This document shows positions 1-64,000 of a DNA stretch of 64,000 nucleotides, piece after piece. The notes under the pieces were generated by a model. The model made no database searches and was not told where the DNA came from. It saw nothing but the letters and a program-made list of their open reading frames with translations. The DNA lies in the NCBI GenBank assembly GCA_038851755.1, contig JAWCKR010000005.1, forward strand, positions 14,409-78,408. Reading direction: 5' to 3'. Within the stretch, counting starts at the first letter, position 1. Every line of letters begins with the position of its first letter. Source of the stretch: Candidatus Hadarchaeales archaeon (GTDB taxonomy: Archaea; Hadarchaeota; Hadarchaeia; Hadarchaeales; WYZ-LMO6). The position numbers and the translations under genes were made by a program.

Positions 1-1656
1 CTTCGCCGGGCACCTCCCCCTAAGATGGGCCTCGTACTCCTCCCCGAAGTATTTCATGGTGGTGAGGACGGGGTTCACGGCCGTGGTACCCAGGGCGCAG
101 AGGGAGGCCTCGGCCATGGTCTCGCCTATCTCCTCTATGGTCTTCAGGTCCTCCTCCTTCCCCCTCCCCTCGCACAGGTCCGTGAGGAGGCGGTTGAGCA
201 CCCTCAGCCCCTCCCTGCAGGGGATGCACTTCCCGCAGGACTCCTCCAGGAGGAAGTGGATGAAGAAGCGGGCCACGTCCACCATGCAGGTGTCCTCGTC
301 CATCACGATCATGCCCCCCGAGCCCATCATGGAGCCCAGCTTGGTGAGGGCGTCGAAGTCCACGGGGGTGTCCAGGTACTGCTCGGGGATCACCCCTCCC
401 GAGGGTCCGCCCGTCTGGACGGCCTTGAACCTCTTCCCTCCCCTTATCCCTCCCCCCACGTCGTAGATGATCTGCCTGAGGGTCATGCCCATGGGGACCT
501 CCACCAGCCCCGTGTTGTTGACCTTCCCCACCAGGCTGAAGATCTTGGTACCCGGGGACCCCTCGGTCCCTATCCTCCTGAACCAGTCCGCCCCGTTCAG
601 GACGATCAGGGGGACGTTGGCCCAGGTCTCCACGTTGTTCAGGCAGGAGGGCCTGTCGTGGATCCCCTTCACGGCGGTGTGGATGTACTTGGGCCTGGGC
701 TCCCCGACCTTCCCCTCTATGGCCGTCATGAGGGCGCTGGACTCCCCCGAGACGAAGGCCCCCGCCCCGCGGTGGACCTCCACGTCGAAGTCGAAGCCTG
801 AGCCCAGGATGTTCTCCCCCAGCAGGCCTCGCTCCCTGGCCTGCTCTATGGCCGTGGTCACGTTCTCCACGGCCAGGGGGTACTCCTCCCTCACGTAGAT
901 GTAGCCCTGGTGGGAGCCTATGGCATAGGCCCCTATGATCAGGCCCTCCAGGACGGAGTGGGGGTTGCCCTCCATGAGGGAGCGGTCCATGAAGGCTCCG
1001 GGATCGCCCTCGTCGCAGTTCACGATCACGTACTTGGGCTCACCCGGGGCGTTCCTGGTGGTCTCCCACTTCCTCCCCGTGGGGAAGCCCCCTCCACCCC
1101 TCCCCCTCAGGCCGGAGCGCTTCACCTCCTCCAGGACCTTCTCGGGGCTGAGCTCGAAGAGGGCCCTGGCCAGGGCCCTGTATCCCCCCTCCGCCACGTA
1201 GTCCTCTATCCTGGTGGGGTCGATCCTGCCGTTGAGGGAGAGGAGGAGCCTGTGCTGGTGGCGGTAGAAGGGGAGGTCGGAGGCCTTCCTGATCCTCTGC
1301 CCGGTGACGGGGTCCTGGTAGAGGAGGCGGTCCACCACCCCTTTGGAAACCACGGCGTCCACGATTTCCTTAACGTCGGAAGGCTTGACCGAGACATAAA
1401 AGGTCTCCTCGGGGTAGACCGTCACCACGGGCTCCCTCTGGCAGAACCCGTTGCAGCCCGTCTCTTTCACCTCTATTTCCCCCACCAGTCCTCTGCTCTC
1501 TATTTCCTCTTCCAGAGCCAGGAAGACCTTGTCACTTCCGGCCGCCAGACCGCAGGCAGATTTGGTGCAGATGGTGAGGAGGGGGCGGTGGGGGTCCCTG
1601 CCCCTAAGAAGCTCCTCCCTCCATCTGTCCAGGTCCGCGGGAGAGTTCAGCCTCAT
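1..1656 (-). CDS. nuoF: NuoF/HydB-family NADH-binding flavoprotein subunit (3' end runs off window)
   Basis: Hand translation: MRLNSPADL..., N-terminal thioredoxin-like 2Fe-2S region (TGCNGFC), [51 protein letters not shown]; ATGA overlap with nuoE stop; absent from ORF track because truncated. Confidence 0.93.
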
Positions 1657-2324
1657 CCTCTCACCCTAGTCCCCACCTCCGCAGGCACGGCCGGGGGTGC
1701 GGCCTTCACTCCGAACTTCTCCAGCAACCTCGCCACGGAGGCGGGCGTGAGGTTCCCGTAGTAGTCATCGTTGATCATGATCACCGGTCCTATCGCGCAG
1801 CACCCCAGGCAGTTGACGGTTTCAAGCGTGAACTGGAGGTCGGGAGTGGTCTCCCCGGGCGAGATGCCCAGAAGGTTCGTTATCCTCTCCAAAATCATCT
1901 GCGAACCCCTCACCTGGCAGGAAGTACCCATGCATACCCTGATCAGGTTCCTCCCCCTGGGGCTCAGGGTGAAAGCCTTGTAGAAGGTCACGATGCGGTA
2001 GACGTTACTCAAAGGCACATTGAGCTGTCTGCTCACCTCCAGGAGGACCTCCATCGGAAGCCAGCCCAACCCCTTCTGCAGTCTCAGCAGGATCTGGATC
2101 AGCTTGGTCCTGTCGTAGCCGAACTCCTCCAAAACCTTGTTCACTAGGTTGCCCATCCCGCCGAGCCTCATCTGTTGCTCAGGCTGTGGCTCCGGCGCCT
2201 TTTCCTTCTCCGTACCCTCCGGCAACTTGACCTTGAACCTGCAGCGAGGACAGGTGGTGTAGAAAGCCCCCTTCCCGCGGTAATCCCAGACGTACCCGCA
2301 GTGCTGACACTTTACCTTACTCAC
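1653..2324 (-). CDS. nuoE: NuoE/HydC-family 2Fe-2S subunit with N-terminal zinc-ribbon extension
   Basis: [30 protein letters not shown] motifs; N-terminal CQHC-x16-CPRC. Confidence 0.92.
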
Positions 2325-2396
2325 CTACTCACCAACCTACTTTACCTCCCTCTTGTTTTATATACTTTTTCCTTATAATATATAAATATCCTTAAT

Positions 2397-2408
2397 ACGA
2401 TATATCGT
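2397..2408. promoter_or_regulatory. Perfect 12-bp palindrome ACGATATATCGT upstream of the nuoEF promoter; candidate operator
   Basis: Seen directly, next to AT-rich TATA-like elements at 2357-2388. Confidence 0.4.
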
Positions 2409-2469
2409 GAGTACTTATTACCTTTTATCCCCTCAAACGGCATAACTTGTTAATACTAATGAGGAGGGC

Positions 2470-2697
2470 CTACCACCTCACGTGCGACCAGCCCGTCCCT
2501 TCACAGGATGGACACATCAGATGGTCCTTTGTCCGGCCAGTCCCACCGCACAACCCGCACTTGGTGGGTGGGGAGGCCACTACCACGCTTCCTTTCCCCT
2601 TACAGGCTGGACACTTCGCGTTACAGCATCCCCATCCGCTTCCCCTGCACCAGGCGCAGGTGACCTTGACCTCCTTTCCCTCTTCCATCTCACCCAC
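2470..2697 (-). CDS. Small DnaJ-type zinc-finger protein (CxxCxGxG repeats)
   Basis: CAWCRGSG, CPACKGKG, CGLCGGTG, CPSCEGTG; overlaps stop of the phoU-like gene. Confidence 0.8.
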   Translation of the reverse strand: MGEMEEGKEVKVTCAWCRGSGWGCCNAKCPACKGKGSVVVASPPTKCGLCGGTGRTKDHLMCPSCEGTGWSHVRW

Positions 2698-3742
2698 TGG
2701 ACTCGCTCGGACTCTCGGTCAGGGGGTAACCGAAGGTGTGGTTAATCACGGTCTTGGCTATCTCCCCGCCGCAGGTGTAGATATCCATGAGATTGGCCCT
2801 CACCAGGCAGGTGGAGCACACCGCGAAGGGGCGCTTTTCCTTCTTCGCCATCTCCCCCAGCACCTGCATGTTCAGGTCCTCCATCTCCCCCAGGGCATCC
2901 AGCACCTTGTTGGCCTTCTCGGTGTCCTTGCCCCAAAAAGCCTCCACCGCCTCCTCGAAATGCACGTAAGAGGCCTGCCCCATGTTCACCATCCTCTCCA
3001 GCACGGAGGGATGGAACTTTTCCTCCTGGTGGACGAGCAGGTTGGAGATGTTGACCGCCAGGTCGGCCACCCTCTCCATCTGCTGGACGAAGTTCTGGTA
3101 GTCCAGACAGTCCAGGAGGTTGATCCCTATCCTCCCGGCTATCACGGGATCGAAGGCGGCGTTCCGCAGCATCCTGAGGAGGAGGAGGGAAAAGCGGTCC
3201 ACGTCCTCATCCAGGGAAGCGATGGTCTTGGCCAGCTCGGCGTTTTCCTCCTGGAGGGCCTTCAGCATGTCGGCGCACATGGAGGCCACGATGGTGTGCA
3301 TCCTCTTCATGCCGGTGTGAAGGGAGATCTTCGACATGTCCAGAAGGCTCTCGATGATGAATTCCTGGGAATCGGCCTTCATGATCCTCAGGTAGAGCTT
3401 GCCCGCTATGTCCCTCACCGTCTGTTGTTGCTCGGCGTTGAAGACCTCCTCGGAGACTATCCGGAAGCGGGAGGCCCCGTTCAGGTATCCAGACACGACC
3501 TCCCTGACGAACACCTCCTTCCTCTTGTCCTTCTCGAAGTTGATGGTGAGTTCCCTCTCCGCCTCCCTGAGCTCCCTGGGATAGACTACCAAGGACCCGT
3601 CTCCCCTCATGCTCAAATGAACGGTCCTACCAGGTTCCAGCCCGTGGAGATCCACCCACTGCTTGGGAAGTGAAACCACCAGTGTCGACTTCCCCAGTTG
3701 GACTACTTTCCTGGGCTGCACATAATTATGTTTCTCTTTCAT
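2690..3742 (-). CDS. phoU: Archaeal PhoU-family regulator with N-terminal AbrB/SpoVT domain
   Basis: RKVVQLGKSTLVVSLPKQWV (AbrB-like), DEDVDRF and MERVADLAVNI PhoU motifs. Confidence 0.88.
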   Translation of the reverse strand: MKEKHNYVQPRKVVQLGKSTLVVSLPKQWVDLHGLEPGRTVHLSMRGDGSLVVYPRELREAERELTINFEKDKRKEVFVREVVSGYLNGASRFRIVSEEVFNAEQQQTVRDIAGKLYLRIMKADSQEFIIESLLDMSKISLHTGMKRMHTIVASMCADMLKALQEENAELAKTIASLDEDVDRFSLLLLRMLRNAAFDPVIAGRIGINLLDCLDYQNFVQQMERVADLAVNISNLLVHQEEKFHPSVLERMVNMGQASYVHFEEAVEAFWGKDTEKANKVLDALGEMEDLNMQVLGEMAKKEKRPFAVCSTCLVRANLMDIYTCGGEIAKTVINHTFGYPLTESPSESSG

Positions 3743-4131
3743 ATATATATCTCCTTCTTTTTTTACCCATCAACCTTCTTTTCTTTGAATATATAAATTT
3801 AGCAGTTATATGTATTATATGGAAAAAGTATTTATTTCAACCTGTTCGAAAAATAAGGATGCTGAAATTAAAGGTGGAAGAACGCTGGGGGAGGCTCAGG
3901 CTAGTGGTATACCTCCCCAAATCCGGGATCTGCAAGTGGATGCCCAACGGAGGAAATAAAACCTCTCTCCCAAAGGATCCCTGAGCTTTTCTGGAAAGGG
4001 AGGATACAGGGAATTCTTGGGTTTAACTTCATGTTTTAAATATTTGGTATATATCCAAAGAAATTTGTTAAGAAATCTATTCCAAAAGTATATAAATTAG
4101 AAGAAAGTATGTATAAACGGAGGTGAGAAAA

Positions 4132-5826
4132 ATGAAAACCCTTGAGTTGGAACCCCTGGGCAAGAAGTGGACGGTGCTGATGGTGGAGAAGGAGTACGAC
4201 GAGCCTCTCTGGGAGCACGACGAGGTTCTGTTCCCCCGTCTACCCAAAGCCCTGGAAGTGGTCCGGACCCCCTCCGTGGCCTTCAGGGAGTTCCTCTGGG
4301 AACTCCTGACCAAGGAGAGACCGGACTTCGTCACCGACGAAAAAGGAAGGAAGAGCGACAGGGAGTTCTACGAGGAAAACCCGGTGGCCCAAATATGCTC
4401 CGAGAAGGGGATACCTCTCTATCCTGCAGACGTGGACGAGAACGCCAGGTACTACCTGGAGGGAAGGGCGAGTGAAATCAGGGAGAAAAGGGACGAAGTC
4501 TTGAAAGTGCTGGCCCGCAAAAGAAGGGGTGAAAAGCTCTCTCCCCAGCAGCTTGAGTACCTGAAGGCCTACGCACAGTACCTCCACCAAGAGCTGGAGG
4601 AAGAGGTGAGGAAGGCGGAGTTCGAGGTCAGGGAAGCCTGGATCACCATGGGAATTCTGGAGAGGGCCAAGAAGACCGATAAAGACAGGATTCTGGTGGT
4701 GCACCTGAGCAGCCCAAGGCACGTGGAAGGTGTGGCGAAACTCCTCAGGTCGATGGGAGCCACCATCACCCACGTGAAGCTGGAGAAGAAGGCCCTCCCC
4801 AACCTGAGGATGAATTTTCCCCCCACCAGGTTGGGGAGGGACCTCGAGCTACCCGGCTTCGAGGTCGTGCCCACGGCGAGGGTTGTGGGAGAGGAGGAGA
4901 TACCTTCCCTCCTTTTTTTTCTCGACACCGAGCCGCACGTGAGCCCCTTCGACATCTCGCTGGCCTATGATGTGGGGTTCGACGCGGTCATCCCCTACGC
5001 TGGGGTCAGGGCTGAGGACGCCAAGAGCATCGTCCAGGACGCCCTTTTCTCCAGGGGACCCAAAGGGGTGAAGCGTTCCACCTTCCTCATAGGCGGAAGG
5101 TCCCTGGAGGAGGCAGAGAAAATCCTGAAGGTGGTGAAGGAGAGCATGTTTCCCCCCTTTGAGACCTCAGTGGTGATAGACCCACACGGGGCCTACACCA
5201 CCTCCGCGGCCCTCGTGGCCAAGGTAGAGGAAGGAATCAAGAAGCTGGGGATGGTGAGCAAGGGCCTGAAGGCGGTGGTGCTCGCCGGAACAGGACCAGT
5301 GGGAATGGCCTCGGCCACTCTGCTGACCAGGCTAGGCTTCAGGGTGTACCTCACCTCCAGGAAGGAGGAGAGGGCCAAAAAGAGCGCGCAGGAAATCCTG
5401 GAGAGGTGGGGCGCAGAGGTGGAGGGCGTGCAGGTCGAAGACCAGGAAAAAACCTTCGAACTTCTCAGGGACACCTCCGTGGTGGTGGCAAGCGGGGCCC
5501 CCGGAGTGGAGCTGGTCTCGGACACCACCCTGGCAAGGCTGGAGGGAGACAGAAGGATCATGACGGACATCAACGCTGTGCCTCCGAGCGGGATTGCGGG
5601 GCTGAAGCCCGACTATGACCTGCGGGAGTTCCGTCCCGGAATTTTCGGAATAGGAGCCCTAGTGGTGGGCAAACTCAAGAACAGAACAGAGAAGGAGATC
5701 CTCACCAGGGCCAGGCTCACCGGAAAGGGGGTGTACGACCTAGACTACGCCTTCAGAACGGCCAGGGAAATGCTCAGGGGAGTGGAGAGGGAAATAAAGC
5801 TGGCCCCTCTGCAAATCACCTACTGA
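4132..5826 (+). CDS. NAD(P)-dependent methylene-H4MPT/H4F dehydrogenase (MtdB/MtdA type) fused to a ~255-aa N-terminal domain
   Basis: C-terminal SPFDISLAYDVGFD, QDALFSRGPKG, DPHGAYTTSAA, AGTGPVG, DINAVPPSG; SD GGAGGTGA before ATG 4132. Confidence 0.85.
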   Translation: MKTLELEPLGKKWTVLMVEKEYDEPLWEHDEVLFPRLPKALEVVRTPSVAFREFLWELLTKERPDFVTDEKGRKSDREFYEENPVAQICSEKGIPLYPADVDENARYYLEGRASEIREKRDEVLKVLARKRRGEKLSPQQLEYLKAYAQYLHQELEEEVRKAEFEVREAWITMGILERAKKTDKDRILVVHLSSPRHVEGVAKLLRSMGATITHVKLEKKALPNLRMNFPPTRLGRDLELPGFEVVPTARVVGEEEIPSLLFFLDTEPHVSPFDISLAYDVGFDAVIPYAGVRAEDAKSIVQDALFSRGPKGVKRSTFLIGGRSLEEAEKILKVVKESMFPPFETSVVIDPHGAYTTSAALVAKVEEGIKKLGMVSKGLKAVVLAGTGPVGMASATLLTRLGFRVYLTSRKEERAKKSAQEILERWGAEVEGVQVEDQEKTFELLRDTSVVVASGAPGVELVSDTTLARLEGDRRIMTDINAVPPSGIAGLKPDYDLREFRPGIFGIGALVVGKLKNRTEKEILTRARLTGKGVYDLDYAFRTAREMLRGVEREIKLAPLQITY

Positions 5827-5860
5827 ATCCTTTTTTAGCTCGAGAAGAAAAGAAGAGGAG

Positions 5861-6148
5861 ATGGGAACCGATCCAAGCTGGCTCGTCCCCCTCCTCGCCC
5901 CCTTCCTGATAGGGCTGGTGGTGGGGGCCATGGTCAAGGCGGCGGCTAAGTTCGTCCTCCTCCTGCTGGTGCTGGTGGCCATCCTGGCCGTGACCGGGCT
6001 CATCGCCTTCTCCGTGGAGGACCTCTTCGGGAGGGCCATGGACTACCTCCCCAACCTCCTCAAGACGGGGAGCGCGGCCAAGGACGTCCTCCCCTACACC
6101 TCCCTCAGCTTTCTGCTGGGCTTGCTGCTGGGGCTCTGGAAGCTCTAG
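5861..6148 (+). CDS. Small multi-pass membrane protein (FUN14-like)
   Basis: Three hydrophobic segments, SD GAGGAG. Confidence 0.65.
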   Translation: MGTDPSWLVPLLAPFLIGLVVGAMVKAAAKFVLLLLVLVAILAVTGLIAFSVEDLFGRAMDYLPNLLKTGSAAKDVLPYTSLSFLLGLLLGLWKL

Positions 6149-6153
6149 AGACC

Positions 6154-6942
6154 TTGAGGATCCGTCCCGTGGTGGGTTCTCCCGCTCTCTCCTTCTCGGC
6201 GGGAGGGGAGCGGGTGCTGGTGGTGGCCGACCTCCACCTGGGGATGGAGGGAGAGCTGGCGGAGAAGGGGATCTCCCTCCCCAGCCAGATCCCTTCCGCG
6301 AGGAGGAGACTTGAGGAGCTGGTGAGGACGGAGAGGCCACACAGGCTGGTCTTCCTGGGGGACGTGAAGCACAACGTCCCCACCAGCACCTGGAGGGAAT
6401 GGGCCGAACTTCCCTCCTTCTTCGAGGCCCTGCTGGAAGCGGTGGAGAGGGTGGAGGTGGTGAAGGGCAACCACGACGGGGACATAGAGGGGATGATCCC
6501 GCACGGGGTGAGGGTGCATGATCCCGGAGGAATGAGGGTGGGCGAGGTAGGACTGCTCCACGGGCACACCTGGCCCTCCCGGGACCTCTGGGGGGCGAAG
6601 GTGCTGGTGTGCGCCCACAGCCACCCGGCGGTGGAGTTCAGGGACCCGCTGGGCGGGAGGGTGGTGGCGCCCGTGTGGCTGAGGGGAAAGCTGGACACCT
6701 CCCTCCTCCCCCCCGAGAGGAGGAAGGGGGTGGAGGGGCACCGGAAGGTGGTCGTGCTGCCGGCCTTCGGGGAGCTGGTGGGGGGATACGCCGTGAACGG
6801 GCCCTCCTCCGAGGAACTCCTCGGGCCCCTCTTCCGCTGCGGAGCCGTTCGGATGGAGGAGATGGAGGCCTTCCTGCTGGACGGCACCTACCTGGGAAAG
6901 GTGGGCGGGCTCCCAGGGAAGCCTAATTACTCGGGAGGGTGA
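6154..6942 (+). CDS. Calcineurin-like metallophosphoesterase
   Basis: ADLHLG, GDVKH, GNHDG, HGH, HSHP motifs. Confidence 0.9.
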   Translation: MRIRPVVGSPALSFSAGGERVLVVADLHLGMEGELAEKGISLPSQIPSARRRLEELVRTERPHRLVFLGDVKHNVPTSTWREWAELPSFFEALLEAVERVEVVKGNHDGDIEGMIPHGVRVHDPGGMRVGEVGLLHGHTWPSRDLWGAKVLVCAHSHPAVEFRDPLGGRVVAPVWLRGKLDTSLLPPERRKGVEGHRKVVVLPAFGELVGGYAVNGPSSEELLGPLFRCGAVRMEEMEAFLLDGTYLGKVGGLPGKPNYSGG

Positions 6943-6952
6943 GGGAAAGGAG

Positions 6953-7150
6953 ATGGGAGCGGTCTTCAGGCCGGAGGACATGAAGAGGAGGGAATGGGTG
7001 AGGAGGGCCCTGAGGGACCTGAGCCCGGAGGTGGTGAGAAGGGTGGAAGAACTCCTGACCAGGAGGGGGGAGGGATGGGAAGGAGAGCTGGAGAGGCTGG
7101 TGGGGAGGGAGAGAAGCAAGCGGCTTCTGGAGGAGCTGGGGGGGCGGTGA
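6953..7150 (+). CDS. Small hypothetical protein
   Basis: Fills the operon gap, host-like codon usage, purine-rich SD. Confidence 0.6.
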   Translation: MGAVFRPEDMKRREWVRRALRDLSPEVVRRVEELLTRRGEGWEGELERLVGRERSKRLLEELGGR

Positions 7151-7151
7151 A

Positions 7152-7244
7152 GTGGTGGTCAAGGGTTTGGTCTACCTGCTCCTGGCCCTCCTCCTGCTGG
7201 GCCTTCACCTCCTCCTCCGCCACCTCAAGCGGAAAATGGTCTAG
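7152..7244 (+). CDS. 30-aa single-TM microprotein
   Basis: Hand translation MVVKGLVYLLLALLLLGLHLLLRHLKRKMV; exactly fills the gap to the convergent ychF stop. Confidence 0.5.
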   Translation: MVVKGLVYLLLALLLLGLHLLLRHLKRKMV

Positions 7245-8423
7245 CTACCTTCCCTTCGCGGCCACGATGCTTATCACGTCGCCGTCCTTCAGCTCGTGGT
7301 CCTCCCCCACCCTGCGCTTCGTCCTGGCGTCTATGGCGTAGAGGAAGGATTCCCCCAGCTCCGTATGGATCCGGTAGGCCAGCTGTCTGGCTGTGGTCCC
7401 CTTCGGCACCAGGAAGGCGTCCGGGAGAACGTTCCCGTCCTTGTCCGTGAGCTTGTTCTCGTCCTCCACGGGGTAGACGGCTATCAGGCCCAGGAACCTG
7501 TAGACGGCGGTGTCCAGGCACTCCTGCACCCCCGTGCTCCCCCACCTCTCCAGGTACTTCTTCACCGCCTCGAGCGCCCTGGCCTGCTCGGGGGTGAGGG
7601 CCTCCGGCTTCAGGACCCGGAAGGTGGGATCCCCAGGCCTGTAGGAGACCAGCCCCTTCTCGGCCGCCCTCCTCAGGAGGAGCTCGGCCTCCGAGCTCAC
7701 CGGGACCACCGTGTAGCCCGCGGCGCGCATCCTCTCCACGTTCTCCGCCGCCCCCCCCAGGTCGGCCTTATTGGCCACCGCCATGATGGGCTTGCTCAGC
7801 TTCCTGAGCTCCCTGGCCAGCTCCAGGGGACGGGAGGGATCGAAGGGAGCACGCTGCAGGGCGAGGGAAACCTGCTCTTCCGTGATACCCAGGCCGCTCA
7901 GCCTCTTCGACAGCTCCACCGCCAGGTCCTCCCCCCTCAGCTCCACCGCCCTGGCGAACTTCTTCCATCCCCTCTCCAGAATCCCGCACAGCCACAGGTC
8001 TATCTCCTCCTCCAGGAAGGCAAGGTCCTCCAGCGGGTCATGGGTACCCGGGGGGCACGGTCTCCCGTTCTCGTCCGTGGAGCCAGCGGCGTCCACCACA
8101 TGCAGGAGGGCGGAGGCCATGCGAAGGCTGTCCAGAAACTTGTTCCCCAGTCCCTTCCCCTGGTGCGCCCCCTTCACCAGACCAGCCACGTCGATAATCC
8201 TCACGGGGATGTACCTCACCCCGCCCACGCAGGCGGAGTTCCTGGGATGGCATTTCACCCCGAACTCCCCGCAGGGGCACTTCCCCCTCACATGGGCCAC
8301 GCCCACGTTGGGCTCTATGGTGGTGAAGGGGTAGTTGGCCACGGGCACGCTCGCCAGGGTGGCGGCGTTGAAGAAGGTGCTCTTCCCGGTGTTGGGTTTG
8401 CCCACCAGGCCCAGCTCTATCAT
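7245..8423 (-). CDS. ychF: YchF/OLA1 redox-regulated ATPase (Obg family)
   Basis: GKPNTGKST, NYPFTTIEPN, DVAGLV, NKAD, C-terminal TGS domain; start at MIELGLVG. Confidence 0.95.
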   Translation of the reverse strand: MIELGLVGKPNTGKSTFFNAATLASVPVANYPFTTIEPNVGVAHVRGKCPCGEFGVKCHPRNSACVGGVRYIPVRIIDVAGLVKGAHQGKGLGNKFLDSLRMASALLHVVDAAGSTDENGRPCPPGTHDPLEDLAFLEEEIDLWLCGILERGWKKFARAVELRGEDLAVELSKRLSGLGITEEQVSLALQRAPFDPSRPLELARELRKLSKPIMAVANKADLGGAAENVERMRAAGYTVVPVSSEAELLLRRAAEKGLVSYRPGDPTFRVLKPEALTPEQARALEAVKKYLERWGSTGVQECLDTAVYRFLGLIAVYPVEDENKLTDKDGNVLPDAFLVPKGTTARQLAYRIHTELGESFLYAIDARTKRRVGEDHELKDGDVISIVAAKGR

Positions 8424-8758
8424 GGGGAACCCAGGTGCTCGAAGTAGTATCCAGGTTCCTTCTTGCTCCCGAAGCTCCTGACCCCCTTCTCCCTCAGCTG
8501 CTTCCTCAGCCCCCCGGCGTACTCGTGGGTGATCTCCCCCCTCCTCTCCAGATAGTCGATGATCTCCTCCGCCTCCTTCTCGCTCTCGCACCTCCGCAGA
8601 AAGTCCACCGCGGAGGGGGAGAAGCCCTCTCCCCTGGCGGCCCTCTCCGCCTCCCCCCTCTCCGTTCTGCTCCCGGAAATCCTCACCGTTCCCTCCCCAC
8701 CCATCTCCTCCGCCAGGTGGGGGAAGAGCTTCCTGAACTTCTCGGGGGTGAACTCCAA
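8420..8758 (-). CDS. DUF2095-like archaeal protein
   Basis: KFRKLFPHLAEE, VDFLRRC, EIIDYLERRGEI, GVRSFGSKKEPGYY; TTG start. Confidence 0.8.
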   Translation of the reverse strand: MEFTPEKFRKLFPHLAEEMGGEGTVRISGSRTERGEAERAARGEGFSPSAVDFLRRCESEKEAEEIIDYLERRGEITHEYAGGLRKQLREKGVRSFGSKKEPGYYFEHLGSP

Positions 8759-8759
8759 G

Positions 8760-10064
8760 CTACTCCTCCGAGGTCCCCGCTCCCGCCTCGCTCCCCCAGC
8801 TCCTGCGCTCGATGGTGGGCCTGGCGAGGAAGATCTGCCTGGGAGGCACGTCCTCGTACACCACGGCCCCCGGCCCAATGGCGGAATCGGGACCTATCTT
8901 CACCCCCGGGTTGATCATGCAGTTCACTCCCGTCTTCACGTTGTCCGCTATGATGGTCCCCAGCTTCCTCCTCCTGGTCCCCACCCTGTTCCCCTCCACC
9001 TCCATCTCCACCTCGGCCTCGTCAAGGCGCAGGTTGGCGATGGTGGTCCCCGCCCCCAGGTTGCACCCGCTCCCGATCACGGAGTCGCCCACGTAGGAGA
9101 GGTGGGCGATGTGGGTGTGGTCCATCACGATGCTGTTCTTGATCTCCACCCCGTGTCCCACCCTGACGTGGTCCCCTATGTAGGTGCATGGCCTGATGTA
9201 GCAGTTGGGGCCTATGTCACAGTGCTTCCCTATGTACACAGGACCCTCGATGTAGGAACCCGACCTTATCCTCGTTCCCTCCCCCACGTACACGTTCTCC
9301 TCTATGTGCACCCCGAACTCTATCTTCCCGTGGACCTCCCCCTTCTGCCTCCTCAGGAAGTGCTCGTTGGCCACCAGGAGGTCCCACGGTCTCCCCAGGT
9401 CCGCCCAGAAACTCAGGGGGGAGGCGTAGATCTTCCTTCCTTCCTGGAGGAGCAGCTGCAGGGAGGTGGTGATCTCGTACTCGCCCCTCTCCGACCTCCC
9501 CGTCCTCTCTATGGCCCTGAAGATCTCGGGGGTGAAGGTGTAGACCCCCGCGTTCACCGTCCTGACCTCCGGTGCCCTGGGCTTCTCCTCCACCCTCGCC
9601 ACCTTCCCACCCTGCAGGTACACCACCCCGTACTGGCTGGCGTCCTCCACCTCGTAGGTGGCCAGGCAACCCCCGAAGTCGGGAGAGGAAACCCTCTCGG
9701 CATGGAGGTCCAGGAGGCGCCGGATGGACCCCTCATCGGTGAGCGTGTCCCCGTTGATGACCAGGAAGTCCTCCTTTCCCACCCACTCCCTGGTGAGGGA
9801 GATGGCCTGGGCCGTCCCCAGGAGCTCCTGCTGGTGGAAGTAGGTGATCTTCAGGCCCAGGCCCGAGCCATCCCCGTACCTCTCCATGATCTGTTCCTTC
9901 CCGTAACCCACCACCATGCCCACCTCCTGGAAGGTCCCCGCCAGGAGCTCCAGCACCCTGTCCAGCGCGGGCTTTCCCGCCACGGGTAGGAGGAACTTGG
10001 GGCGGGTGAAGGTCAGGGGACGCATCCTCTTCCCCAGCCCTGCCGCCAGGACCACCGCCTTCAT
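8760..10064 (-). CDS. glmU: Bifunctional sugar-1-phosphate nucleotidylyltransferase/acetyltransferase (archaeal GlmU)
   Basis: LAAGLGKRMRPLT, RSERGEYEIT, hexapeptide repeats, HLSYVGDS. Confidence 0.92.
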   Translation of the reverse strand: MKAVVLAAGLGKRMRPLTFTRPKFLLPVAGKPALDRVLELLAGTFQEVGMVVGYGKEQIMERYGDGSGLGLKITYFHQQELLGTAQAISLTREWVGKEDFLVINGDTLTDEGSIRRLLDLHAERVSSPDFGGCLATYEVEDASQYGVVYLQGGKVARVEEKPRAPEVRTVNAGVYTFTPEIFRAIERTGRSERGEYEITTSLQLLLQEGRKIYASPLSFWADLGRPWDLLVANEHFLRRQKGEVHGKIEFGVHIEENVYVGEGTRIRSGSYIEGPVYIGKHCDIGPNCYIRPCTYIGDHVRVGHGVEIKNSIVMDHTHIAHLSYVGDSVIGSGCNLGAGTTIANLRLDEAEVEMEVEGNRVGTRRRKLGTIIADNVKTGVNCMINPGVKIGPDSAIGPGAVVYEDVPPRQIFLARPTIERRSWGSEAGAGTSEE

Positions 10065-10089
10065 CCAACCTCCCTCTCCACCGCCCGAT

Positions 10090-11421
10090 TTATACGATGA
10101 GGGAGAGGACCTCCCTCATCCTCCTCCTGGCCACGCCCTCCTCCCGCGCCTCGCAGGTGATCCTCAGGTAGGGCTCGGTGCCCGAGGGCCTCACCAGCAC
10201 CCAGCTCCCCTCCTCGAAGGTGATCCTGAGACCGTCCACCTCCTCCGCCCCCACCACCCCGCCGAGCTTTCTGTACTCCCTCCTGAGCCTCTCCATCTTC
10301 TCCACCCTCTCCGCCGGGGAGCAGGGAAGCTTCTCCCTCAGGAGGGGATAGGAAGGCACCTCCTCCAGGAGCTCCGACAGCTTCCTCCCTCCCTCCTCCA
10401 GCATCCTGAGGACCATCACGGCGGCGAGGGGACCGTCGGGAGCCAGGTGTGCCTCCGGGAAGATCCAGGCGCCGCTGGGCTCCCCTCCGAACCTTCCCCC
10501 CACCTCCTTCAGGGCCCTGGCCACGCTCACGTCCCCCACCCTCGTCCTCACCACCTTCCCCCCCTTCCTCTCCACCCACTCCTCCACCACGCTGGAGGCG
10601 TCCACCGTGGTCACCACCTTCTCCCCCCTCCCCACCAGGTGGGAGGCCACCAGTGCCAGTAGCCTGTCGGGCTGCACGAACCTGCCCCTGTCGTCCACCA
10701 CGGCGATCCTGTCGGCGTCCCCGTCGTGGGCAAAACCCAGCTCGGCCCCGCTCGATACCACCACCCTCGAGAGGCCGGAGAGACTTTCTGGCGAAGGCTC
10801 GGACCCCCTCCCCGGAAACTCACCGCTGGGGAAACCGTTGAGGGAGAGGACCTCGCACCCCCCCTCCCTCAGGAGGAAGGGGGTCACCCTGGAGGCCGCC
10901 CCGTTCCCGCAGTCCACCACCACCCTGTGCCTTTCGCGCGGAGAAAAGCGATCCAGAACCCACCGGAGGTACTCACCCACAGGGTCGCGCTCCTCCGTCC
11001 TCCCTACCCTCTTCCACTCCACCCCGCCGGCCCCCTCCATCTCCCTCTCCAGTTCCTCCTCCCTCTCGGGCGTGAAGGCCGCACCCTCTCCATCCCAGCA
11101 CTTCAGGCCGTTGTACTCGGGCGGGTTGTGGGAGGCGGTGATCATCACCCCGGACCTCGCCCCCCACTTCCTGGTGGCGAAGGCCAGCACGGGGGTGGGG
11201 ATCATTCCCGCCCTCACCGCCGTGCACCCTCCCGAGAGGAGCCCGGAGAGGAGGGCGCTCTCCAGCATCTCGCTCGAGGTTCTGGGATCCCTTCCCACCA
11301 CCACCCTCCCCGAGTTCCCCAACAGGCTGGCCAGACCCAGACCCACCCTCATGGCCAGAGGTGGGTCCACCTCCCGGTTGGCCACGCCCCTTATGCCCGA
11401 GGTCCCGAACAGGCGGGGCAA
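10090..11421 (-). CDS. glmM: Phosphoglucosamine mutase / phosphohexomutase
   Basis: LFGTSGIRG, TASHNP, DGDADR, RPSGTEP; adjacent to glmU; TTG start inferred. Confidence 0.9.
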   Translation of the reverse strand: MPRLFGTSGIRGVANREVDPPLAMRVGLGLASLLGNSGRVVVGRDPRTSSEMLESALLSGLLSGGCTAVRAGMIPTPVLAFATRKWGARSGVMITASHNPPEYNGLKCWDGEGAAFTPEREEELEREMEGAGGVEWKRVGRTEERDPVGEYLRWVLDRFSPRERHRVVVDCGNGAASRVTPFLLREGGCEVLSLNGFPSGEFPGRGSEPSPESLSGLSRVVVSSGAELGFAHDGDADRIAVVDDRGRFVQPDRLLALVASHLVGRGEKVVTTVDASSVVEEWVERKGGKVVRTRVGDVSVARALKEVGGRFGGEPSGAWIFPEAHLAPDGPLAAVMVLRMLEEGGRKLSELLEEVPSYPLLREKLPCSPAERVEKMERLRREYRKLGGVVGAEEVDGLRITFEEGSWVLVRPSGTEPYLRITCEAREEGVARRRMREVLSLIV

Positions 11422-11425
11422 TCTC

Positions 11426-12097
11426 TCAGACCCCGGCTCCCTCCGGGGCCGGGACTTCAGGGGCGGGGGGCTCAGCCGGTGCTGCAGGGGCCGCCTCACT
11501 CCTGGGCGGTGCCTTCATAACCTCCGTCTTCTGGACCTCCACCCTGCGTATGGGGCAGTACTTCTTGGCCACCTTGTAGATGTCGGCGGAGAGCTTGCCG
11601 AGCACGGCCTCCTGTACGAACTGGTCGAAGGTGCGCTCGGAGGCCCTGGTCGTGAGGAGGTCGGTGATCTCGGAGCGTATGGCCCGCACCTTCTCCCTGG
11701 AGATCTTCCTCACGGTCATCACCACCGAGGTGAGCTGGATCTCCCTCCCGTCCTTCGTCCTCACGGTGAGAATGTGGGTGATCTTGGTGGCCCTCCTCCT
11801 CACCTGGCTCCTCAGGAAGTGCTGCGCCAGGTCGTGACCCACGAAGTCCGTGTAGGCCTTCTCCCCGTCCACCTTCACCACCTGGAAGAAGAGCTTGAGG
11901 TAGGATTTTGAAACGTCCTGGACCAGGTCACCCAGCGAAACCTCCACCTTCCTCCCCAGCAGCTTCTCGGGCTCGGAGGCGAGGGTCTCCCCTATCCTAG
12001 TCCCCCCGAACATAGGGGGAGCGTACAGGTCGTACCAGACCTTCTTCTTCCACACCTTCGCCTGGCTTGCTTTCTCGGGCAAAGCCTCACCCCCCAC
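11426..12097 (-). CDS. rps3ae: 30S ribosomal protein S3ae (eS1)
   Basis: WKKKVWYDLYAP, LRSQVRRR, KYCPIRRVEVQKTEV. Confidence 0.95.
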   Translation of the reverse strand: MGGEALPEKASQAKVWKKKVWYDLYAPPMFGGTRIGETLASEPEKLLGRKVEVSLGDLVQDVSKSYLKLFFQVVKVDGEKAYTDFVGHDLAQHFLRSQVRRRATKITHILTVRTKDGREIQLTSVVMTVRKISREKVRAIRSEITDLLTTRASERTFDQFVQEAVLGKLSADIYKVAKKYCPIRRVEVQKTEVMKAPPRSEAAPAAPAEPPAPEVPAPEGAGV

Positions 12098-13568
12098 CTT
12101 TCTCCCCGGTGGATAAAACCCTCACGTGTGCCCTCACGGGACCAGGCCAGGAGCCTTCCTCCAGCCCGTAATGGGCCAGGAAGCCCACCGCCCACCGGGT
12201 GGTCCCAAAACCGCAGCAACCCGTCCAGATCCTCCTCCCCCTGGCTTCCTTTATCCCGAAGGACTTGACGAACTTGTCCCCGTGCACGTTCAGGGAGGCC
12301 ACCTCCAGCCAGTCCTGCTTGTAGGGCAGCCTCACCTCCAGGTCGTAGGTGGCCACCTCGGGCCCGCTCTTCTCCTTCTCCCCCTCCCTGAGGTAGAAGG
12401 GAGTGGCCACGGTCAGCCTCCACCTCACCCCCAGCTTCCTCAGGAGGTTCTCGCTCCTCTCCCTCACTCCCTCCCTGAGCTCCACCACCTGCTCTGGGGA
12501 GCCCAGGAACACCAGCTCTATCCTCCTGAACTCATGGGTGCGAATCAGCCCCTCCGCCCCTCCCCCCTCCCACCTGTAGGTCCAACCGCTCCTGTCGAAG
12601 AGCTTGACGGGGAGTTCCTCCAGCCTCACCTGCCTCCCGCTGAACATCTGGTAGAAGGGCTCACACTGGGCGGGGGCCAGCACGTAAGAGGGGTTCTCCA
12701 CCGCCTCCTTCAGCAGCTCGGACGCCACCCTCTTCCGCAGCTTCATCTCGGCCTTGAACCTCGAGAAGGCCTGGGGGTCCCTCGGCGGGGAGCAGACGTA
12801 GTACATCCCCTCCGGTATGCCGTCCAGGTACCCTGGCATGTTCTTCATCACCTCCAGGGAAATCAGCTTGGGGAACATGGCCTCCCTGAAGCCCAGGGGC
12901 CTCACCACCTCCTCCAGGATCAGCTCCTCCAGGGCCCTCAGCAGGGACACGAAGGGGGGACCGTAGAGCCACTGACCCCTCCCTGGGAACTCCTGGATCC
13001 AGCCCCTCTTCTCCATTTCCTCGGTGGGGTTGCCGGAAAAGATGGGCGGGGTCCCCTCCTCCTCCCTGACCGCCTCGGGTACCTGCCCTGCGGTGGGGAT
13101 CACGGGCTGCTGTTCCACCAGTGAAACCAAACGATCCACCGTCCCCCTCCTGAGATCGGACTCCGAAAGCCCCCTGAGCACCAGAGACACGCGTCCCTCC
13201 TCTCTCTCCACCTCGTAGTGGAGGCCCCGGAGCAAGTCATCCACACCCCCCGGGAGGGAGGGAAGCTCGAGGCGGTACTCCAAACCCTTTATCTCCCTAA
13301 GGCCCAGTCTGTGCCTCCCCAGCATCTCCCTCAGCACTCTGGCCAGCCTCAGGAGAGCGCTGTGCGCCCTCACGTACCTGTCGGAGACCAACAAGAGCTC
13401 CAGTTCCTCCCCCCTCACCTCCCATCCCTCCACTCTCGCGCCCTCCTTTCCGGGGGGGGCCCCCTTGCGCAGGAGCTCGGATGAGCTCTCCAGCAACCTT
13501 CCTATCTCTTCCCTGCACTCCTCCAGTCCTCCGCTGAACCTCAGCCTCGCCCTAAGCGTGAACTTCAA
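12087..13568 (-). CDS. serS: Seryl-tRNA synthetase, methanogen (rare, Zn-dependent) type
   Basis: SDRYVRAHSALLRL N-domain, FPGRGQW, LAPAQCEPFY, RWEGGG, HEFRRIE, WTGCCG. Confidence 0.92.
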   Translation of the reverse strand: MKFTLRARLRFSGGLEECREEIGRLLESSSELLRKGAPPGKEGARVEGWEVRGEELELLLVSDRYVRAHSALLRLARVLREMLGRHRLGLREIKGLEYRLELPSLPGGVDDLLRGLHYEVEREEGRVSLVLRGLSESDLRRGTVDRLVSLVEQQPVIPTAGQVPEAVREEEGTPPIFSGNPTEEMEKRGWIQEFPGRGQWLYGPPFVSLLRALEELILEEVVRPLGFREAMFPKLISLEVMKNMPGYLDGIPEGMYYVCSPPRDPQAFSRFKAEMKLRKRVASELLKEAVENPSYVLAPAQCEPFYQMFSGRQVRLEELPVKLFDRSGWTYRWEGGGAEGLIRTHEFRRIELVFLGSPEQVVELREGVRERSENLLRKLGVRWRLTVATPFYLREGEKEKSGPEVATYDLEVRLPYKQDWLEVASLNVHGDKFVKSFGIKEARGRRIWTGCCGFGTTRWAVGFLAHYGLEEGSWPGPVRAHVRVLSTGEKGGG

Positions 13569-13605
13569 GCCGGTCTTCCCCTTTGTCCCTCCGGAAATAA
13601 GTATT

Positions 13606-13848
13606 TCACAGCCCGCCCAGGTCCTCCGCCACCTCCGTACAGGCGAGCAGGTCGTCCAGGGTGGCCAGCAGGGTTTCTATCCTTCCCTCCATTCTGACCA
13701 CCGTCACCACCGCCTTCCCCCTCCTCACCGTCCTGAGCTCCACACCCTTTCCTTCCACGTTGTCGGGGGAGAGGGCCCTTGCCACGGCCTCCGCCACCCT
13801 TCGCTCAGGATAGAGGCAACGCACCCTGGCCCTGAGCTCCATCTCCAC
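13606..13848 (-). CDS. pcc1: KEOPS complex subunit Pcc1
   Basis: AVARALSPDN, TLLATLDDLL; ~80 aa. Confidence 0.85.
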   Translation of the reverse strand: MEMELRARVRCLYPERRVAEAVARALSPDNVEGKGVELRTVRRGKAVVTVVRMEGRIETLLATLDDLLACTEVAEDLGGL

Positions 13849-13853
13849 ACCGC

Positions 13854-14795
13854 TCAGTCCCTTATTCCTGCCTCCGAAACGGAGAAGATGGTCTCCCCCT
13901 CCGGCAGGGAGGGGCTGTCCACCACCCTGGCTATGCGCTTGTTGGCCTTGCTCCTCCTCAGGTAAACCCTGGTAGTCACGGAGTGCGCCAGCACGTGACC
14001 CCCTATGGGCTTGGTGGGGTCCCCGAAGAACATGTCCGGCCTGGCCTGCACCTGGTTGGTCACCAGCACAGCCAGGTCCCTGAGTTCCGAGAGCCTGTGG
14101 AGGGTGAGGAGATGCCTGGCGAGCTTCTGCTGCCTGGCGGCCAGGGCCTCCCTCCCCACGAACTCCGCCCTGAAAAGGGAGGTGAGGGAGTCCACCACCA
14201 CCAGCCTGATGCTCTCCCTCTCCGCCAGCTCCTCAACCTTCTCGGCGAGGAGAAGCTGCTGGTCGGTGTTGTAGGCCCTGGCGAAGAAGATATTCCTCAC
14301 CGCCTCGCCCGGGTCCAGCTCCAGCGCCCTTGCCATGTCCTGAACGCGCTCTGGCCTGAAGGTGTTCTCCGTGTCTATGAAGACGGCCTTGCCCTCCAGG
14401 CCCCCCTTCTCCCTAGGGAGCTGCACGTTTACACAGAGCTGGTGGGCCAGCTGGGTCTTTCCCGTCCCGAACTCCCCGAAAACCTCCGTCACGGCCTTGG
14501 TGGGTATCCCTCCCCCCAGCAGCGCATCCAGCTGCTTGCTGCCCGTGGTAATCCATCCCAGTTCCTTCCTGAGCCTCAGGACCTCGTCACCCGTGATGAA
14601 CCTCCCTATGTCGGCCTTCTGCTTGGCCGCCTCTATGATCCTCTTGGCCGGAGCCTCCCCTATCTCCAGCACTTCCCTGAGCTCCTCCACCGTCGCCACG
14701 GCGATGGAGGAGAAGGTCCTGTACCCCGCCTCCTTCAACCTCTCGGCGATGGCAGGCCCCACCCCGGGGAGATCCTCCAGGTTGTCCTCTTCCAA
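13854..14795 (-). CDS. radA: DNA repair and recombination protein RadA
   Basis: HhH N-domain, [24 protein letters not shown]. Confidence 0.97.
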
Positions 14796-14809
14796 GTTCC
14801 CACCCCTCT

Positions 14810-16876
14810 TTATCCTCCCCTCACTTTAACCTTTTCCAGCAGCCGCTCCGCCTCCCTCCTGGCGTCGGGGTACTCCACGGAGGTCACCCTCAGCTCCAGC
14901 TGGTCCCTGTACTCGTCTCTCCTGGTGGTGCCGGAGAGAATCACCTCCCTCCCCTCCAGCCCCAGCGATCTGTAGAAATCGGCAAGGTTCTGGAACTTCC
15001 TGTACTCCTCGAAGATCCTGGAGGAGCTCATGCCCACCAGCTCCTCTGCCACCCTCCCGAAGAGGACGGCCCTGATCGCCCCCGTTCCGTCATCCACGAC
15101 CAGGTTCAGCACGGCCCTGTGCTCCGGGGAGACCACCTTCCCGCACTCCTCGCACAGGAGGCTGGTGTCCACCGTGCCCAGCGTCCTGCCGCAAAGGGGA
15201 CAGAGGTCGAAGATGGGTCGGCGCCTGACCACCTGCACGATGGTACCCCTCACCCTCACCTGAAGGTTGGGCTCCTGGATCTCCCCTATCTCCCTGGTCT
15301 CGGGGGTCATGGAAAGGCGGGAAAGAACATCGGCCGGAGGAAGCTCCTCCTCCACAGCTGGGTTCACTTCCAGCTCCCCCATCCTCCCCAGGTGCAGCTC
15401 CAGCGGGGAAGACCAGGGGGTATAGGCGTTCCGCAGGAGCAACACATCCCCCACCCTGGGAACCCTCTCAGCATGGTCACCCCAGAGAAGGACCCTCACC
15501 TTGCCCGTCCTGTCCCCCAGAACCAGGCTGGCGAACCTCCCCTTCTTCCCCTCCCTCTGGAACTCCCTGACCTCTCCCGCCTCCACCACCCTGCCCACCA
15601 CCTCCAGCCCGTCCATGCCCGGCTCCAGCTCCCCGATGCTCAGCCTTCGGGTCCCGAACTCCCCCACCTCCACACCTGGAGGGTTCACCTCCACCGAAGC
15701 CGCTCTCCCCACGTGCAGCTCGGGCCTCCCGGAAGCTCCCTCCCTCGTGTACGCCCCCCTGAGGAGCACCACATCACCCTCCCTAAGCCTCTCCGCCCTC
15801 TCCACCGCCCCGTTCCAGAAGGAGACCTTCATGAGCCCCGTCTCGTCCTCCAGGAGAGCCCCCAGCACCCTGCCCACGCCCCCGTCCGGTCTCCCGAACT
15901 CCCGGACCTGGTACTTCCTCCTCACCCTGGCCGCCACCTCCACCCAGGGCATTCCGGATTCCACCTCCTCCAGCTTCAGCAGCTTTCCATCCACCTCGGG
16001 CAGCTGGGAGACCCTCGGTGACTCGGGAGAGAGGACCACCCTGCTTCCTCCACCCACCCTGAGGTAAGGCTTCCCGGAGGGGTCCACCCTCACCTGCGCG
16101 TTCTCCAGCTTGATTACCTCACCCCTCCTGAGGTTCTTCACCAGCTCGGCTTTCTCTCCCCACAGGAAGACCTTGACCTTTCCCGTTTCGTCAAGCAGCA
16201 CGAGGGAGGCGAACCTGTCGGTGGTGCCGTCGGGACGCTCGGAGGTCTTCACCTCACCCACTGCCGCCACCCTCCCCACCAGGTCCACTTCCCTGTGGCC
16301 CTCCCTCAGGTCGGAAATCCTCAGCAGGGGCTCCTCGAGCGGCGGGAACTTCCCCTCCAGGGAGGGATCCCTGACCACCTCCACGGAACTCCTGGCCGAG
16401 AGCTTCAGCTCCGGCTCTCCCCCCCTGCCCTCCTGCACGTAGGCCCCGGCGATCTTGAGCAGGTCACCCTTCTGGATCGTCCCCTCTTCCACCAGGGAGA
16501 CCTTGCTGTCCCAGAGGGAGGCCCTGAGGGTACCCGTGCCGTCCTGCAGGAGGAGGGAGGCCACCCTCCCTACCGAGCCATCCCAGCGGGAGAAGCTCCT
16601 GGGCTCGTACACCCTGACCACCCTGGCGAGCAGGTTCACATTCGACATACCCGGCACCAGGTCCCTGAGGGTGATCTCCCTGGGCTTCAGCTTCTCTTCG
16701 GGGAGCCTCACCCCCAGTTCGGCTGCCACCATCTTGGCCAGGCCCTCGGGGGTGGAGATGGACCCGAACTCCCTTTCCTTCTCCCTTATCCTGACCATCA
16801 CCTCCTCCCGCCTCATCCCCTTCTGCCTCATTATCTCCTCCACCACTCGATCGAACCCGGTCCCCATCCCGCTCAC
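14810..16876 (-). CDS. rpa: Replication protein A with five OB folds and a zinc finger
   Basis: Repeated L-x-D-x-TG-x-x-x-x-x-LW units; CPLC...CEEC in last OB fold; next to radA. Confidence 0.9.
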
Positions 16877-16914
16877 CCCTACTTCACCGTGGAAGTCTTA
16901 TAAAGAGAGAAAGG

Positions 16915-18180
16915 CTATCCGCGCGACTCCAGCTCGGCGAGGATCTCCCTGGCCCGGTCCATCCTTATGCATCCCTCCTCCACCATCCTCCTCGCCACCT
17001 CCTCCACCTGCTCTCCCCTGGCTCCCGCCGCCATCGCCACATTCCTGGCGTGGAGCTTCATGTGCCCGCGCTGTATGCCCTCCGCCACCAGGGCCCTCAG
17101 GGCGGCCAGGTTCTGGGCCAGACCCACCGCTGCCATCACCTCCGCCAGCTCCTTCGAGGAGCCTACCCCCAGGATCTTCCTGCAAACCCTGGCCACGGGA
17201 TGAACGCCGGTGGCCCCACCCAGCACGCCCACCGCCAGGGGGAGCTCTATCCTCCCCCTCAGGTCTCCGTTCTCCTCCCTCTCCCAGGAGGTCAGGGGTT
17301 TGTAGCCCCCCAGTGCCGCGTAAGCGTGGGCCCCCGCCTCCAGCGCCCTCACGTCGTTGGAGAGGGCAAGGGCCACCGCTATGATCCCGTTCATGATCCC
17401 CTTGTTGTGGGTGGAGCAGCGAAAGGGGTCAGCTGCCGCCAGGGCATGGGCGTAAAGAATACCTTCCACCACCTCCTCTCCCCCCAGGGCCTCCTTCGGG
17501 AAGGAAGCCTCGGCCCTGGCCCTCCTGTAAACGGCCAGATTGGAGAGGATGCGGAGGTAGACTTTTCCCCCCGTGAGCTCCTCGATCAGCGGAGCCACGG
17601 CCTCGCACATGGTATTCACCGCGTTGGCCCCCATGGCGTCCCTCACGTCGACCAGCAGATGCACCACCACCATGGGCCCCATGCTGGTATCAAGCACCCT
17701 CACCTCCACCCCTCTCGCCCCCCCTCCCGCCTTCACCAGGAGGGGGTCCTGCTCGTTGGCCTTCGCCAGGATCTTTTCCTTTTCCCCCAAAATCCTTCCC
17801 CTGGCCTTCTCAGGGTCCTTCAGCTTGCACACCTGGATCTGCCCTATCATGATGGGTTCATCGGCGCTGGCCCTGAAGCCGTACTTCATCCTGGCCATGC
17901 GGGCTGCGTTGGAGGCGGCGGCCACCACGCTTGGCTCCTCTATGGCCATGGGAACGAGGTAGTCCCTTCCGTTGATGAGGAAGTTGGTGGCTATGCCCAG
18001 CGGGAGGTGCGTGGCTCCTATCACGTTCTCTATCATCCGGTTGGCCAGATCGAGAGGGAGGGAGCCCGTGTTCCTCAGGATTTCTACCTCTTCGTCCGTC
18101 AAACCCGCGAACTCCTTCACCAGCTTCAGCCTCTCCTCTGGAGAGATTTCGTGGAAGCCTGGTAGTCGGGAGGACCTCAA
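16915..18180 (-). CDS. mvaA: HMG-CoA reductase, class II
   Basis: MIENVIG, EEPSVVAAAS, DAMGAN, THNKGIMNG, GIQRGHMKLH. Confidence 0.95.
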   Translation of the reverse strand: MRSSRLPGFHEISPEERLKLVKEFAGLTDEEVEILRNTGSLPLDLANRMIENVIGATHLPLGIATNFLINGRDYLVPMAIEEPSVVAAASNAARMARMKYGFRASADEPIMIGQIQVCKLKDPEKARGRILGEKEKILAKANEQDPLLVKAGGGARGVEVRVLDTSMGPMVVVHLLVDVRDAMGANAVNTMCEAVAPLIEELTGGKVYLRILSNLAVYRRARAEASFPKEALGGEEVVEGILYAHALAAADPFRCSTHNKGIMNGIIAVALALSNDVRALEAGAHAYAALGGYKPLTSWEREENGDLRGRIELPLAVGVLGGATGVHPVARVCRKILGVGSSKELAEVMAAVGLAQNLAALRALVAEGIQRGHMKLHARNVAMAAGARGEQVEEVARRMVEEGCIRMDRAREILAELESRG

Positions 18181-18262
18181 GCTCTCAATCTTTCTTCCTT
18201 CTTACTGTTTATTTAACGATACCAACCCCCAACCTTTAAATCTCCCTCCCAAAGCACAAAAC

Positions 18263-19045
18263 GTGAAGCTGGCGGTGTGTGGGAAGGGTGGGAGCGGGAA
18301 GAGCACCCTGGTGGCCCTCCTGGCCCACGAAGCCCTCTCCAGAAAGCACCGCGTGGTGGTGGTGGACTCAGACGAATCCAACCCCGGGCTCTTCAGGTTG
18401 CTGGGTTTCGAGAGACCTCCCTCCCCCCTGCTGGAGCTGGCGGGAGGAAGGAAGGGTGTGTGGGAGACTCTGGAGGGTGGAAAGGGAGTGCTGGCAAAGG
18501 AAAGTTTCGGAGTGGAGGAACTCCCACCCGAGTATGTGGGGAGGAAGGAAGGGCTTTCCCTCCTGTGCGTGGGGAAAATCACGATGGTGAGGGAAGGGTG
18601 CGCCTGCCCCCTGGGAGCGCTGGCCAGGGAAGTTCTGCGGAGGTTGAGGCTGGCGGAGGGGGAGCTGCTGCTGGCCGATTTGGAGGCTGGGGTGGAGCAC
18701 CTCGGCAGGGGAGTGGAGGAAGGGGTGGACGTGGTGCTGGTGGTGGTGGACCCTTCCTTCGACTCGATCGTGCTGGCGGGCAGAACGGCGCAGATGGTGG
18801 AGAGAATGGAGAAAAGGGTTTACGCCGTGCTCAACAAGGTAAGGCAGGGAAGGATGGAGGAAAGGCTTAGGGCAGAGGTGGAGAGGAGGGGGCTGAGGGT
18901 GGCAGGAGTGATCCACGAGGACCGAGAGCTCTTCGAATCCGAACTGGAGGGGAGGGAACTGAGAGCGGGAAAGGCCTGGGAGGAGGCCGGGAAGGTGCTG
19001 GACTTCCTGCTCGGGGTGAATGAAGATGTGTATTGCCACCGTTAA
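18263..19045 (+). CDS. cooC: CooC-family nickel-insertion ATPase
   Basis: GKGGSGKST, GCACP, DLEAGVEHLGRG; GTG start. Confidence 0.9.
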   Translation: MKLAVCGKGGSGKSTLVALLAHEALSRKHRVVVVDSDESNPGLFRLLGFERPPSPLLELAGGRKGVWETLEGGKGVLAKESFGVEELPPEYVGRKEGLSLLCVGKITMVREGCACPLGALAREVLRRLRLAEGELLLADLEAGVEHLGRGVEEGVDVVLVVVDPSFDSIVLAGRTAQMVERMEKRVYAVLNKVRQGRMEERLRAEVERRGLRVAGVIHEDRELFESELEGRELRAGKAWEEAGKVLDFLLGVNEDVYCHR

Positions 19046-19193
19046 GTCGGGGGAGAGGGAAATCAAGGACGTGGTGCTGATAGAGGAGAGGGAGGGGGGA
19101 TACGTGGTCACCACCCTGCTGGGAGAAAGGGTGGAAATCAAGGGCAAAATTCGTAAGATAGACATGGAACAGCACTTGGTGCTCTTGGAATAG
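19026..19193 (+). CDS. cooT: CooT-family nickel-binding protein (55 aa)
   Basis: Hand translation MCIATVK...TLLGERVEIKGKIRKIDMEQHLVLLE; Met-Cys start and C-terminal His. Confidence 0.85.
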   Translation: MCIATVKSGEREIKDVVLIEEREGGYVVTTLLGERVEIKGKIRKIDMEQHLVLLE

Positions 19194-19214
19194 CTTGAGA
19201 ATTCAAGAAAGTTA

Positions 19215-19242
19215 GTATTACTTTTTTGTAAAAAAGTAATCT
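19215..19242. promoter_or_regulatory. NikR-like operator abutting the TATA box of the fmdE-ABC operon
   Basis: GTATTA-N16-TAATCT containing the perfect IR ATTACTTTTTT-GT-AAAAAAGTAAT; TTTAAATA at 19242-19249. Confidence 0.65.
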
Positions 19243-19277
19243 TTAAATAGAGTGGATGATACAGTGTATCGATTCCA

Positions 19278-19961
19278 TTGCTGAGCAGGACTAGGGAACT
19301 GGTAGAGGAGGCCAAAAGGTTTCACGGACATCTCTGTCCCTTCCTCTCTCTGGGAGTGAGAGCCTCCGAGATCGCCATGAAAAGGCTGGGGGTGAAAAGG
19401 GCCGGAGAGGGGGAAACGGTGGGGGAAAGGCTCCTGGCCCTAGTGGAGTGCAACAGCTGCTTCACGGACGGGGTACAGGTGGCCACGGGATGCACGCTGG
19501 GGAACAACTGCCTGATCTACCTGGATTTAGGGAAAACTGCAGTCACGCTGGTGAAGAGGGGGGAGTGGAAGGGGATAAGGGTGTGCGTGGACCCTGAGTA
19601 CCTCAGGGCGAAGCACTTCAGCAGGGAGGCGCTGGAACTCTTCGAGAAGGTGGTGAGCAGGAGGGAAGGAACGGAAGAGGAGGCAAGAAAACTGGGTGAG
19701 CTGTGGGAAGAGATAGGTTACAAGATGGCAGAACTCCCGGAGGAGGAGTTCAAGATCGAGGAAGTGGGGGTTAAGGAGCTGGAGCTGGCCCCCATCTTTG
19801 ACAGCGTGAGGTGCGAAGAATGTGGTGAGCTGGTCATGAAAACCAGGATCAAAAAAAGGGAAGGAAAGAACCTCTGCCTCGGTTGTGAAGGGAGGTGCAA
19901 CGCCGTGATGGGAAGGGGGATAGTGGTGGGAATGGAGGTACCCCTCAGGAGGGGAAGTTGA
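19278..19961 (+). CDS. FmdE/FwdE-family protein with C-terminal zinc finger
   Basis: FHGHLCP, CFTDGVQVATGCTLG, CEECGE...CLGC. Confidence 0.92.
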   Translation: MLSRTRELVEEAKRFHGHLCPFLSLGVRASEIAMKRLGVKRAGEGETVGERLLALVECNSCFTDGVQVATGCTLGNNCLIYLDLGKTAVTLVKRGEWKGIRVCVDPEYLRAKHFSREALELFEKVVSRREGTEEEARKLGELWEEIGYKMAELPEEEFKIEEVGVKELELAPIFDSVRCEECGELVMKTRIKKREGKNLCLGCEGRCNAVMGRGIVVGMEVPLRRGS

Positions 19962-21094
19962 TGGAGAAAGGAGGCCTGAACATCCCCGTGGTTTTGGTGG
20001 GCGCTCTCGCCCTCATTCTCCTCTCTTCCGCGGTCTTTCTCCTAATCAGTCCGGCGGAGAAAAAAGAAACTGTAGGACCTGTAGTAATCCAAGACCTTTT
20101 GGGAAGGGAAGTGGTAATACCCGAAAACCTCAGCAGGGTGGTGGCGGCGGGACCGGGCGCGCTCAGGCTTCTCTGCTACCTAGATGCCACCGACCTGCTC
20201 GTAGGTGTGGAGGAGGCGGAGAAGAACTGGGGCTTCACGGGCCGTGACTACGCCATGGCCTATGGCCAGCGGTTTGAGAACCTCCCTGTGATAGGCCCAG
20301 GAGGTCCGGGCAGACCCCCCTCTCCCGAACTACTGCTGGCCGTGCAGCCCCAGCTCATTCTCCTCTCCCCCACTTACGCCAGCATGTATGATCCCGACCG
20401 CCTCCAGAACGAAACCGGGGCCGTCGTGATGGTGACGGGGTACGGGGCTACCGGAGTGGCGCTGGAGGCCTTGGAAAACATGATCAGTACCCTGGGGAGG
20501 GCCCTCCGCAGGGAAGAAAGGGCCAAAGAGCTGGTGGATTTCATCGAGGGACTGCGCCGGGACTTGGACCTCAGAACCGCGGGTCTGGAAAACAGGCCGA
20601 GCGTTTACGTAGGTGCCATTTCCTACAAGGGGCCCCAGCCCTTCACCACCACCCAGTCGCCCTACCCTCCCCTCCAGCTCCTCAACACGCCAAGCATAGC
20701 GGATAACGCAACCAGTGGCGAACCACCCACCGTCGATTTCGAATTCATCCTCCAGAAGGATCCGAACTTCGTCTTCATAGACCAGAACAATCTGAACACC
20801 GTACTACAGGACTTCAACAAGGACCCGGCGAAGTACCGGCATCTCTCCGCCTTCCGAGAGGGGAGGGTTTACGGCCTTCTACCATACAACTACTATGCCA
20901 CCAACTTCAGCGTGGCCCTCGCCAACGCTTACTACTTGGGGAAAATACTATACCCAGACCGCTTCGCCGACGTGGACCCAGTGAAGAAAGCCGACGAAAT
21001 CTTCAGAACTTTTGTGGGTAAACCTCTCTACTCAGCCTACGAGAACGCCTATGGGGGCTTCCGCAACCTCTCCGCCCTCTTTCCACCTTCCTGA
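19961..21094 (+). CDS. Metal-chelate (Fe-siderophore/B12 family) ABC substrate-binding protein
   Basis: N-terminal TM anchor, DLLGREV, RVVAAGPGALR, LYPDRFADVDP. Confidence 0.88.
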   Translation: MEKGGLNIPVVLVGALALILLSSAVFLLISPAEKKETVGPVVIQDLLGREVVIPENLSRVVAAGPGALRLLCYLDATDLLVGVEEAEKNWGFTGRDYAMAYGQRFENLPVIGPGGPGRPPSPELLLAVQPQLILLSPTYASMYDPDRLQNETGAVVMVTGYGATGVALEALENMISTLGRALRREERAKELVDFIEGLRRDLDLRTAGLENRPSVYVGAISYKGPQPFTTTQSPYPPLQLLNTPSIADNATSGEPPTVDFEFILQKDPNFVFIDQNNLNTVLQDFNKDPAKYRHLSAFREGRVYGLLPYNYYATNFSVALANAYYLGKILYPDRFADVDPVKKADEIFRTFVGKPLYSAYENAYGGFRNLSALFPPS

Positions 21095-21097
21095 ATC

Positions 21098-22153
21098 ATG
21101 GACCCAAAGTTCAGAAGGCTAATCCGCAGGAAGAGGCTTGTCCTCCTCTTCCTGATCCTATTCGTCCTCCTCCTCATTCCCCTCTCCCTGAGCCTCGGCA
21201 CCTACAGGGCCTCGCCCCTCGACGTCCTGAGGGTGCTTCTCAGGCCCGACGGTAGTCCCCTCTCGACCGTCATCTGGGATCTACGGCTCCGGAGGATTCT
21301 GGCAGCCCTTCTCATAGGTGCGGTGCTTGGCTCCTCGGGAGCTGCCGTACAGGCCTCCATGAGGAACCCGCTCGCCTCCCCCTTCACCTTCGGCCTTTCC
21401 TTCGCTGCCTCTTTGGGAGTAGCGGTGGCTCTCCTCTTCATGCACGGCGGAAACGTGGGCAGGTTCACCATCTCCGTGTACAACCCCTTTCTAGTCTCCG
21501 CCTCCGCCTTCTCCTTTTCCCTCCTGCAAGTGGCCCTCATCCTCCTCCTCGCCCGCAGAGCCGGGCTTGACACCAGGGCCGTGATCCTCTCCGCTATCGC
21601 CATTTCCTTCCTCTACCAGGCCCTCCTCTACCTGCTGCAGTATTTCGTCCTCAACGAGGTCCTGGTCTCCACCGTGATTTTTTGGACCTTCGGGGATTTG
21701 GGGAGGGTAAGCTGGACGGAACTCTGGTTCCTCTCCCTACCCTCCCTGCTCCTTGTGCTCCCCTATTTCCTGTACCGCAGCTTGGACTACGACCTTCTGG
21801 CCAGCGGTGACGAACTCACCCGCTCGAGCGGGGTGAGCCCTGAAAGGATAAGACTGGAAACATGTATAGTGGCGGCCTTGGGCACGGCCCTGGCCACTTC
21901 CTTCGCGGGCATCATAGGTTTTGTTTGCCTAGTGGCACCTCACGCCTGTAGGCTTCTGTTGGGGGGAGGACACAGATACCTGATGCCAGCCTCCATGGTC
22001 ATGGGTGCCCTCATCCTCCTCCTCTCGGACACCGTGGGGAGAACCATCCTTTCGCCAACGATTATACCCGTGGGCATCATGACCTCGCTGGTGGGTGCCC
22101 CCCTCCTAGTCTACCTGCTCATGAGGGGTGGAAGGCTTGGCGGTGGATATTAG
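21098..22153 (+). CDS. FecCD/BtuC-family ABC permease
   Basis: RNPLASPFTFG, GIIGFVCLVAPH, IPVGIMTSLVGAP. Confidence 0.93.
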   Translation: MDPKFRRLIRRKRLVLLFLILFVLLLIPLSLSLGTYRASPLDVLRVLLRPDGSPLSTVIWDLRLRRILAALLIGAVLGSSGAAVQASMRNPLASPFTFGLSFAASLGVAVALLFMHGGNVGRFTISVYNPFLVSASAFSFSLLQVALILLLARRAGLDTRAVILSAIAISFLYQALLYLLQYFVLNEVLVSTVIFWTFGDLGRVSWTELWFLSLPSLLLVLPYFLYRSLDYDLLASGDELTRSSGVSPERIRLETCIVAALGTALATSFAGIIGFVCLVAPHACRLLLGGGHRYLMPASMVMGALILLLSDTVGRTILSPTIIPVGIMTSLVGAPLLVYLLMRGGRLGGGY

Positions 22154-22892
22154 AGTAAAGGGGGTGAGTGTCCTCTACCGGAGCTTCAGGGCCCTAGAGG
22201 GAGTCTCGCTGGAGGTGGGGGCAGGTGAAATCCTCTCGCTGGTGGGACCCAACGGGGCGGGAAAAACCACCCTCCTTAAGGTAATCGATGGAGTGCTGAG
22301 ACCCCACAGGGGAGTGGTGTTCTTGGACGGGAGAGCGGTGGGGGAGATGCCCAGGAGGGAGGTGGCGAGGAGAATGGGAATGGTGCCCCAAAAAACTCTG
22401 CCCACTGGGATGCTCACGGTCTTCGACTTCGTGCTGACCGGTAGAAGGCCATACATGAAATGGGCGCCTTCCAGAGAGGACGAGAAAAAAGCCTACGAGA
22501 GCCTTCGGAAGGTGGGAGCACTGCGGTTGGCAGGAAGAACGCTGGAGGAACTCAGCGGGGGGGAACTCCAGAGGGTGTACTTAGCCAGGGCACTGGCTGG
22601 GGATCCAGAAATCCTGTTGCTAGACGAGCCCACGGCAAACCTAGACCCCAAACATCAGCTGGAGACCCTGGAGCTGCTGGAAGAACTGCGCTCCCATGGT
22701 CTGTGCCTGGTTCTCGCCACCCATGACCTGACCCATGCTTACAGGGTTTCGGATAAAGTCCTCATGTTAAAAGGAGGCAGGGTCTTTGCCTTGGGTAGCC
22801 CGGAGGAAGTATTGACTCCGGGAAACCTCCTCAAGGTATACGGGGTGAGAATGCTCGTGCTGCCCACACACAGGATAATCGTGCCCGCGTGA
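22128..22892 (+). CDS. ABC ATP-binding protein (FecE/BtuD family)
   Basis: GPNGAGKTT, LSGGE, LLDEPT, HD; exact start uncertain (22128-22143). Confidence 0.93.
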   Translation: MEGLAVDIRVKGVSVLYRSFRALEGVSLEVGAGEILSLVGPNGAGKTTLLKVIDGVLRPHRGVVFLDGRAVGEMPRREVARRMGMVPQKTLPTGMLTVFDFVLTGRRPYMKWAPSREDEKKAYESLRKVGALRLAGRTLEELSGGELQRVYLARALAGDPEILLLDEPTANLDPKHQLETLELLEELRSHGLCLVLATHDLTHAYRVSDKVLMLKGGRVFALGSPEEVLTPGNLLKVYGVRMLVLPTHRIIVPA

Positions 22893-22933
22893 GGCATGGG
22901 TTTCCGTGTGCCGTGCTTTTCGCCCTCCGCAGC

Positions 22934-23518
22934 TCACTCCTCAGGAGATGAGAACCTGCGGTGGTAAATCCTTGCCAGTACACCCAGCACCGCCGGAACG
23001 AGGGCAAAGAAGAAGGGCCAGCCCAAGGACATTCTGAGCGGAAGGGTGATGGTCGTGTTCTCCATCTCCAGCACGGCGGTGGAGCTTCCCGAGAGGTAGG
23101 GCAGGCTGAAGCCCCGCAGTTCGGGGACCTTTCCTGCAAGGAAGTTGCCCAGCAAGGAAAGTGCCAAGAGCAGGACGAGGAAGCCTACCCACATCCAGAG
23201 CAGCTTGGTGGCCCCGAACTTCAGCAGCCTCCTCGACCACCACCTCTTGGGGTAGAGGGAAGCCAGGATAAGGAAGATCCCCGAGATGACGAGGGTGAGG
23301 GTGGCTCCCAGACATATGAAGCGCACGAGCGTAGAAGAAATGGGCTGATCCAGCGCCACCAGCCTGAAGCTGAAGGGGGAGAGGGAGAAGTCTACCGCTC
23401 CAGTACCCAGGGTCAGGCTCCACCAGGCGCCCAGGAAGGGCAGGAGGATCATGAGGGGGCCCGCCACCAGACCGAACCAGTTGGGGCCCTTCGGACCCCA
23501 CTTCAGGGAAAGCTTCAT
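22934..23518 (-). CDS. Hypothetical multi-pass membrane protein
   Basis: Four hydrophobic segments; ATGA overlap with upstream gene. Confidence 0.7.
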   Translation of the reverse strand: MKLSLKWGPKGPNWFGLVAGPLMILLPFLGAWWSLTLGTGAVDFSLSPFSFRLVALDQPISSTLVRFICLGATLTLVISGIFLILASLYPKRWWSRRLLKFGATKLLWMWVGFLVLLLALSLLGNFLAGKVPELRGFSLPYLSGSSTAVLEMENTTITLPLRMSLGWPFFFALVPAVLGVLARIYHRRFSSPEE

Positions 23519-24075
23519 CCCTCCACCTCCTGATAGACCTCCGTCGACTCCTCCACCGGCACCCTGAATTCTATGCCATAGACGTCCAGCGTGAAGTCTC
23601 CCCTAAGGTCCAGGCGGGCTTGCAGGTAGGAATCGGTCACGTGCTGCTCCAGCAGGTGGCGGGAACCCTCATGCGTGAAAATCAGGAGAAGCCTCAGGTT
23701 CTCCCTCGACTCCGGCTCGACCACCACAGCACTCTCCAGCCTCCCCTCCCCCACTTTGAAACCATCTTCCGAGCAGAAGACCTCTAGGGAGACCTCCTTC
23801 ATCCCGAGCCTGAAGGAATAGTGATTGGTGAGGGTGATGGACGAGACTAAAGGAGGGAGGTCGTTCTCCAGGGTCACCGGCCCCTGGAAGGCGGTACCCC
23901 CCGTCTCTATCGTCGGCTCCTTGCCCTCGGAGGTCAGGTCCTCGAAGGGGCCCAAGTCCCCCAGGAGGGTGGAGCGGAGGTCCCAGCCCTCCGATGCAAA
24001 GGCCGCTAGGAAGGGGCCTACCGAAAGTGCCAAGGAAAGAAGGAAGAGCCCGACGCGAAGCGCTCTTTCGCCCAC
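23515..24075 (-). CDS. Hypothetical membrane-anchored protein (LEA2-like beta sandwich possible)
   Basis: N-terminal TM then beta-rich pattern (ITLTNHYSF, VVVEPESRENL). Confidence 0.6.
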   Translation of the reverse strand: MGERALRVGLFLLSLALSVGPFLAAFASEGWDLRSTLLGDLGPFEDLTSEGKEPTIETGGTAFQGPVTLENDLPPLVSSITLTNHYSFRLGMKEVSLEVFCSEDGFKVGEGRLESAVVVEPESRENLRLLLIFTHEGSRHLLEQHVTDSYLQARLDLRGDFTLDVYGIEFRVPVEESTEVYQEVEG

Positions 24076-24117
24076 CCTTTCCCTCCCGGCAGAGGTTCGG
24101 CACCCGAGCTTTTAACC

Positions 24118-24693
24118 CTATTTGGCCCCTGCCCTCTCCACCAGGACCCTGAGCACGTCCGCCTTGGTGATGATGCCCCTCACCCTTCCCCTCTCCACCA
24201 CCAGCACGGCGGGGGCGTGCTCCAGCATCGAGAGGACGGCGGGGGCGGGGAGTTCTGGACCCACGGTGGGAAAGGGCCCACCCATCACCTCCATCACCCT
24301 TCTCCTCAGGAGTCCCTTTCCCTCCCCCTCCGCCACCTTCCTCATCACGTCGGCCTCGGAGAGGGACCCAACCTGGGTACCCTCCTCCAGCACGGGAAGC
24401 TGTGAAATGCCTTTAGCCTCCATGAGCTTCACCGCCTTCTCCACCAAATCGGCGGGTCTCACGTGAAAAACGGGAGAAGTCATCATCTCCCCCGCCCGAA
24501 GCAAGGGTTCTTCCTCTTGCTGGAGGAGCACGGAGGAAAGCCGCTCCAGGGTGGAGAGCTTGGGGTCGGCCTTGCCCGCCTCCATCTTCGCGATGTAAGC
24601 CTGGGTGAGACCCGTGAGTTCCGCCAGCTTGGCCTGGGTCAGGCCCCTCTTCAGGCGAAGGGCCCTGAGTTCGGACGGTCTGAGAAGCCTCAT
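24118..24693 (-). CDS. XRE HTH + CBS-pair transcriptional regulator
   Basis: GLTQAKLAELTGLTQAYIAKMEAGKADP then ISQLPV, GIITKAD. Confidence 0.92.
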   Translation of the reverse strand: MRLLRPSELRALRLKRGLTQAKLAELTGLTQAYIAKMEAGKADPKLSTLERLSSVLLQQEEEPLLRAGEMMTSPVFHVRPADLVEKAVKLMEAKGISQLPVLEEGTQVGSLSEADVMRKVAEGEGKGLLRRRVMEVMGGPFPTVGPELPAPAVLSMLEHAPAVLVVERGRVRGIITKADVLRVLVERAGAK

Positions 24694-24772
24694 ATTCCTA
24701 CAGGTTATTTCGGTGACCAAAAGTATATAGACCGCCCCTCCAAAACCCACGGGGGCTCCCGGGAGGCCGTCC

Positions 24773-25564
24773 TTGGACCAGCGAGCGGAGGAACTGCTCA
24801 CAAGGGGTGCCAGGTTCCTGCTCTCCTCCCGCTACGCCCTGGCCCTCACCGGAGCGGGGATGTCCACGGAGTCGGGAATCCCCGACTTCAGGGGGCCCTC
24901 CGGGATTTGGACGAGGCACCCCGAGGAGGAAGCCAGGGCTTACCTGCTCTACCCCAAGTTCCTCTCCGATCCCAAGGGATACTGGGAGGAGGTTCTGAGC
25001 AGGCCCTCGCCACTCGGGGACCTGCGCGCGTTCTCCCCCAACCCGGGGCACCTCGCCCTGGCCGAGCTGGAGAGGATGGGGATCCTCAAAGGGGTGATCA
25101 CCCAGAACATAGACGACCTCCACCGCAGGGCAGGAAGCGTGAAGTTGCTGGAGTACCACGGGAACGCCTTCAAGCTCAGGTGCTTGCGGTGCGGTGCCAG
25201 GTATCCCAGAGAGGGGTTCGACCTGGAGGGAATGAGGAGAAGGGGAGAACTGCCTCCCAGGTGCAGGTGCGGGTCCCCCCTGAAGTCCGATGTGGTCTAC
25301 TTCGGAGAACCCATCCCTGAAGACGTGATGAGGGAGAGCCTGGAGGAGGTAGGGAAGTGCGACCTCGTCCTCGTCTGCGGCACCTCGGCGGTGGTCTACC
25401 CCTTCGCCCACCTCCCGCGTCTGGCCAAGGAGAAGGGGGCTCTGCTGATGGAGGTGAACCTGGAGCCCACGCCCCTGACCGATTTCTCCGACCTCTCCCT
25501 TTTCGGGAGGGTGGGAGAAATCCTCCCAGCGCTGGTGGAGAGGGTGAAGAGGCTGAAGGGATAA
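24773..25564 (+). CDS. cobB: NAD-dependent protein deacylase (sirtuin)
   Basis: TGAGMSTESGIPDFRG, ITQNIDDLH, HG, CxxC, GTS. Confidence 0.95.
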   Translation: MDQRAEELLTRGARFLLSSRYALALTGAGMSTESGIPDFRGPSGIWTRHPEEEARAYLLYPKFLSDPKGYWEEVLSRPSPLGDLRAFSPNPGHLALAELERMGILKGVITQNIDDLHRRAGSVKLLEYHGNAFKLRCLRCGARYPREGFDLEGMRRRGELPPRCRCGSPLKSDVVYFGEPIPEDVMRESLEEVGKCDLVLVCGTSAVVYPFAHLPRLAKEKGALLMEVNLEPTPLTDFSDLSLFGRVGEILPALVERVKRLKG

Positions 25565-25588
25565 AAAGAGGGAAAACCACGGGGCGGG

Positions 25589-25846
25589 ATGGAGGAAGTC
25601 AGGAAGCAGCTGAAGAAGATAAGGAACGCGGGAATCCTCATGCTCTCGGCGGGGACTCTCCTGCTCCTCACGGGCGTTCTCCTGCTGAGGGGGGCGGAAA
25701 ACTCGGGAGCGGCCCTCCGGGACTCCTTCCTTTCCTTCCTGGGGGGCTTCATGGCCCTGCTGGGGGCAGGGATCCTCTACCACGTGTGGAAGGCGACACG
25801 GGCGCTTGTGAAAATGGGGTCGGGGACGGGGGGACCCGGTCACTGA
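25589..25846 (+). CDS. Small two-TM membrane protein
   Basis: Two hydrophobic segments. Confidence 0.65.
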   Translation: MEEVRKQLKKIRNAGILMLSAGTLLLLTGVLLLRGAENSGAALRDSFLSFLGGFMALLGAGILYHVWKATRALVKMGSGTGGPGH

Positions 25847-25879
25847 TACCTTTTTATACTGGACCTACAAGAGAGGCGC

Positions 25880-25941
25880 GGATATACCGTCTTCTGGATT
25901 CGTCCGGGAGACCCGAGAAACGCGAGTTTCTTGGTATATCC
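25880..25941 (+). ncRNA. Candidate cis-regulatory three-way-junction RNA in 5' UTR
   Basis: GGATATACC/GGTATATCC closing stem; UUCG- and GNRA-capped hairpins with G-U pairs; TATA ~25 nt upstream. Confidence 0.7.
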
Positions 25942-25969
25942 AACAAAAAAGAAGAAAGGAGGTTAGGAA

Positions 25970-26128
25970 ATGGACATGGGAAGAGGTCCCCGGCGGGGCT
26001 TCAGGCCTAGGGAAATGCACAAGGCCGTGTGCTCCGACTGCGGGAAGGAATGCGAGGTGCCCTTCAAGCCCACGGAGGGCAGGCCCGTCTACTGCAGGGA
26101 CTGCTGGGAAAAGCGCCGCAGGAGATAG
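25970..26128 (+). CDS. CxxC-x17-CxxC domain zinc-binding microprotein (52 aa)
   Basis: Hand translation MDMGRGPRRGFRPREMHKAVCSDCGKECEVPFKPTEGRPVYCRDCWEKRRRR; SD AGGAGGT. Confidence 0.92.
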   Translation: MDMGRGPRRGFRPREMHKAVCSDCGKECEVPFKPTEGRPVYCRDCWEKRRRR

Positions 26129-26184
26129 GCGGAAACGGAGTTGATCCGTTTCCGTGGCCTCTATTTTTTTTCTTTTCACTTTTT
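26129..26184 (+). terminator. Hairpin + T-tract terminator
   Basis: GCGGAAACGGA-GTTGA-TCCGTTTCCGT then T-runs. Confidence 0.75.
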
Positions 26185-26324
26185 GTCAATCCGTTATTTT
26201 GCTGCATCGCGGTTAGCTTTCCATTTTCTTCCACCTCTTTAAGAAACACTACTTTTGGAGATCTTACCCCATCGCCAAGCCCGCTTACTCTCTTTGAGAC
26301 CAGTGGATTCACAAGGCAGGGAGG

Positions 26325-26696
26325 TCATGACCCTTTAACCCGAAAGAACAGCCAGTTCTTCGGCTCCCCCTTCTTGAACCTCAGCAGGCAGTAGGTCCCC
26401 TTCAGCTTCTTCCCCCTCAGCTCGAAAACCAGCCTGTCCTCCCTCCTCTCCTTCAGCACGTACTCCCCCCTGTCCCAAATCTCCACCTCCCCCGCCCCGT
26501 ACTGCCCCTCCGGGATGATACCCTCGAAGTTTTCGTACCCCAGGGGATGGTCCTCCACCTGAACAGCTAGCCTCTTCACACCCTCCTCGCGCGGCGGCTC
26601 CTTGGGTACCGCCCAGCTCTTCAGCACGCCATCCATCTCCAGTCTCAGATCGTAGTGCAGACGCCTGGCCCTGTGCCTCTGGATGACGTAGATCAC
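26325..26696 (-). CDS. Stand-alone LigD 3'-phosphoesterase (PE) domain
   Basis: YVIQRHRARRLHYDLRLEMDGVLKSWAVPK, VEDHPLGY, YGAGEVEIWDRG. Confidence 0.93.
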   Translation of the reverse strand: MIYVIQRHRARRLHYDLRLEMDGVLKSWAVPKEPPREEGVKRLAVQVEDHPLGYENFEGIIPEGQYGAGEVEIWDRGEYVLKERREDRLVFELRGKKLKGTYCLLRFKKGEPKNWLFFRVKGS

Positions 26697-28594
26697 CTTC
26701 CCAGGACCTTCCTGGCCCAGGGGAGCTTACCCCCCACCCTGACGATTTCCTCTTCCTTCTCCGAGAGAGGGGAGGAAAGGACCATCCACTCTTCCCTGTA
26801 CTTTATCCTCACCTTACGGAGTTCGGCGGTTTCCACCCTCAACACCTCTTCCACCTGCAGCCTCTCGTACTGGGAAGAATCCAGCAGCAGGGGAAGCACC
26901 CCGAAGTTGATCAGGTTGTCCAGGTGGATGCGGGCGAAGGATTTAGCCAGCACCGCCCTCACCCCCAGGTACCTCAGGACCAGCGCGGCATGCTCCCTGC
27001 TGGACCCCTGCCCGTAGTTCTCTCCCCCCACCACGAAGCCTCCTCCCTCCTGCTTGGCCCTTGGGTAGAAGGTGGGGTCCAGGCGGGAGAAGGCGTATTT
27101 TGCGAGCTCCGGGAGGTTGCTCCGGAGGGGGAGGACCTCCGCCCCCGCCGGGAGGATGTGATCGGTGCTCACGTCCTCCCCCACCTTCAGCAGGACCTTG
27201 CCCTCCAGCACGGGGGGGAGGGGGGAGAACTCTGGGAGGGGACGGATGTTGGGTCCCCTCACCACCTCCACCCTATCCGCCTCCCCTAGAGGAAGAGGAG
27301 GGAGGAAGCCCGTGGAGGGAAGGAAGCGTCCTGGCATCCTCACCCTGGGATACCTGCCCATCCCCCTTGGATCCGTCAGCTTCCCCGTGAGGGCGGAGGC
27401 GGCCGCCACCTCTGGACTCACCAGGAAGACCCTGGCATCGGGAGTTCCGCTCCTCCCCTCGAAGTTGCGGTTGAAGGTCCTGAGGGAGGCCGCTCCCGAG
27501 GGAGGGGCACCCCCCATCCCTATGCAGGGACCGCAGGCACACTCCAGGATCCTGGCACCTGCCTGCAGGAGGTACCTCATCTCCCCGCTCTTCACCAGGT
27601 GCTCCACCACCTGCCTGGATCCCGGACTTATGAGCAGGTCCACCCCCTCGGCCACCTTTTTCCCCTTGAGCATGTGGGCCACCACCTTCAGGTCCCTGAG
27701 CGAAGAGTTGGTGCAGGAACCTATCACCACCTGCTGTACCTCCTCCCCCTCCACCTCCCTCACCGGCTTCACATTGCCCGGGCTGTGGGGGAGGGCCACC
27801 AGGGGCTCCAGCCTGTCCAGTTCCACCTCCTCCGCCTCCCCGTAACCTCCCTCCTCAGGAAGGGGAACCCAGTCACCCTCCCTCCCCTGTGCCCTGAGGA
27901 AGTGCCTGGTCACCCCGTCGCTGGGGAAGAGACTGGTGGTGGCACCCGTCTCCGTCCCCAGGTTGGTCACCGTGGCCCTCTCCGGAACGCTCAGTCCCCT
28001 CACCCCCGGTCCGAAGTACTCCAGCGCCTTCCCCCTCCCCCCTCTGACCCCGAGCCTCCTGAGCACCTCCAGGGCCAGGTCCTTGGCGGAGACCCACTCG
28101 GGAAGCCCGCCCGAGAGCCTGATTCCCAGCACTTCAGGATAGGTGAAGGAGTAGGGAAGGCCGGCCATGGCCAGGGCCACGTCCAGCCCACCCGCCCCTA
28201 TGGCCAGGCAACCCACCGCCCCGGCGGTGGGGGTGTGGCTGTCCGAGCCCAGGAGGGTCTTCCCTGGGGAGGCGAAGCGTTCCAGGTGGAGCTGGTGGCA
28301 GATGCCGTTGCCGGGTGGAGAGAAGTGAATTCCGTACCTCCTGGCCACCGAAAGCAGGTAACGGTGGTCATCAGCGTTCCTGAAGTCGGTCTGGAGGGTG
28401 TTGTGGTCCACGTAGCTCACGCTGAGCTCCGTCCTCACCCGCGGAAGCCCCAGCGCCTCAAACTCCAGGTACGCCAGCGTGCCCGTGGCATCCTGTGTGA
28501 GGGTCTGGTCCACCCTCACCGCCACCTCCTCACCGGGCGAGGGCCTGCCTTCGGCCAGGTGCTTCTTTACTATCCTCTCCAGCAGGGTCGCCAT
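26693..28594 (-). CDS. Aconitate hydratase (single chain, C-terminal swivel)
   Basis: TQDATG, GNGICHQ, GSDSHT, IGSCTN, CGPCIG, STDHI, NYGQGSSREHA. Confidence 0.93.
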   Translation of the reverse strand: MATLLERIVKKHLAEGRPSPGEEVAVRVDQTLTQDATGTLAYLEFEALGLPRVRTELSVSYVDHNTLQTDFRNADDHRYLLSVARRYGIHFSPPGNGICHQLHLERFASPGKTLLGSDSHTPTAGAVGCLAIGAGGLDVALAMAGLPYSFTYPEVLGIRLSGGLPEWVSAKDLALEVLRRLGVRGGRGKALEYFGPGVRGLSVPERATVTNLGTETGATTSLFPSDGVTRHFLRAQGREGDWVPLPEEGGYGEAEEVELDRLEPLVALPHSPGNVKPVREVEGEEVQQVVIGSCTNSSLRDLKVVAHMLKGKKVAEGVDLLISPGSRQVVEHLVKSGEMRYLLQAGARILECACGPCIGMGGAPPSGAASLRTFNRNFEGRSGTPDARVFLVSPEVAAASALTGKLTDPRGMGRYPRVRMPGRFLPSTGFLPPLPLGEADRVEVVRGPNIRPLPEFSPLPPVLEGKVLLKVGEDVSTDHILPAGAEVLPLRSNLPELAKYAFSRLDPTFYPRAKQEGGGFVVGGENYGQGSSREHAALVLRYLGVRAVLAKSFARIHLDNLINFGVLPLLLDSSQYERLQVEEVLRVETAELRKVRIKYREEWMVLSSPLSEKEEEIVRVGGKLPWARKVLGR

Positions 28595-28628
28595 TTCTGA
28601 TTCTTACGTCCCCCGACCTAAAAGGAAG

Positions 28629-28901
28629 CTAGCCCCGGGGCTTCATCAGCTTCCTGAGTTCCTCCGCCCTGGCAGGGGTAATGATTTTTCTCTTCTCCAG
28701 GTCTTCCAGGCACTTGTCCGCGTACTTGCACCAGACCACGCAGGAAGGGGAGGCCTCCCTGTGGACCTTCCTCCCGCACTTCGGACACTTGGTCTCGGTC
28801 TCGTACTCGAAGAACTCCACTTCCTCCCCACAGGCTGGACAGGTCCTGAGCACGATCTGCGGCTCCACCAGCTTTCTTATCCCGGGGCAGGTGTCCATCA
28901 T
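28629..28901 (-). CDS. Small Cys-rich metal-binding protein
   Basis: CPG, CPAC, CPKC, C-x3-C-x5-C; directly downstream of desulfoferrodoxin. Confidence 0.8.
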   Translation of the reverse strand: MMDTCPGIRKLVEPQIVLRTCPACGEEVEFFEYETETKCPKCGRKVHREASPSCVVWCKYADKCLEDLEKRKIITPARAEELRKLMKPRG

Positions 28902-28912
28902 CCCTCCTCACC

Positions 28913-29284
28913 TCACCTGCTCTTCCAGAGGCCGTGGATGTTGCAGTACTCCCTGGCCCTCTCCGCCTTCACCCTGAACTCCGCCTCCGGTGCCTCGCCT
29001 GGGTTCAGGAACTTCAGGCAGAGGAAACCCTCTCCTTCCGCCTCCACCCACTCGATGTAGTGCTTCTCCTCCATCGGGTGGGGCACCGAACCCACCTTCA
29101 CCTTCGCTCCCCTCTCCGTTCCCTCCACCACCGGCACGTGCTTCTCCCTTCCCACTTCCTCCGTTCTCTCCTGCAGGAGCTCCATGGGCTGACCGCAGCA
29201 GACCAGCTGCCCCCTCCCGGCGTGTAGCACCATCACGATGTTACCGCAGACGTTGCACCTATAGACCTGCTTCCTTTCCGTCAT
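28913..29284 (-). CDS. dfx: Desulfoferrodoxin (2Fe superoxide reductase)
   Basis: CNVCGN...[27 protein letters not shown]. Confidence 0.96.
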
Positions 29285-30280
29285 TCATTTCCTCTTTTTT
29301 CCCCGCGATAAAATACTTCTCTTCTTCCCCTTCAGGACCCAAAGAGTCCCCCCGGTCAGGAGAACGAGGATTGCGACGGCCACCGCCACGAGAAGGGGCA
29401 AGGATGTAGCTGGAGGGGAGTACTCATAGGAGATGCTCGTTTCCCCCAGATCACGGATCAAGGACTGAAATAGCTCCATGTTCTCGCCCGAAAACGTGTA
29501 GATTGCGCCCTCGTTCTCAAAGCCCGGGGGGAGGCCGGAAACCGACGCCCCTTCGGGAAGCTTGAGGACCAGGGAAAAGTTTCCCACGGATGTTTCCCCC
29601 AGTAAACCACCCAGGTTGAGGTTCTCGGGCAAGTTCACCACCACCCGGCCTTCCTCATGTGGGAGGCTGAACTCCGAGCGCGCCGAGAGAAGCGCTCCTC
29701 CCTCCGCCAGCTCTAGGGAAAGCTGCAGGCTCAAGGGCAGGTACTCCCTTCCCCTCTCCACCCCTCCCAGCACCACCAGGAGGGAGAACCTCACACCGGG
29801 CTGGAGCACCTTAAGCTCCTTCACCTCCACCTTCTCCAGCACCATCTCCCTCATCTCCTCTGGAAGCTCGATCTCGGGGAACTCCAGCTGGGGGAGTCCC
29901 GTGGATTCCCCTCCCTCCATCAGCTCCCCCAGGGTCTTCCCCTCGTAGGAGGAGAGGAAGGTGTTCAGGAACTGAAGGTCCAAGGAAGAGAGGAGATCCT
30001 CCACCCCCTCGGGAAGCTTCACCTCCGCGCTCCCCCCAAGCTCCAGCTTCACGGAGGAGGAACCCGACGTGGAGACCCTAAGTTCCAGCTCCAGGGGGAA
30101 GAGGTTATCCGTTTCTCCCCGCAGCACGGCCGAGGCCTCCACGAGACACTTCGCCTGGGGAGTCAGCTCCACCTGCAACCGCAGGTTCTCCACCCGCAAC
30201 TCCTTCCCCTTCACTCCGGCTAATCCTGCCGAAGCCAGCAAGAAAAGTGCCATCAACGAAAGGGGGAGGAGCCTCCGCAT
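29285..30280 (-). CDS. Hypothetical exported protein with C-terminal TM anchor
   Basis: Signal peptide, C-terminal hydrophobic helix plus basic tail. Confidence 0.7.
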   Translation of the reverse strand: MRRLLPLSLMALFLLASAGLAGVKGKELRVENLRLQVELTPQAKCLVEASAVLRGETDNLFPLELELRVSTSGSSSVKLELGGSAEVKLPEGVEDLLSSLDLQFLNTFLSSYEGKTLGELMEGGESTGLPQLEFPEIELPEEMREMVLEKVEVKELKVLQPGVRFSLLVVLGGVERGREYLPLSLQLSLELAEGGALLSARSEFSLPHEEGRVVVNLPENLNLGGLLGETSVGNFSLVLKLPEGASVSGLPPGFENEGAIYTFSGENMELFQSLIRDLGETSISYEYSPPATSLPLLVAVAVAILVLLTGGTLWVLKGKKRSILSRGKKRK

Positions 30281-30396
30281 GTCATTCCCTTTAAAATCCC
30301 ACCTTAAATAACAGGGAGTTCCCTCACCCGCTCAGAGGAACATCCCTCCCTCCGGGGGGGTAGAGTTTAAAATGTGGGAGGGGGAAAGAAAGAAAG

Positions 30397-30666
30397 ATGG
30401 AGTTCCCCGAGATCCTGGAAGAGGAGGAAGAAGAGGAAGAGGAGGACTGGATCACAGCGGCCAGACTGGAGGTGCTGGAGTACCTCCTCCGCCGGTACGG
30501 GAACCTGAGGGCCAAGGACCTGGCCGAAATCCTTGGGTGCAAACCCGCCACCATCCAACCCCTCCTGAAGAGGCTCGAGGGATGCGGGAGGGCCAAGTGC
30601 CTGAAGGTGGGGAGAAGCTCGGTGTGGGCGATCAACGAGCGCTTCCCCGATACCATCTACTACTAG
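30397..30666 (+). CDS. Small winged-helix DNA-binding protein
   Basis: LRAKDLAEILGCKPATIQPLLKRLE, wing KVGRSSVW; acidic N-terminus. Confidence 0.75.
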   Translation: MEFPEILEEEEEEEEEDWITAARLEVLEYLLRRYGNLRAKDLAEILGCKPATIQPLLKRLEGCGRAKCLKVGRSSVWAINERFPDTIYY

Positions 30667-30706
30667 GTTCCGATAGGGTAAAAACCGGGGAACCCCAAGG
30701 AATGGC

Positions 30707-30922
30707 GTGGAGAAAATCCCCGAGCTGGAGCTGAAGCTTTCTTCCCTGACCAAGCGGCTGGAGGAGCTGGAGAAGCGCCTGGAGCTGCTGGAGAGGAAGC
30801 AATTCCATCCCAGCCCTCCACCCGGCCCGCAGGAGACTGAGAAACCCAAGAACGAAAAACAGTGGGGTTATCTGAGCAAGACCATAGCCGCGGCCAAGAG
30901 GGAGTACCAGAAAACCCTCTGA
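30707..30922 (+). CDS. Small coiled-coil hypothetical protein
   Basis: Heptad pattern LSSLTKRLEELEKRLELLE. Confidence 0.55.
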   Translation: MEKIPELELKLSSLTKRLEELEKRLELLERKQFHPSPPPGPQETEKPKNEKQWGYLSKTIAAAKREYQKTL

Positions 30923-30964
30923 TTCCCCCAAATAAGGAGGAACCACTATTCCTTCTGGTGGAGC

Positions 30965-31525
30965 ATGAGGGAGGAACTCCTCAGCCCGCTCTTCTGGCTC
31001 CTGATCCTTGGGGGTTGGGTGGCCGGGGTTTCCTTCGGCTACTGGATGGGGGGGGACCTCTCCCGGGAGCTGAGCCTGGTGACCAGCGTTCCCCCACCCT
31101 CCGAGCTGGGGGGATGGTGGGAGCCCCTCCTCTTCTTCGCCCTCACCCCCCTCTCCTGCTACCTGCTCTCCCAGCTCTTCTTCGGTGCGAGCGCCCCGCT
31201 CCTCCTCTTCCTCAGGGGCACCCACGACGGGGGCATCCTGATAAGAACCCTCGAGGCCTCTTTCTCCGGCTTCTCCTTCCCCCACTTCTCCCCACGGGAG
31301 GTCCTCTCCACCCTCTTCATCCTCCTGGTTCTCTCCGTCAACCTCCCCCTCTGCCTCTGGGCCTCCCACCTGGGGACCTCCAGGGCCACCTACCTGAGGC
31401 ACAGGCTCACGGGAAGGCCCATCCGCGCGGGAGAGGGCTCCTCCACCTTCTCCTCCCTCCCCCTCCTCCTTGGTCTCTCCCTGGTGGCCGGTCTCTTCGC
31501 GTCCCTCCTCTTCGGCCACCTGTGA
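30965..31525 (+). CDS. Hypothetical multi-pass membrane protein
   Basis: About five hydrophobic segments. Confidence 0.7.
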   Translation: MREELLSPLFWLLILGGWVAGVSFGYWMGGDLSRELSLVTSVPPPSELGGWWEPLLFFALTPLSCYLLSQLFFGASAPLLLFLRGTHDGGILIRTLEASFSGFSFPHFSPREVLSTLFILLVLSVNLPLCLWASHLGTSRATYLRHRLTGRPIRAGEGSSTFSSLPLLLGLSLVAGLFASLLFGHL

Positions 31526-31538
31526 GGTCAGAAGGGAT

Positions 31539-32657
31539 TCAGGCGGGCCTGAACCTGTCCTTAAGCTTCTCGAGCACCTTCGGGAGGGTGGTGTACTCCA
31601 TGGCGTCGTGGGCCAGACGGGCGGGCTCGAACTCGCCCATCCTCCTCAGCACCGCCATGTACTCCATCGCCTCCCTCCTGGCCAGGTCAAAGGCCACGTC
31701 CTCGAAAAGGTCCGCCACCATCGGGTTGCCCGAGTCGTCCTTGGCTATGGCCCCCTCGCAGACCTGGAAGCCCAGCCCCACCAGCCTGGGGGGCCCGTCG
31801 AAGACCGTGCACCTTGAGTCCTTCAGCCCCACCGGCATCAGGGGGCCCCAGTGGCTTCCCCTCATCCAACCCTCCACGAAGTAGCTGTGCATGAAGGGGG
31901 CCAGGATCTCGCCCACCGCCGGCAGGCCATGCTGGGCCCTCACCACGCACACTGGGTCGTCCTTGCCCACGTACTTCCCTGCGATCAGGGAAAGCTTGGT
32001 GGTGCTGGTGGAGGCGCAAACCATATCATCGGAAGCCCTCCAGATCCTGGAGATCACGTACCTCCCGGGGCTGCCCACCAGCGCCAGCACCTCGTACATC
32101 TCCTCCGGGCACTTCAGCACGATCTTCTTGCTCTCTATCAGGTCGAACACCTCGAACTTGAACCCTCCCACCATGGCGGGGTCGATGACCAGGCCAGCTG
32201 TGTTGAAGGGATCGGCGAAGGCCTTGAAGAGGGGATAGTTGAAGGCGCCCGGCTCCGTCTTGTCCATCGCCAGGACTATCACGGGATCGGAAGGACGCTC
32301 CTCGAACTCCATCTCCGCCACCCCCGGACCCATTCCCTTTACGTTGCCGCTGAAGGCCGTCTTCAGGATGTCCTGCCCCGCCGCGTAGAGCTTCAAGCTC
32401 CTGGACCTCTCCGCGGCCTTCCTGAAGGTCTCCCAGGCCAGGCCGTGGATCTCGGGGTTGTCCTCCCCCCTCCGGTGCACCATGAGGAGCTCCAGGTCGT
32501 CCCCGGCGTTGAACACGTAGGAGCTGTTGATCAGGCCCTCTTTCTCCGCCTTCTTCAGCTCCTCCCTGGCCACCCTCAGGAGGGGTTCCGGCACGGTGTG
32601 ATGTCCCACCAGCGAGCCCACGTCAGCCTTGATCACCGATACCGTGGTCTTGACCAT
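31539..32657 (-). CDS. fbp: Bifunctional fructose-1,6-bisphosphate aldolase/phosphatase
   Basis: SVIKADVG, GDDL, DKTEPGAFN, YVGKDDP, GWMRGSH, MEYTTLP. Confidence 0.97.
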   Translation of the reverse strand: MVKTTVSVIKADVGSLVGHHTVPEPLLRVAREELKKAEKEGLINSSYVFNAGDDLELLMVHRRGEDNPEIHGLAWETFRKAAERSRSLKLYAAGQDILKTAFSGNVKGMGPGVAEMEFEERPSDPVIVLAMDKTEPGAFNYPLFKAFADPFNTAGLVIDPAMVGGFKFEVFDLIESKKIVLKCPEEMYEVLALVGSPGRYVISRIWRASDDMVCASTSTTKLSLIAGKYVGKDDPVCVVRAQHGLPAVGEILAPFMHSYFVEGWMRGSHWGPLMPVGLKDSRCTVFDGPPRLVGLGFQVCEGAIAKDDSGNPMVADLFEDVAFDLARREAMEYMAVLRRMGEFEPARLAHDAMEYTTLPKVLEKLKDRFRPA

Positions 32658-32689
32658 CTCCCTACTTCCTTCCGCGGATATAAAAAGAC

Positions 32690-32878
32690 TCAGCGGACCC
32701 TGAGGGCGTAGCTCCCTTCCTGCTTGATCTTGAGGGCCTTGGCTATCTGGGACCTCTCCGGATCCCTCACCACCACGTATCCCTTCCACTCCGAGGAAAA
32801 GGAGTTCCCCTTGCAGACAGGACAAACCTCCGCCTTGCCCACTATCCTGTAGCACTTCTTGCAGGCCTGCTCCTTCAT
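32690..32878 (-). CDS. spt4: Transcription elongation factor Spt4 (RpoE'')
   Basis: ACKKC...CPVC, SEWKG, SQIA, GSYALRVR. Confidence 0.95.
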   Translation of the reverse strand: MKEQACKKCYRIVGKAEVCPVCKGNSFSSEWKGYVVVRDPERSQIAKALKIKQEGSYALRVR

Positions 32879-33432
32879 CCCTTACCCCCCTTCTTTCCCT
32901 CCGCCAACCACTCCAGCTTGCCCAGACCAGGCTGGCGCATGGTGAGCCCCACCTTCCCCCTGTAGTCCCTCCTGAGGCTGACCGACACCACCCTGGCCCT
33001 TAGCCTGTCCCCCTCCTTCAGCGACCTCCCCGTTTCCTTTCCCACCAGGGCCCCTTTCTTCTCGTCGTAGGAAACGTAGTCGTCCATGACCTGCGAGATA
33101 TGGAGGAGGGCGTCCAGAGGGCCCACCCTGACGAAGCTCCCGAAGCTCACCACCTCCACCACCTCCCCCAGCACCACCTCGTTCAGCTCTGGGCGGTAGG
33201 TGAGGGCCTCGAAGACCACCTGGTGGTAGCTGGCCCCGTCCCCCATGATCACCCTCCCCACCCCTATCTCCTTCACCCCCGTGATGGCCACCACCATCCC
33301 CACATCTTTGTCCATCACCCCTTCGTAGGTCTGCTGCAGCAGCTCCGCCACCACCTTCTCCAGGGGCTCGCCGAAGCGGTGGGGTGGAACCCTCACCGTG
33401 TCCCTCAGAGTCACCCTCCAGTGCACTTCCAC
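32875..33432 (-). CDS. rpo7: RNA polymerase subunit Rpo7 (E')
   Basis: DTVRVPP, GDGASY, GPLDALLHISQVMDD, GLTMRQPGLGKLEW. Confidence 0.96.
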   Translation of the reverse strand: MEVHWRVTLRDTVRVPPHRFGEPLEKVVAELLQQTYEGVMDKDVGMVVAITGVKEIGVGRVIMGDGASYHQVVFEALTYRPELNEVVLGEVVEVVSFGSFVRVGPLDALLHISQVMDDYVSYDEKKGALVGKETGRSLKEGDRLRARVVSVSLRRDYRGKVGLTMRQPGLGKLEWLAEGKKGGKG

Positions 33433-33492
33433 ACCTCCAGACCAGAGAACCTAATCATCCTCACCAAAGAGCCTATTAAAAGGTTGCCGAAC

Positions 33493-33900
33493 TCACTCCA
33501 GGTCGCGGCTGAGCATCAGGTAGGACCTGTGCCTCAGACGGGCCACCGGAATCCCCACCTTCTCAAGCTTCTTCTGGAGTACCCTGTCGTTGGTGCCCAC
33601 CACGCAGCCCTTGGCCCCCTCCTTCTGGGCCAGCTTCAGGATGGTCTCGTCCGCATCCTCCCCGCCCTCCACGATCTCCCCCTGCTCAGCCAGGACCATC
33701 CCCAGTCTGGCGGAAGACCTCTCGCTCGGGGTTCCCCTCCTCGCCAGATACTCCAGCTCCTTCAGCACGGGGGAGGGGATGAGGAGCTTGTACCTCCTCT
33801 CCAGCAGCCTGTTCAGCTCGCTGATGATGTCCACTCCGAAGGTCCCCGGTATCATCAGGAAACTCGTGTCCGCTATCACCTTCAGGTACTTCAATTCCAT
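33493..33900 (-). CDS. PIN-domain protein (Fcf1-like)
   Basis: DTSFL, VLKELE, ADETI, TNDRVL; conserved context upstream of rpo7. Confidence 0.88.
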   Translation of the reverse strand: MELKYLKVIADTSFLMIPGTFGVDIISELNRLLERRYKLLIPSPVLKELEYLARRGTPSERSSARLGMVLAEQGEIVEGGEDADETILKLAQKEGAKGCVVGTNDRVLQKKLEKVGIPVARLRHRSYLMLSRDLE

Positions 33901-33947
33901 CCCTTAGGGCCCTCTCAATAAAGAAAAGACCTGAGTCCTTAAAAAAA

Positions 33948-34718
33948 ATGATGCTGGTCTTCGTGGGACTGGGCCTTTGCGGCCAAGAGGGACTCTCCCT
34001 CAGGGGGCTGAAAACCGCCAGGGAGGCCGACTGGGTGTACGCCGAGCACTACACCAGCCTCCTCCCCGAGCTGGACCTGGGGAAACTGGAGGAGCTTGTG
34101 GGGAAAAACGTGAAGCTGGTGGACCGGAAGACCCTGGAGGAGCACCCAGAGGAGATCCTGGAAAGAGCGGAGAGGGGAAGGGTGGCCCTGCTGGTTCCAG
34201 GGGACTCCATGGTGGCCACCACCCACGTGGACCTCAGGCTGAGGGCGGAGAGGAGGGGCATCCGCACCCTGGTGGTCCCCTCGCCCTCCATCCTCTCCGC
34301 GGCCCCGGGGCTCACGGGGCTGCAGAGCTACAAGTTCGGTCGCTCCGCCACCATCCCCTTCAGGGACAACCCCTCCAGGACCCCCTACGACACCCTGGTG
34401 GAGAACCGGGAAAGGGGGCTGCACACCCTCCTCCTCCTCGACCTGAGGGCGGAGGAGGGCAGGTACATGACGGCGAGGGAGGGGATGGAGGTCATGCTGG
34501 AGCTGGAGTCCAGGATGGGAAAGGGGGTCTTCACCAGGGACAGCCTGGTGGTGGTTCTGGCCCGCGCGGGATGCTCCGACGGGAGGGTGAGGGCGGGGAG
34601 GGTGGGGAAGCTGATGGAGGAGGACTTCGGGCCCCCCCCACACGCGCTGGTCGTCCCGGGGAGGCTGCACTTTCTTGAGGAGGAGGCGCTGAGGGTACTG
34701 GCGGGGGCTGAGCCTTGA
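33948..34718 (+). CDS. dph5: Diphthine synthase
   Basis: VGLGL, EHYTS, ATTHVDL, GLQSYKFG, GLHTLLLLD, FGPPPH. Confidence 0.95.
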   Translation: MMLVFVGLGLCGQEGLSLRGLKTAREADWVYAEHYTSLLPELDLGKLEELVGKNVKLVDRKTLEEHPEEILERAERGRVALLVPGDSMVATTHVDLRLRAERRGIRTLVVPSPSILSAAPGLTGLQSYKFGRSATIPFRDNPSRTPYDTLVENRERGLHTLLLLDLRAEEGRYMTAREGMEVMLELESRMGKGVFTRDSLVVVLARAGCSDGRVRAGRVGKLMEEDFGPPPHALVVPGRLHFLEEEALRVLAGAEP

Positions 34719-34960
34719 GGGACCCGAAGGAGGAGCTGGAAGCCGAGATAGAGAGATGGTCGAAAAGGCTGGAGGAGGCCTTGGAGAAAACCAGGCCCCT
34801 AGACAAGAGAGGGGAAAAGCTCCTGGAGAACATCAGGGCTTACCAGCAGGACTCTTCCCACTTCAGGTCCCACTCGCCCGTGAAGAGCTTCGAGTGCCTG
34901 GTGTGGGCCTGGGCCCTGCTGGAGATGGGGAAGGAGTTCGGCTGCCTCTCAGGGCCCTAG
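34715..34960 (+). CDS. DUF357-like protein
   Basis: ENIRAYQQDSSHF, SFECLVWAWALLE; typical neighbour of dph5. Confidence 0.8.
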   Translation: MRDPKEELEAEIERWSKRLEEALEKTRPLDKRGEKLLENIRAYQQDSSHFRSHSPVKSFECLVWAWALLEMGKEFGCLSGP

Positions 34961-35596
34961 CGCGGAAGCCAGCCTCCTGACCTCCCCCACCGCCTCCTCC
35001 ACCGCCCTCTCCAGCATCCTCTTTCCCAGCCTGAGGTCCGCCCTCACCCCTCCCTCCAGAACCTCCCTGGCATGCCTCTCAGCCCACTCGTACCTACGGC
35101 GAGCCTTCTCCAGCCCGGCGAAGCCCACCTCCGGGTGCCTCTCGGGGTCCACGTGCTCCCTCAGCCTGGAGAGGTCCGCCAGGCCTGCTGCCGCCGCCGC
35201 GCTGACCTCCCCCGTCCCCGCGTGTGGCCCCTCCAGGTCCACCAGCAGGGTGCTGAAGGCCAGCTTCATCCCCAGCCTCTTCTCCAGACGCGGCAGACGG
35301 TCCCTGAGGGGCTTGTTCCCCCCGTGAGCATTGACCAGCACCGCCGCCCTCACTCCCAGTACCTCCCTGGCCTCCTTCAGCCTCCTACACAGCTCACCCA
35401 CCACCTTCCCCAGCGGGTGGTGTCTACCCGTCTCTATGAGGGGAAGCTCGTAGGAGGTGAGGAGGACCCCCAGGAACTTGGCCCCGCTGCGCTTGGCAGC
35501 TTCCAGGGCCACGTGGGCCGCCAGCTTGGCATCGGTGTCGGGGGGGAGCACCGCCCCATGCCTCTCCTGGTGAGAGCCCAGGGCCAGCACTCCCAC
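34949..35596 (-). CDS. arfB: Creatininase-family formamide hydrolase ArfB (riboflavin/F420 pathway)
   Basis: LGSHQERHGAVLPPDTD, NAHGGN, HAGTGE; last gene of rib operon; start approximate. Confidence 0.85.
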   Translation of the reverse strand: MGVLALGSHQERHGAVLPPDTDAKLAAHVALEAAKRSGAKFLGVLLTSYELPLIETGRHHPLGKVVGELCRRLKEAREVLGVRAAVLVNAHGGNKPLRDRLPRLEKRLGMKLAFSTLLVDLEGPHAGTGEVSAAAAAGLADLSRLREHVDPERHPEVGFAGLEKARRRYEWAERHAREVLEGGVRADLRLGKRMLERAVEEAVGEVRRLASALGP

Positions 35597-35603
35597 CCTG
35601 GTT

Positions 35604-36014
35604 TCAGCCGATCCCCAGCCTTCTGGCCGTCTTGACCGCACTCTCCACCGCTCTCCTGGCGTACTCGTTCACCCTGTCCAGCGCCTGCAGTCTGGTCATG
35701 CCCGGTCCGGAGATGCCCAGCGCCACCGGCTTGCCGTACTCAAGAGCAAGGTCCATCAGCTTCCTGGTCGTGTGCTGCATGATCACCTCGTCGTGCTCCG
35801 TCTCCCCCTCTATCACCGCCCCCAGCGTCACCACGGCGTCCACCTTTCCCTCCGAAAGCAGCTTCTTCACCGCCACCGGTATCTCCCAGACCCCGGGAAC
35901 CAGCACTTCCCTCTCCAACGACGCACCCAGGAACTCCGCGTGCCTCTTCGCGAACTCCACCATGGGTCCCACTACGTCCCAGGAGAACTCGCTCGCCACC
36001 AGTCCCAGCTTCAC
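35604..36014 (-). CDS. ribH: 6,7-dimethyl-8-ribityllumazine synthase
   Basis: VPGVWEIP, LGAVIEGETEHD, GISGPGM. Confidence 0.94.
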   Translation of the reverse strand: MKLGLVASEFSWDVVGPMVEFAKRHAEFLGASLEREVLVPGVWEIPVAVKKLLSEGKVDAVVTLGAVIEGETEHDEVIMQHTTRKLMDLALEYGKPVALGISGPGMTRLQALDRVNEYARRAVESAVKTARRLGIG

Positions 36015-36021
36015 CAGGTTC

Positions 36022-37811
<1,790 letters not shown>

Positions 37812-37813
<2 letters not shown>

Positions 37814-37840
37814 TTTACCACTTTTGGTTAAATTACCAAA
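37812..37840. promoter_or_regulatory. Overlapping palindromes; candidate RbkR operator
   Basis: ATTTTACCA-CTTT-TGGTAAAAT and TTTGGTAA-AA-TTACCAAA at the start of the rib operon. Confidence 0.65.
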
Positions 37841-37877
37841 TGTGATTTCTTACCCGCTCGGAGGAAGTTATATATAA

Positions 37878-38900
<1,023 letters not shown>

Positions 38901-40112
38901 ATGTCGATCCCCACTCTGGACCAGGCGGACGTGAAGGGCAGGACCGTTCTCCTCAGGGTGGACATCAACTCCCCCCTCGACCCCAGGACAGGTGACATCC
39001 TGGAGGACTCCAGGATGAGGGAGTCGGCACCCACCATCAAGGAGCTGGCGGAAAAGGGGGCGAAGGTGGTGGTGCTGGCCCACCAGGGAAGACCGGGGGA
39101 CGAGGACTTCACCAGGCTGGAAAAGCATGCGAGGAGAATGGGCGAAATCCTGGGCATGCCCGTGAGGTACGTTCCCGACCTGCTGGGGCCCTCCGCAAAG
39201 GAGGCCATCAGAGGGTTGAAACCTGGAGAGATCCTTTTGCTGGAGAACGTGAGATTCCTCGCTGAAGAGTCCCTGAGTGGCCCACCGGAAGAGATGGCCA
39301 AAACCTTCCTGGTGAGGGAACTCTCCTCCCTGGCCGACCTCTACGTGAACGACGCCTTCGGGGCCGCACACCGCGGGCAGCCCTCGCTGGTGGGCTTCGG
39401 AGCCGTGCTCCCCACGTATGCGGGTAGGTTGATGGAAAGGGAGCTGAAGGGGCTGGGCAGGGGGAGGGAGCCGGAGAGGCCCTGCGTCTACGTGCTGGGT
39501 GGGGGGAAGTCCAAGGATTCCATGAGCATGATCGAGAACGTGCTTTCGAAGGGAATCGCCGACTGGGTCCTCACGGGCGGGCTGGTTTCACTGCTCTTCC
39601 TCTCGGCCTCAGGAGTGGACCTGGGGGGACCCAACCTGCAGGTCCTGAAGGAAAAGGGATTCGAGAAGGAAAGGGAGAGAGCCAAGAGATTACTGTCCAC
39701 CTACGGGGAGAGGATAAAGCTTCCCGTGGACGTGGCCGTGGAGAGGAAAGGGAGAAGGGAGGAGGTGGAGGTTTCCAAGCTCCCCGTGGACGCACCCGTG
39801 AAAGACGTGGGGGGCAGGACCATAAGTGAATACTCCGAGCTCATCAGAAAGGCCAAAACCGTGGTGGCCAACGGCCCGCTGGGGGTGTTTGAGGAGGAGA
39901 ACTTCGAGAAGGGAACGGTGGAGGTGCTGCGGGCCATGGCCGGGTCAGGAGCCTACACCATCGTGGGTGGGGGTCACATGGTGGCCGCGGCCGAGAAGGC
40001 TGGAGTGCTCTCCAAAATCAGCCACGTGAGCACCGGAGGTGGGGCCTGCATAAGCTTCCTGGCCGGGGAGCCCATGCCGGTGGTGGAACTCCTTCTGAAG
40101 GCCAGGCGCTAA
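38901..40112 (+). CDS. pgk: Phosphoglycerate kinase (archaeal type)
   Basis: LRVDINSP, AHQGRPG, LLENVRF, NDAFGAAHR, STGGGA. Confidence 0.96.
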   Translation: MSIPTLDQADVKGRTVLLRVDINSPLDPRTGDILEDSRMRESAPTIKELAEKGAKVVVLAHQGRPGDEDFTRLEKHARRMGEILGMPVRYVPDLLGPSAKEAIRGLKPGEILLLENVRFLAEESLSGPPEEMAKTFLVRELSSLADLYVNDAFGAAHRGQPSLVGFGAVLPTYAGRLMERELKGLGRGREPERPCVYVLGGGKSKDSMSMIENVLSKGIADWVLTGGLVSLLFLSASGVDLGGPNLQVLKEKGFEKERERAKRLLSTYGERIKLPVDVAVERKGRREEVEVSKLPVDAPVKDVGGRTISEYSELIRKAKTVVANGPLGVFEEENFEKGTVEVLRAMAGSGAYTIVGGGHMVAAAEKAGVLSKISHVSTGGGACISFLAGEPMPVVELLLKARR

Positions 40113-41149
40113 TCCCATTCCCCGGGCCAGAGACCCAGCTCTTTCGCCGTGCGTTTCACCTCTTCCCAGATTTCGTTGGGGAGGGGGATACCCTCCCTCA
40201 GGTACCTCTCCCTCTTCCTGAACTCCGGCTCCCCGGGAAGGAGAATCTCCTGGACGCCCTCCGCCCTCCTGGAGGATTTCACCTCCCGGATGAACTCCTC
40301 AGCTTCACCCAGGAACTTCTCCCTGTCGGTAAAGGCCGAAGGGTCCAGCGCCAGCATCAGGTCCCCCTTCGTGCAGAAGCCCTCCACCGGTTCCAGCGTC
40401 CCCCTGACCTTCTTCCCCGCGGCGGCGTTCACCATGGGACCTGCCAAGAGTTCCAGCACGAAAGCCAGCCCGTATCCCTTGGGACCACCGAAGGGGCTGA
40501 GGGCCCCCTTCAGCCCCTCCTCGGGATCGGTGGTGGGCCTTCCCTCCCTGTCCACCGCCCAGCCCTCCGGTATCCTCTCCCCCTTTTTGGCTGCCTCCAC
40601 CAGCTTCCCCCTGGCCGCCACGCTCATCGCCATGTCCAGAAGGATGGGGGGACGGGTGGGGAGACCCAAGGCAAGGGCGTTGGTTCCCAGCAGGGGCTCG
40701 CACCCACCCCAGGGGTGCACCAGGGGATCGGTGGTGGTGGCCACCACCCCCACCATGCCCTCCTTCATGGCCATCTCCGCGTAGTATCCAGCGATGCCGA
40801 AGTGATTGGAGTTGAACACGCCCACCGCCCCTATCCCCGCCTTCCTGGCCTTCTCCACGGCCAGCGACATCGCCCTCTTGGCCACATGGTGCCCCAGCCC
40901 GTGGCCCCCGTCCAGCAGCGCCGTGGCCTGGGTCTCCCTGACCACCCTCACCTCCGCCCGCGGGAGGATGGTCCCCCTCCTCAGCGCCCTCAGGATGTAG
41001 GGGAGCCTCAGCAGGCCGTGGGAGTGAAAGCCCCTCAAATCACCCTCCGTCAGCACCTCCGCCACGTCCTCCGCCTCCTCCTCCCCCGACCCTCCCCTCA
41101 GGAGGAGGGTGCGTATCACCTCCTTCTCCCTCTCAGCCGTGAGGATCAT
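40109..41149 (-). CDS. Ldh_2-family oxidoreductase (ComC sulfolactate / malate dehydrogenase-like)
   Basis: DLRGFHSHG, NHFG, LGTNAL, GGPKGYGL, CTKGDL. Confidence 0.88.
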   Translation of the reverse strand: MILTAEREKEVIRTLLLRGGSGEEEAEDVAEVLTEGDLRGFHSHGLLRLPYILRALRRGTILPRAEVRVVRETQATALLDGGHGLGHHVAKRAMSLAVEKARKAGIGAVGVFNSNHFGIAGYYAEMAMKEGMVGVVATTTDPLVHPWGGCEPLLGTNALALGLPTRPPILLDMAMSVAARGKLVEAAKKGERIPEGWAVDREGRPTTDPEEGLKGALSPFGGPKGYGLAFVLELLAGPMVNAAAGKKVRGTLEPVEGFCTKGDLMLALDPSAFTDREKFLGEAEEFIREVKSSRRAEGVQEILLPGEPEFRKRERYLREGIPLPNEIWEEVKRTAKELGLWPGEWD

Positions 41150-42240
41150 TCCTTCCTCCCTCCGGGGTTCTCCCTGAACCACTCCATGGCCTCCTTAAAG
41201 AAGTCTTCCCCTCCCACGGGTCTGAGCTCGAACTCGTTCCCCCTCTCGCGGTACCTCTCCGCCACCCTCTCCGGATCCGCCTGCTCCGGAGCGAAGCCCT
41301 TCAGCTCCTCCTTCTCCAGGGGCATGGAGATGAGCCCCGTCCGGTGATGCATGGAGTAGGGCGCCCTCACGTCCCCCATGGGCTTCATCACGGAGGGATC
41401 GAAGAGCACCTTCCCCTTCCTCCTCTCCTTGTGGGCCACATCAGAGGTGGTGAGGCCTGGAAGCTGCTGGGAAACCTCGAACTCCAGGAAGCGGATGAGG
41501 TCCGCGTAGAAGCTGAAGAGGTTCCTCTCCCTCTTGCCCGCCTGCAGCTCCAGCGGGCGGTAACCCTCGGGAAGCCCGTGGGGCCTGAAGCTCGCCCAGA
41601 GCTGGAAGCCCCTTGAACCGCTGTACTTCAGTCTGGGCTCCAGACCGAAGTCCTCCATCCTCTTCAGGGTGACCTCCACCACCTTCCTCACCTCCCTCTC
41701 CGGCACTTCCTTCCCCGCATCCAGGTCCAGCACGAACCAGTCGGGGCGGTCGGAGTTCACGGAGTGGATGTAGGGTATGAAGTCTATGCCATGGAGGTCC
41801 AGCCACCTCTGCAGGTCGGAGGGGCTCCTGAGGGTGATGTATCTGGGCCCCATCTTCCTCTGCAGCCACGCCCTCCCGGTGAAGAGCCTGAAGACGGAAA
41901 CCCACCTTCCCCTGCAGAACTCCAGCAGGGTGGGCGCCACCACGGGATAGTAGCGCTTGGCCCTGTAGACCTTCAGGTAGTCCTGGTTCAGCTCCTCCCG
42001 GATCTCCCTCCACCTGCGCTCGAAGTACTCCCTCCCCTCCTCCGTAAGGGCGTAACCCTCGCCCTCCCTCCTCACCAGGCCCTCCTCCGCCAGTTCCTCC
42101 AGGAGACCGGAAACCTCCCTCTCCGAAAGCTCCCTTCCGGTATCGCGGCTCACCTTCTCCCTTATGTGCTCCAGGTCCACCAGCTTTCCCTTCGGCTTTA
42201 TCGCCAGCGTCATCAGGATGTGGTCCCTTGGCCCCGCCAT
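41146..42240 (-). CDS. LigD-type primase-polymerase (AEP) with N-terminal winged helix
   Basis: PDWFVLDLDAG (DxD), KYSGSRGFQ, RKGKVLFD, VRAPYS, ISMPL. Confidence 0.8.
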   Translation of the reverse strand: MAGPRDHILMTLAIKPKGKLVDLEHIREKVSRDTGRELSEREVSGLLEELAEEGLVRREGEGYALTEEGREYFERRWREIREELNQDYLKVYRAKRYYPVVAPTLLEFCRGRWVSVFRLFTGRAWLQRKMGPRYITLRSPSDLQRWLDLHGIDFIPYIHSVNSDRPDWFVLDLDAGKEVPEREVRKVVEVTLKRMEDFGLEPRLKYSGSRGFQLWASFRPHGLPEGYRPLELQAGKRERNLFSFYADLIRFLEFEVSQQLPGLTTSDVAHKERRKGKVLFDPSVMKPMGDVRAPYSMHHRTGLISMPLEKEELKGFAPEQADPERVAERYRERGNEFELRPVGGEDFFKEAMEWFRENPGGRKE

Positions 42241-42256
42241 GTCGGCTCCAGAGGGA

Positions 42257-42421
42257 TCAGAGCTCGGCCAGCTTCCTGCCCAGCAGCTTCTCGGCGCAGT
42301 CCTGGCAGAAGAACCTGGCCTTGGCCTCCCCGGGGACCACCACCTTCAGGTAACCGGCGCCGTAGCTCATGAGCTGGATCTGCTTCCCGCAGGACTTGCA
42401 CTTCGGCCCCTTGGCGCGCAT
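42257..42421 (-). CDS. 54-aa zinc-finger microprotein
   Basis: Hand translation MRAKGPKCKSCGKQIQLMSYGAGYLKVVVPGEAKARFFCQDCAEKLLGRKLAEL; purine-rich SD. Confidence 0.7.
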   Translation of the reverse strand: MRAKGPKCKSCGKQIQLMSYGAGYLKVVVPGEAKARFFCQDCAEKLLGRKLAEL

Positions 42422-42492
42422 CCTCCCTTTCCTCCTCCCCTTAAATCAGCTTTTCCCCCTCCCCAAGATAAAAGCTCCCCCTCCCAGAGTTC

Positions 42493-43185
42493 ATGGTGCT
42501 TCCCATCCTCAGACCCCGCGGCGCGGTGAACCTGAACCAGCTGATAAAAATCCAGCGCAGAGTGGCCGAGAAAGTCAGTACCGTGGACGGGTGGAAAAGG
42601 CTCGAGAGGGTGGCGGGGCTTGACCTGGCCTACGCGGGAAAGGACCGGGGATACTCCTCCTGCGTGGTGCTGGACCTCACCACCCTCGAGGTGCTGGAGC
42701 AGAGGGTGAAAAAGGTCAGGATAAGGTTCCCCTACCTCCCCACCTTCCTGGCCTTCAGGGAGCTGGAGGGGATGCTGGAGGTGGCCAGGGGGGTGGAAGC
42801 GGACGTGTACATGGTGGACGGGCACGGGGTGGCCCATCCCAGGAGGGCTGGACTGGCCTCCCACCTGGGGGTGGTGCTGGACAAGCCTGCGCTGGGGGTG
42901 GCGAAGTCCAGGCTCTGCGGCGAAGGGGAGGACCCCCCCCTCCGCAGGGGTGGATGCTCCCTGCTGAGGGAAGGGGGGGAGGTGGTGGGGGCCGCGGTGA
43001 GGACCAGGACAGGCGCGAAACCCGTGTACGTGAGCGTGGGACACAGGCTCTCCCTCCGAACGGCCATAGAGCTCACGCTCAGGACCTCCCCCTCTTTCAG
43101 GATACCACAGCCCCTCAGGCTGGCCCACCTTCTAGCCACCCTCAAAGCTTCGAGGAGAGCTGTGGAAGGGTTCGGCCACCTTTGA
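42493..43185 (+). CDS. nfi: Endonuclease V
   Basis: AGLDLAY, PYLPTFLAFRE, VDGHGVAHPRRAGLASH, GVAKS, VSVGH. Confidence 0.95.
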   Translation: MVLPILRPRGAVNLNQLIKIQRRVAEKVSTVDGWKRLERVAGLDLAYAGKDRGYSSCVVLDLTTLEVLEQRVKKVRIRFPYLPTFLAFRELEGMLEVARGVEADVYMVDGHGVAHPRRAGLASHLGVVLDKPALGVAKSRLCGEGEDPPLRRGGCSLLREGGEVVGAAVRTRTGAKPVYVSVGHRLSLRTAIELTLRTSPSFRIPQPLRLAHLLATLKASRRAVEGFGHL

Positions 43186-43188
43186 AAA

Positions 43189-43501
43189 GGCGGCGGGCGC
43201 GCCGAAGGTGGACGCCTTCGCCGCGCACCGTTGACCGGCCCCTCAGGCTCCATCCCGCTTTCCGCAAGCGCCGAACGTCCTGCCCACCCTTGCTGACTTC
43301 CGCCCCTGGGGGGTTCAGCAGGCAAGGGAGGTTCTCCCCGGCCCTCCGGTCGGGGCCCCTCCGCCGCCGACCCTGCGGGGCGGGACTTCCGCGCCCGGAA
43401 CCGGGCGGTGCGAGGTTCCAGCGCCGCCCCCCGGCTTCGGCCCGGCGTGTAGCGGATTTCCGGTCACAGGGGACCGCTAGCCCCCCGCCTAGCCCGCCGC
43501 C
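43189..43501 (-). ncRNA. ffs: Archaeal 7S signal recognition particle RNA
   Basis: Paired termini GGCGGCGGGC/GCCCGCCGCC, Alu-domain CTAGGCGGGGGGCTAGCGGTCCCCTGTGACC, helix-8 CCAGG..GGAA..AGCAA, ~313 nt, 3' T-run. Confidence 0.93.
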
Positions 43502-43538
43502 ATTTAAAGAGTGGTTCCCCCACCTTATCAATTTTGGT

Positions 43539-44735
43539 TTACAGGAGGGAGGGGAAGAGGTTCAGGAGGAGGATGAAGAGGAGGAAGAGGGAGAAGGAAT
43601 TGGAGAGCTGCCTGGCCCTCCTTTTCGACATCCTCAGCTCCAGCAGGCCCCTGAACATGTAGCCCCCGTCCAGGGGCACCAAGGGAAGGAGGTTGAACAT
43701 CCCTATGCCCAGGTTCAGGACGAAGATCCACTTCAGGAGGTCCACCAGCGGCCAGGGAACGGAGGGGGTGTAGAAGTAGCGGTGGAGGAGGGCGTAGGGG
43801 GGGAGGACGGGCCTTCCCAGCAGCTCGTTCACCATGAGGCCTAGCATGGAAACGGGATGGAGGAGCTCGAGGCGGGAGGGCGAGGAAACGGGCCATATCC
43901 CCAGACCCCCCCTGTTGTCCCTGTTGTCCGCCGTGACCAGGAGGTTCTCCTTCTCCGTCTCCAGGACCACGTTCTCCCCCGGTCTCAGGTTCTCCACCTC
44001 CCTGGCGTAGTCCTCCCAGGTGCGCAGGGGCTTGCCGTTCAGGGAGAGGAGGAGGGTGCCCAGCTCCAGGTTCTCGCAGGGTCCGTTCTCCCTCACCCCC
44101 CAAACGCGCACGCCCGGACGGGGGGAGAGGAGGAGGAAGAGCAGCAGGAAGACCAGGAGGCCCACCAGAACGTTGGCGAAGGGACCCGCCGCGAAGACGC
44201 GCAGCCTCTTCCTCAGGGGGGAGACGTTCAGCCTCTTCTCGTCGGGCTCCACGAAGGCCCCGGGTATGGCCACGAAGAGGAGGAGACCCATGGACTTAGC
44301 GGGGATGCCCTGGGCCCTCATCAGGAGGCCGTGGGAGACCTCGTGCACCAGGAGAACCACTGCCACCGAGATCAGCCACCAGTAGACGGTGAGACCGGGG
44401 ATGACACCGGGGAGCACGAACCTGGCCCCGGCCACGGACAGCTCGGGCCTCCGCAGGATGAGGTAGGCGTTGAGGAGGAGGTTGAGGAGGACGAAGAACA
44501 TGAGGAGGAGGCCCACCCAGACCCCCACCTCTCCGAACCGAACCCATCCCGTCCTTCGGCGTCGCGCGGCGCGGTCGATGAGGCTGAGGCCCCTCTCGGT
44601 CCTCCAGAGGAGCATACCCCCCTCCAGGGAGAACCCGTACCTCTTCAGCCCCCACTCCCGGTAAAGGAGGAGGAAGACCGCCCAGAAGAAGCCCAGCCCA
44701 AGGAGAAACAGGAGAAGGTGCTGTGAGGGATCCAT
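43539..44735 (-). CDS. Site-2 protease (M50) with PDZ-like region
   Basis: HEVSH, GAFVEPDE, AAGPFAN, NLLPLVPLDGG. Confidence 0.94.
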   Translation of the reverse strand: MDPSQHLLLFLLGLGFFWAVFLLLYREWGLKRYGFSLEGGMLLWRTERGLSLIDRAARRRRTGWVRFGEVGVWVGLLLMFFVLLNLLLNAYLILRRPELSVAGARFVLPGVIPGLTVYWWLISVAVVLLVHEVSHGLLMRAQGIPAKSMGLLLFVAIPGAFVEPDEKRLNVSPLRKRLRVFAAGPFANVLVGLLVFLLLFLLLSPRPGVRVWGVRENGPCENLELGTLLLSLNGKPLRTWEDYAREVENLRPGENVVLETEKENLLVTADNRDNRGGLGIWPVSSPSRLELLHPVSMLGLMVNELLGRPVLPPYALLHRYFYTPSVPWPLVDLLKWIFVLNLGIGMFNLLPLVPLDGGYMFRGLLELRMSKRRARQLSNSFSLFLLFILLLNLFPSLL

Positions 44736-44802
44736 CCTTTCCCCTCTCCCCTCCCCTCGTATAAGCCCACCCCAACCCTAATACTTCTGGGGTCGGAGTG
44801 GA

Positions 44803-45108
44803 ATGATGTATGTGCTCCTCACCACCGTGGACGAAAGGAGGAAGGCCGAAGAGCTGGCGAGGAGGGTGGTGGAGGAGAAGCTGGCCTCCTGCGTGACCGT
44901 GCTCCCGGGCGCCAAATCTTTCTACTTCTGGAAGGGAAAGAGGGAGGAGGCGGGGGAGCTCCTGCTCCTGATGAAGACCCTCAGTCCCAGGAAGCTGATG
45001 AGGAGGCTGAAGGAGATCCACCCCTACGAGGTGCCCGAGCTGCTGGTCCTCAAGGCCTCCGCGGTCTCGGAGGAGTACCTGCGATGGGCAAGAGAAGCGG
45101 TGGGGTGA
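44803..45108 (+). CDS. cutA: Divalent-cation tolerance protein CutA
   Basis: KLASCV, SFYFWKG, HPYEVPE, YLRW. Confidence 0.93.
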   Translation: MMYVLLTTVDERRKAEELARRVVEEKLASCVTVLPGAKSFYFWKGKREEAGELLLLMKTLSPRKLMRRLKEIHPYEVPELLVLKASAVSEEYLRWAREAVG

Positions 45109-45818
45109 ACCCGGCCTCCCCGAAGGCCGACAGGAGGGAGGTGATCTACCCTCCCAAGAGATGGGAGTTGCTGAAGGGGCTGAGGGAGAGGGCGCTGGAG
45201 GTGATGGAGGCCCTCTCGAGGAGGGGGATGGAGGCGCTGGCGCACGGAAGCCTGGCCAGGGGTGACGTGGAGGAGGATAGCGACATCGACCTCTTCCTTC
45301 CCCAGCCCTTCCCCTCCTACCTGGTGGAGACGGCCCTGTTGGAGACGGGCCTCGCTCCCGAGCGGAGGGAACTGGTGATGGCCACACCCTGGCAGCTTCC
45401 CAAGGCCCACCTCCACCTGGATGAGCGAACCGTGGTCACCTTTCCCCTCCTGAAACCCAGACCCCTGGAGCTGGAGTTCTACCACTTCGGGGGCGCGCTT
45501 GAGAGAGAGGGCCTGGGCAGGGGAGAGAGGGTACCGGGAGTGGACAAGAGGCTCATGCTCATCGAGCCCACCCCTTCGGGGCACGTGGAGAGCCCGGTGA
45601 AGGGAAGGGAAGGGGAGGTGGCCAAGAGGCTGGGCGTGAGCTTGGAGATCGTGAGGGAGAGGGTACAGGTGCTCACCGCCAGAAAGGAGGAAGGGCACAC
45701 GGGTCTCTTCCTCAGAAGGGAGCTTTCGCCTTCCGAGAGCTTCGAGGAGGTCTTCGACTCCCTGGCCCGCTCCCATTCCTTCCTGAGGCTGAGGCTCAAG
45801 CCCGGGAAGCCTCGGTGA
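45105..45818 (+). CDS. Archaeal nucleotidyltransferase-domain protein
   Basis: HGSLARGDVEEDSDID, EFYHFGG, RVPGVDKRL, GHTGLF. Confidence 0.85.
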   Translation: MNPASPKADRREVIYPPKRWELLKGLRERALEVMEALSRRGMEALAHGSLARGDVEEDSDIDLFLPQPFPSYLVETALLETGLAPERRELVMATPWQLPKAHLHLDERTVVTFPLLKPRPLELEFYHFGGALEREGLGRGERVPGVDKRLMLIEPTPSGHVESPVKGREGEVAKRLGVSLEIVRERVQVLTARKEEGHTGLFLRRELSPSESFEEVFDSLARSHSFLRLRLKPGKPR

Positions 45819-47370
45819 GGCGGGAGATGACGAAGTCCCTCTCCATGGCGGAAAGGAAGTTCCCCACCCTGGGCCCCGCTTCCCTACCTATGAAGACCAG
45901 GTAGAGGGCCTTGAAGAGCTCCGGGGGATCCATCCCCAGTTCCCTAGCCACCTCGTAGACCCTGTTGTGGAGGGCCACGGGGTCGTACTCCCTCTCCCTC
46001 AGGTCGGAAGCCAGCTGGGAGAGGGCCCTCCTCTGCACCTCCGTGAGCCTCCCCCTCACCTCCTCCGGCAGGACCTCCAGCACCCTGAACCTCATCCACT
46101 CCGGGGCGTACTCCTCCGCCCACCTCCTGGCCCTCCTGAGCCTGGCCAGGGCCCGCTTCACGTCCTCCTCCTCCGGCCGTACCAGGAAACCCCTCTCCCT
46201 CATGATTTCCAGTCCCCTCTCCTCCTTCTCCCCCACCACCTGGCTCAGGACCGCCGCGAACCTGAAGGGGACGCGCTGGGGCTTCCCGGCGGGGACTTTC
46301 CCCACCTGGGAGAGCTCGTAGATCCTGGAGAGCTGCTCCTCCCTCTTCCCCTCCCCACCGGAGAAGTAGACCTCCTCTACCCTGTCGTACTCGTCGTAGA
46401 GGTCCAGCAGGGGGAGACCGGGATCGAAGGACTTGCTCTTCATGGCCTTGCTCCTGAAGATGAAGTACCTGAGGAGCTCCGGCTCGGCTATCGAGAGCCA
46501 CTGGGAGAGGGTGAAGACCACCCCCCTGGAGGAGGACATGCGCTTCCCCGACAGGCTCACCCACTCGTAGGGGATGGGATAGGGGGCGGGCCAGCCGAAG
46601 ATCCTCTCCGCAATCTCCTTCCCCGTCTCGTAGCTGCCCCCTTTCACCGCGTGGTCCTTCCCGAAGGGCTCGCAGGTCACGCCCAACAGCTTCCACCTGG
46701 CCGGCCACTCCACCCTCCAGGTGAGCTTACCCTCCCCCTTCGTGTAGTCCGCCTTCCCCTCGTGCCCGCATCCCCCCACGTAAGTGCAACCCTCGCACAC
46801 GTACTTCACGTAGTCACCAGACCACGCGTACGCCCTGGTGGTGGAGATCCTGCCGCAGTTCTCGCAGAGGGGATCGTAGGGGAGCCATCCCTCCGGGAGG
46901 GGCTTGTCCCGGTGCCGGTTGAGGATTCCCCTTATCTCCTCCGCCCTCTCCAGGGAGAGCCTTATCAGGGGTGCCATTCTTCCGCTCCGGTAGACCTCGC
47001 TCCCCCTCATCACCTTCAGCCTGAGGCCGAACTCCTTGAAGGAGGCTATGAAGTCACGGGAGAAGTAGTCCACAAAATCCTCGAAACCCTCCTCGGGAGA
47101 GGGAAGCGTGGCGTAGGGCATCCCCAGGTACTTCTGGTAGGAGGGGGGCAGTGGCCAGGGGACCCGGCGGAGGGGGTCGAAGTCGTCGGCATACCAGACG
47201 GCCTCGGCCTCGCCCCCCCTCTCCTCTATCGACCTCCTCACTCCGTCCGCGATGAACACGTCGTTGGAGTGCCCTATGTGGATGTGTCCGGAGATGGAGA
47301 TCCCGCTCGCCACCAGGTGCTTCTTCCCCCGGGCCAGGAGTTCCTCCGCCACCTCGTCGATCCAGTGCAT
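45796..47370 (-). CDS. lysS: Lysyl-tRNA synthetase, class I
   Basis: MHW, SGHIHIGH, WRVEWPARW, EPFGKDH, RMSSS, GPR. Confidence 0.96.
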   Translation of the reverse strand: MHWIDEVAEELLARGKKHLVASGISISGHIHIGHSNDVFIADGVRRSIEERGGEAEAVWYADDFDPLRRVPWPLPPSYQKYLGMPYATLPSPEEGFEDFVDYFSRDFIASFKEFGLRLKVMRGSEVYRSGRMAPLIRLSLERAEEIRGILNRHRDKPLPEGWLPYDPLCENCGRISTTRAYAWSGDYVKYVCEGCTYVGGCGHEGKADYTKGEGKLTWRVEWPARWKLLGVTCEPFGKDHAVKGGSYETGKEIAERIFGWPAPYPIPYEWVSLSGKRMSSSRGVVFTLSQWLSIAEPELLRYFIFRSKAMKSKSFDPGLPLLDLYDEYDRVEEVYFSGGEGKREEQLSRIYELSQVGKVPAGKPQRVPFRFAAVLSQVVGEKEERGLEIMRERGFLVRPEEEDVKRALARLRRARRWAEEYAPEWMRFRVLEVLPEEVRGRLTEVQRRALSQLASDLREREYDPVALHNRVYEVARELGMDPPELFKALYLVFIGREAGPRVGNFLSAMERDFVISRLTEASRA

Positions 47371-47405
47371 CCGCAAGATTTTATTCGCGCCCTCTAAAAG
47401 GTGCT

Positions 47406-48563
47406 GTGTCACCCAGACCCGCGGAGAGGATGAAAAACATACCTCCCTCCAGCACCCTCAGGGTGCTCTCCCTGGCCAAGCGGCTGGAGAGGGAGGGAAG
47501 GAAGATCCTCCACCTGGAGGTGGGGGAGCCCGACTTCGACACCCCGGATCACGTGAAGAGGGCCGCCTGGGAAGCCCTGCAGAGGGGGATGACCAAGTAC
47601 ACGCCCTCGGAGGGGCTGCCCGAACTGAGGGAGGCCGTGGCGGAGAGGGTGGGAGCGGAAGCTGGGAACGTGCTGATCACCCCAGGGGCCAAGCACGCCA
47701 TCTTCTGCGCCATGGAGGCCATCCTGGACCCCGGGGAGGAGGTAATCCTTCCCTCCCCCTGCTGGACCTACGACGGCATCGTGCTGAGCGCGGGGGGCAG
47801 GCCTGTCTTCCTGGAGACGAGGATGGAGGAGGGCTTCAGGGTGGATCCGGGGAGGCTGGAGAGGGCGCTCACCCCCAGGACCAAGCTCCTCGTCCTCAAC
47901 TCCCCCTCCAACCCCACGGGGGCCGTGCTGGACGAGGAGAACCTCAGGGCCATCCTGGAGCTGGCCAGGGAAAGAAACCTCTGGATCCTCACGGACGAGA
48001 TCTACGACCACCTGGTCTACGAGGGGAAGAGCGCCAGCCTCCTCTCCCTCGCGGGCTCCCTGGAGGGCATCGTCTACATCAACGGCTTCTCCAAGACCTA
48101 CGCCATGACGGGCTGGAGGCTGGGATACGCGGTGGCGCCCAAGGAGCTGGTGGCGGAGATGAACAAGATCCAGCAGGCCTCCACCTCCTGCGTCCCTGGC
48201 TTCGTGCAGGTGGCGGGGCTGGAGGCCCTCAGGGGACCCCAGGACTTCGTGGAGAGGATGAGGGAGGAGTTCCGGAGGAGGAGGGACTTCCTGGTGAAGG
48301 GGCTCTCCTCCCTGGGCCTGAGGTGCCTGCCACCCCAGGGGGCCTTCTACGTCTTCCCCCGCCTGCCCGAGGGGATGGGGGACTCCACCCGCTTCTGCGA
48401 GCTGCTTCTGGAGAAGGCCGGGATAGCCTCCGTCCCTGGAGCGGGTTTCGGGCCCTTCGGGGAGGGCCATGTGAGGTTCAGCTTCGCCTGCTCCATGGAG
48501 GTGCTCAGGGAGACCCTGGAGAAGCTTGGTGAGTTCCTGAGGAACCTCCGTACCCGAGGGTGA
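47406..48563 (+). CDS. PLP-dependent class I/II (aspartate) aminotransferase
   Basis: GEPDF, NSPSNPTG, DEIY, FSKTYAMTGWRLG. Confidence 0.93.
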   Translation: MSPRPAERMKNIPPSSTLRVLSLAKRLEREGRKILHLEVGEPDFDTPDHVKRAAWEALQRGMTKYTPSEGLPELREAVAERVGAEAGNVLITPGAKHAIFCAMEAILDPGEEVILPSPCWTYDGIVLSAGGRPVFLETRMEEGFRVDPGRLERALTPRTKLLVLNSPSNPTGAVLDEENLRAILELARERNLWILTDEIYDHLVYEGKSASLLSLAGSLEGIVYINGFSKTYAMTGWRLGYAVAPKELVAEMNKIQQASTSCVPGFVQVAGLEALRGPQDFVERMREEFRRRRDFLVKGLSSLGLRCLPPQGAFYVFPRLPEGMGDSTRFCELLLEKAGIASVPGAGFGPFGEGHVRFSFACSMEVLRETLEKLGEFLRNLRTRG

Positions 48564-49182
48564 GGAGCTCCCTGATCCTCCTCGCCTTGACCCTTCCTAT
48601 CCCCCTCACCTTCCTCAGCTCCCCCTCCGAGGCCCTCATCACCGCCTCCACCGTCCCGAAGTGCTGGAGGAGCCTCTCGGCCAGCACGGAGGAAACCCCC
48701 GGAAGCCCCTCCACCACGAACCTCTGCTGAAGGGAAAGGGGAAGACCCTCCCTCTTCCTCCTCAACGGGGGGAGCCTCCTCCTCTCCTCCCTCTCCCTCC
48801 TGGTGAGGAGCCAGAGGAGGGAGGCGGTCTGGGAGCAGTTCCTGGTCCTGAGCACGGGTATCCCCAGATCCATGACCAGGTGGAGCATCGCCCCCTGCAC
48901 CGCGTGGGGGTGGAGCTTCCCCAGCTCCTCCGGGGCTTCCTCACCCTCCACCACCAGCACCGGCCTCTCAAACTTTTCCCTCATCCTCCTGGCCTGGTCC
49001 ATCAGCCTGCCGTCCACGATCGACCTCACGAAGTCCCTCACGCTCTTCCTCTCCACGACCACCCTGTCGCTCACCACGAAGTCTCCCACCTCCAGCCTGC
49101 TCACCTCGGGCTCCACGCCCCTCTTCCTCAGCTCCCTCTCCAGCTCCCCTCCAAGCTCCTGCCTGTCCGCCAGTATCCTCAG
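48505..49182 (-). CDS. xpf: XPF/ERCC4 structure-specific endonuclease with HhH2
   Basis: ADRQE, GDFVV, VERKSVRDF, DGRL, LPGVS, VRGIG; start apparently CTG at 49182. Confidence 0.88.
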   Translation of the reverse strand: MRILADRQELGGELERELRKRGVEPEVSRLEVGDFVVSDRVVVERKSVRDFVRSIVDGRLMDQARRMREKFERPVLVVEGEEAPEELGKLHPHAVQGAMLHLVMDLGIPVLRTRNCSQTASLLWLLTRREREERRRLPPLRRKREGLPLSLQQRFVVEGLPGVSSVLAERLLQHFGTVEAVMRASEGELRKVRGIGRVKARRIRELLTLGYGGSSGTHQASPGSP

Positions 49183-51104
49183 GCGCTCCGGAAGAACTCC
49201 TCCAGCCTCCTCCGTAGCTCTCCCTCCTCCACCCTCCTCAGCCTCTCCGCCATCCAGCCCGGCAGGCTCCCCCTCACGAAGGGGGAGAACACCCTCTCGT
49301 CCAGGAAGACGATGGCCGCCCTGTCGGAGAGGAGGCGGTGGGCCCTCCCGGCGGCCTGGGCCAGGCGCCGGTGGGCCGGAAGGTAGTACCCGTACCTCCT
49401 GCCAAGGCCGGGGAACTGGTCCTCCCAGTACTCCACCGTCCTCTCCAGACGCTTGCTCGGGGGTGCGTAGGGAATCCCGACCGCCACCACGGAGTCCATC
49501 TGGTGCCCCGGGTAGTCTCCCCCCTCCGCGTTCCTCCCTCCCATCACCCCCAGGAGAACCGCTCCACCCCTCTCCGCGCAGGACTTGAACTCCCTGATCT
49601 TCCTGTCGTTCTCCTCCGAGGAGCTCTCCCTCTCCTCCACGAGGAGGGGCTTGGAGAGGCCCTCCTCCAGACCCTCCTTCAGCAGCCCCTCCAGGACCTC
49701 GTAGCTGGCCGTGAAGACCCCCACGTTGCCCGGGGTGGCGGCCTCCACCTCCAGGATTGCCTTCACCATCCTCCGGTACATCCCGGGACCCCTGCTCTGC
49801 TCCCTGGTGGTGACTCCCCTCACCACCAGGGCGAGCACGTTCCCCGGGGGAAAGGGGGAGGAACACCTGAGCTTCAGGGAAGAGGGGAGGCCCACCACGT
49901 CGGCGTACGCCTCGAGGGGGGAGAGGGTGCCCGAGGTACAGACCACCGCCCTCGCCCTCTCGAAGACCGGGAGGGTGAGGAACCTGGGGTCCAGAGCCTG
50001 CACCTCCAGCACCGGCGTCCCGTCTCCCCTCACCGAAACGATCCTGAGGAACTCCTTCCTCCCCGCCGTCTCCGCCACCCACAGCAGGAACCTCCCCACC
50101 GCCCGCAGGTGGGACCTGGGCGCCCTTCCCTCCCTCAGCCTGAGCAGGACCATCCTCTCTCCAGCTTCCAGGAGGTGCTCCCCAGCCTCCCTCGCCCCTC
50201 CCAACCTCCTCCTCATTTCCTCCTCCAGCTCTCCCCCCTCCAGCACCCTCTCCTCACCCTCCCTCAACCCCCTGGAAAGCTCCCCCAGCACCTCCTCCAT
50301 TACCGAACAGAACTCCTCCGCCTCCCCGTCCTCCAGCTCGGAGGCCTCCCTCTCCCCCTGGAGGAGGGAGCCGAGCACCAGCCTCTCACTAGCCAGCTCC
50401 ACCGCCAGCTCGGGAAGGTTGTGGGCCTCATCGAAGACCACCGCCAGCTCGGGCAGGCCGGCCCCCAGGCCCTTGAGGAAGGGGGGGCGGATGGAGGGAT
50501 CGAGCAGGTAGAGGTAGCTGCAGGCCACCACCCTCATCTCTGGCATCAGACCCCTGGAGATCTCGTAAGGGCAGAGACCCTCCTCCTTGCACCGCGCGAG
50601 GAGCTCGCCAGCCGTGACCTGGTCCCCAGAGAACTCTGAAACCAGCTCCTCCCCCTTCCTCTCCAGCCTGTCGAAGAACTGGCACCTCCCCTCCTTCCTG
50701 AGAACGGTGCACAGGTGGGCCGCCTCTCCGGCCCCGGAGGTGAACCTCCTCAACAGGGGATGGAGGCACATCTCCCTCCTCCCCCTGAGGGACATCCCTG
50801 GGGCGTCAAGGCGGGAGGAGAGAGTTCTCAGTTCCTCCACCACCCTGTCCAGCTGACCGTGCGTTCTGGAGCAGTACACCACCTTGACACCCTCCAGCTC
50901 GGGGGAGGAGAGAAGACCGCAGAGGAGGGCCACCGTTTTTCCCATCCCGGTGGGGCCCTCCGCCACCAGCGGAGTGGACTCCCCCATGGCCCTCCTGACC
51001 GCCACCATCAGCTCCAGCTGGGGCTCCCTGATCTCCCGGTAGGGGAAGATCGAGAGCAGCTCGGGGTAGTCCCTCAGAGGGCTAGGTTGTAGACCAGAAT
51101 CCAT
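49179..51104 (-). CDS. xpd: XPD/Rad3-family Fe-S DNA helicase
   Basis: FPY..R..Q, GPTGMGKT, SRTHGQ, four Fe-S Cys, DEAHNL, SGTLSP, QAAGRAHR; start uncertain. Confidence 0.92.
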   Translation of the reverse strand: MDSGLQPSPLRDYPELLSIFPYREIREPQLELMVAVRRAMGESTPLVAEGPTGMGKTVALLCGLLSSPELEGVKVVYCSRTHGQLDRVVEELRTLSSRLDAPGMSLRGRREMCLHPLLRRFTSGAGEAAHLCTVLRKEGRCQFFDRLERKGEELVSEFSGDQVTAGELLARCKEEGLCPYEISRGLMPEMRVVACSYLYLLDPSIRPPFLKGLGAGLPELAVVFDEAHNLPELAVELASERLVLGSLLQGEREASELEDGEAEEFCSVMEEVLGELSRGLREGEERVLEGGELEEEMRRRLGGAREAGEHLLEAGERMVLLRLREGRAPRSHLRAVGRFLLWVAETAGRKEFLRIVSVRGDGTPVLEVQALDPRFLTLPVFERARAVVCTSGTLSPLEAYADVVGLPSSLKLRCSSPFPPGNVLALVVRGVTTREQSRGPGMYRRMVKAILEVEAATPGNVGVFTASYEVLEGLLKEGLEEGLSKPLLVEERESSSEENDRKIREFKSCAERGGAVLLGVMGGRNAEGGDYPGHQMDSVVAVGIPYAPPSKRLERTVEYWEDQFPGLGRRYGYYLPAHRRLAQAAGRAHRLLSDRAAIVFLDERVFSPFVRGSLPGWMAERLRRVEEGELRRRLEEFFRSA

Positions 51105-51361
51105 ACCAGCAGCCAGCAGGCGAGGAAGGACCAGATGCCCAGCTTGAGGGCCTTCACCGCCGACCACCCTCCCTCGGGGAACTGGGAGGGAGGGAGCTTC
51201 AGGAGGAAGGGGGTGAGCCTGTAGGCCAGGAAGAAGAAAACGAGGAAGAGGAGGAGGGCTGGGGAGGAGGAGCCCAGCTCAGCCGAAGCCAGGCCGGAGA
51301 GGAGACCTGCCAGAGCACCGAGCGCCATGAAGGGAAGGGAAGCCCTGGTCTTGAACTCCAA
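51074..51361 (-). CDS. Small three-TM archaeal membrane protein (EMC6-like possible)
   Basis: Three hydrophobic segments ending WILVYN; TTG start with SD GAGGTGA. Confidence 0.65.
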   Translation of the reverse strand: MEFKTRASLPFMALGALAGLLSGLASAELGSSSPALLLFLVFFFLAYRLTPFLLKLPPSQFPEGGWSAVKALKLGIWSFLACWLLVWILVYNLAL

Positions 51362-51392
51362 CCTCTCACCTCCCGTTCTTCGTGGGGGGAGA

Positions 51393-52016
51393 CTAAAAAG
51401 GTTCCATCCTCGCCTCCACCACCACCAGCTCCTCGAAGGGTAGCTTGAGCCTGGAGAGGAGGCGAATCCCCAGCCCTTCCTCCCTGACCCTCCTGAGGGT
51501 TTCCTCCACCCCCGAGAGGGAGGACTGTACGAAGAGGGCCCTTCCCCCCTTGGAGAGGTGGAGAGGAAGAGCGGAGAGGAAGGGGTCGAGCACCTTCCTG
51601 CCGTCCTCCCCCCCGCTCCACCTGGGATCACCCTCGCCCTCTTCGGGGAGGTAGGGGGGGTTGAAGACGATCAGGTCAAACCTCAACTCCCCCACCGGCT
51701 CGAAGAGATGTCCCTTCCTCAGCTCCACCCTCGGCCCCACCCCGTTCCTCCATGAGTTGAGCCAAGCGCACCTGAGGGCCTCCTCACTCACGTCGGTGGC
51801 CAGCACCCTTCCCCCCCTCTCCGCCGCCAGCACGGCGAGGATTCCGCAACCCGTTCCCAGCTCCAGCACCCTCTCCCCCTCCCTCACCTCGAGGTGGTCG
51901 GCGAGCAGGAAGGTATCCTCCGCCGGCTCGTAGACCTCGGGGAGAACGAGGAACTCCCTTCCCCGGTAGAACGTTCTGAGGACTCGACGGTGGGTCCCCC
52001 CACCTCCCCTCTCCAC
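51393..52016 (-). CDS. HemK2/PrmC-related SAM-dependent methyltransferase
   Basis: VYEPAEDTFLL, LELGTGCG, FNPPY, WSGGEDG; start uncertain. Confidence 0.92.
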   Translation of the reverse strand: MERGGGGTHRRVLRTFYRGREFLVLPEVYEPAEDTFLLADHLEVREGERVLELGTGCGILAVLAAERGGRVLATDVSEEALRCAWLNSWRNGVGPRVELRKGHLFEPVGELRFDLIVFNPPYLPEEGEGDPRWSGGEDGRKVLDPFLSALPLHLSKGGRALFVQSSLSGVEETLRRVREEGLGIRLLSRLKLPFEELVVVEARMEPF

Positions 52017-52217
52017 CTCTGCTCTCGGGAGGATTTTCCTTGTGTCAACCGCAGTACCACCACCAGTCAAAGGCTCACCCCACCGCTACCTGCTGGTTTT
52101 AGAGGTTTAAAGTCAAAAATCTCCCCTCTTCTTGTCCATGTGACTCGGCCCTTAAGTGCTGGGTGTGGCGCACTCCAGAAGATTTAAATCCCCACCAACA
52201 GGGGAGCATGTGGTCTG

Positions 52218-52748
52218 ATGAAAAACGAAAGGATGGGGATAGCCACAAGTGTTCTCTTAGTAATAATAGTGATCGTCGGTGCTGCCGCGGCTGGAGCATA
52301 CGTGGTGCTCACGCGCGAAGGCGGGGAGAGCGGCGGCGAAACTGGTGGAGGTGGGGGCGGCGTGGGGTCGGCGAGCAGCCTGAGTTATACCGTGGATGTG
52401 ACCCCCCAGGGTTACGAGACTGTGACCTATACCTTCAAGATAAAAGACATTGGGCAGGCGACGGTAAGGTACAGAATAGAGTGGACCTCGGGAGGATTCC
52501 CTACAGTACTAATCGTGAACCGGGCGGAAAATAAAGTGTGGATGCGGGTCGGAGAAATGGAATGGATGGACATGTCAAGCCAAATGAATTGGCAAAGCTA
52601 CACCGCCTCCGCTGAGCAGTACAGGACCCGATTGCAGAACTGGGTAAGTGGCGACTACACCTACACGGACCCAAACGGAACCAGGGTGAGGATTTACAAC
52701 ATCCAAGTGAACCCATCGCTTCCCGACTCTCTGTTCACACCCGATTGA
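52218..52748 (+). CDS. Membrane-anchored exported protein with LolA-like C-terminus
   Basis: N-terminal TM, Gly linker, C-terminal NPSLPDSLFTP. Confidence 0.7.
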   Translation: MKNERMGIATSVLLVIIVIVGAAAAGAYVVLTREGGESGGETGGGGGGVGSASSLSYTVDVTPQGYETVTYTFKIKDIGQATVRYRIEWTSGGFPTVLIVNRAENKVWMRVGEMEWMDMSSQMNWQSYTASAEQYRTRLQNWVSGDYTYTDPNGTRVRIYNIQVNPSLPDSLFTPD

Positions 52749-52828
52749 GAGGAAAGCTGCATCCTCCTTTTCCTTCATGGGCAGGGGACTCGCTGAACCC
52801 CAGCGGTATTCTGGCCGAGACCACCTCT

Positions 52829-53359
52829 TCAAAGAAGGAGCCTTGCAGAGAGAAGCAGAGAGCACATCCCCAGCACGTCGCAGAGGGAAGTGATGACGGG
52901 TCCCGTGACGTTGTCGGGGTCCAGCCCCCTGGCGAAGGATATCAGGGCGAGGAGGGCCGAGGAGAAGACCACGACGGGGGTAAGGATGAGACCGCTCATC
53001 AGCATGACCAGGGCGAGTCTCCCGGACCCGCCCACCACGAGGAGATAGAGGAGGAGAACGGCGGAGGTTGCCGTGTACATCAGCAGGCTGGAAGCGGAGA
53101 TGGCCTTCAGGTTGAAGTAGAGCACCTTCCTCTGCCCCGGAGCTATGGTGCCCAGGTGGAGGGCCGAGCTGAGCCTGGCCCCCAGAATCGCGCCCACGTT
53201 TCCGGCGATGTCGTTGATGGGTGGCACCATCACCAGGAGGAAGGGGATGGAGTAGAAGAGGTCGAGCTGGTGCTCCGCCAGCAGGCCTGAGAAGGTGGAG
53301 ATGAAAGCGCAGACGACCAAAACGGAGTAGGTTTCTGCCACCGTCCTCCAGAAGCGCAA
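52829..53359 (-). CDS. MgtE/SLC41 integral-membrane domain protein
   Basis: P..NDIAGNVG, RLSSALHLG, GLDPDNVTGPVITSLCD. Confidence 0.9.
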   Translation of the reverse strand: MRFWRTVAETYSVLVVCAFISTFSGLLAEHQLDLFYSIPFLLVMVPPINDIAGNVGAILGARLSSALHLGTIAPGQRKVLYFNLKAISASSLLMYTATSAVLLLYLLVVGGSGRLALVMLMSGLILTPVVVFSSALLALISFARGLDPDNVTGPVITSLCDVLGMCSLLLSARLLL

Positions 53360-53363
53360 CCCC

Positions 53364-53915
53364 TCACCCCCAGAAGATGACCACCAGGTAGATACAGAGG
53401 ACGGTGATGATATCCCCCAGGGTGGTCATCACGGGCCCCGTAACATTATCTGGATCCCACTTCCGCCTGAAGGAGAGAAAAGTCACGGTGATGGTCAGGA
53501 AGGTGATCAGGACGCCTGCCAGGGTGCCGGAGACCAGGGCGATGCCCAGCAGGTCCAAGAAGTGGGAGGAGAGGCCCAGGGAGCCCCGGATCACCAGCGA
53601 AACCCCAGCCACGGTCACGGAGCCCACGATGCTGAGGAAGACCGCAGCCAGCGCGTTTCCCACCAGCTCCCAGCTCCTGGAGAGCTTCGGCCTGAGGACA
53701 CCCAGGTGGAGAGCGGTACCCAGCCTGGAGCCCAGCGCGCAGCCTATGTTTCCCCTCAGCCCCACCAGGGGAGGAACCATCGTGAGGAGGCCAGGAATGA
53801 CGTAGAACCTCTCCTTCATCCCCTCCAGCACCGAACCAGCAGTGAAGTCTGCCACGGCACACAAGGTCAGCACGGAAAGACTCTGAACCAGCAGGTTCCT
53901 GAGGGCCTTCTCCAT
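53364..53915 (-). CDS. MgtE/SLC41 integral-membrane domain protein
   Basis: P..VGLRGNIG, RLGTALHLG, WDPDNVTGPVMTTLGD. Confidence 0.9.
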   Translation of the reverse strand: MEKALRNLLVQSLSVLTLCAVADFTAGSVLEGMKERFYVIPGLLTMVPPLVGLRGNIGCALGSRLGTALHLGVLRPKLSRSWELVGNALAAVFLSIVGSVTVAGVSLVIRGSLGLSSHFLDLLGIALVSGTLAGVLITFLTITVTFLSFRRKWDPDNVTGPVMTTLGDIITVLCIYLVVIFWG

Positions 53916-54025
53916 TCCCCCACCGAACCCCCCTCGGCACCTTTTCCTTAAAGGGTTAGGCCCCCGCCGCCCCGGGGAGCTACGATAGGGTTAAAAGGGG
54001 GTGAAAGGGAGGAGGATGGGAGAAA

Positions 54026-54379
54026 ATGAAGGCGGACATGAAGAAGCTGATAGGGCCCATAGCCTTCTACATAGCCCTGCTGATAGCGGTGGTGGCAGCG
54101 GTAGCCGTGGACCCGTCTGGCAAGCTCTACGGGGCGCTGGCGGTGCTGGGGCTCATCGTGGCCGTGTGCAACATCACGGGAGAGGAGACCGAGAAGTTCA
54201 TCATGAGTTCCATAGCCTTCATCATCGCCGCGCTGGGCATGTACAGCATGATCACCGTCACCGGCGTGGACCTGGCGGACGAAATCGTCAACTTGGCGGC
54301 TAACATCACGGTGCTGCTGGGCGCCGGAGTGGCCCTCATCTCCCTGAAGGCCGTCTACCAGCTGGCCAAGAGCGCCTAA
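54026..54379 (+). CDS. Small four-TM membrane protein
   Basis: Hydrophobic, NIT.EE..KF motif, SD GGAGG, downstream T-tract. Confidence 0.75.
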   Translation: MKADMKKLIGPIAFYIALLIAVVAAVAVDPSGKLYGALAVLGLIVAVCNITGEETEKFIMSSIAFIIAALGMYSMITVTGVDLADEIVNLAANITVLLGAGVALISLKAVYQLAKSA

Positions 54380-54386
54380 AACCCGC

Positions 54387-54410
54387 TCTTTTCTTTTTTT
54401 CTTTTTTCTC
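54387..54410 (+). terminator. Archaeal oligo-T terminator
   Basis: CTTTTTCTTTTTTTCTTTTTTCTC just after the stop codon. Confidence 0.6.
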
Positions 54411-54438
54411 ACACCAACCAGCAGGAACTTTCTTTAGG

Positions 54439-54530
54439 AGCCCCGGGCGGGAATTGAACCCGCGACCTCGCGCTCTTCGGTTCCTCGGGGAATACCAAGC
54501 GCGCGCTCTTACCGACTGAGCTACCGGGGC
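54439..54530 (-). tRNA. tRNA-Thr(GGU) with 18-nt intron at 37/38 (54475-54492)
   Basis: GCCCCGG/CCGGGGC acceptor, GCTC/GAGC D stem, CGCGC-TTGGTA[intron]A-GCGCG, TTCAATT T-loop; BHB-like pairing. Confidence 0.93.
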
Positions 54531-54605
54531 CTTCTTCTTTCGCTTCCCCGGCTAAAAAAACCGACGGAAAGGGCAGGGGGAAAAGAATCCTCCATCACCC
54601 CTCCT

Positions 54606-54621
54606 TGTTTCATATGAAACA
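54606..54621. promoter_or_regulatory. Perfect 16-bp palindrome TGTTTCATATGAAACA; candidate operator
   Basis: Seen directly, ~38 nt upstream of the ABC binding-protein start. Confidence 0.6.
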
Positions 54622-54658
54622 GTAAAGGATAAAGGGAAACTGCTGGGGAAGTCGTGAG

Positions 54659-55723
54659 ATGAAGGCTGGCTTAGCCGGCATGCTGGTCATCCTGGTGGCC
54701 GCTCTCCTGGCCCTGGGCTACCTGGGTTACTCGGGGAAGCCCAAACCCCTCCTGAGCCCTGAAAACACCCTGACCACCGTGGACGACTCTGGAAAGTACG
54801 TGGAGGTCCCGCAACCCGTCGAGAGGGTGGTCCTGCTGCACAGCGATGCCGGGGAGATCGTGTGCGCCCTCGGCGCGGAGAACCTGGTGGTCGGGGTGAG
54901 CCCCACCACCAAAAGGAAGATGGCCCCCAAGTTCGACAACCTTCCGGAGGTAGGCAGCTGTTCCTCCCCCAACTACGAGGCCATCCTGGAGCTCCAACCC
55001 GACCTGGTGATCACCTACAGCGGGAGCGTGGGCTCGGAGGAAGAACTGAGGAAGAGGCTGGAGCCGCTGGGCATCAGGATCCTGTGCCTGGATGCCTACA
55101 AGCTGGAGCTCATCCCCAGAGATGTGAGGCTGCTGGGACTGGTGCTGGGCAAGGGGGAAAGGGCGGAAGAATACGCGGGCTTCTTCGAACGAAACCTGAA
55201 ACTCATTGAAAACAGGGTCTCCGGTCTTTCCCCCGAAAACAAGGTGCGCGTCTACGTGGAGGGACACAAAGACTATCAGACGGCCTCTTACGGCACGATG
55301 GCCCACGGCATCGTAACCGCCGCGGGTGGTCTGAACCTGGCGGCCGGGGAGCCCACCTCCTACCCCATCGTCTCCCCCGAGTGGGTGCTGGAGAAAAACC
55401 CCGACGTGATCCTCAAGAACGTGGGGTCCAAGGTCCTACCCGGAGGGGGGAGGGCCCTGACCGACCCCGAACCCCTCAGGGAAGCCTGGAGGAGTCTGGT
55501 GGGCAGAACGGGGTGGGCGGGGTTGAAGGCCGTGGAGGAGAACAGGGTCTATGTGATGTCCTGGGACCTCTGGGGAGGAGGCTCCCAGGTCGTGGCCATC
55601 TGCTACGCTGCCAAGCGGTTCTATCCCCAGCTCTTCCTGGACCTCAATCCCTCCTCCGTCCACAGGGAGCTGATGGAGAACTTCTGGGGCCTGGAGTACG
55701 GAGGAGCGTACGTTTACCCATGA
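54659..55723 (+). CDS. B12/Fe-chelate ABC substrate-binding protein (BtuF-like)
   Basis: VDDSGKYVEVPQPVERVV, PNYEAILELQPDLVI, VSPEWVLEKNPDVI. Confidence 0.9.
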   Translation: MKAGLAGMLVILVAALLALGYLGYSGKPKPLLSPENTLTTVDDSGKYVEVPQPVERVVLLHSDAGEIVCALGAENLVVGVSPTTKRKMAPKFDNLPEVGSCSSPNYEAILELQPDLVITYSGSVGSEEELRKRLEPLGIRILCLDAYKLELIPRDVRLLGLVLGKGERAEEYAGFFERNLKLIENRVSGLSPENKVRVYVEGHKDYQTASYGTMAHGIVTAAGGLNLAAGEPTSYPIVSPEWVLEKNPDVILKNVGSKVLPGGGRALTDPEPLREAWRSLVGRTGWAGLKAVEENRVYVMSWDLWGGGSQVVAICYAAKRFYPQLFLDLNPSSVHRELMENFWGLEYGGAYVYP

Positions 55724-56766
55724 GGGCCGAAAGGCTCTACCGCCGCTTCACCCGGAAGAAGTTCTGGTTCCTCCTCTCCCTTCTCCTCCTCCTCTTCCTC
55801 CTCTCCCTCCTGGCCCTCTCCGTGGGAGCTGCCAGCCTGAGTCCCGCGGAGGTCTGGCGTGCCTTCCTCTCCAGGATCCTCCCCCTCTCCCCCCCGGACC
55901 GCCTCTCCCAGGTCATCGTCTGGGAGCTCAGGGTCCCCAGGGTCCTCCTGGCTCTCTTCGCCGGCGCGGGTTTGGCCCTCGCTGGAGCCGTGAGCCAGGC
56001 ACTGCTGCGCAACCCCCTGGCTAGCCCCTACACCCTGGGCGTCTCCTCCGCGGCGGGTTTCGGGGCCTCCCTGGGCCTGGTGCTGGGGCTCGGAGTGCTC
56101 GGAGGGGAGTACCTGGTGGTGGTCAACGCCTTCTGCTTCGCCCTCCTGTCCACCCTGCTGGTCTGGGGCCTCAGCGTGAGGAAGGGGATGAGCTCGGAAA
56201 GCATCATCCTGGCCGGGATCGCCGTGATGTACCTCTTCTCCTCCCTCACCTCCATCCTGCAGTACGTGGCTGAACCCAGGGCCCTTCAAGGGGTAATTTT
56301 CTGGCTGATGGGTGGCCTCCACACGGCCACCTGGGAGCGGCTCCTCCCTGTCCTCCTCATCCTCCTTCTCTGTTCCCCCCTCCTCCTGCGCTACTCCTGG
56401 GACCTGAACGCCCTGGCGATGGGGGACGAAACGGCGATGGGGCTGGGTGTGAACGTGAAATGGGTGAGGGGCGTGGGACTCGTGCTCTTTTCCCTCCTCA
56501 CCGCGGGCATCGTCTCCTTCACCGGCACCATAGGCTTCATAGGTCTGGTCTCCCCGCACTTCGCCCGCATGCTCGTGGGGGGGGACCACAGGTTCGTCCT
56601 GCCCTGCTCCTGCCTGGTGGGCGCCCTCCTCCTGCTGGCGGCCGACACGCTGGCCCGAACCCTGATAGCCCCCACCGAAATCCCGGTGGGGGCCGTGACC
56701 GCCCTCCTGGGCATACCCTTCTTCCTCCATCTCCTCATGAGGAAGAGGAGGGAGTTCTGGTCATGA
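55720..56766 (+). CDS. FecCD/BtuC-family ABC permease
   Basis: LRVPRV, RNPLASPYTLGVS, FTGTIGFIGLVSPH, EIPVGAVT. Confidence 0.93.
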   Translation: MRAERLYRRFTRKKFWFLLSLLLLLFLLSLLALSVGAASLSPAEVWRAFLSRILPLSPPDRLSQVIVWELRVPRVLLALFAGAGLALAGAVSQALLRNPLASPYTLGVSSAAGFGASLGLVLGLGVLGGEYLVVVNAFCFALLSTLLVWGLSVRKGMSSESIILAGIAVMYLFSSLTSILQYVAEPRALQGVIFWLMGGLHTATWERLLPVLLILLLCSPLLLRYSWDLNALAMGDETAMGLGVNVKWVRGVGLVLFSLLTAGIVSFTGTIGFIGLVSPHFARMLVGGDHRFVLPCSCLVGALLLLAADTLARTLIAPTEIPVGAVTALLGIPFFLHLLMRKRREFWS

Positions 56767-57530
56767 AGATCTTGGTCAGGGGGGTGTCCTTTAGGTACGG
56801 GGACCTCCAGGCCCTCAGGGGGGTCACGCTGGAGGCGAGAGAGGGGGAGGTCACGTGTCTGGTGGGACCCAACGGCTCGGGCAAGACCACCCTCCTGAGG
56901 TGCCTGGACGGGATCCTCAGGCCCCAGAAGGGCACCATCTTCCTGGACGGGAGGGAAATAGGGGAGTTCACCCAGAGGGAACTCTCTAGAAAGGTGAGCT
57001 ACCTCCCCCAGGACCACTCCCACGTTTTCCCCCTCACGGTCTTCGACACCGTGCTGCTGGGGAGGAGGCCCCACCTGGGCTGGAGGGTGGGGGAAAGAGA
57101 CCTCAAAGTGGTCTCAGAGGTCCTGGAGAGGATGGGCATGGAGGAACTGGCGCTCAGGTACTTCGACGAACTCAGCGGCGGGGAGAAGCAGAAGGTCCTC
57201 CTCGCCCGGTCCCTGGCCCAGGAACCCGAGATCCTGCTCCTGGACGAGCCCACGAGCAACTTGGATCTGCGACACCAGCTGGAGATCCTGGGCCTCCTGA
57301 GGGAAACGGTGGGGAGGAGGGGCATCACCGCCGTGATGGCCCTCCACGACCTGAACCTGGCCTCCAGGTTCTCCGACAGGGTCGTGCTGCTGCACAGGGG
57401 AAGGGTGTTCGCTGAGGGAAGACCGAAGGAAGTGCTCACCCCGGGGAACCTGGAGCGGGTCTACGGGGTGAGGGCCAAGAGGTTGAGAGGACCCGACGGA
57501 CCATACCTCCTCCCCCTAGCGCCCGTCTAA
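56763..57530 (+). CDS. ABC ATP-binding protein (FecE/BtuD family)
   Basis: GPNGSGKTT, LSGGE, LLDEPT, HDLNLA. Confidence 0.94.
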   Translation: MKILVRGVSFRYGDLQALRGVTLEAREGEVTCLVGPNGSGKTTLLRCLDGILRPQKGTIFLDGREIGEFTQRELSRKVSYLPQDHSHVFPLTVFDTVLLGRRPHLGWRVGERDLKVVSEVLERMGMEELALRYFDELSGGEKQKVLLARSLAQEPEILLLDEPTSNLDLRHQLEILGLLRETVGRRGITAVMALHDLNLASRFSDRVVLLHRGRVFAEGRPKEVLTPGNLERVYGVRAKRLRGPDGPYLLPLAPV

Positions 57531-57568
57531 GACCAAACCTTAAGTAAGAAAAGAGAAAACTACATTCA

Positions 57569-58027
57569 ATGGTGAGCCTCAGGGACCTCAGGGTGATCAA
57601 CCTGGGGGAGGGAGACCTGCAGGAGGTGATGGAACTCGGTTACAAGTGCTTCCCGGATCCCTACCCCCTGGGCCTGCTGGAGCAGCTGTACAAGAGCGAT
57701 CCCTCGGGCTTCATGGGGGTGAGGATAAACGGGAAGCTGGTGGGATACTTAATCTGCACCATGAGGTGGGGCGGGATAGGGCATATCCTCTCCATAGCCG
57801 TGGACCCCCAGTACCGCAGGAGGGGGGTGGGAAGGGCCCTCATCCAGAAAGCCCTGGAGAAGCTCAGGAGGGAAGGGGCAAACGCCGTGAGGCTGGAAGC
57901 CAGGAAGAGCAATCTGGGGGCCAGAGCTTTCTACGCCACCCTTGGGTTCAAAGAAGAAAGAGAGCTCCCCCATTATTACGAGGACGGGGAGACCGCCGTG
58001 CTCATGTGGTATCACTACCACGCCTGA
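57569..58027 (+). CDS. rimI: RimI/Ard1-family N-terminal acetyltransferase
   Basis: GHILSIAVDPQYRRRGVG, LEARKSN, YYEDGETA. Confidence 0.9.
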   Translation: MVSLRDLRVINLGEGDLQEVMELGYKCFPDPYPLGLLEQLYKSDPSGFMGVRINGKLVGYLICTMRWGGIGHILSIAVDPQYRRRGVGRALIQKALEKLRREGANAVRLEARKSNLGARAFYATLGFKEERELPHYYEDGETAVLMWYHYHA

Positions 58028-58028
58028 G

Positions 58029-59171
58029 CTAGCGCCCGCCCTCGAGGTCCCTGAGCGTGAAAACGCGCAGGCCCGGGGGAACTCTCTCCACTCGGGATTG
58101 GACTCCCACGAGGTTTTTCACTCCACGCCCTGAGGCCAGGTCAGCCATCTCCTGGGTGATGATGCCGTCGAGAACGACCGTGTTTACGCCGTCCACCTGC
58201 GCCAGCCTATCCTTCAGATCCCTCACAGGAATCTCCTCGATCTTCTCCAGTGACTGGTTCAGCAGCTGGGCCTTCAGCGATCCTGCCATGCCCTCCAGCA
58301 GCTCCTTCAGCTTGGAGACCTCCGTTCTCCTCTCCTCCGGAGCCCTCTCGGCCTTCCTCTGTCCCCTGAGTTCCTCCACCGGCACCTTGTTCCTGAGGGC
58401 CTTGAGCACTTCCTTCCTGGTCAGCTCCTCCACGCTCTTCCCGTTGGGGGGTCTGGCCACGAAGTCTATCTTCACCAGCTGCATGAGCTCCTTCAGGATG
58501 AGGTCTCCCCCCCTGTCGCTGTCCAGGAAGGCGGTGACGGTCTTGTTCTTGCACAGGTCCACGATCTGCTTGGGCACGCTCGTCCCCTCCACCGCGATGG
58601 CGTTGCGGATGCCCGCCCTGAGGAGGTTCAGGACGTCGGCCCTGCCCTCCACCAGGATTACCGCATCCGACTCCATCACCCCCGGACCGGCGGGCAGACC
58701 CTGGTACTCCACGATCTCCTCCACCCTCATGTTCTCCTTGACCTGCTCCGAAAGCTCCTGACTCTCCGGGCTCTCCAGCTCCAGCCTCGAGAGGATCTCC
58801 TTGGCGCGGTCCACGATGTACTTGCGCTTGGCCTCCCTTACGTCCTCGATCCTCTCCGTCTTGATCCTGGCCTCGCAGGGACCTACCCTGTCCACCGTCT
58901 CCAGCGCGGCCGCTATGATGGCGGTCTCCACCTTGTCCAGGCTGGAGGGTATGAGGACGGTGCCGGTGGACTTCCCCTGGTTGGTGCTCAGCTCCACCTT
59001 GATCCTCCCTATCCTTCCGGACTTCAGCAGCTCCCTGAGGTCGAGGTCCTCTCCCAGCAGGCCTTCCACCTGCCCGAAGATGGCCCCCACCACATCGGGG
59101 CGTTCCACCACCCCGTTGGCCTCTATCCTGGCGTGGATGAGATACTTCACTGCCCCAAACTCTTCTTTCAT
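58029..59171 (-). CDS. dnaG: Archaeal DnaG (Toprim; exosome-associated)
   Basis: GVVERPDVVGAIFGQ, VDRVGPC, VEGRADV, DSDRGG; SD GGAGGGTGA before ATG 59171. Confidence 0.96.
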   Translation of the reverse strand: MKEEFGAVKYLIHARIEANGVVERPDVVGAIFGQVEGLLGEDLDLRELLKSGRIGRIKVELSTNQGKSTGTVLIPSSLDKVETAIIAAALETVDRVGPCEARIKTERIEDVREAKRKYIVDRAKEILSRLELESPESQELSEQVKENMRVEEIVEYQGLPAGPGVMESDAVILVEGRADVLNLLRAGIRNAIAVEGTSVPKQIVDLCKNKTVTAFLDSDRGGDLILKELMQLVKIDFVARPPNGKSVEELTRKEVLKALRNKVPVEELRGQRKAERAPEERRTEVSKLKELLEGMAGSLKAQLLNQSLEKIEEIPVRDLKDRLAQVDGVNTVVLDGIITQEMADLASGRGVKNLVGVQSRVERVPPGLRVFTLRDLEGGR

Positions 59172-59380
59172 ACTCTCACCCTCCTTTTTGGTCGCATTCT
59201 CCTTTACCAGCTCCTTAAGCGATTTTTCCTTCAATTGCTCACCAGAAGGTTGTTCTGGTTTGGAACTGCCCCTCTCGGAGCTTCCCGCTTCAAGGACAGG
59301 ATACCCGGTCCAGTGAGACCAGATCACGGGTAGCACCCGTCTCAGCAGGCCTAACCTCGGGCCGTTCCAGCCCTACCCGT
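59172..59380 (-). ncRNA. Candidate structured 5' leader of dnaG
   Basis: Multibranch stem set found by eye; TATA box at 59402-59409. Confidence 0.55.
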
Positions 59381-59433
59381 TTTTCTTCTTCCTTCCCCCC
59401 TTATATAAATACTTTGACCACCGCCTGGGGTCC

Positions 59434-60630
59434 TCAGCCCCTGTCCAGCCCGAAGAGGCTGACGCTCACCACGCTCATGGCGGGGAACCCGCCCAGGTTG
59501 TGGGTAAGCCCCAACCGAGGGTCCCTGAGCTGCCTGGGCCCTGCCTTCCCCTGCAGCTGCTTGTAGACCTCGTAGGCCATACGGAGGCCCGAGGCCCCTA
59601 TGGGGTGCCCGAAGCACTTCAGGCCCCCGTCCGGCTGACAGGGCAGCTCCCCCTCCAGGTCGAAGAACCCGGCTTCCACGTCCTCCGCCGCCTTCCCCCT
59701 GGGAGAGATCCCCAGGTCCTCGTAGGTGACCAGCTCCGTGATGGAGAAGCAGTCGTGCACCTCCAGCAGGTCGAGTTCCCTCCGGGGATCCCGCACCCCC
59801 GCCTCCTGGTAGGCCCTCCTGGCCGCCCTCATCGTGGTCTCCACGTGGGCCCCATCCCACCTGTAGAGCAGTTCCTCCCCGGAGGAGGTGGCCACCTGCA
59901 TGGCCTTCACGTAGACCGGATCCTCCCTGTACTCCCTCGCCCTCTCAGCCCTCACCACGATGGCCGCCGCCGCCCCGTCGCTCACCCCGCAGCAGTCGTA
60001 GAGGCCCAGGGGCCAGGCGATGATGGGTGCCCCCAGCACATCCTCCACCCTGATCTCCCTCCTGAGGTGGGCCTTGGGGTTCTTCGCCCCGTTCCTGTGG
60101 CTCTTCACCGAAATCCTCGCCAGCACCTCCCTTCCCCTCTCCGGGCTCAGCCCGTACCTGTCGAAGTACCTGACCGCCATCATGGCGAAGGCTCCCGGAG
60201 CCGTGACGTTGGGAAAGATGAGCCTGTTCCTGGCCCCCATCCCGGACCCGAACTCGGGCAACCCCCCGTACCCTATGTCCTTGAGCTTCTCCACCCCCAG
60301 GGCCAGGGCCACCTCACATGCCCCCGAAGCCACGGCATAGCAGGCTGCCCTGAGGGCCTCCGAACCCGTGGCGCAGAAGTTCTCCACCCTGGTCACGGGG
60401 ATGAAGGGGAGCTTCAGGGAGACGGAGAGGGGCAGGGCACTCTTCCCCGTGGAGACCTCGTCGAAGCAGGTCCCCAGCCAGGCCATCTCTATGTCCTCCT
60501 TCTCCATCCCGGCGTCCGCCAGCGCCTCCTGGAAGGCCTCCACGATCAGGTCCTCGTAACCGGCGTCCCACCTCTCCCCGAACCGGGTGCAGCCCATCCC
60601 CACGATGGCCACCTTATCCCTGATCCCCAT
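59434..60630 (-). CDS. SCP2-type thiolase (acetyl-CoA acetyltransferase)
   Basis: ENFCATGS, GVEK, VHDCF, GHPIGASG, THNLGG. Confidence 0.93.
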   Translation of the reverse strand: MGIRDKVAIVGMGCTRFGERWDAGYEDLIVEAFQEALADAGMEKEDIEMAWLGTCFDEVSTGKSALPLSVSLKLPFIPVTRVENFCATGSEALRAACYAVASGACEVALALGVEKLKDIGYGGLPEFGSGMGARNRLIFPNVTAPGAFAMMAVRYFDRYGLSPERGREVLARISVKSHRNGAKNPKAHLRREIRVEDVLGAPIIAWPLGLYDCCGVSDGAAAAIVVRAERAREYREDPVYVKAMQVATSSGEELLYRWDGAHVETTMRAARRAYQEAGVRDPRRELDLLEVHDCFSITELVTYEDLGISPRGKAAEDVEAGFFDLEGELPCQPDGGLKCFGHPIGASGLRMAYEVYKQLQGKAGPRQLRDPRLGLTHNLGGFPAMSVVSVSLFGLDRG

Positions 60631-62044
60631 CCTTCCCCTCCGGAACCGCCTTCCAGAAGTATCCCGCTATTCCCCTCAAGCGATCGACGTACTTCCTCCT
60701 GAAGCTCATCCTCACGGGGGCTCCCACCTTCAGCTCACCCTGTTCGCAGTCGGTGAAGTCGAACCAGAACCTCCCCCCTCCCTCGAAGTCCACGATGCCA
60801 TAGATGGCCGGTCTGTCCACGGAGAAAGCCAGCATGTCCTCCGTGTAGCTGAAGACCCTCCCCCTCCTCTCCGAGAACCTGTAGGGTTCCAGGTCCATCC
60901 CCCCGCAGGACACGCACACCCTCTGGGGGGGATACTGGGGGGTGCCGCAGGCCCTGCATCTGGAGCCCACGAGACCCAGGATGGCCCTCCTCTCCCTCCA
61001 GGCCAGCGAGAGGGAGGTGGGGGCCACTTCCTCTCCCCTCATCCCTTTTTCCGCAGGTACCATCTCCCTCCAGGTCAGGTACTTCTCGTAGCTCCTCAGT
61101 TCCTTCCTCCTGGCCAGGGCCCTCTCCACCTTCTTCTCCTTCAGCCCCCCCGTGACCGTGAAGAGGAAGGAATCGCTTCCCGCCCCGTATCCTGCCATCA
61201 CCACCTTCTCCCCCTCCCTGGCCCCCTCCAGGGCCGCCACCAGGAGGAGGAGGGGGTAGGAGGCCCCCGTGTTGCCCACCTGCTCGAAGAGGCTAGGCTG
61301 GAGCTGCCCCTCCGAGAAGCCCATCTCCCTCGCCAGCCGGGGGTGGTCGCGGGGGAAGAGGGCGGGAAAGGCCAACCTCGAGACCTGCTGGGGGCTGAGG
61401 CCATGGTTCCTGAGCAATCCCTCCACGGAGAGGCGGAGGAAGCGGAAGTATCCCTCCTCCCTTACCCACCGATCCTCCCACGAGCGGGTGAAGGTCTCCC
61501 CCCCCAGCCTCCAGTGGTCCGGGAAGTCGAAGGAAAGGGTGTGGAAGCCCTCGAGCCTAGCCACCCCCTCCTCGCCCACCAGCAAAGCTGCTGCGGCGTC
61601 CCCGTACATCGCCTCCTGCGTGCTTCCCGCCCTGCCCATCCTGCAGTCGGAGGCCACCACCAGAACCCTCCCCCCTCCTTCCGCCTCCCTGAAGGCCGAG
61701 AGAAGGGCCCTGGTGCCCGCCGCCGGTGATCCCGTGAAGTCCACTGTCCTCACTCCCTCCTCCAGGTCCAGCGCCGTGGCCAGGATTCCGGCGTTCATCC
61801 TTTCCGAGTGAGGAGGAGTGGTGGTGGCGAAGTAAACGGCCCTTATCCCCTCCCTTTCCCCTCCCAGACAATCCCTGGCTGCCTCCACCCCCATCGTGAG
61901 GCTGTCCTCGTCCCAGTTGGCCACCGTCCTTTCCCCGGGCAGGAGGGCCGCGGGGTTGAGCCAGGAGGCCACAGCCTCGTACATAACGGCCCTGTCCATC
62001 CTGTACCTGGGGAGATAAACTCCGCAGGAGGAGATCCCCACCAC
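60614..62044 (-). CDS. HMG-CoA-synthase-like domain fused to DUF35 Zn-ribbon/OB-fold
   Basis: DEDSLTM, VGNTG, GYGAGSD; C-terminal GSRCRACG..YPP..VCVSC, GRVFSYT, YFWKA. Confidence 0.88.
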   Translation of the reverse strand: MVGISSCGVYLPRYRMDRAVMYEAVASWLNPAALLPGERTVANWDEDSLTMGVEAARDCLGGEREGIRAVYFATTTPPHSERMNAGILATALDLEEGVRTVDFTGSPAAGTRALLSAFREAEGGGRVLVVASDCRMGRAGSTQEAMYGDAAAALLVGEEGVARLEGFHTLSFDFPDHWRLGGETFTRSWEDRWVREEGYFRFLRLSVEGLLRNHGLSPQQVSRLAFPALFPRDHPRLAREMGFSEGQLQPSLFEQVGNTGASYPLLLLVAALEGAREGEKVVMAGYGAGSDSFLFTVTGGLKEKKVERALARRKELRSYEKYLTWREMVPAEKGMRGEEVAPTSLSLAWRERRAILGLVGSRCRACGTPQYPPQRVCVSCGGMDLEPYRFSERRGRVFSYTEDMLAFSVDRPAIYGIVDFEGGGRFWFDFTDCEQGELKVGAPVRMSFRRKYVDRLRGIAGYFWKAVPEGKDGDQG

Positions 62045-62088
62045 CGGAATCTTTCTTCCTCTTCCTCGAAGGATAAAAGTTTAGACCC

Positions 62089-63204
62089 TCAGACCACGCC
62101 CTTCCTCTTCATCTCCTCCACTTCGCCCTCCGTGTAGCCGAGCTCCTTCAGGACCTCCTCCGTGTGCTCTCCCAGGGAGGGGGCCCTCCTCCTCGGTCTG
62201 TACGGGCAGAGGGAGGATCTGAAGGGAAAACCGAGCTCCCTCCTTCCCCCCTCCTCCACCACCATCCCCGTTTCCCTCACCTGAGGATCCGAGAAGACCT
62301 CCTCCAGGGAGCAGACGGGGGCCGCCGGCACATCAGCCTCCGCCAGGATCCTGAACCACTCCTCCCTGGTCCTGGTCTGGAAGATCCTCCGGAAGGCTTC
62401 GAAGATTTCCTCCCTCTTCCCGGGATCCCACTGATGATCCCCATACTCCTCCTTCCCAAGCGCCCTGCACAGCCTCCTCCAGAAACCCTCCTCCAGGCAG
62501 CCCACGCTGAGGTACTTCCCGTCCGAGGTGCGGTAGACCGTGTAGCAGGGAAAGCGGCCCAGGAGGGGGAGGGTCTCCCCGCTCACCTCCCATCCCTCCA
62601 GGTGAAGGGAGGAGGGAAGGGTGAGGAAGAAAAGGGAGGCACCGAGCAAGGAGAGCTCGAGATGCTGACCCTTTCCCGTCCTCTCCCTCTGGAGGAGGGC
62701 GGAGAGGATGGCCACGGTGGCCAGGAGGCAGCCCCCCACATCGGCAATCTGAACCCCTGGCACCACGGGTCTTCCCTCCGCGTCCCTCGTCAGGCCCAGG
62801 ATGCCGCCGATGGAGATGTAGTTGATGTCGTGCCCGGGAAGTCCGCGGTAGGGTCCCCTCCCCCCGTAGCCCGAGATGGAACAGTAGATGAGCCCCGGGT
62901 TCACCCTGTTCAGGGCAGGATAATCCAGCCCCCACTCCTCCATCACCCCGGGCCTGAAGTTCTCCACCAGCACGTCGCTCCTCTCCACCAGCCTGTGGAG
63001 CACCTCCCTTCCCGCGGGGGACTGGAGGTTGAGGGTGAGGCTCCTCTTGTTCCTGTTGATGGCGGAGAAGTAAGGAGGAAGGGTGCGAGCGTAATCCCCC
63101 CTCCCAGGTTCCTCCACCTTGATCACGTCGGCCCCCAGGTCGGCCAGCAGGGTGGTGAAGGGCAGATACCTCGTGAGGTCCACTACCCTTATTCCTTCCA
63201 GCAC
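62089..63204 (-). CDS. CaiB/BaiF family III CoA-transferase
   Basis: LEGIRVVDLT, LADLGADVIKVE, NRNKRS, ENFRPG, GHDINY, APSLGEHT. Confidence 0.94.
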   Translation of the reverse strand: MLEGIRVVDLTRYLPFTTLLADLGADVIKVEEPGRGDYARTLPPYFSAINRNKRSLTLNLQSPAGREVLHRLVERSDVLVENFRPGVMEEWGLDYPALNRVNPGLIYCSISGYGGRGPYRGLPGHDINYISIGGILGLTRDAEGRPVVPGVQIADVGGCLLATVAILSALLQRERTGKGQHLELSLLGASLFFLTLPSSLHLEGWEVSGETLPLLGRFPCYTVYRTSDGKYLSVGCLEEGFWRRLCRALGKEEYGDHQWDPGKREEIFEAFRRIFQTRTREEWFRILAEADVPAAPVCSLEEVFSDPQVRETGMVVEEGGRRELGFPFRSSLCPYRPRRRAPSLGEHTEEVLKELGYTEGEVEEMKRKGVV

Positions 63205-63211
63205 TTCCAGC

Positions 63212-63733
63212 CTACCACCTGAAGAGCTCCGGATGCTGGCGGGCGAGCTCGTAGTACCCCATCGCCCCCGCCTCCGCCCTGGCCCTCTGCTCCTCCTGAT
63301 CCAGCTCCTTCACCAGCTTGGCGGGAACACCGGCGAACATGGTCCCGGGGGGAACCTCGGTTCCTTCCCTCACCACCGAACCCGCAGCGATGATGGAGTT
63401 CCTCCCTATCCTGGCTCCGTTGAGGATGACGGATCCTATTCCCACCAGCACGTGGTCCTCCACCCGAGCCCCGTGGATCACGGCCCCGTGCCCCACCGTC
63501 ACGTAGTCCCCCACCGAGACCTCCCCGGTCATGTCCGTGTGGAGCACGCAGTTGTCCTGGATGCTCGTGAACCTTCCCACCCTCACCGGGTTCAGGTCAC
63601 CCCTCAGGACGGCACCAGGCCAAACGCTGGCACCCTCCCCCACCTCCACCTCTCCCACGAGGCAGGCGAGGGGAGACACTAGGGCACCGGGATGGATCAG
63701 GGGCTTTTTCCCCCCGAAGGTGTAGAGAGGCAT
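63212..63733 (-). CDS. Gamma-carbonic-anhydrase-family protein (CaiE/PaaY-like)
   Basis: AVLRGD, IQDNCVLH, TVGHGAVIHG, hexapeptide repeats. Confidence 0.92.
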   Translation of the reverse strand: MPLYTFGGKKPLIHPGALVSPLACLVGEVEVGEGASVWPGAVLRGDLNPVRVGRFTSIQDNCVLHTDMTGEVSVGDYVTVGHGAVIHGARVEDHVLVGIGSVILNGARIGRNSIIAAGSVVREGTEVPPGTMFAGVPAKLVKELDQEEQRARAEAGAMGYYELARQHPELFRW

Positions 63734-63819
63734 CAAGGGTATTCTTCTCCTCACCTTAAACCTTCTTCCGCCACCCGCCACCCAAGCTTAATTTAGCCGA
63801 GGGGGGAAGAGGATATGGT

Positions 63820-63897
63820 GCCCCGGTGGTGTAGACCGGTCAATCATACAGCCCTTTCGAGGCTGTGACATGGGTTCAAATCCCATCCGGGGCACCA
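63820..63897 (+). tRNA. tRNA-Glu(UUC), CCA encoded
   Basis: GCCCCGG/CCGGGGC acceptor, CAGCC-CTTTCGA-GGCTG anticodon arm, GGTTCAAATCC T arm. Confidence 0.96.
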
Positions 63898-64000
63898 GTT
63901 TTCAGTTGCATCGAGCTTATTTTTCTTCTTCATAAACAACTATCACATGAAGCCTTAGCGGGATGATAAACAATAATGTGGAACTAACCGACCTCTTAAC

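Follow-up and report, generated by a model that had tools for sequence, protein, structure and literature searches.

The gene of a 52-residue zinc-ribbon protein in Hadarchaeota is preceded by a leader that folds into a 62-nt three-way junction (3WJ), and the comparison of relatives confirmed that this leader is a real, strand-specific and evolutionarily conserved RNA structure. The motif is new but of a general kind already known, namely a structured cis-acting leader of an mRNA, here on a known protein family, and it probably represents a new element of control for the CxxC-x17-CxxC gene. We tentatively explain it as a protein-binding leader at the end of the transcript that would set translation or stability of the mRNA, most likely by feedback from the basic zinc-ribbon protein that the gene encodes. 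The window, by which we mean the whole 64,000-nt stretch of DNA analysed here, derives from the metagenome-assembled genome of an uncultured hot-spring archaeon, which has 1.25 Mb and 62.5% GC. The SRP RNA located at 43191-43499 identifies the window as archaeal, and near-identical loci carry Hadarchaeota titles.

Layout of the gene and its encoded protein

Sequence reading and RNAfold located the TATA box, the stems P1, P2 and P3, the linker, the Shine-Dalgarno (SD) sequence, the 52-aa open reading frame (ORF) and the 11-bp hairpin exactly where the original prediction had placed them. The elements are as follows, in window coordinates.

25851-25858, + strand: TATA box TTTTTATA of the gene's own promoter, read from the sequence; the octamer spacing is kept in relatives
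25878-25882, + strand: predicted transcription start, placed by the TATA spacing
25880-25888, + strand: 5' strand of P1, GGATATACC in DNA and GGAUAUACC in RNA (sequence and RNAfold)
25889-25912, + strand: P2 hairpin of 10 bp with two G-U pairs; 5' arm GTCTTCTGGA (25889-25898), loop TTCG (UUCG), 3' arm TCCGGGAGAC (25903-25912) (sequence and RNAfold)
25913-25914, + strand: junction J2/3, CC, which varies among relatives
25915-25932, + strand: P3 hairpin of 7 bp; GAGAAAC (25915-25921), loop GCGA, GTTTCTT (GUUUCUU, 25926-25932)
25933-25941, + strand: 3' strand of P1, GGTATATCC in DNA and GGUAUAUCC in RNA, pairing with 25880-25888
25942-25956, + strand: A-rich single-stranded linker (sequence, predicted unpaired)
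25957-25963, + strand: SD, AGGAGGT (AGGAGGU) (sequence, predicted unpaired)
25970-26128, + strand: coding sequence, with ATG at 25970, of the 52-aa basic CxxC-x17-CxxC zinc-ribbon protein (ORF and profile matches)
26129-26155, + strand: 3' hairpin GCGGAAACGGA/TCCGTTTCCGT, 11 bp including one G-U pair, loop GTTGA (GUUGA)
26164-26171, + strand: T8 tract, probable archaeal terminator signal, with the function assigned from knowledge of archaeal termination

P1 is a perfect 9-bp inverted repeat. For the 62 nt at 25880-25941, the minimum free energy structure (-33.5 kcal/mol) was identical to the centroid structure. The z-score of the leader was -3.52 and none of 200 dinucleotide shuffles was equally stable, whereas the opposite strand gave a z-score of -1.50 with 17 of 200 shuffles equally stable. 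Competition of the CC in J2/3 with P1 had also been proposed. Such branch migration is possible, and one relative (L006) folds with a longer P3, but the feature is not conserved.

Upstream, the neighbours are an 85-aa membrane ORF, which ends with its stop codon 5 nt ahead of the TATA box, and a Sir2/CobB-type deacylase; on the opposite strand, a LigD-type phosphoesterase lies downstream. From this arrangement, the microprotein gene forms a compact unit that has a promoter and a terminator of its own. The order of TATA box, 90-nt leader, SD, 52-aa gene, 3' hairpin and T8 is best explained with the three-way junction as the 5'-terminal part of a monocistronic mRNA. The strong terminator of the original prediction was recovered in part: the 11-bp hairpin and the T8 tract are present, but a scan for bacterial-type terminators did not flag the hairpin because the T-run begins 8 nt past the stem. 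Archaeal termination usually needs no more than an oligo-T run. The 3' hairpin holds a second GAAAC...GUUUC motif.

In archaea, the centre of the TATA box lies ~26-27 nt ahead of the transcription start. A TATA-like octamer was detected in 53 relatives, and in 49 of them it starts 27-30 nt before the first base of P1. Since this spacing is conserved, the transcript probably begins at P1 or within a few nt of it. In the RNA run X10, one contig of 153 nt with four differences was found over the coding sequence (25976-26115) and none over the leader. The runs X4 and X6, which are labelled metatranscriptomic, covered everything evenly and are marked as probable DNA.

The zinc-finger microprotein of the original prediction was upheld by profile matches above the cut-offs. 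Against TIGR04272 (cut-off 36) the ORF scored 74.6 bits, and its score against Pfam PF23477 (zf_Tbcl_2, 'probable treble clef zinc finger'; cut-off 27) was 74 bits, so that by profile similarity the 52-aa protein is a clear member of the family. It has the exact motif C21-S-D-C24, 17 residues and C42-R-D-C45, it contains 11 Arg and 4 Lys against 8 Asp/Glu, and its tails are rich in Arg and Gly. In an alignment of 22 relatives, the mean column identity was 77% and the cysteines were invariant. An AlphaFold2 model (pLDDT 72.2) predicted a small zinc knuckle with two short strands and a C-terminal helix. When this model was compared with the PDB by Foldseek, no match was obtained at E <= 0.001, and the weak rows were zinc lassos of thymidine kinases and LIM or RING fingers. 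A sequence search of the PDB with the protein gave a non-significant best E of 0.046, and the ESM Atlas scores of <= 0.84 provided leads only. The CxxC-x17-CxxC domain may occur on DEAD-box helicases as well; among the best 120 longer homologues, PF23477 with or without PF14599 was the only annotated domain, and a DEAD-box fusion was not confirmed.

The family is very widespread in Archaea. In a survey with one genome per species, at least 598 of the 600 matches listed were confirmed as relatives, and the matches listed included Woese-, Aenigmat-, Micr-, Nano- and Bathyarchaeota, Methanocella, Methanomicrobiales, Methanosarcinales and Methanomassiliicoccales. Some bacteria of the candidate phyla radiation also encode the family. 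The core is nearly invariant between archaeal phyla, with 73-89% identity. Our literature search found a sole experimental paper on the family (PMC12704099). Its main text describes eight CxxC-x17-CxxC paralogues in Methanosarcina mazei, zinc binding by ICP-MS for two of them (A00184 and A01980), and high abundance of the homologues, whose detection ranks among the most confident for small proteins in this organism. The role in transcription given there for the M. mazei proteins is the authors' speculation only, and the words 'UTR' and 'leader' do not occur in that main text. By analogy with the two M. mazei members, the Hadarchaeota protein is likely to bind zinc. Nucleic-acid binding is a putative activity of the family.

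Conservation, distribution and novelty of the leader

The protein was present in 47 of 61 sampled relatives, and the upstream regions of the fetched loci share the architecture of the leader by eye. A covariance model (R1) was built from 30 leaders with a hand-drawn junction and was searched against 66 Hadarchaeota genomes. At E <= 0.01, it detected 60 copies in 47 genomes. With f1-f6 and g-numbers as anonymous labels of families and genera in the phylum, where f1 is the family of the source genome and f2 a large neighbouring one, the positive genomes were the window's genome and 5/5 others in f1 and 41/46 in f2; none was found in f3 (0/1), f4 (0/9), f5 (0/3) and f6 (0/1). The motif thus appears confined, as far as detectable, to two Hadarchaeota families. 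In one f5 genome, a junction variant that the models missed was seen, with P1 GCACAAC/GUUGUGC, P2 CCCGG/CCGGG and P3 GCAGC/GCUGU.

The leader is tightly linked to its gene. After 58 of the 60 matches, an SD and a complete CxxC-x17-CxxC ORF follow within 1-16 nt, and the other two are cut by contig ends yet begin the same CxxC ORF. No match of R1 at E <= 0.01 lay away from CxxC-x17-CxxC genes in the 66 genomes, and the window's genome contains exactly one copy. All but three of the 47 protein-positive genomes carry the leader, the exceptions being G009, G024 and the doubtful G011. Genomes with multiple paralogues carry multiple leaders, and three copies each were found in G039 and G030. The lone leaderless paralogue that was seen (L161) also lacks the basic N-terminal tail. 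As a single case, this fits feedback.

It is the structure of the leader that is conserved. In the alignment of the 60 sequences, 84.8% of the cells were standard pairs, as compared with 77.5% in column shuffles and 45-59% when the partners were slid. Changes on both sides occurred in 23 of 28 pairs (shuffle mean 17.7), and none of 500 shuffles reached any of five covariation measures. Because this alignment had been fitted to the R1 model, each sequence was also folded singly. All 60 folded into two hairpins enclosed by a closing stem, with a median z-score of -4.2 and z < -2 in 56. When RNAalifold was applied to a structure-blind MAFFT alignment, P1 was recovered with compensatory changes in 7 of 9 pairs. 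Thus, the covariation of homologous 5' leaders that the original prediction had proposed to look for was found. The stems vary in length among the homologues (P1 6-13 bp, P2 5-10 bp, P3 5-15 bp), and there are 51 distinct P2 and 52 distinct P3 hairpin sequences. Cells with G-U or U-G pairs outnumbered those with A-C or C-A by ~3:1 (223 versus 73), which indicates selection on this RNA strand and not on a DNA palindrome. Together with the weaker folding of the opposite strand, this bears out the selection at the RNA level on this strand that had been deduced from the window alone.

Some pairs are conserved in sequence. The P3 pairs 61/76, 62/75 and 63/74 (AAC/GUU) are unchanged in 52-55 of the 60 sequences, and the other standard pairs at these positions are G-U apart from one G-C. 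In P1, 54 of the 60 sequences keep the pair A7-U95 and 56 keep A10-U92, whereas the neighbouring pairs covary freely. The GUUUCU tract of P3 is almost invariant. The junction strands and both hairpin loops vary in length and sequence. Among strains in hot-spring metagenomes, no difference was listed across the unit (25863-26240; listing threshold 10 reads in 100), and the flanks showed 6 differences in the 62 nt before and 4 in the 58 nt after.

The leader region matched none of the 4227 models of Rfam 15 at gathering thresholds, and the best sub-threshold match was SNORD99 with 17.5 bits against 60 (E 1.2). In 20 homologous loci, Rfam found only one tRNA. Our search of the openly available literature, which addressed the protein domain and its family accessions as well as RNA motifs of Hadarchaeota and leaders in archaea, returned no description of the element. 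The element can therefore still be called undescribed, as was originally proposed with an Rfam scan as the check.

Known RNA classes were also considered. A hammerhead or other three-way-junction ribozyme was rejected, as there is no CUGAUGA in 25880-25941 and no match to an Rfam ribozyme. The H/ACA and C/D readings were rejected on the absence of the boxes and the negative Rfam result. For mimicry of rRNA, R1 was run with filters off against the 16S and 23S rRNAs of three Hadarchaeota relatives (G002, G010 and G013; G000 is without assembled rRNA), and a single match of 8.8 bits fell outside the rRNA; the test was confined to rRNA as the target.

Function of the leader

We propose, tentatively, that the folded junction serves as a static platform for recognition by a protein. 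The recognised features would be the geometry of the junction and the orientation-specific invariant pairs in P3 (AAC/GUU, GUUUCU) and P1 (GGA.AC/GU.UCC), and the near-invariance of these pairs argues for selection on more than generic stability. With only 1-16 nt between the end of the junction and the SD, a bound protein could hinder 30S loading or alter decay of the mRNA. The most economical ligand would be the gene's own product, a small and very basic zinc ribbon with Arg/Gly-rich tails, and its binding would create negative feedback as in the leaders of ribosomal proteins. P1, which would close the 5' end of the mRNA, probably also protects it from 5'-end-dependent decay.

Several observations weigh against feedback. 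The protein core is near-identical across phyla but the leaders are unrelated, which is awkward if it is the core that binds to the RNA. The places where proteins usually make contact, namely hairpin loops and junction strands, are variable. The leader has no resemblance to the 16S and 23S rRNAs of the three relatives, and there is thus no evidence for target mimicry. The invariance of the P1 5' strand could reflect a DNA-level constraint at the start of transcription. RNA binding is putative in the protein family, for which the M. mazei authors offer a transcription role as speculation in the main text (PMC12704099).

The main rival is a constitutive 5'-terminal stabiliser and translation enhancer, which we regard as possible though somewhat less likely. 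In such a leader, P1 would shield the 5' end from 5'-end-dependent exonucleases, the A-rich linker would hold the SD open and the 3' hairpin would guard the other end, which would yield a long-lived and highly translated mRNA without a trans-acting factor. Consistent with this, P1 lies at the predicted start in nearly all relatives, as judged from the TATA spacing of 27-30 nt in 49 of 53. Linker and SD are open, with mean unpaired probabilities over 59 leaders of 0.95 and 0.82, respectively, and an open SD in 53 of the 59, and no alternative conformer was found. A hairpin is present at the 3' end too. The stability of the stems follows the lineage, in that leaders of f1 and of genus g7 in f2 are predicted to stay folded to ~75-80 C and the AU-rich f2 leaders are weaker. 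In other phyla, the unrelated leaders still exceed controls in structure by a modest margin, and the place of the M. mazei homologues among the most confidently detected small proteins in the main text of PMC12704099 would suit a long-lived message. However, a single hairpin would suffice for stabilisation, yet the three-way architecture was kept in 60 of 60 copies, and a purely structural role leaves unexplained why three P3 pairs and two P1 pairs are near-invariant in sequence and orientation. Feedback and stabilisation are compatible and not mutually exclusive.

We consider it doubtful that the leader is bound by another, general RNA-binding factor, or that its 5' fragment acts in processing or as a trans-acting small RNA, in either case without relation to the encoded protein. 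The tract CUGUUUCU persists even in leaders where it has a different pairing partner, and in g7 part of it sits in the junction and P1; a T6 run in the P3 3' arm of some f2 copies could end a short transcript. These features would suit such roles, but the motif occurs only upstream of CxxC-x17-CxxC genes and has no second copy in the window's genome, and the covariation of P1 indicates that selection sees the full-length leader including the sequence past the T-rich arm.

It is very unlikely that the leader is a sensor RNA, i.e. an RNA thermometer or a riboswitch that responds to zinc or some other ligand, and that it controls translation by a conformational change. Three-way junctions are common as aptamer folds, and the predicted stability of the leader drops steeply between 65 and 85 C. 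The gene product belongs to a family for which zinc binding is described in M. mazei in the main text of PMC12704099. Against a sensor, the junction strands are variable and offer no conserved unpaired nucleotides for a pocket, the open SD in 53 of 59 leaders is not sequestered, and no riboswitch or thermometer of Rfam matched. A switch in which the P3 3' arm pairs with the linker or SD was rejected, since the duplexes were no better than those with shuffled linkers (median z +0.35, 0 of 60 below -1.64). The thermosensor of the original prediction is thus disfavoured by the open SD and by the failure of any alternative pairing to exceed shuffles, and also by the stronger stems in the GC-rich hot-spring lineage, which are expected if the fold must persist and not melt. 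The two other functions named in the original prediction, autoregulation and stabilisation, correspond to our leading reading and to its main rival. Finally, chance inverted repeats or a palindromic DNA operator, for which the perfect 9-bp repeat of P1 with its 5' strand over the predicted start could speak, can be dismissed almost entirely, because three separate helices covary, G-U exceeds A-C by 3:1, the opposite strand folds no better than shuffles (z -1.50) and the fold is kept by 51 different P2 and 52 different P3 sequences.

Leaders in other phyla and known systems

Outside Hadarchaeota, R1 and a refined model (R2) found none of 75 loci; the best was L098 with 16.7 and 17.6 bits (E ~0.5). 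The idea that the Hadarchaeota leader is homologous to those of other phyla was rejected on this result. The upstream regions of CxxC genes in other phyla carry conserved sequences of their own. In Bathyarchaeia and several DPANN groups, the pattern is '(A/G)GUAUAC - hairpin - GUAUAAC(U/C)A'. In Methanomicrobiales, a short 'GCAG-loop-CUGCAUGAG' hairpin begins at the expected transcript start, and Methanomassiliicoccales have a third leader type. The median z-score of the upstream regions in other phyla was -0.80 as compared with -0.17 in controls (paired Wilcoxon p ~5e-4, with relatives that are not independent), and z < -2 was found in 11 of 72 regions versus 6 and 4 in controls, which indicates a tendency only, given the non-independence of relatives. 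A purine-first 'AGAAA...UUUCU' hairpin as a core shared across phyla was rejected, with 7 purine-first against 14 pyrimidine-first hairpins and 6 against 11 in controls.

Among known systems, the closest analogue of our proposal is the S15 (rpsO) leader. The leader of the Geobacillus/Thermus type is a three-way junction that acts as a static protein-binding feedback operator and mimics the 16S rRNA site of the protein. Both leaders place a three-way junction in the 5' leader of a gene for a small basic protein, near the ribosome-binding site. Unlike the S15 leader, the Hadarchaeota leader has no likeness to the 16S or 23S rRNA of the three relatives and no match to a ribosomal-protein leader of Rfam, and RNA binding by its product is putative. 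In archaea, L7Ae binds a K-turn in its own 5' UTR, and L1 of Methanococcus autoregulates. The proposed Hadarchaeota system would resemble these as an archaeal RNA-binding protein that controls its own mRNA through a structured leader, whereas its sequence and fold are different and no K-turn (tandem G-A pairs and a 3-nt bulge) can be drawn in the leader. The leaders of E. coli ompA and B. subtilis aprE are simple 5'-terminal stabiliser hairpins without conserved sequence. Their stem lies within a few nt of the 5' end, as P1 of the Hadarchaeota leader is predicted to do, and the SD downstream is accessible in them, as is predicted here; in contrast to them, the Hadarchaeota leader is a conserved three-way junction with invariant pairs, and it belongs to an archaeon with different decay enzymes.

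To our knowledge, cis-acting structures in archaeal mRNAs have rarely been described, and hardly ever outside cultured models. The comparative support for the present leader is unusually clean, in that 60 copies were found, its three helices covary and it is linked exclusively to a single gene family. A00184 and A01980 of M. mazei belong to the same family (TIGR04272/PF23477) and are likewise small and paralogous, according to the main text of PMC12704099, whereas the fetched Methanosarcinales loci do not match the Hadarchaeota model. The leader sits on a near-universal archaeal gene family that the same main text describes as abundant in M. mazei (PMC12704099), and it offers a handle on the function of this family, since it predicts an RNA partner that is testable in vitro with the 52-aa protein and the 90-nt RNA. 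That this gene family carries unrelated leaders in other phyla suggests that tight post-transcriptional control is general to these proteins. It is conceivable, though unlikely, that the CxxC-x17-CxxC microproteins constitute a pan-archaeal class of RNA-binding proteins, extending to the candidate phyla radiation, in which each lineage controls these proteins by a 5'-terminal operator RNA of its own, such as the Hadarchaeota junction, the 'GUAUAC...GUAUAAC' hairpin of Bathyarchaeia and DPANN archaea, the 'GCAG' hairpin of Methanomicrobiales and the further type of Methanomassiliicoccales. If true, this would be a widespread archaeal system of post-transcriptional feedback, comparable to the ribosomal-protein leaders of bacteria.

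The leader and the 3' untranslated region

The pattern GAAAC-N3-14-GTTTC was found at only four sites in the genome (pattern count over 1.25 Mb with a GC content of 62.5%). Two of these sites belong to one and the same gene, that of the 52-aa CxxC-x17-CxxC protein, and lie on either side of it:

Window 25917-25930: copy in stem P3 of the leader
Window 26132-26152: copy in the hairpin downstream of the gene

The downstream copy was only partially retained among same-genus relatives. In the hot-spring metagenome runs X4 and X6, the strain variants differed from the window at six sites in 25801-25862 and at four in 26241-26298, and no difference was listed in the intervening 25863-26240, which covers the leader, the coding sequence and the 3' UTR.

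Genes of the large neighbouring family f2 (L009, L012, L013, L022 and other f2 loci) carry a conserved element within the first ~70 nt past the stop codon. It consists of a small hairpin followed by 'AUUUUUGGGCUGYU...GGUUAGCGRUAGCU', the latter containing the hairpin GCURYYSYU/AGCGRUAGC. This type of element was absent from f1, the family of the window's genome, where the hairpin and T8 stand in its place.

Leaders of other copies of the gene

Four Hadarchaeota copies of the gene gave no match to the RNA model, the covariance model of the leader. The copy of family f5 (L159, G009:C8) is preceded by a divergent three-way junction in which P1 is immediately followed by the SD sequence, and the G024 copy (L160, C36) by a single hairpin only, with the closing stem GGAAUGCAA/UUUGUAUUCC. 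The paralogue of G040 (L162, C37) retains only the 3' half of P1, and that of G039 (L161, C35) lacks the leader as well as the basic N-terminal tail.

Outside Hadarchaeota, a leader with conserved sequence, '(A/G)GUAUAC ... GUAUAACUA', recurs about 60-100 nt 5' of the gene in Bathyarchaeia, Woese-, Nano- and Aenigmatarchaeota (L067, L077, L079, L087, L089, L090, L094, L095, L099, L116, L127, L139). One A of this leader is bulged, and the inner hairpin, in which ACUUCU is often present, is variable. As the stem hardly changes in sequence, covariation is low. Methanomicrobiales copies (L085, L092, L103, L109, L115, L120, L128, L130, L132, L135, L136, L140) carry a short hairpin, 'UGCAG-loop-CUGCAUGAGUAAUACAAUG', at the 5' terminus, and a longer leader, 'UUCGCUGGUGUCCUA...GUCAGGC...UUUAGG', is common to those of Methanomassiliicoccales (L100, L108, L133).

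Over-long rRNA and tRNA matches

The 23S rRNA match in the same-genus genome G002 (L165, C3:22038-25606) spans 3569 nt against a model of 2987 positions, and its score of 2254.9 bits is below those of the other two 23S matches (about 2800). The excess length and the lower score suggest a large insertion or intron in this gene. A tRNA match in the window was also over-long:

Window 54439-54530, minus strand: tRNA match, 92 nt for a 71-position model

Judging from this length, the tRNA gene probably contains an intron.

Follow-up and report, generated by a model that had tools for sequence, protein, structure and literature searches.

Organization of the dnaG locus

The window, meaning the whole 64-kb stretch of DNA that was analyzed, comes from a 1.25-Mb assembly (G000), and the region of interest lies on its minus strand. 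The genomes used for comparison included the other four of the same genus (G001-G004), one of the sister genus (G005), and representatives of other families, among them G011 and G015. In the direction of transcription, a thiolase-like ORF (59434..60630 (-)) ends 24 nt before a TATA box, TTTATATA (59402..59409 (-)), which has a purine-rich, BRE-like AAAG just upstream. A purine-rich spacer (59381..59401 (-); identity to the four relatives 0.80-0.93) leads from the box to a structured stretch at 59261..59380 (-), matched by the covariance model R1 described below and interpreted here as the putative relic of a TnpB-less omegaRNA scaffold. Next come a hairpin, ACCAGAA-CAACC-TTCTGGT (59241..59259 (-)), which comparative alignment marks as an ancestral part of the dnaG 5' UTR; a 21-codon N-terminal extension of dnaG, recognized by protein conservation (59172..59234 (-), start codon TTG 59234-59232); and the rest of the archaeal DnaG ORF with its Toprim domain (58029..59171 (-); PF13662, 7.3e-11; PF13155; PF01751). 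The thiolase gene adjoins dnaG throughout the genus (five genomes) and also in G005.

The initial annotation described this region as a multibranch RNA leader of ~200 nt upstream of dnaG. The sequences that it listed were all located where it had placed them: TTTATATA at 59409-59402, TGGAAC at 59369-59364, GCTCC-GAGA-GGGGC at 59281-59268, GTTCCA at 59266-59261, ACCAGAA-CAACC-TTCTGGT at 59259-59241, and ATG at 59171. Between dnaG and a promoter-like TATA box there is indeed a structured element of RNA type, and it is conserved within the genus; the length assigned to the leader was not borne out, and this follows from the position of the dnaG start.

In G005 the ORF begins with a TTG that precedes the ATG by 21 codons; the encoded peptide MKEKSLKELVKSHANKKEGEN corresponds to LKEKSLKELVKENATKKEGES of the window, with changes mostly at third positions. 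An 80-aa query beginning at TTG 59234 was searched against 65 genomes of the order; 44 of the 57 matches, in families f1 and f2, aligned from residue 4 or earlier, and alignments in f4 and f5 began at residues 15-24. A conserved serine in the extension is encoded by TCG in the window and by AGT in an f2 genome, and the differences are mostly synonymous. In-frame stops stand upstream of the TTG or GTG start at a distance of 0 codons in G003 (TGA), 3 codons in G005, and 1-4 codons in several f2 genomes. A Shine-Dalgarno sequence for TTG 59234, GGTGAG (59243-59238), is overlapped by the 3' arm of the hairpin, and ATG 59171 is replaced by GTG in G003 and G004. TTG 59234 is the most likely start of dnaG, and protein conservation extends over the 21 residues that it adds; a second start at ATG 59171 is possible, since the strong internal Shine-Dalgarno sequence and its ATG are conserved too. 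The A-rich tract that had been invoked for DnaG binding, together with its Shine-Dalgarno sequence (59172-59234), is conserved coding sequence, and for this reason the leader is shorter than first described, its untranslated part running only from about 59380 to 59235. A translated and conserved in-frame extension from 59336 had been named as a finding that would speak against the leader, and half of this was borne out: an extension is indeed conserved and probably translated, but from TTG 59234. A start at GTG 59336 was rejected on the in-frame stops of the orthologs, with TGA standing directly before TTG in G003. Antisense open frames over the leader have boundaries that differ in every genome, which is typical of GC-rich DNA.

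Two other places in the window are recorded here as observations in their own right. The 646 nt at 48533-49178 contained no ORF of at least 80 aa in the crude gene set and are 81-89% identical across the genus, with few gaps; they may hold a small gene or RNA. At 54437-54530 (-), a tRNA-Pro(TGG) was called at 94 nt by ARAGORN (Rfam, 54439-54530), suggesting an intron or an extended call.

Homology of the leader to TnpB guide-RNA scaffolds

Positions 59150-59440 (-) were searched against 41 related genomes. The four congeneric genomes matched the query at the same place with 75-86% identity, and G005 matched only its dnaG-proximal part. Matches in G011 and G015, which represent two other families, were confined to 59379-59336 of the query and fell inside the 3' end of an ORF of 385-402 aa on the same strand. 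This ORF was identified as TnpB because it carries the Pfam domains OrfB_IS605 and HTH_OrfB_IS605 and part of Cas12f1-like_TNB. A 134-nt block common to nine tnpB 3' ends extends from GTAGGGCTGGGACGGCCCGAA to GGGGGTAGTTCAC and ends in GTTCAC, with flanks that diverge directly after; by its position, the end of the block is taken as both the right end of the transposon and the start of the guide, and the picture is as expected. The RNAalifold consensus of the nine copies consists of a 5' hairpin (P1), a long stem (P2) with an inner hairpin, a 3' hairpin (P3), and a tail; it contains 42 pairs, 6 of them with double changes.

A covariance model, R1, was built solely from these nine tnpB-linked copies of related genomes; the window sequence was left out. 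R1 matched 59261-59380 (-) at full length (model positions 1-138) with 54.6 bits and an E-value of 3.9e-10; the runner-up in the 64-kb window scored 13.3 bits (E 0.35), and the scaffold was the sole match at E<=1 in the whole 1.25-Mb assembly. Orthologous sites scored 66.6 bits in G004, 48.3 in G003, 34.3 in G002, and 21.4 in G001. We interpret the scaffold as an omegaRNA relic because a model derived from tnpB-linked copies alone matches it from end to end. Judged by this homology, the multibranch leader is a TnpB guide-RNA scaffold without its tnpB gene. Only 53 nt separate it from the thiolase stop codon, and no tnpB remnant was seen between them. The leader had been presented as undescribed; instead, it is a homolog of the guide-RNA scaffolds that IS200/IS605-type tnpB genes carry at their 3' ends. 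An Rfam scan, which the initial annotation had recommended, left 58500-60000 without any match above noise, even with the cutoff relaxed to E<=10 (Rfam 15). Over the whole window, Rfam 15 recognized only an SRP RNA (43191-43499 (-)) and two tRNAs, and the tnpB-linked copies, the PATE-like copies, and the dnaG leaders of other families were all without an Rfam match.

At least 120 stretches of public genomes carry the 19-nt P1 motif, and the matches listed include many records from Halobacteria, Hadesarchaea/Hadarchaeota, and Bathyarchaeota and a few from bacteria. The bacterial records among the matches listed come from Fervidobacterium, Dissulfurispiraceae, Clostridium, and Cohnella, and may reflect the spread of one TnpB lineage between domains. 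The TnpB of the R1 family, as seen at loci L007 (1374-2582 (-)) and L008 (1413-2567 (-)), seems to be without a CxxC...CxxC zinc ribbon: RGTSQ runs straight into DRDY, and PF07282 covers profile positions 1-30 of 60. Its RuvC motifs appear to be retained.

On the R1 model, P1 of the relic is formed by 59373-59368 with 59364-59359, the base of P2 by 59349-59345 with 59288-59284, its middle by 59341-59336 with 59300-59295, and P3 by 59281-59277 with 59272-59268; a variable inner hairpin occupies about 59324-59303, and the scaffold tail 59267-59261 (all on the minus strand). Thermodynamic folding alone was unremarkable and is weak evidence for structure: the folding energy of the 229-nt stretch (z = -1.41) was equaled by 17 of 200 shuffles, and that of the 146-nt stretch 59235-59380 (z = -2.16) by 5 of 200. 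The omegaRNA-type fold, placed on the window sequence, reached -50.1 kcal/mol as compared to a minimum of -53.6 kcal/mol.

Seven helices had been proposed from the letters of the window, and comparison supported three of them. The GCTCC/GGGGC helix is stem P3 of the omegaRNA model, in which a pair reads U.G in G000, U-A in G003, and C-G in G004; ACCAGAA/TTCTGGT is the order-wide hairpin considered below; and TGGAAC/GTTCCA sits at the place of the pseudoknot in the ISDra2 omegaRNA as described in PMC10097598. The other four (GGCC-N8-GGCC, TGAGAC/GTCTCA, ACGGGT/ACCCGT, and GGAC/GTCC) compete with the homology-supported P1 and P2 and fall where indels distinguish the genomes of the genus. By its pairing potential, TGGAAC/GTTCCA may form a pseudoknot (59369-59364 with 59266-59261 (-)) that would join scaffold nucleotides -109..-104 to -6..-1. 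In ISDra2, the bases immediately preceding the guide pair with others some 105 positions upstream; the pseudoknot of that TnpB system joins -105..-103 to -5..-3, its scaffold being 116 nt long and the guide directly after it 16 nt (PMC10097598). The helix of the relic fits the architecture of the omegaRNA family because the ISDra2 pseudoknot is similarly placed. No covariation was found for it, and the tnpB-linked copies allow GGAC/GUUC only.

Distribution, promoter, and apparent decay of the probable relic

The scaffold lies between the thiolase gene and dnaG in all five genomes of the genus. The dnaG locus of G005, in the sister genus, has a 134-nt spacer with no R1 match, and the regions upstream of dnaG in families f2, f3, and f4 contain the hairpin and no scaffold. 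Among the genomes compared, the scaffold at the dnaG locus is confined to one genus. The relic is placed exactly between the TATA region and the hairpin, which puts the hairpin in the guide position.

The hairpin itself is conserved upstream of dnaG across families f1-f4, and comparison places it as older than the relic. It reads about ATCATCAAATCAA-GCCAGAAT-(13 nt)-ATTCTGGC-TTTT in f2, f3, and f4 (in RNA letters, about AUCAUCAAAUCAA-GCCAGAAU-(13 nt)-AUUCUGGC-UUUU), stands about 130-143 nt ahead of the KYLIHA codons, and has an CTTTTTAGG box upstream; in other families the CA-rich AUCAUCAAAUCAA tract precedes it. No pair of its four-pair core was ever unpaired in 28 aligned sequences: three pairs (C-G, C-G, and A-U) vary in at most one of the 28, and next to them is a pair read as G-C in 22 sequences and as A-U in 5. 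Two independent double changes were observed, G-C to A-U in the genus of G000 and C-G to U-A in G008. The stem was found in none of three f5 genomes, three further loci were unparsable, and Rfam gave no match for the element. The element may be either a hairpin of the RNA or a DNA site with an inverted repeat. Only this small hairpin, beside the ribosome-binding site, combines the age and the wide distribution that would make it a candidate dnaG-specific control element; CCAGAA/UUCUGG with its CA-rich 5' flank is possibly an undescribed, order-wide control element of archaeal dnaG.

Scaffolds that lack a tnpB gene are by no means peculiar to the dnaG locus. R1 matches were obtained in 31 of 65 genomes of the order and outnumber TnpB matches (18 versus 1 in G011, 21 versus 9 in G005, 15 versus 1 in G035). 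Among 20 solo copies inspected in G011 and G005, 15 were fusions of a left end and a scaffold without tnpB. These mini-elements are about 230-260 nt in total and consist of TTTAAC, a left end of about 75 nt with a TATA-like box about 23 nt before GTAGGG, and the scaffold, the inner hairpin of which is replaced by other inserts. Gene-less copies of the scaffold thus appear common in relatives and provide a precedent for a tnpB-less relic. Similar entities have been described elsewhere: gene-less bacterial PATEs often encode omegaRNAs, for which TnpB would have to act in trans (PMC10055086), and haloarchaea carry sotRNAs at tnpB 3' ends, with a PATE-derived intergenic ncRNA in Halobacterium salinarum (PMC4615843).

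TnpB was searched for across 65 genomes of the order at E<=1e-20. The cognate type was present in 24 of them and, within the genus, in G004 only, which has seven TnpB fragments; at that threshold it was not found in G000, G001, G002, or G003, and the best tblastn match in G000 had an E-value of 0.001. The G000 assembly is 93% complete and in 26 contigs, so a tnpB copy could lie unassembled. The 20-nt sequence in the guide position is simply the adjacent dnaG 5' UTR and, with up to 3 mismatches allowed, matched nowhere else in G000. With neither a matching TnpB nor another guide target, the relic would not be acting as a guide RNA in G000. The TAM of the elements is probably TTTAAC; a left-end profile (nhmmer) from 15 PATE-like copies found no left end in the window, its sole alignment covering the 22 nt with which the scaffold opens.

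A 565-aa TnpB/Cas12f-like ORF on contig C6 of G000 (133-1830 (+) of locus L009) was considered as a partner and rejected. It belongs to a different lineage, being 26-29% identical over short stretches to the cognate TnpB, and has no ortholog in the genus and no adjacent R1 match. This ORF, the sole such gene in the assembly, matches PF07282 (3.6e-23), has a Cys-rich stretch in its N-terminal part, and is followed by about 400 nt of non-coding DNA.

The promoter upstream of the relic was examined across the genus: TTATA and its preceding AAG do not vary among the five genomes. The distance from TATA box to transcription start in archaea is about 26 nt, and from the box at 59402-59409 a start is predicted near 59380-59376. 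The dnaG mRNA would then begin at the first base of the scaffold with an omegaRNA-like fold and run on into dnaG. In the window, TTTATATA is followed after about 25 nt by GTAGGG, the geometry also of the mini-elements, and its context is a T-rich box, then AGG and a G-run. In G005 and f2 genomes, the region before dnaG contains a TTTTTAGG(C/T)GGGG box that resembles this context, which would favor a native TATA box over a transposon-derived one. Public runs were consulted for transcripts: of the 20 listed, all kept as contigs, four were labeled metatranscriptomic, two of which cover most of the stretch and are marked 'probably DNA' and two of which contain only 0.06 of its sampled words. The contigs of four runs bridge thiolase, leader, and dnaG as DNA would and show no start, end, or strand.

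Signs of selection on the relic are mixed. When the five orthologs were fitted to the model, 95.8% of cells were paired, as compared to 85.9% in shuffles (0 of 500 reached the observed value), though the fitted alignment itself favors pairing; with slid partners the value was 35-52%, and 10 pairs changed on both sides. The base of P2 reads CCUGC/GCGGG in G000, CCCGU/ACGGG in G003, and CCUGU/GCAGG in G004, and by hand count about 8 of 10 substitutions in the unambiguous P1, P2 base, and P3 keep the pair. We make no claim of covariation, because there are only five related sequences and their alignment is a fitted one. Ungapped identity of the scaffold (0.83-0.89) exceeds that at four-fold sites of the flanking genes (0.53-0.85), but four-fold sites were abandoned as a neutral yardstick: the apparent constraint vanished in the fairer comparison with other spacers. 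Identity of the scaffold to G003, G004, G001, and G002 (0.86, 0.80, 0.77, and 0.79, respectively) is within the range of the other alignable spacers of the same 20-kb stretch (0.65-0.90; 8-10 spacers per genome, taken from a crude greedy choice of ORFs, such that some may hold unannotated small genes). Its gaps against the same four genomes (5, 10, 45, and 10) are more numerous than those of most spacers. Indels cluster in the inner part of P2, and G001, at 21.4 bits, has lost much of P1 and the tail. The relic appears to be eroding, with a hint, not more, that its main stems are being kept.

Origin and possible roles of the leader

The explanation that we prefer, at a probability of about 0.72, is that of a TnpB-less omegaRNA relic, tolerated and slowly decaying, that is transcribed as the 5' leader of dnaG. 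The order of events would be as follows: a tnpB-only (IS1341-like) member of the IS200/IS605 family, or a derivative of such an element without the gene, inserted in the ancestor of the genus between the dnaG promoter and the older 5'-UTR hairpin. Later, the tnpB gene and the left end would have been lost along with everything else except the ~120-nt scaffold. Transcription from the TATA box would start at the first base of the scaffold, such that the dnaG mRNA opens with a complete omegaRNA-like fold, followed by the ancestral hairpin and ribosome-binding site in the place of the guide, and then by dnaG from TTG 59234. At present the effect of the relic may be nil or, at most, a passive one on mRNA stability.

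The same fold might instead have been exapted, that is, selected to act in cis at the 5' end of the dnaG mRNA, where it would protect against 5'-end-dependent decay, tune access to the hairpin at the ribosome-binding site, or, in cells with TnpB, offer that protein a handle. The pair-preserving changes in the P2 base and P3 of G000, G003, and G004 speak for such selection, as does the 95.8% pairing that none of the 500 shuffles reached, and four of the five genomes retain 34-67 bits although four of the five are without TnpB. The spacing of promoter and scaffold, like that of gene-less elements, could be a selected arrangement and not an accident, and the best-preserved relic (66.6 bits) is that of G004, the sole genome of the genus with TnpB copies. 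Against these points stand a primary sequence no more conserved than other spacers and richer in indels, the loss of P1 and the tail in G001, and a pairing count that depends on a model-fitted alignment of five related sequences; on balance we consider exaptation unlikely. A live gene for a trans-acting guide RNA, a stand-alone omegaRNA used by a TnpB encoded elsewhere and possibly unassembled, would account for a TATA box placed for a start at the first base of the scaffold, the layout also of 15 of the 20 gene-less copies in G011 and G005, and bacterial PATEs often encode omegaRNAs that TnpB would use in trans (PMC10055086). It is nonetheless very improbable: G000, G001, G002, and G003 yielded no cognate TnpB, the only TnpB-like ORF of G000 (565 aa) is of another lineage and has no R1 match beside it, no further guide target was found in G000, and an element in which the left-end profile detects no left end cannot move.

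DnaG prefers A-rich RNA. The initial annotation proposed autoregulation; in a DnaG/exosome leader of this kind, DnaG would bind the A-rich tract or the multibranch fold of the dnaG mRNA. Conservation of the hairpin near the Shine-Dalgarno sequence across f1-f4 does make some dnaG-specific cis-element plausible. The A-rich tract, however, is coding, the multibranch part is seemingly a genus-specific transposon relic that nothing ties to DnaG or the exosome, and the hairpin stem is conserved mainly in sequence, with 2 double changes, which a DNA operator or promoter-proximal element explains equally well; autoregulation by DnaG found no support and is scarcely to be expected. Translation of a longer DnaG N-terminus from GTG 59336 (a 435-aa ORF) can be set aside almost entirely: the frame is open in G000 from 59336, but it is interrupted by stops in G003, G005, and several f2 genomes, the indels of the scaffold are not multiples of three, and the stretch matches an RNA model.

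The decaying relic bears its closest resemblance to the TnpB omegaRNA (reRNA; 'sotRNA' in haloarchaea), which it resembles in sequence and structure over the whole scaffold, of ~120 nt in both, and in having flanking DNA directly in the guide position; it differs in that tnpB neither overlaps nor adjoins it and a cognate TnpB was not found in G000, in its shortened P3 and replaced inner P2 hairpin, and in its location within the leader of a housekeeping gene. With PATE/MITE-like derivatives of IS200/IS605 it shares a TATA box about 23-27 nt before the scaffold and the want of tnpB, but it has no detectable left end (TTTAAC motif and hairpin), is single-copy in the genome, and is fixed at one orthologous site throughout the genus. 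The TldR proteins are domesticated, nuclease-dead TnpB repressors that work with guide RNAs, and here too a TnpB-type guide RNA lies near a host promoter; unlike those systems, the locus has no adjacent TnpB-like gene and no second guide target. The rne and pnp genes of bacteria have autoregulatory 5' leaders, to which the initial annotation compared the region. In both cases an extended, folded 5' leader precedes a gene that serves RNA or DNA metabolism, but this one appears to originate from a transposon relic, and its structured part is not conserved beyond one genus.

The orphan omegaRNA relic before dnaG is a known kind of relic and not an undescribed regulatory leader. The multibranch fold in front of a core gene of replication and RNA decay would be the fossil of a transposon guide RNA and not a new riboregulator, and it represents a TnpB omegaRNA family outside Rfam 15 that is abundant in relatives as gene-less mini-elements of promoter plus scaffold. 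An insertion at the start of the mRNA of an essential gene would have become fixed throughout the genus, and the small order-wide hairpin upstream of dnaG is a candidate for a real cis-element. Should the scaffold prove to be selected, a guide-RNA fold would plainly have found a second use as an mRNA leader. Going further, we think it quite improbable that the scaffold was taken over as a working 5' domain that makes the dnaG mRNA a natural ligand of TnpB, with the hairpin of the ribosome-binding site in the guide position. If so, a cognate TnpB, as in G004, would bind or process the leader and couple transposon activity to DnaG synthesis, and in TnpB-free cells the fold would be kept by stabilizing the mRNA.
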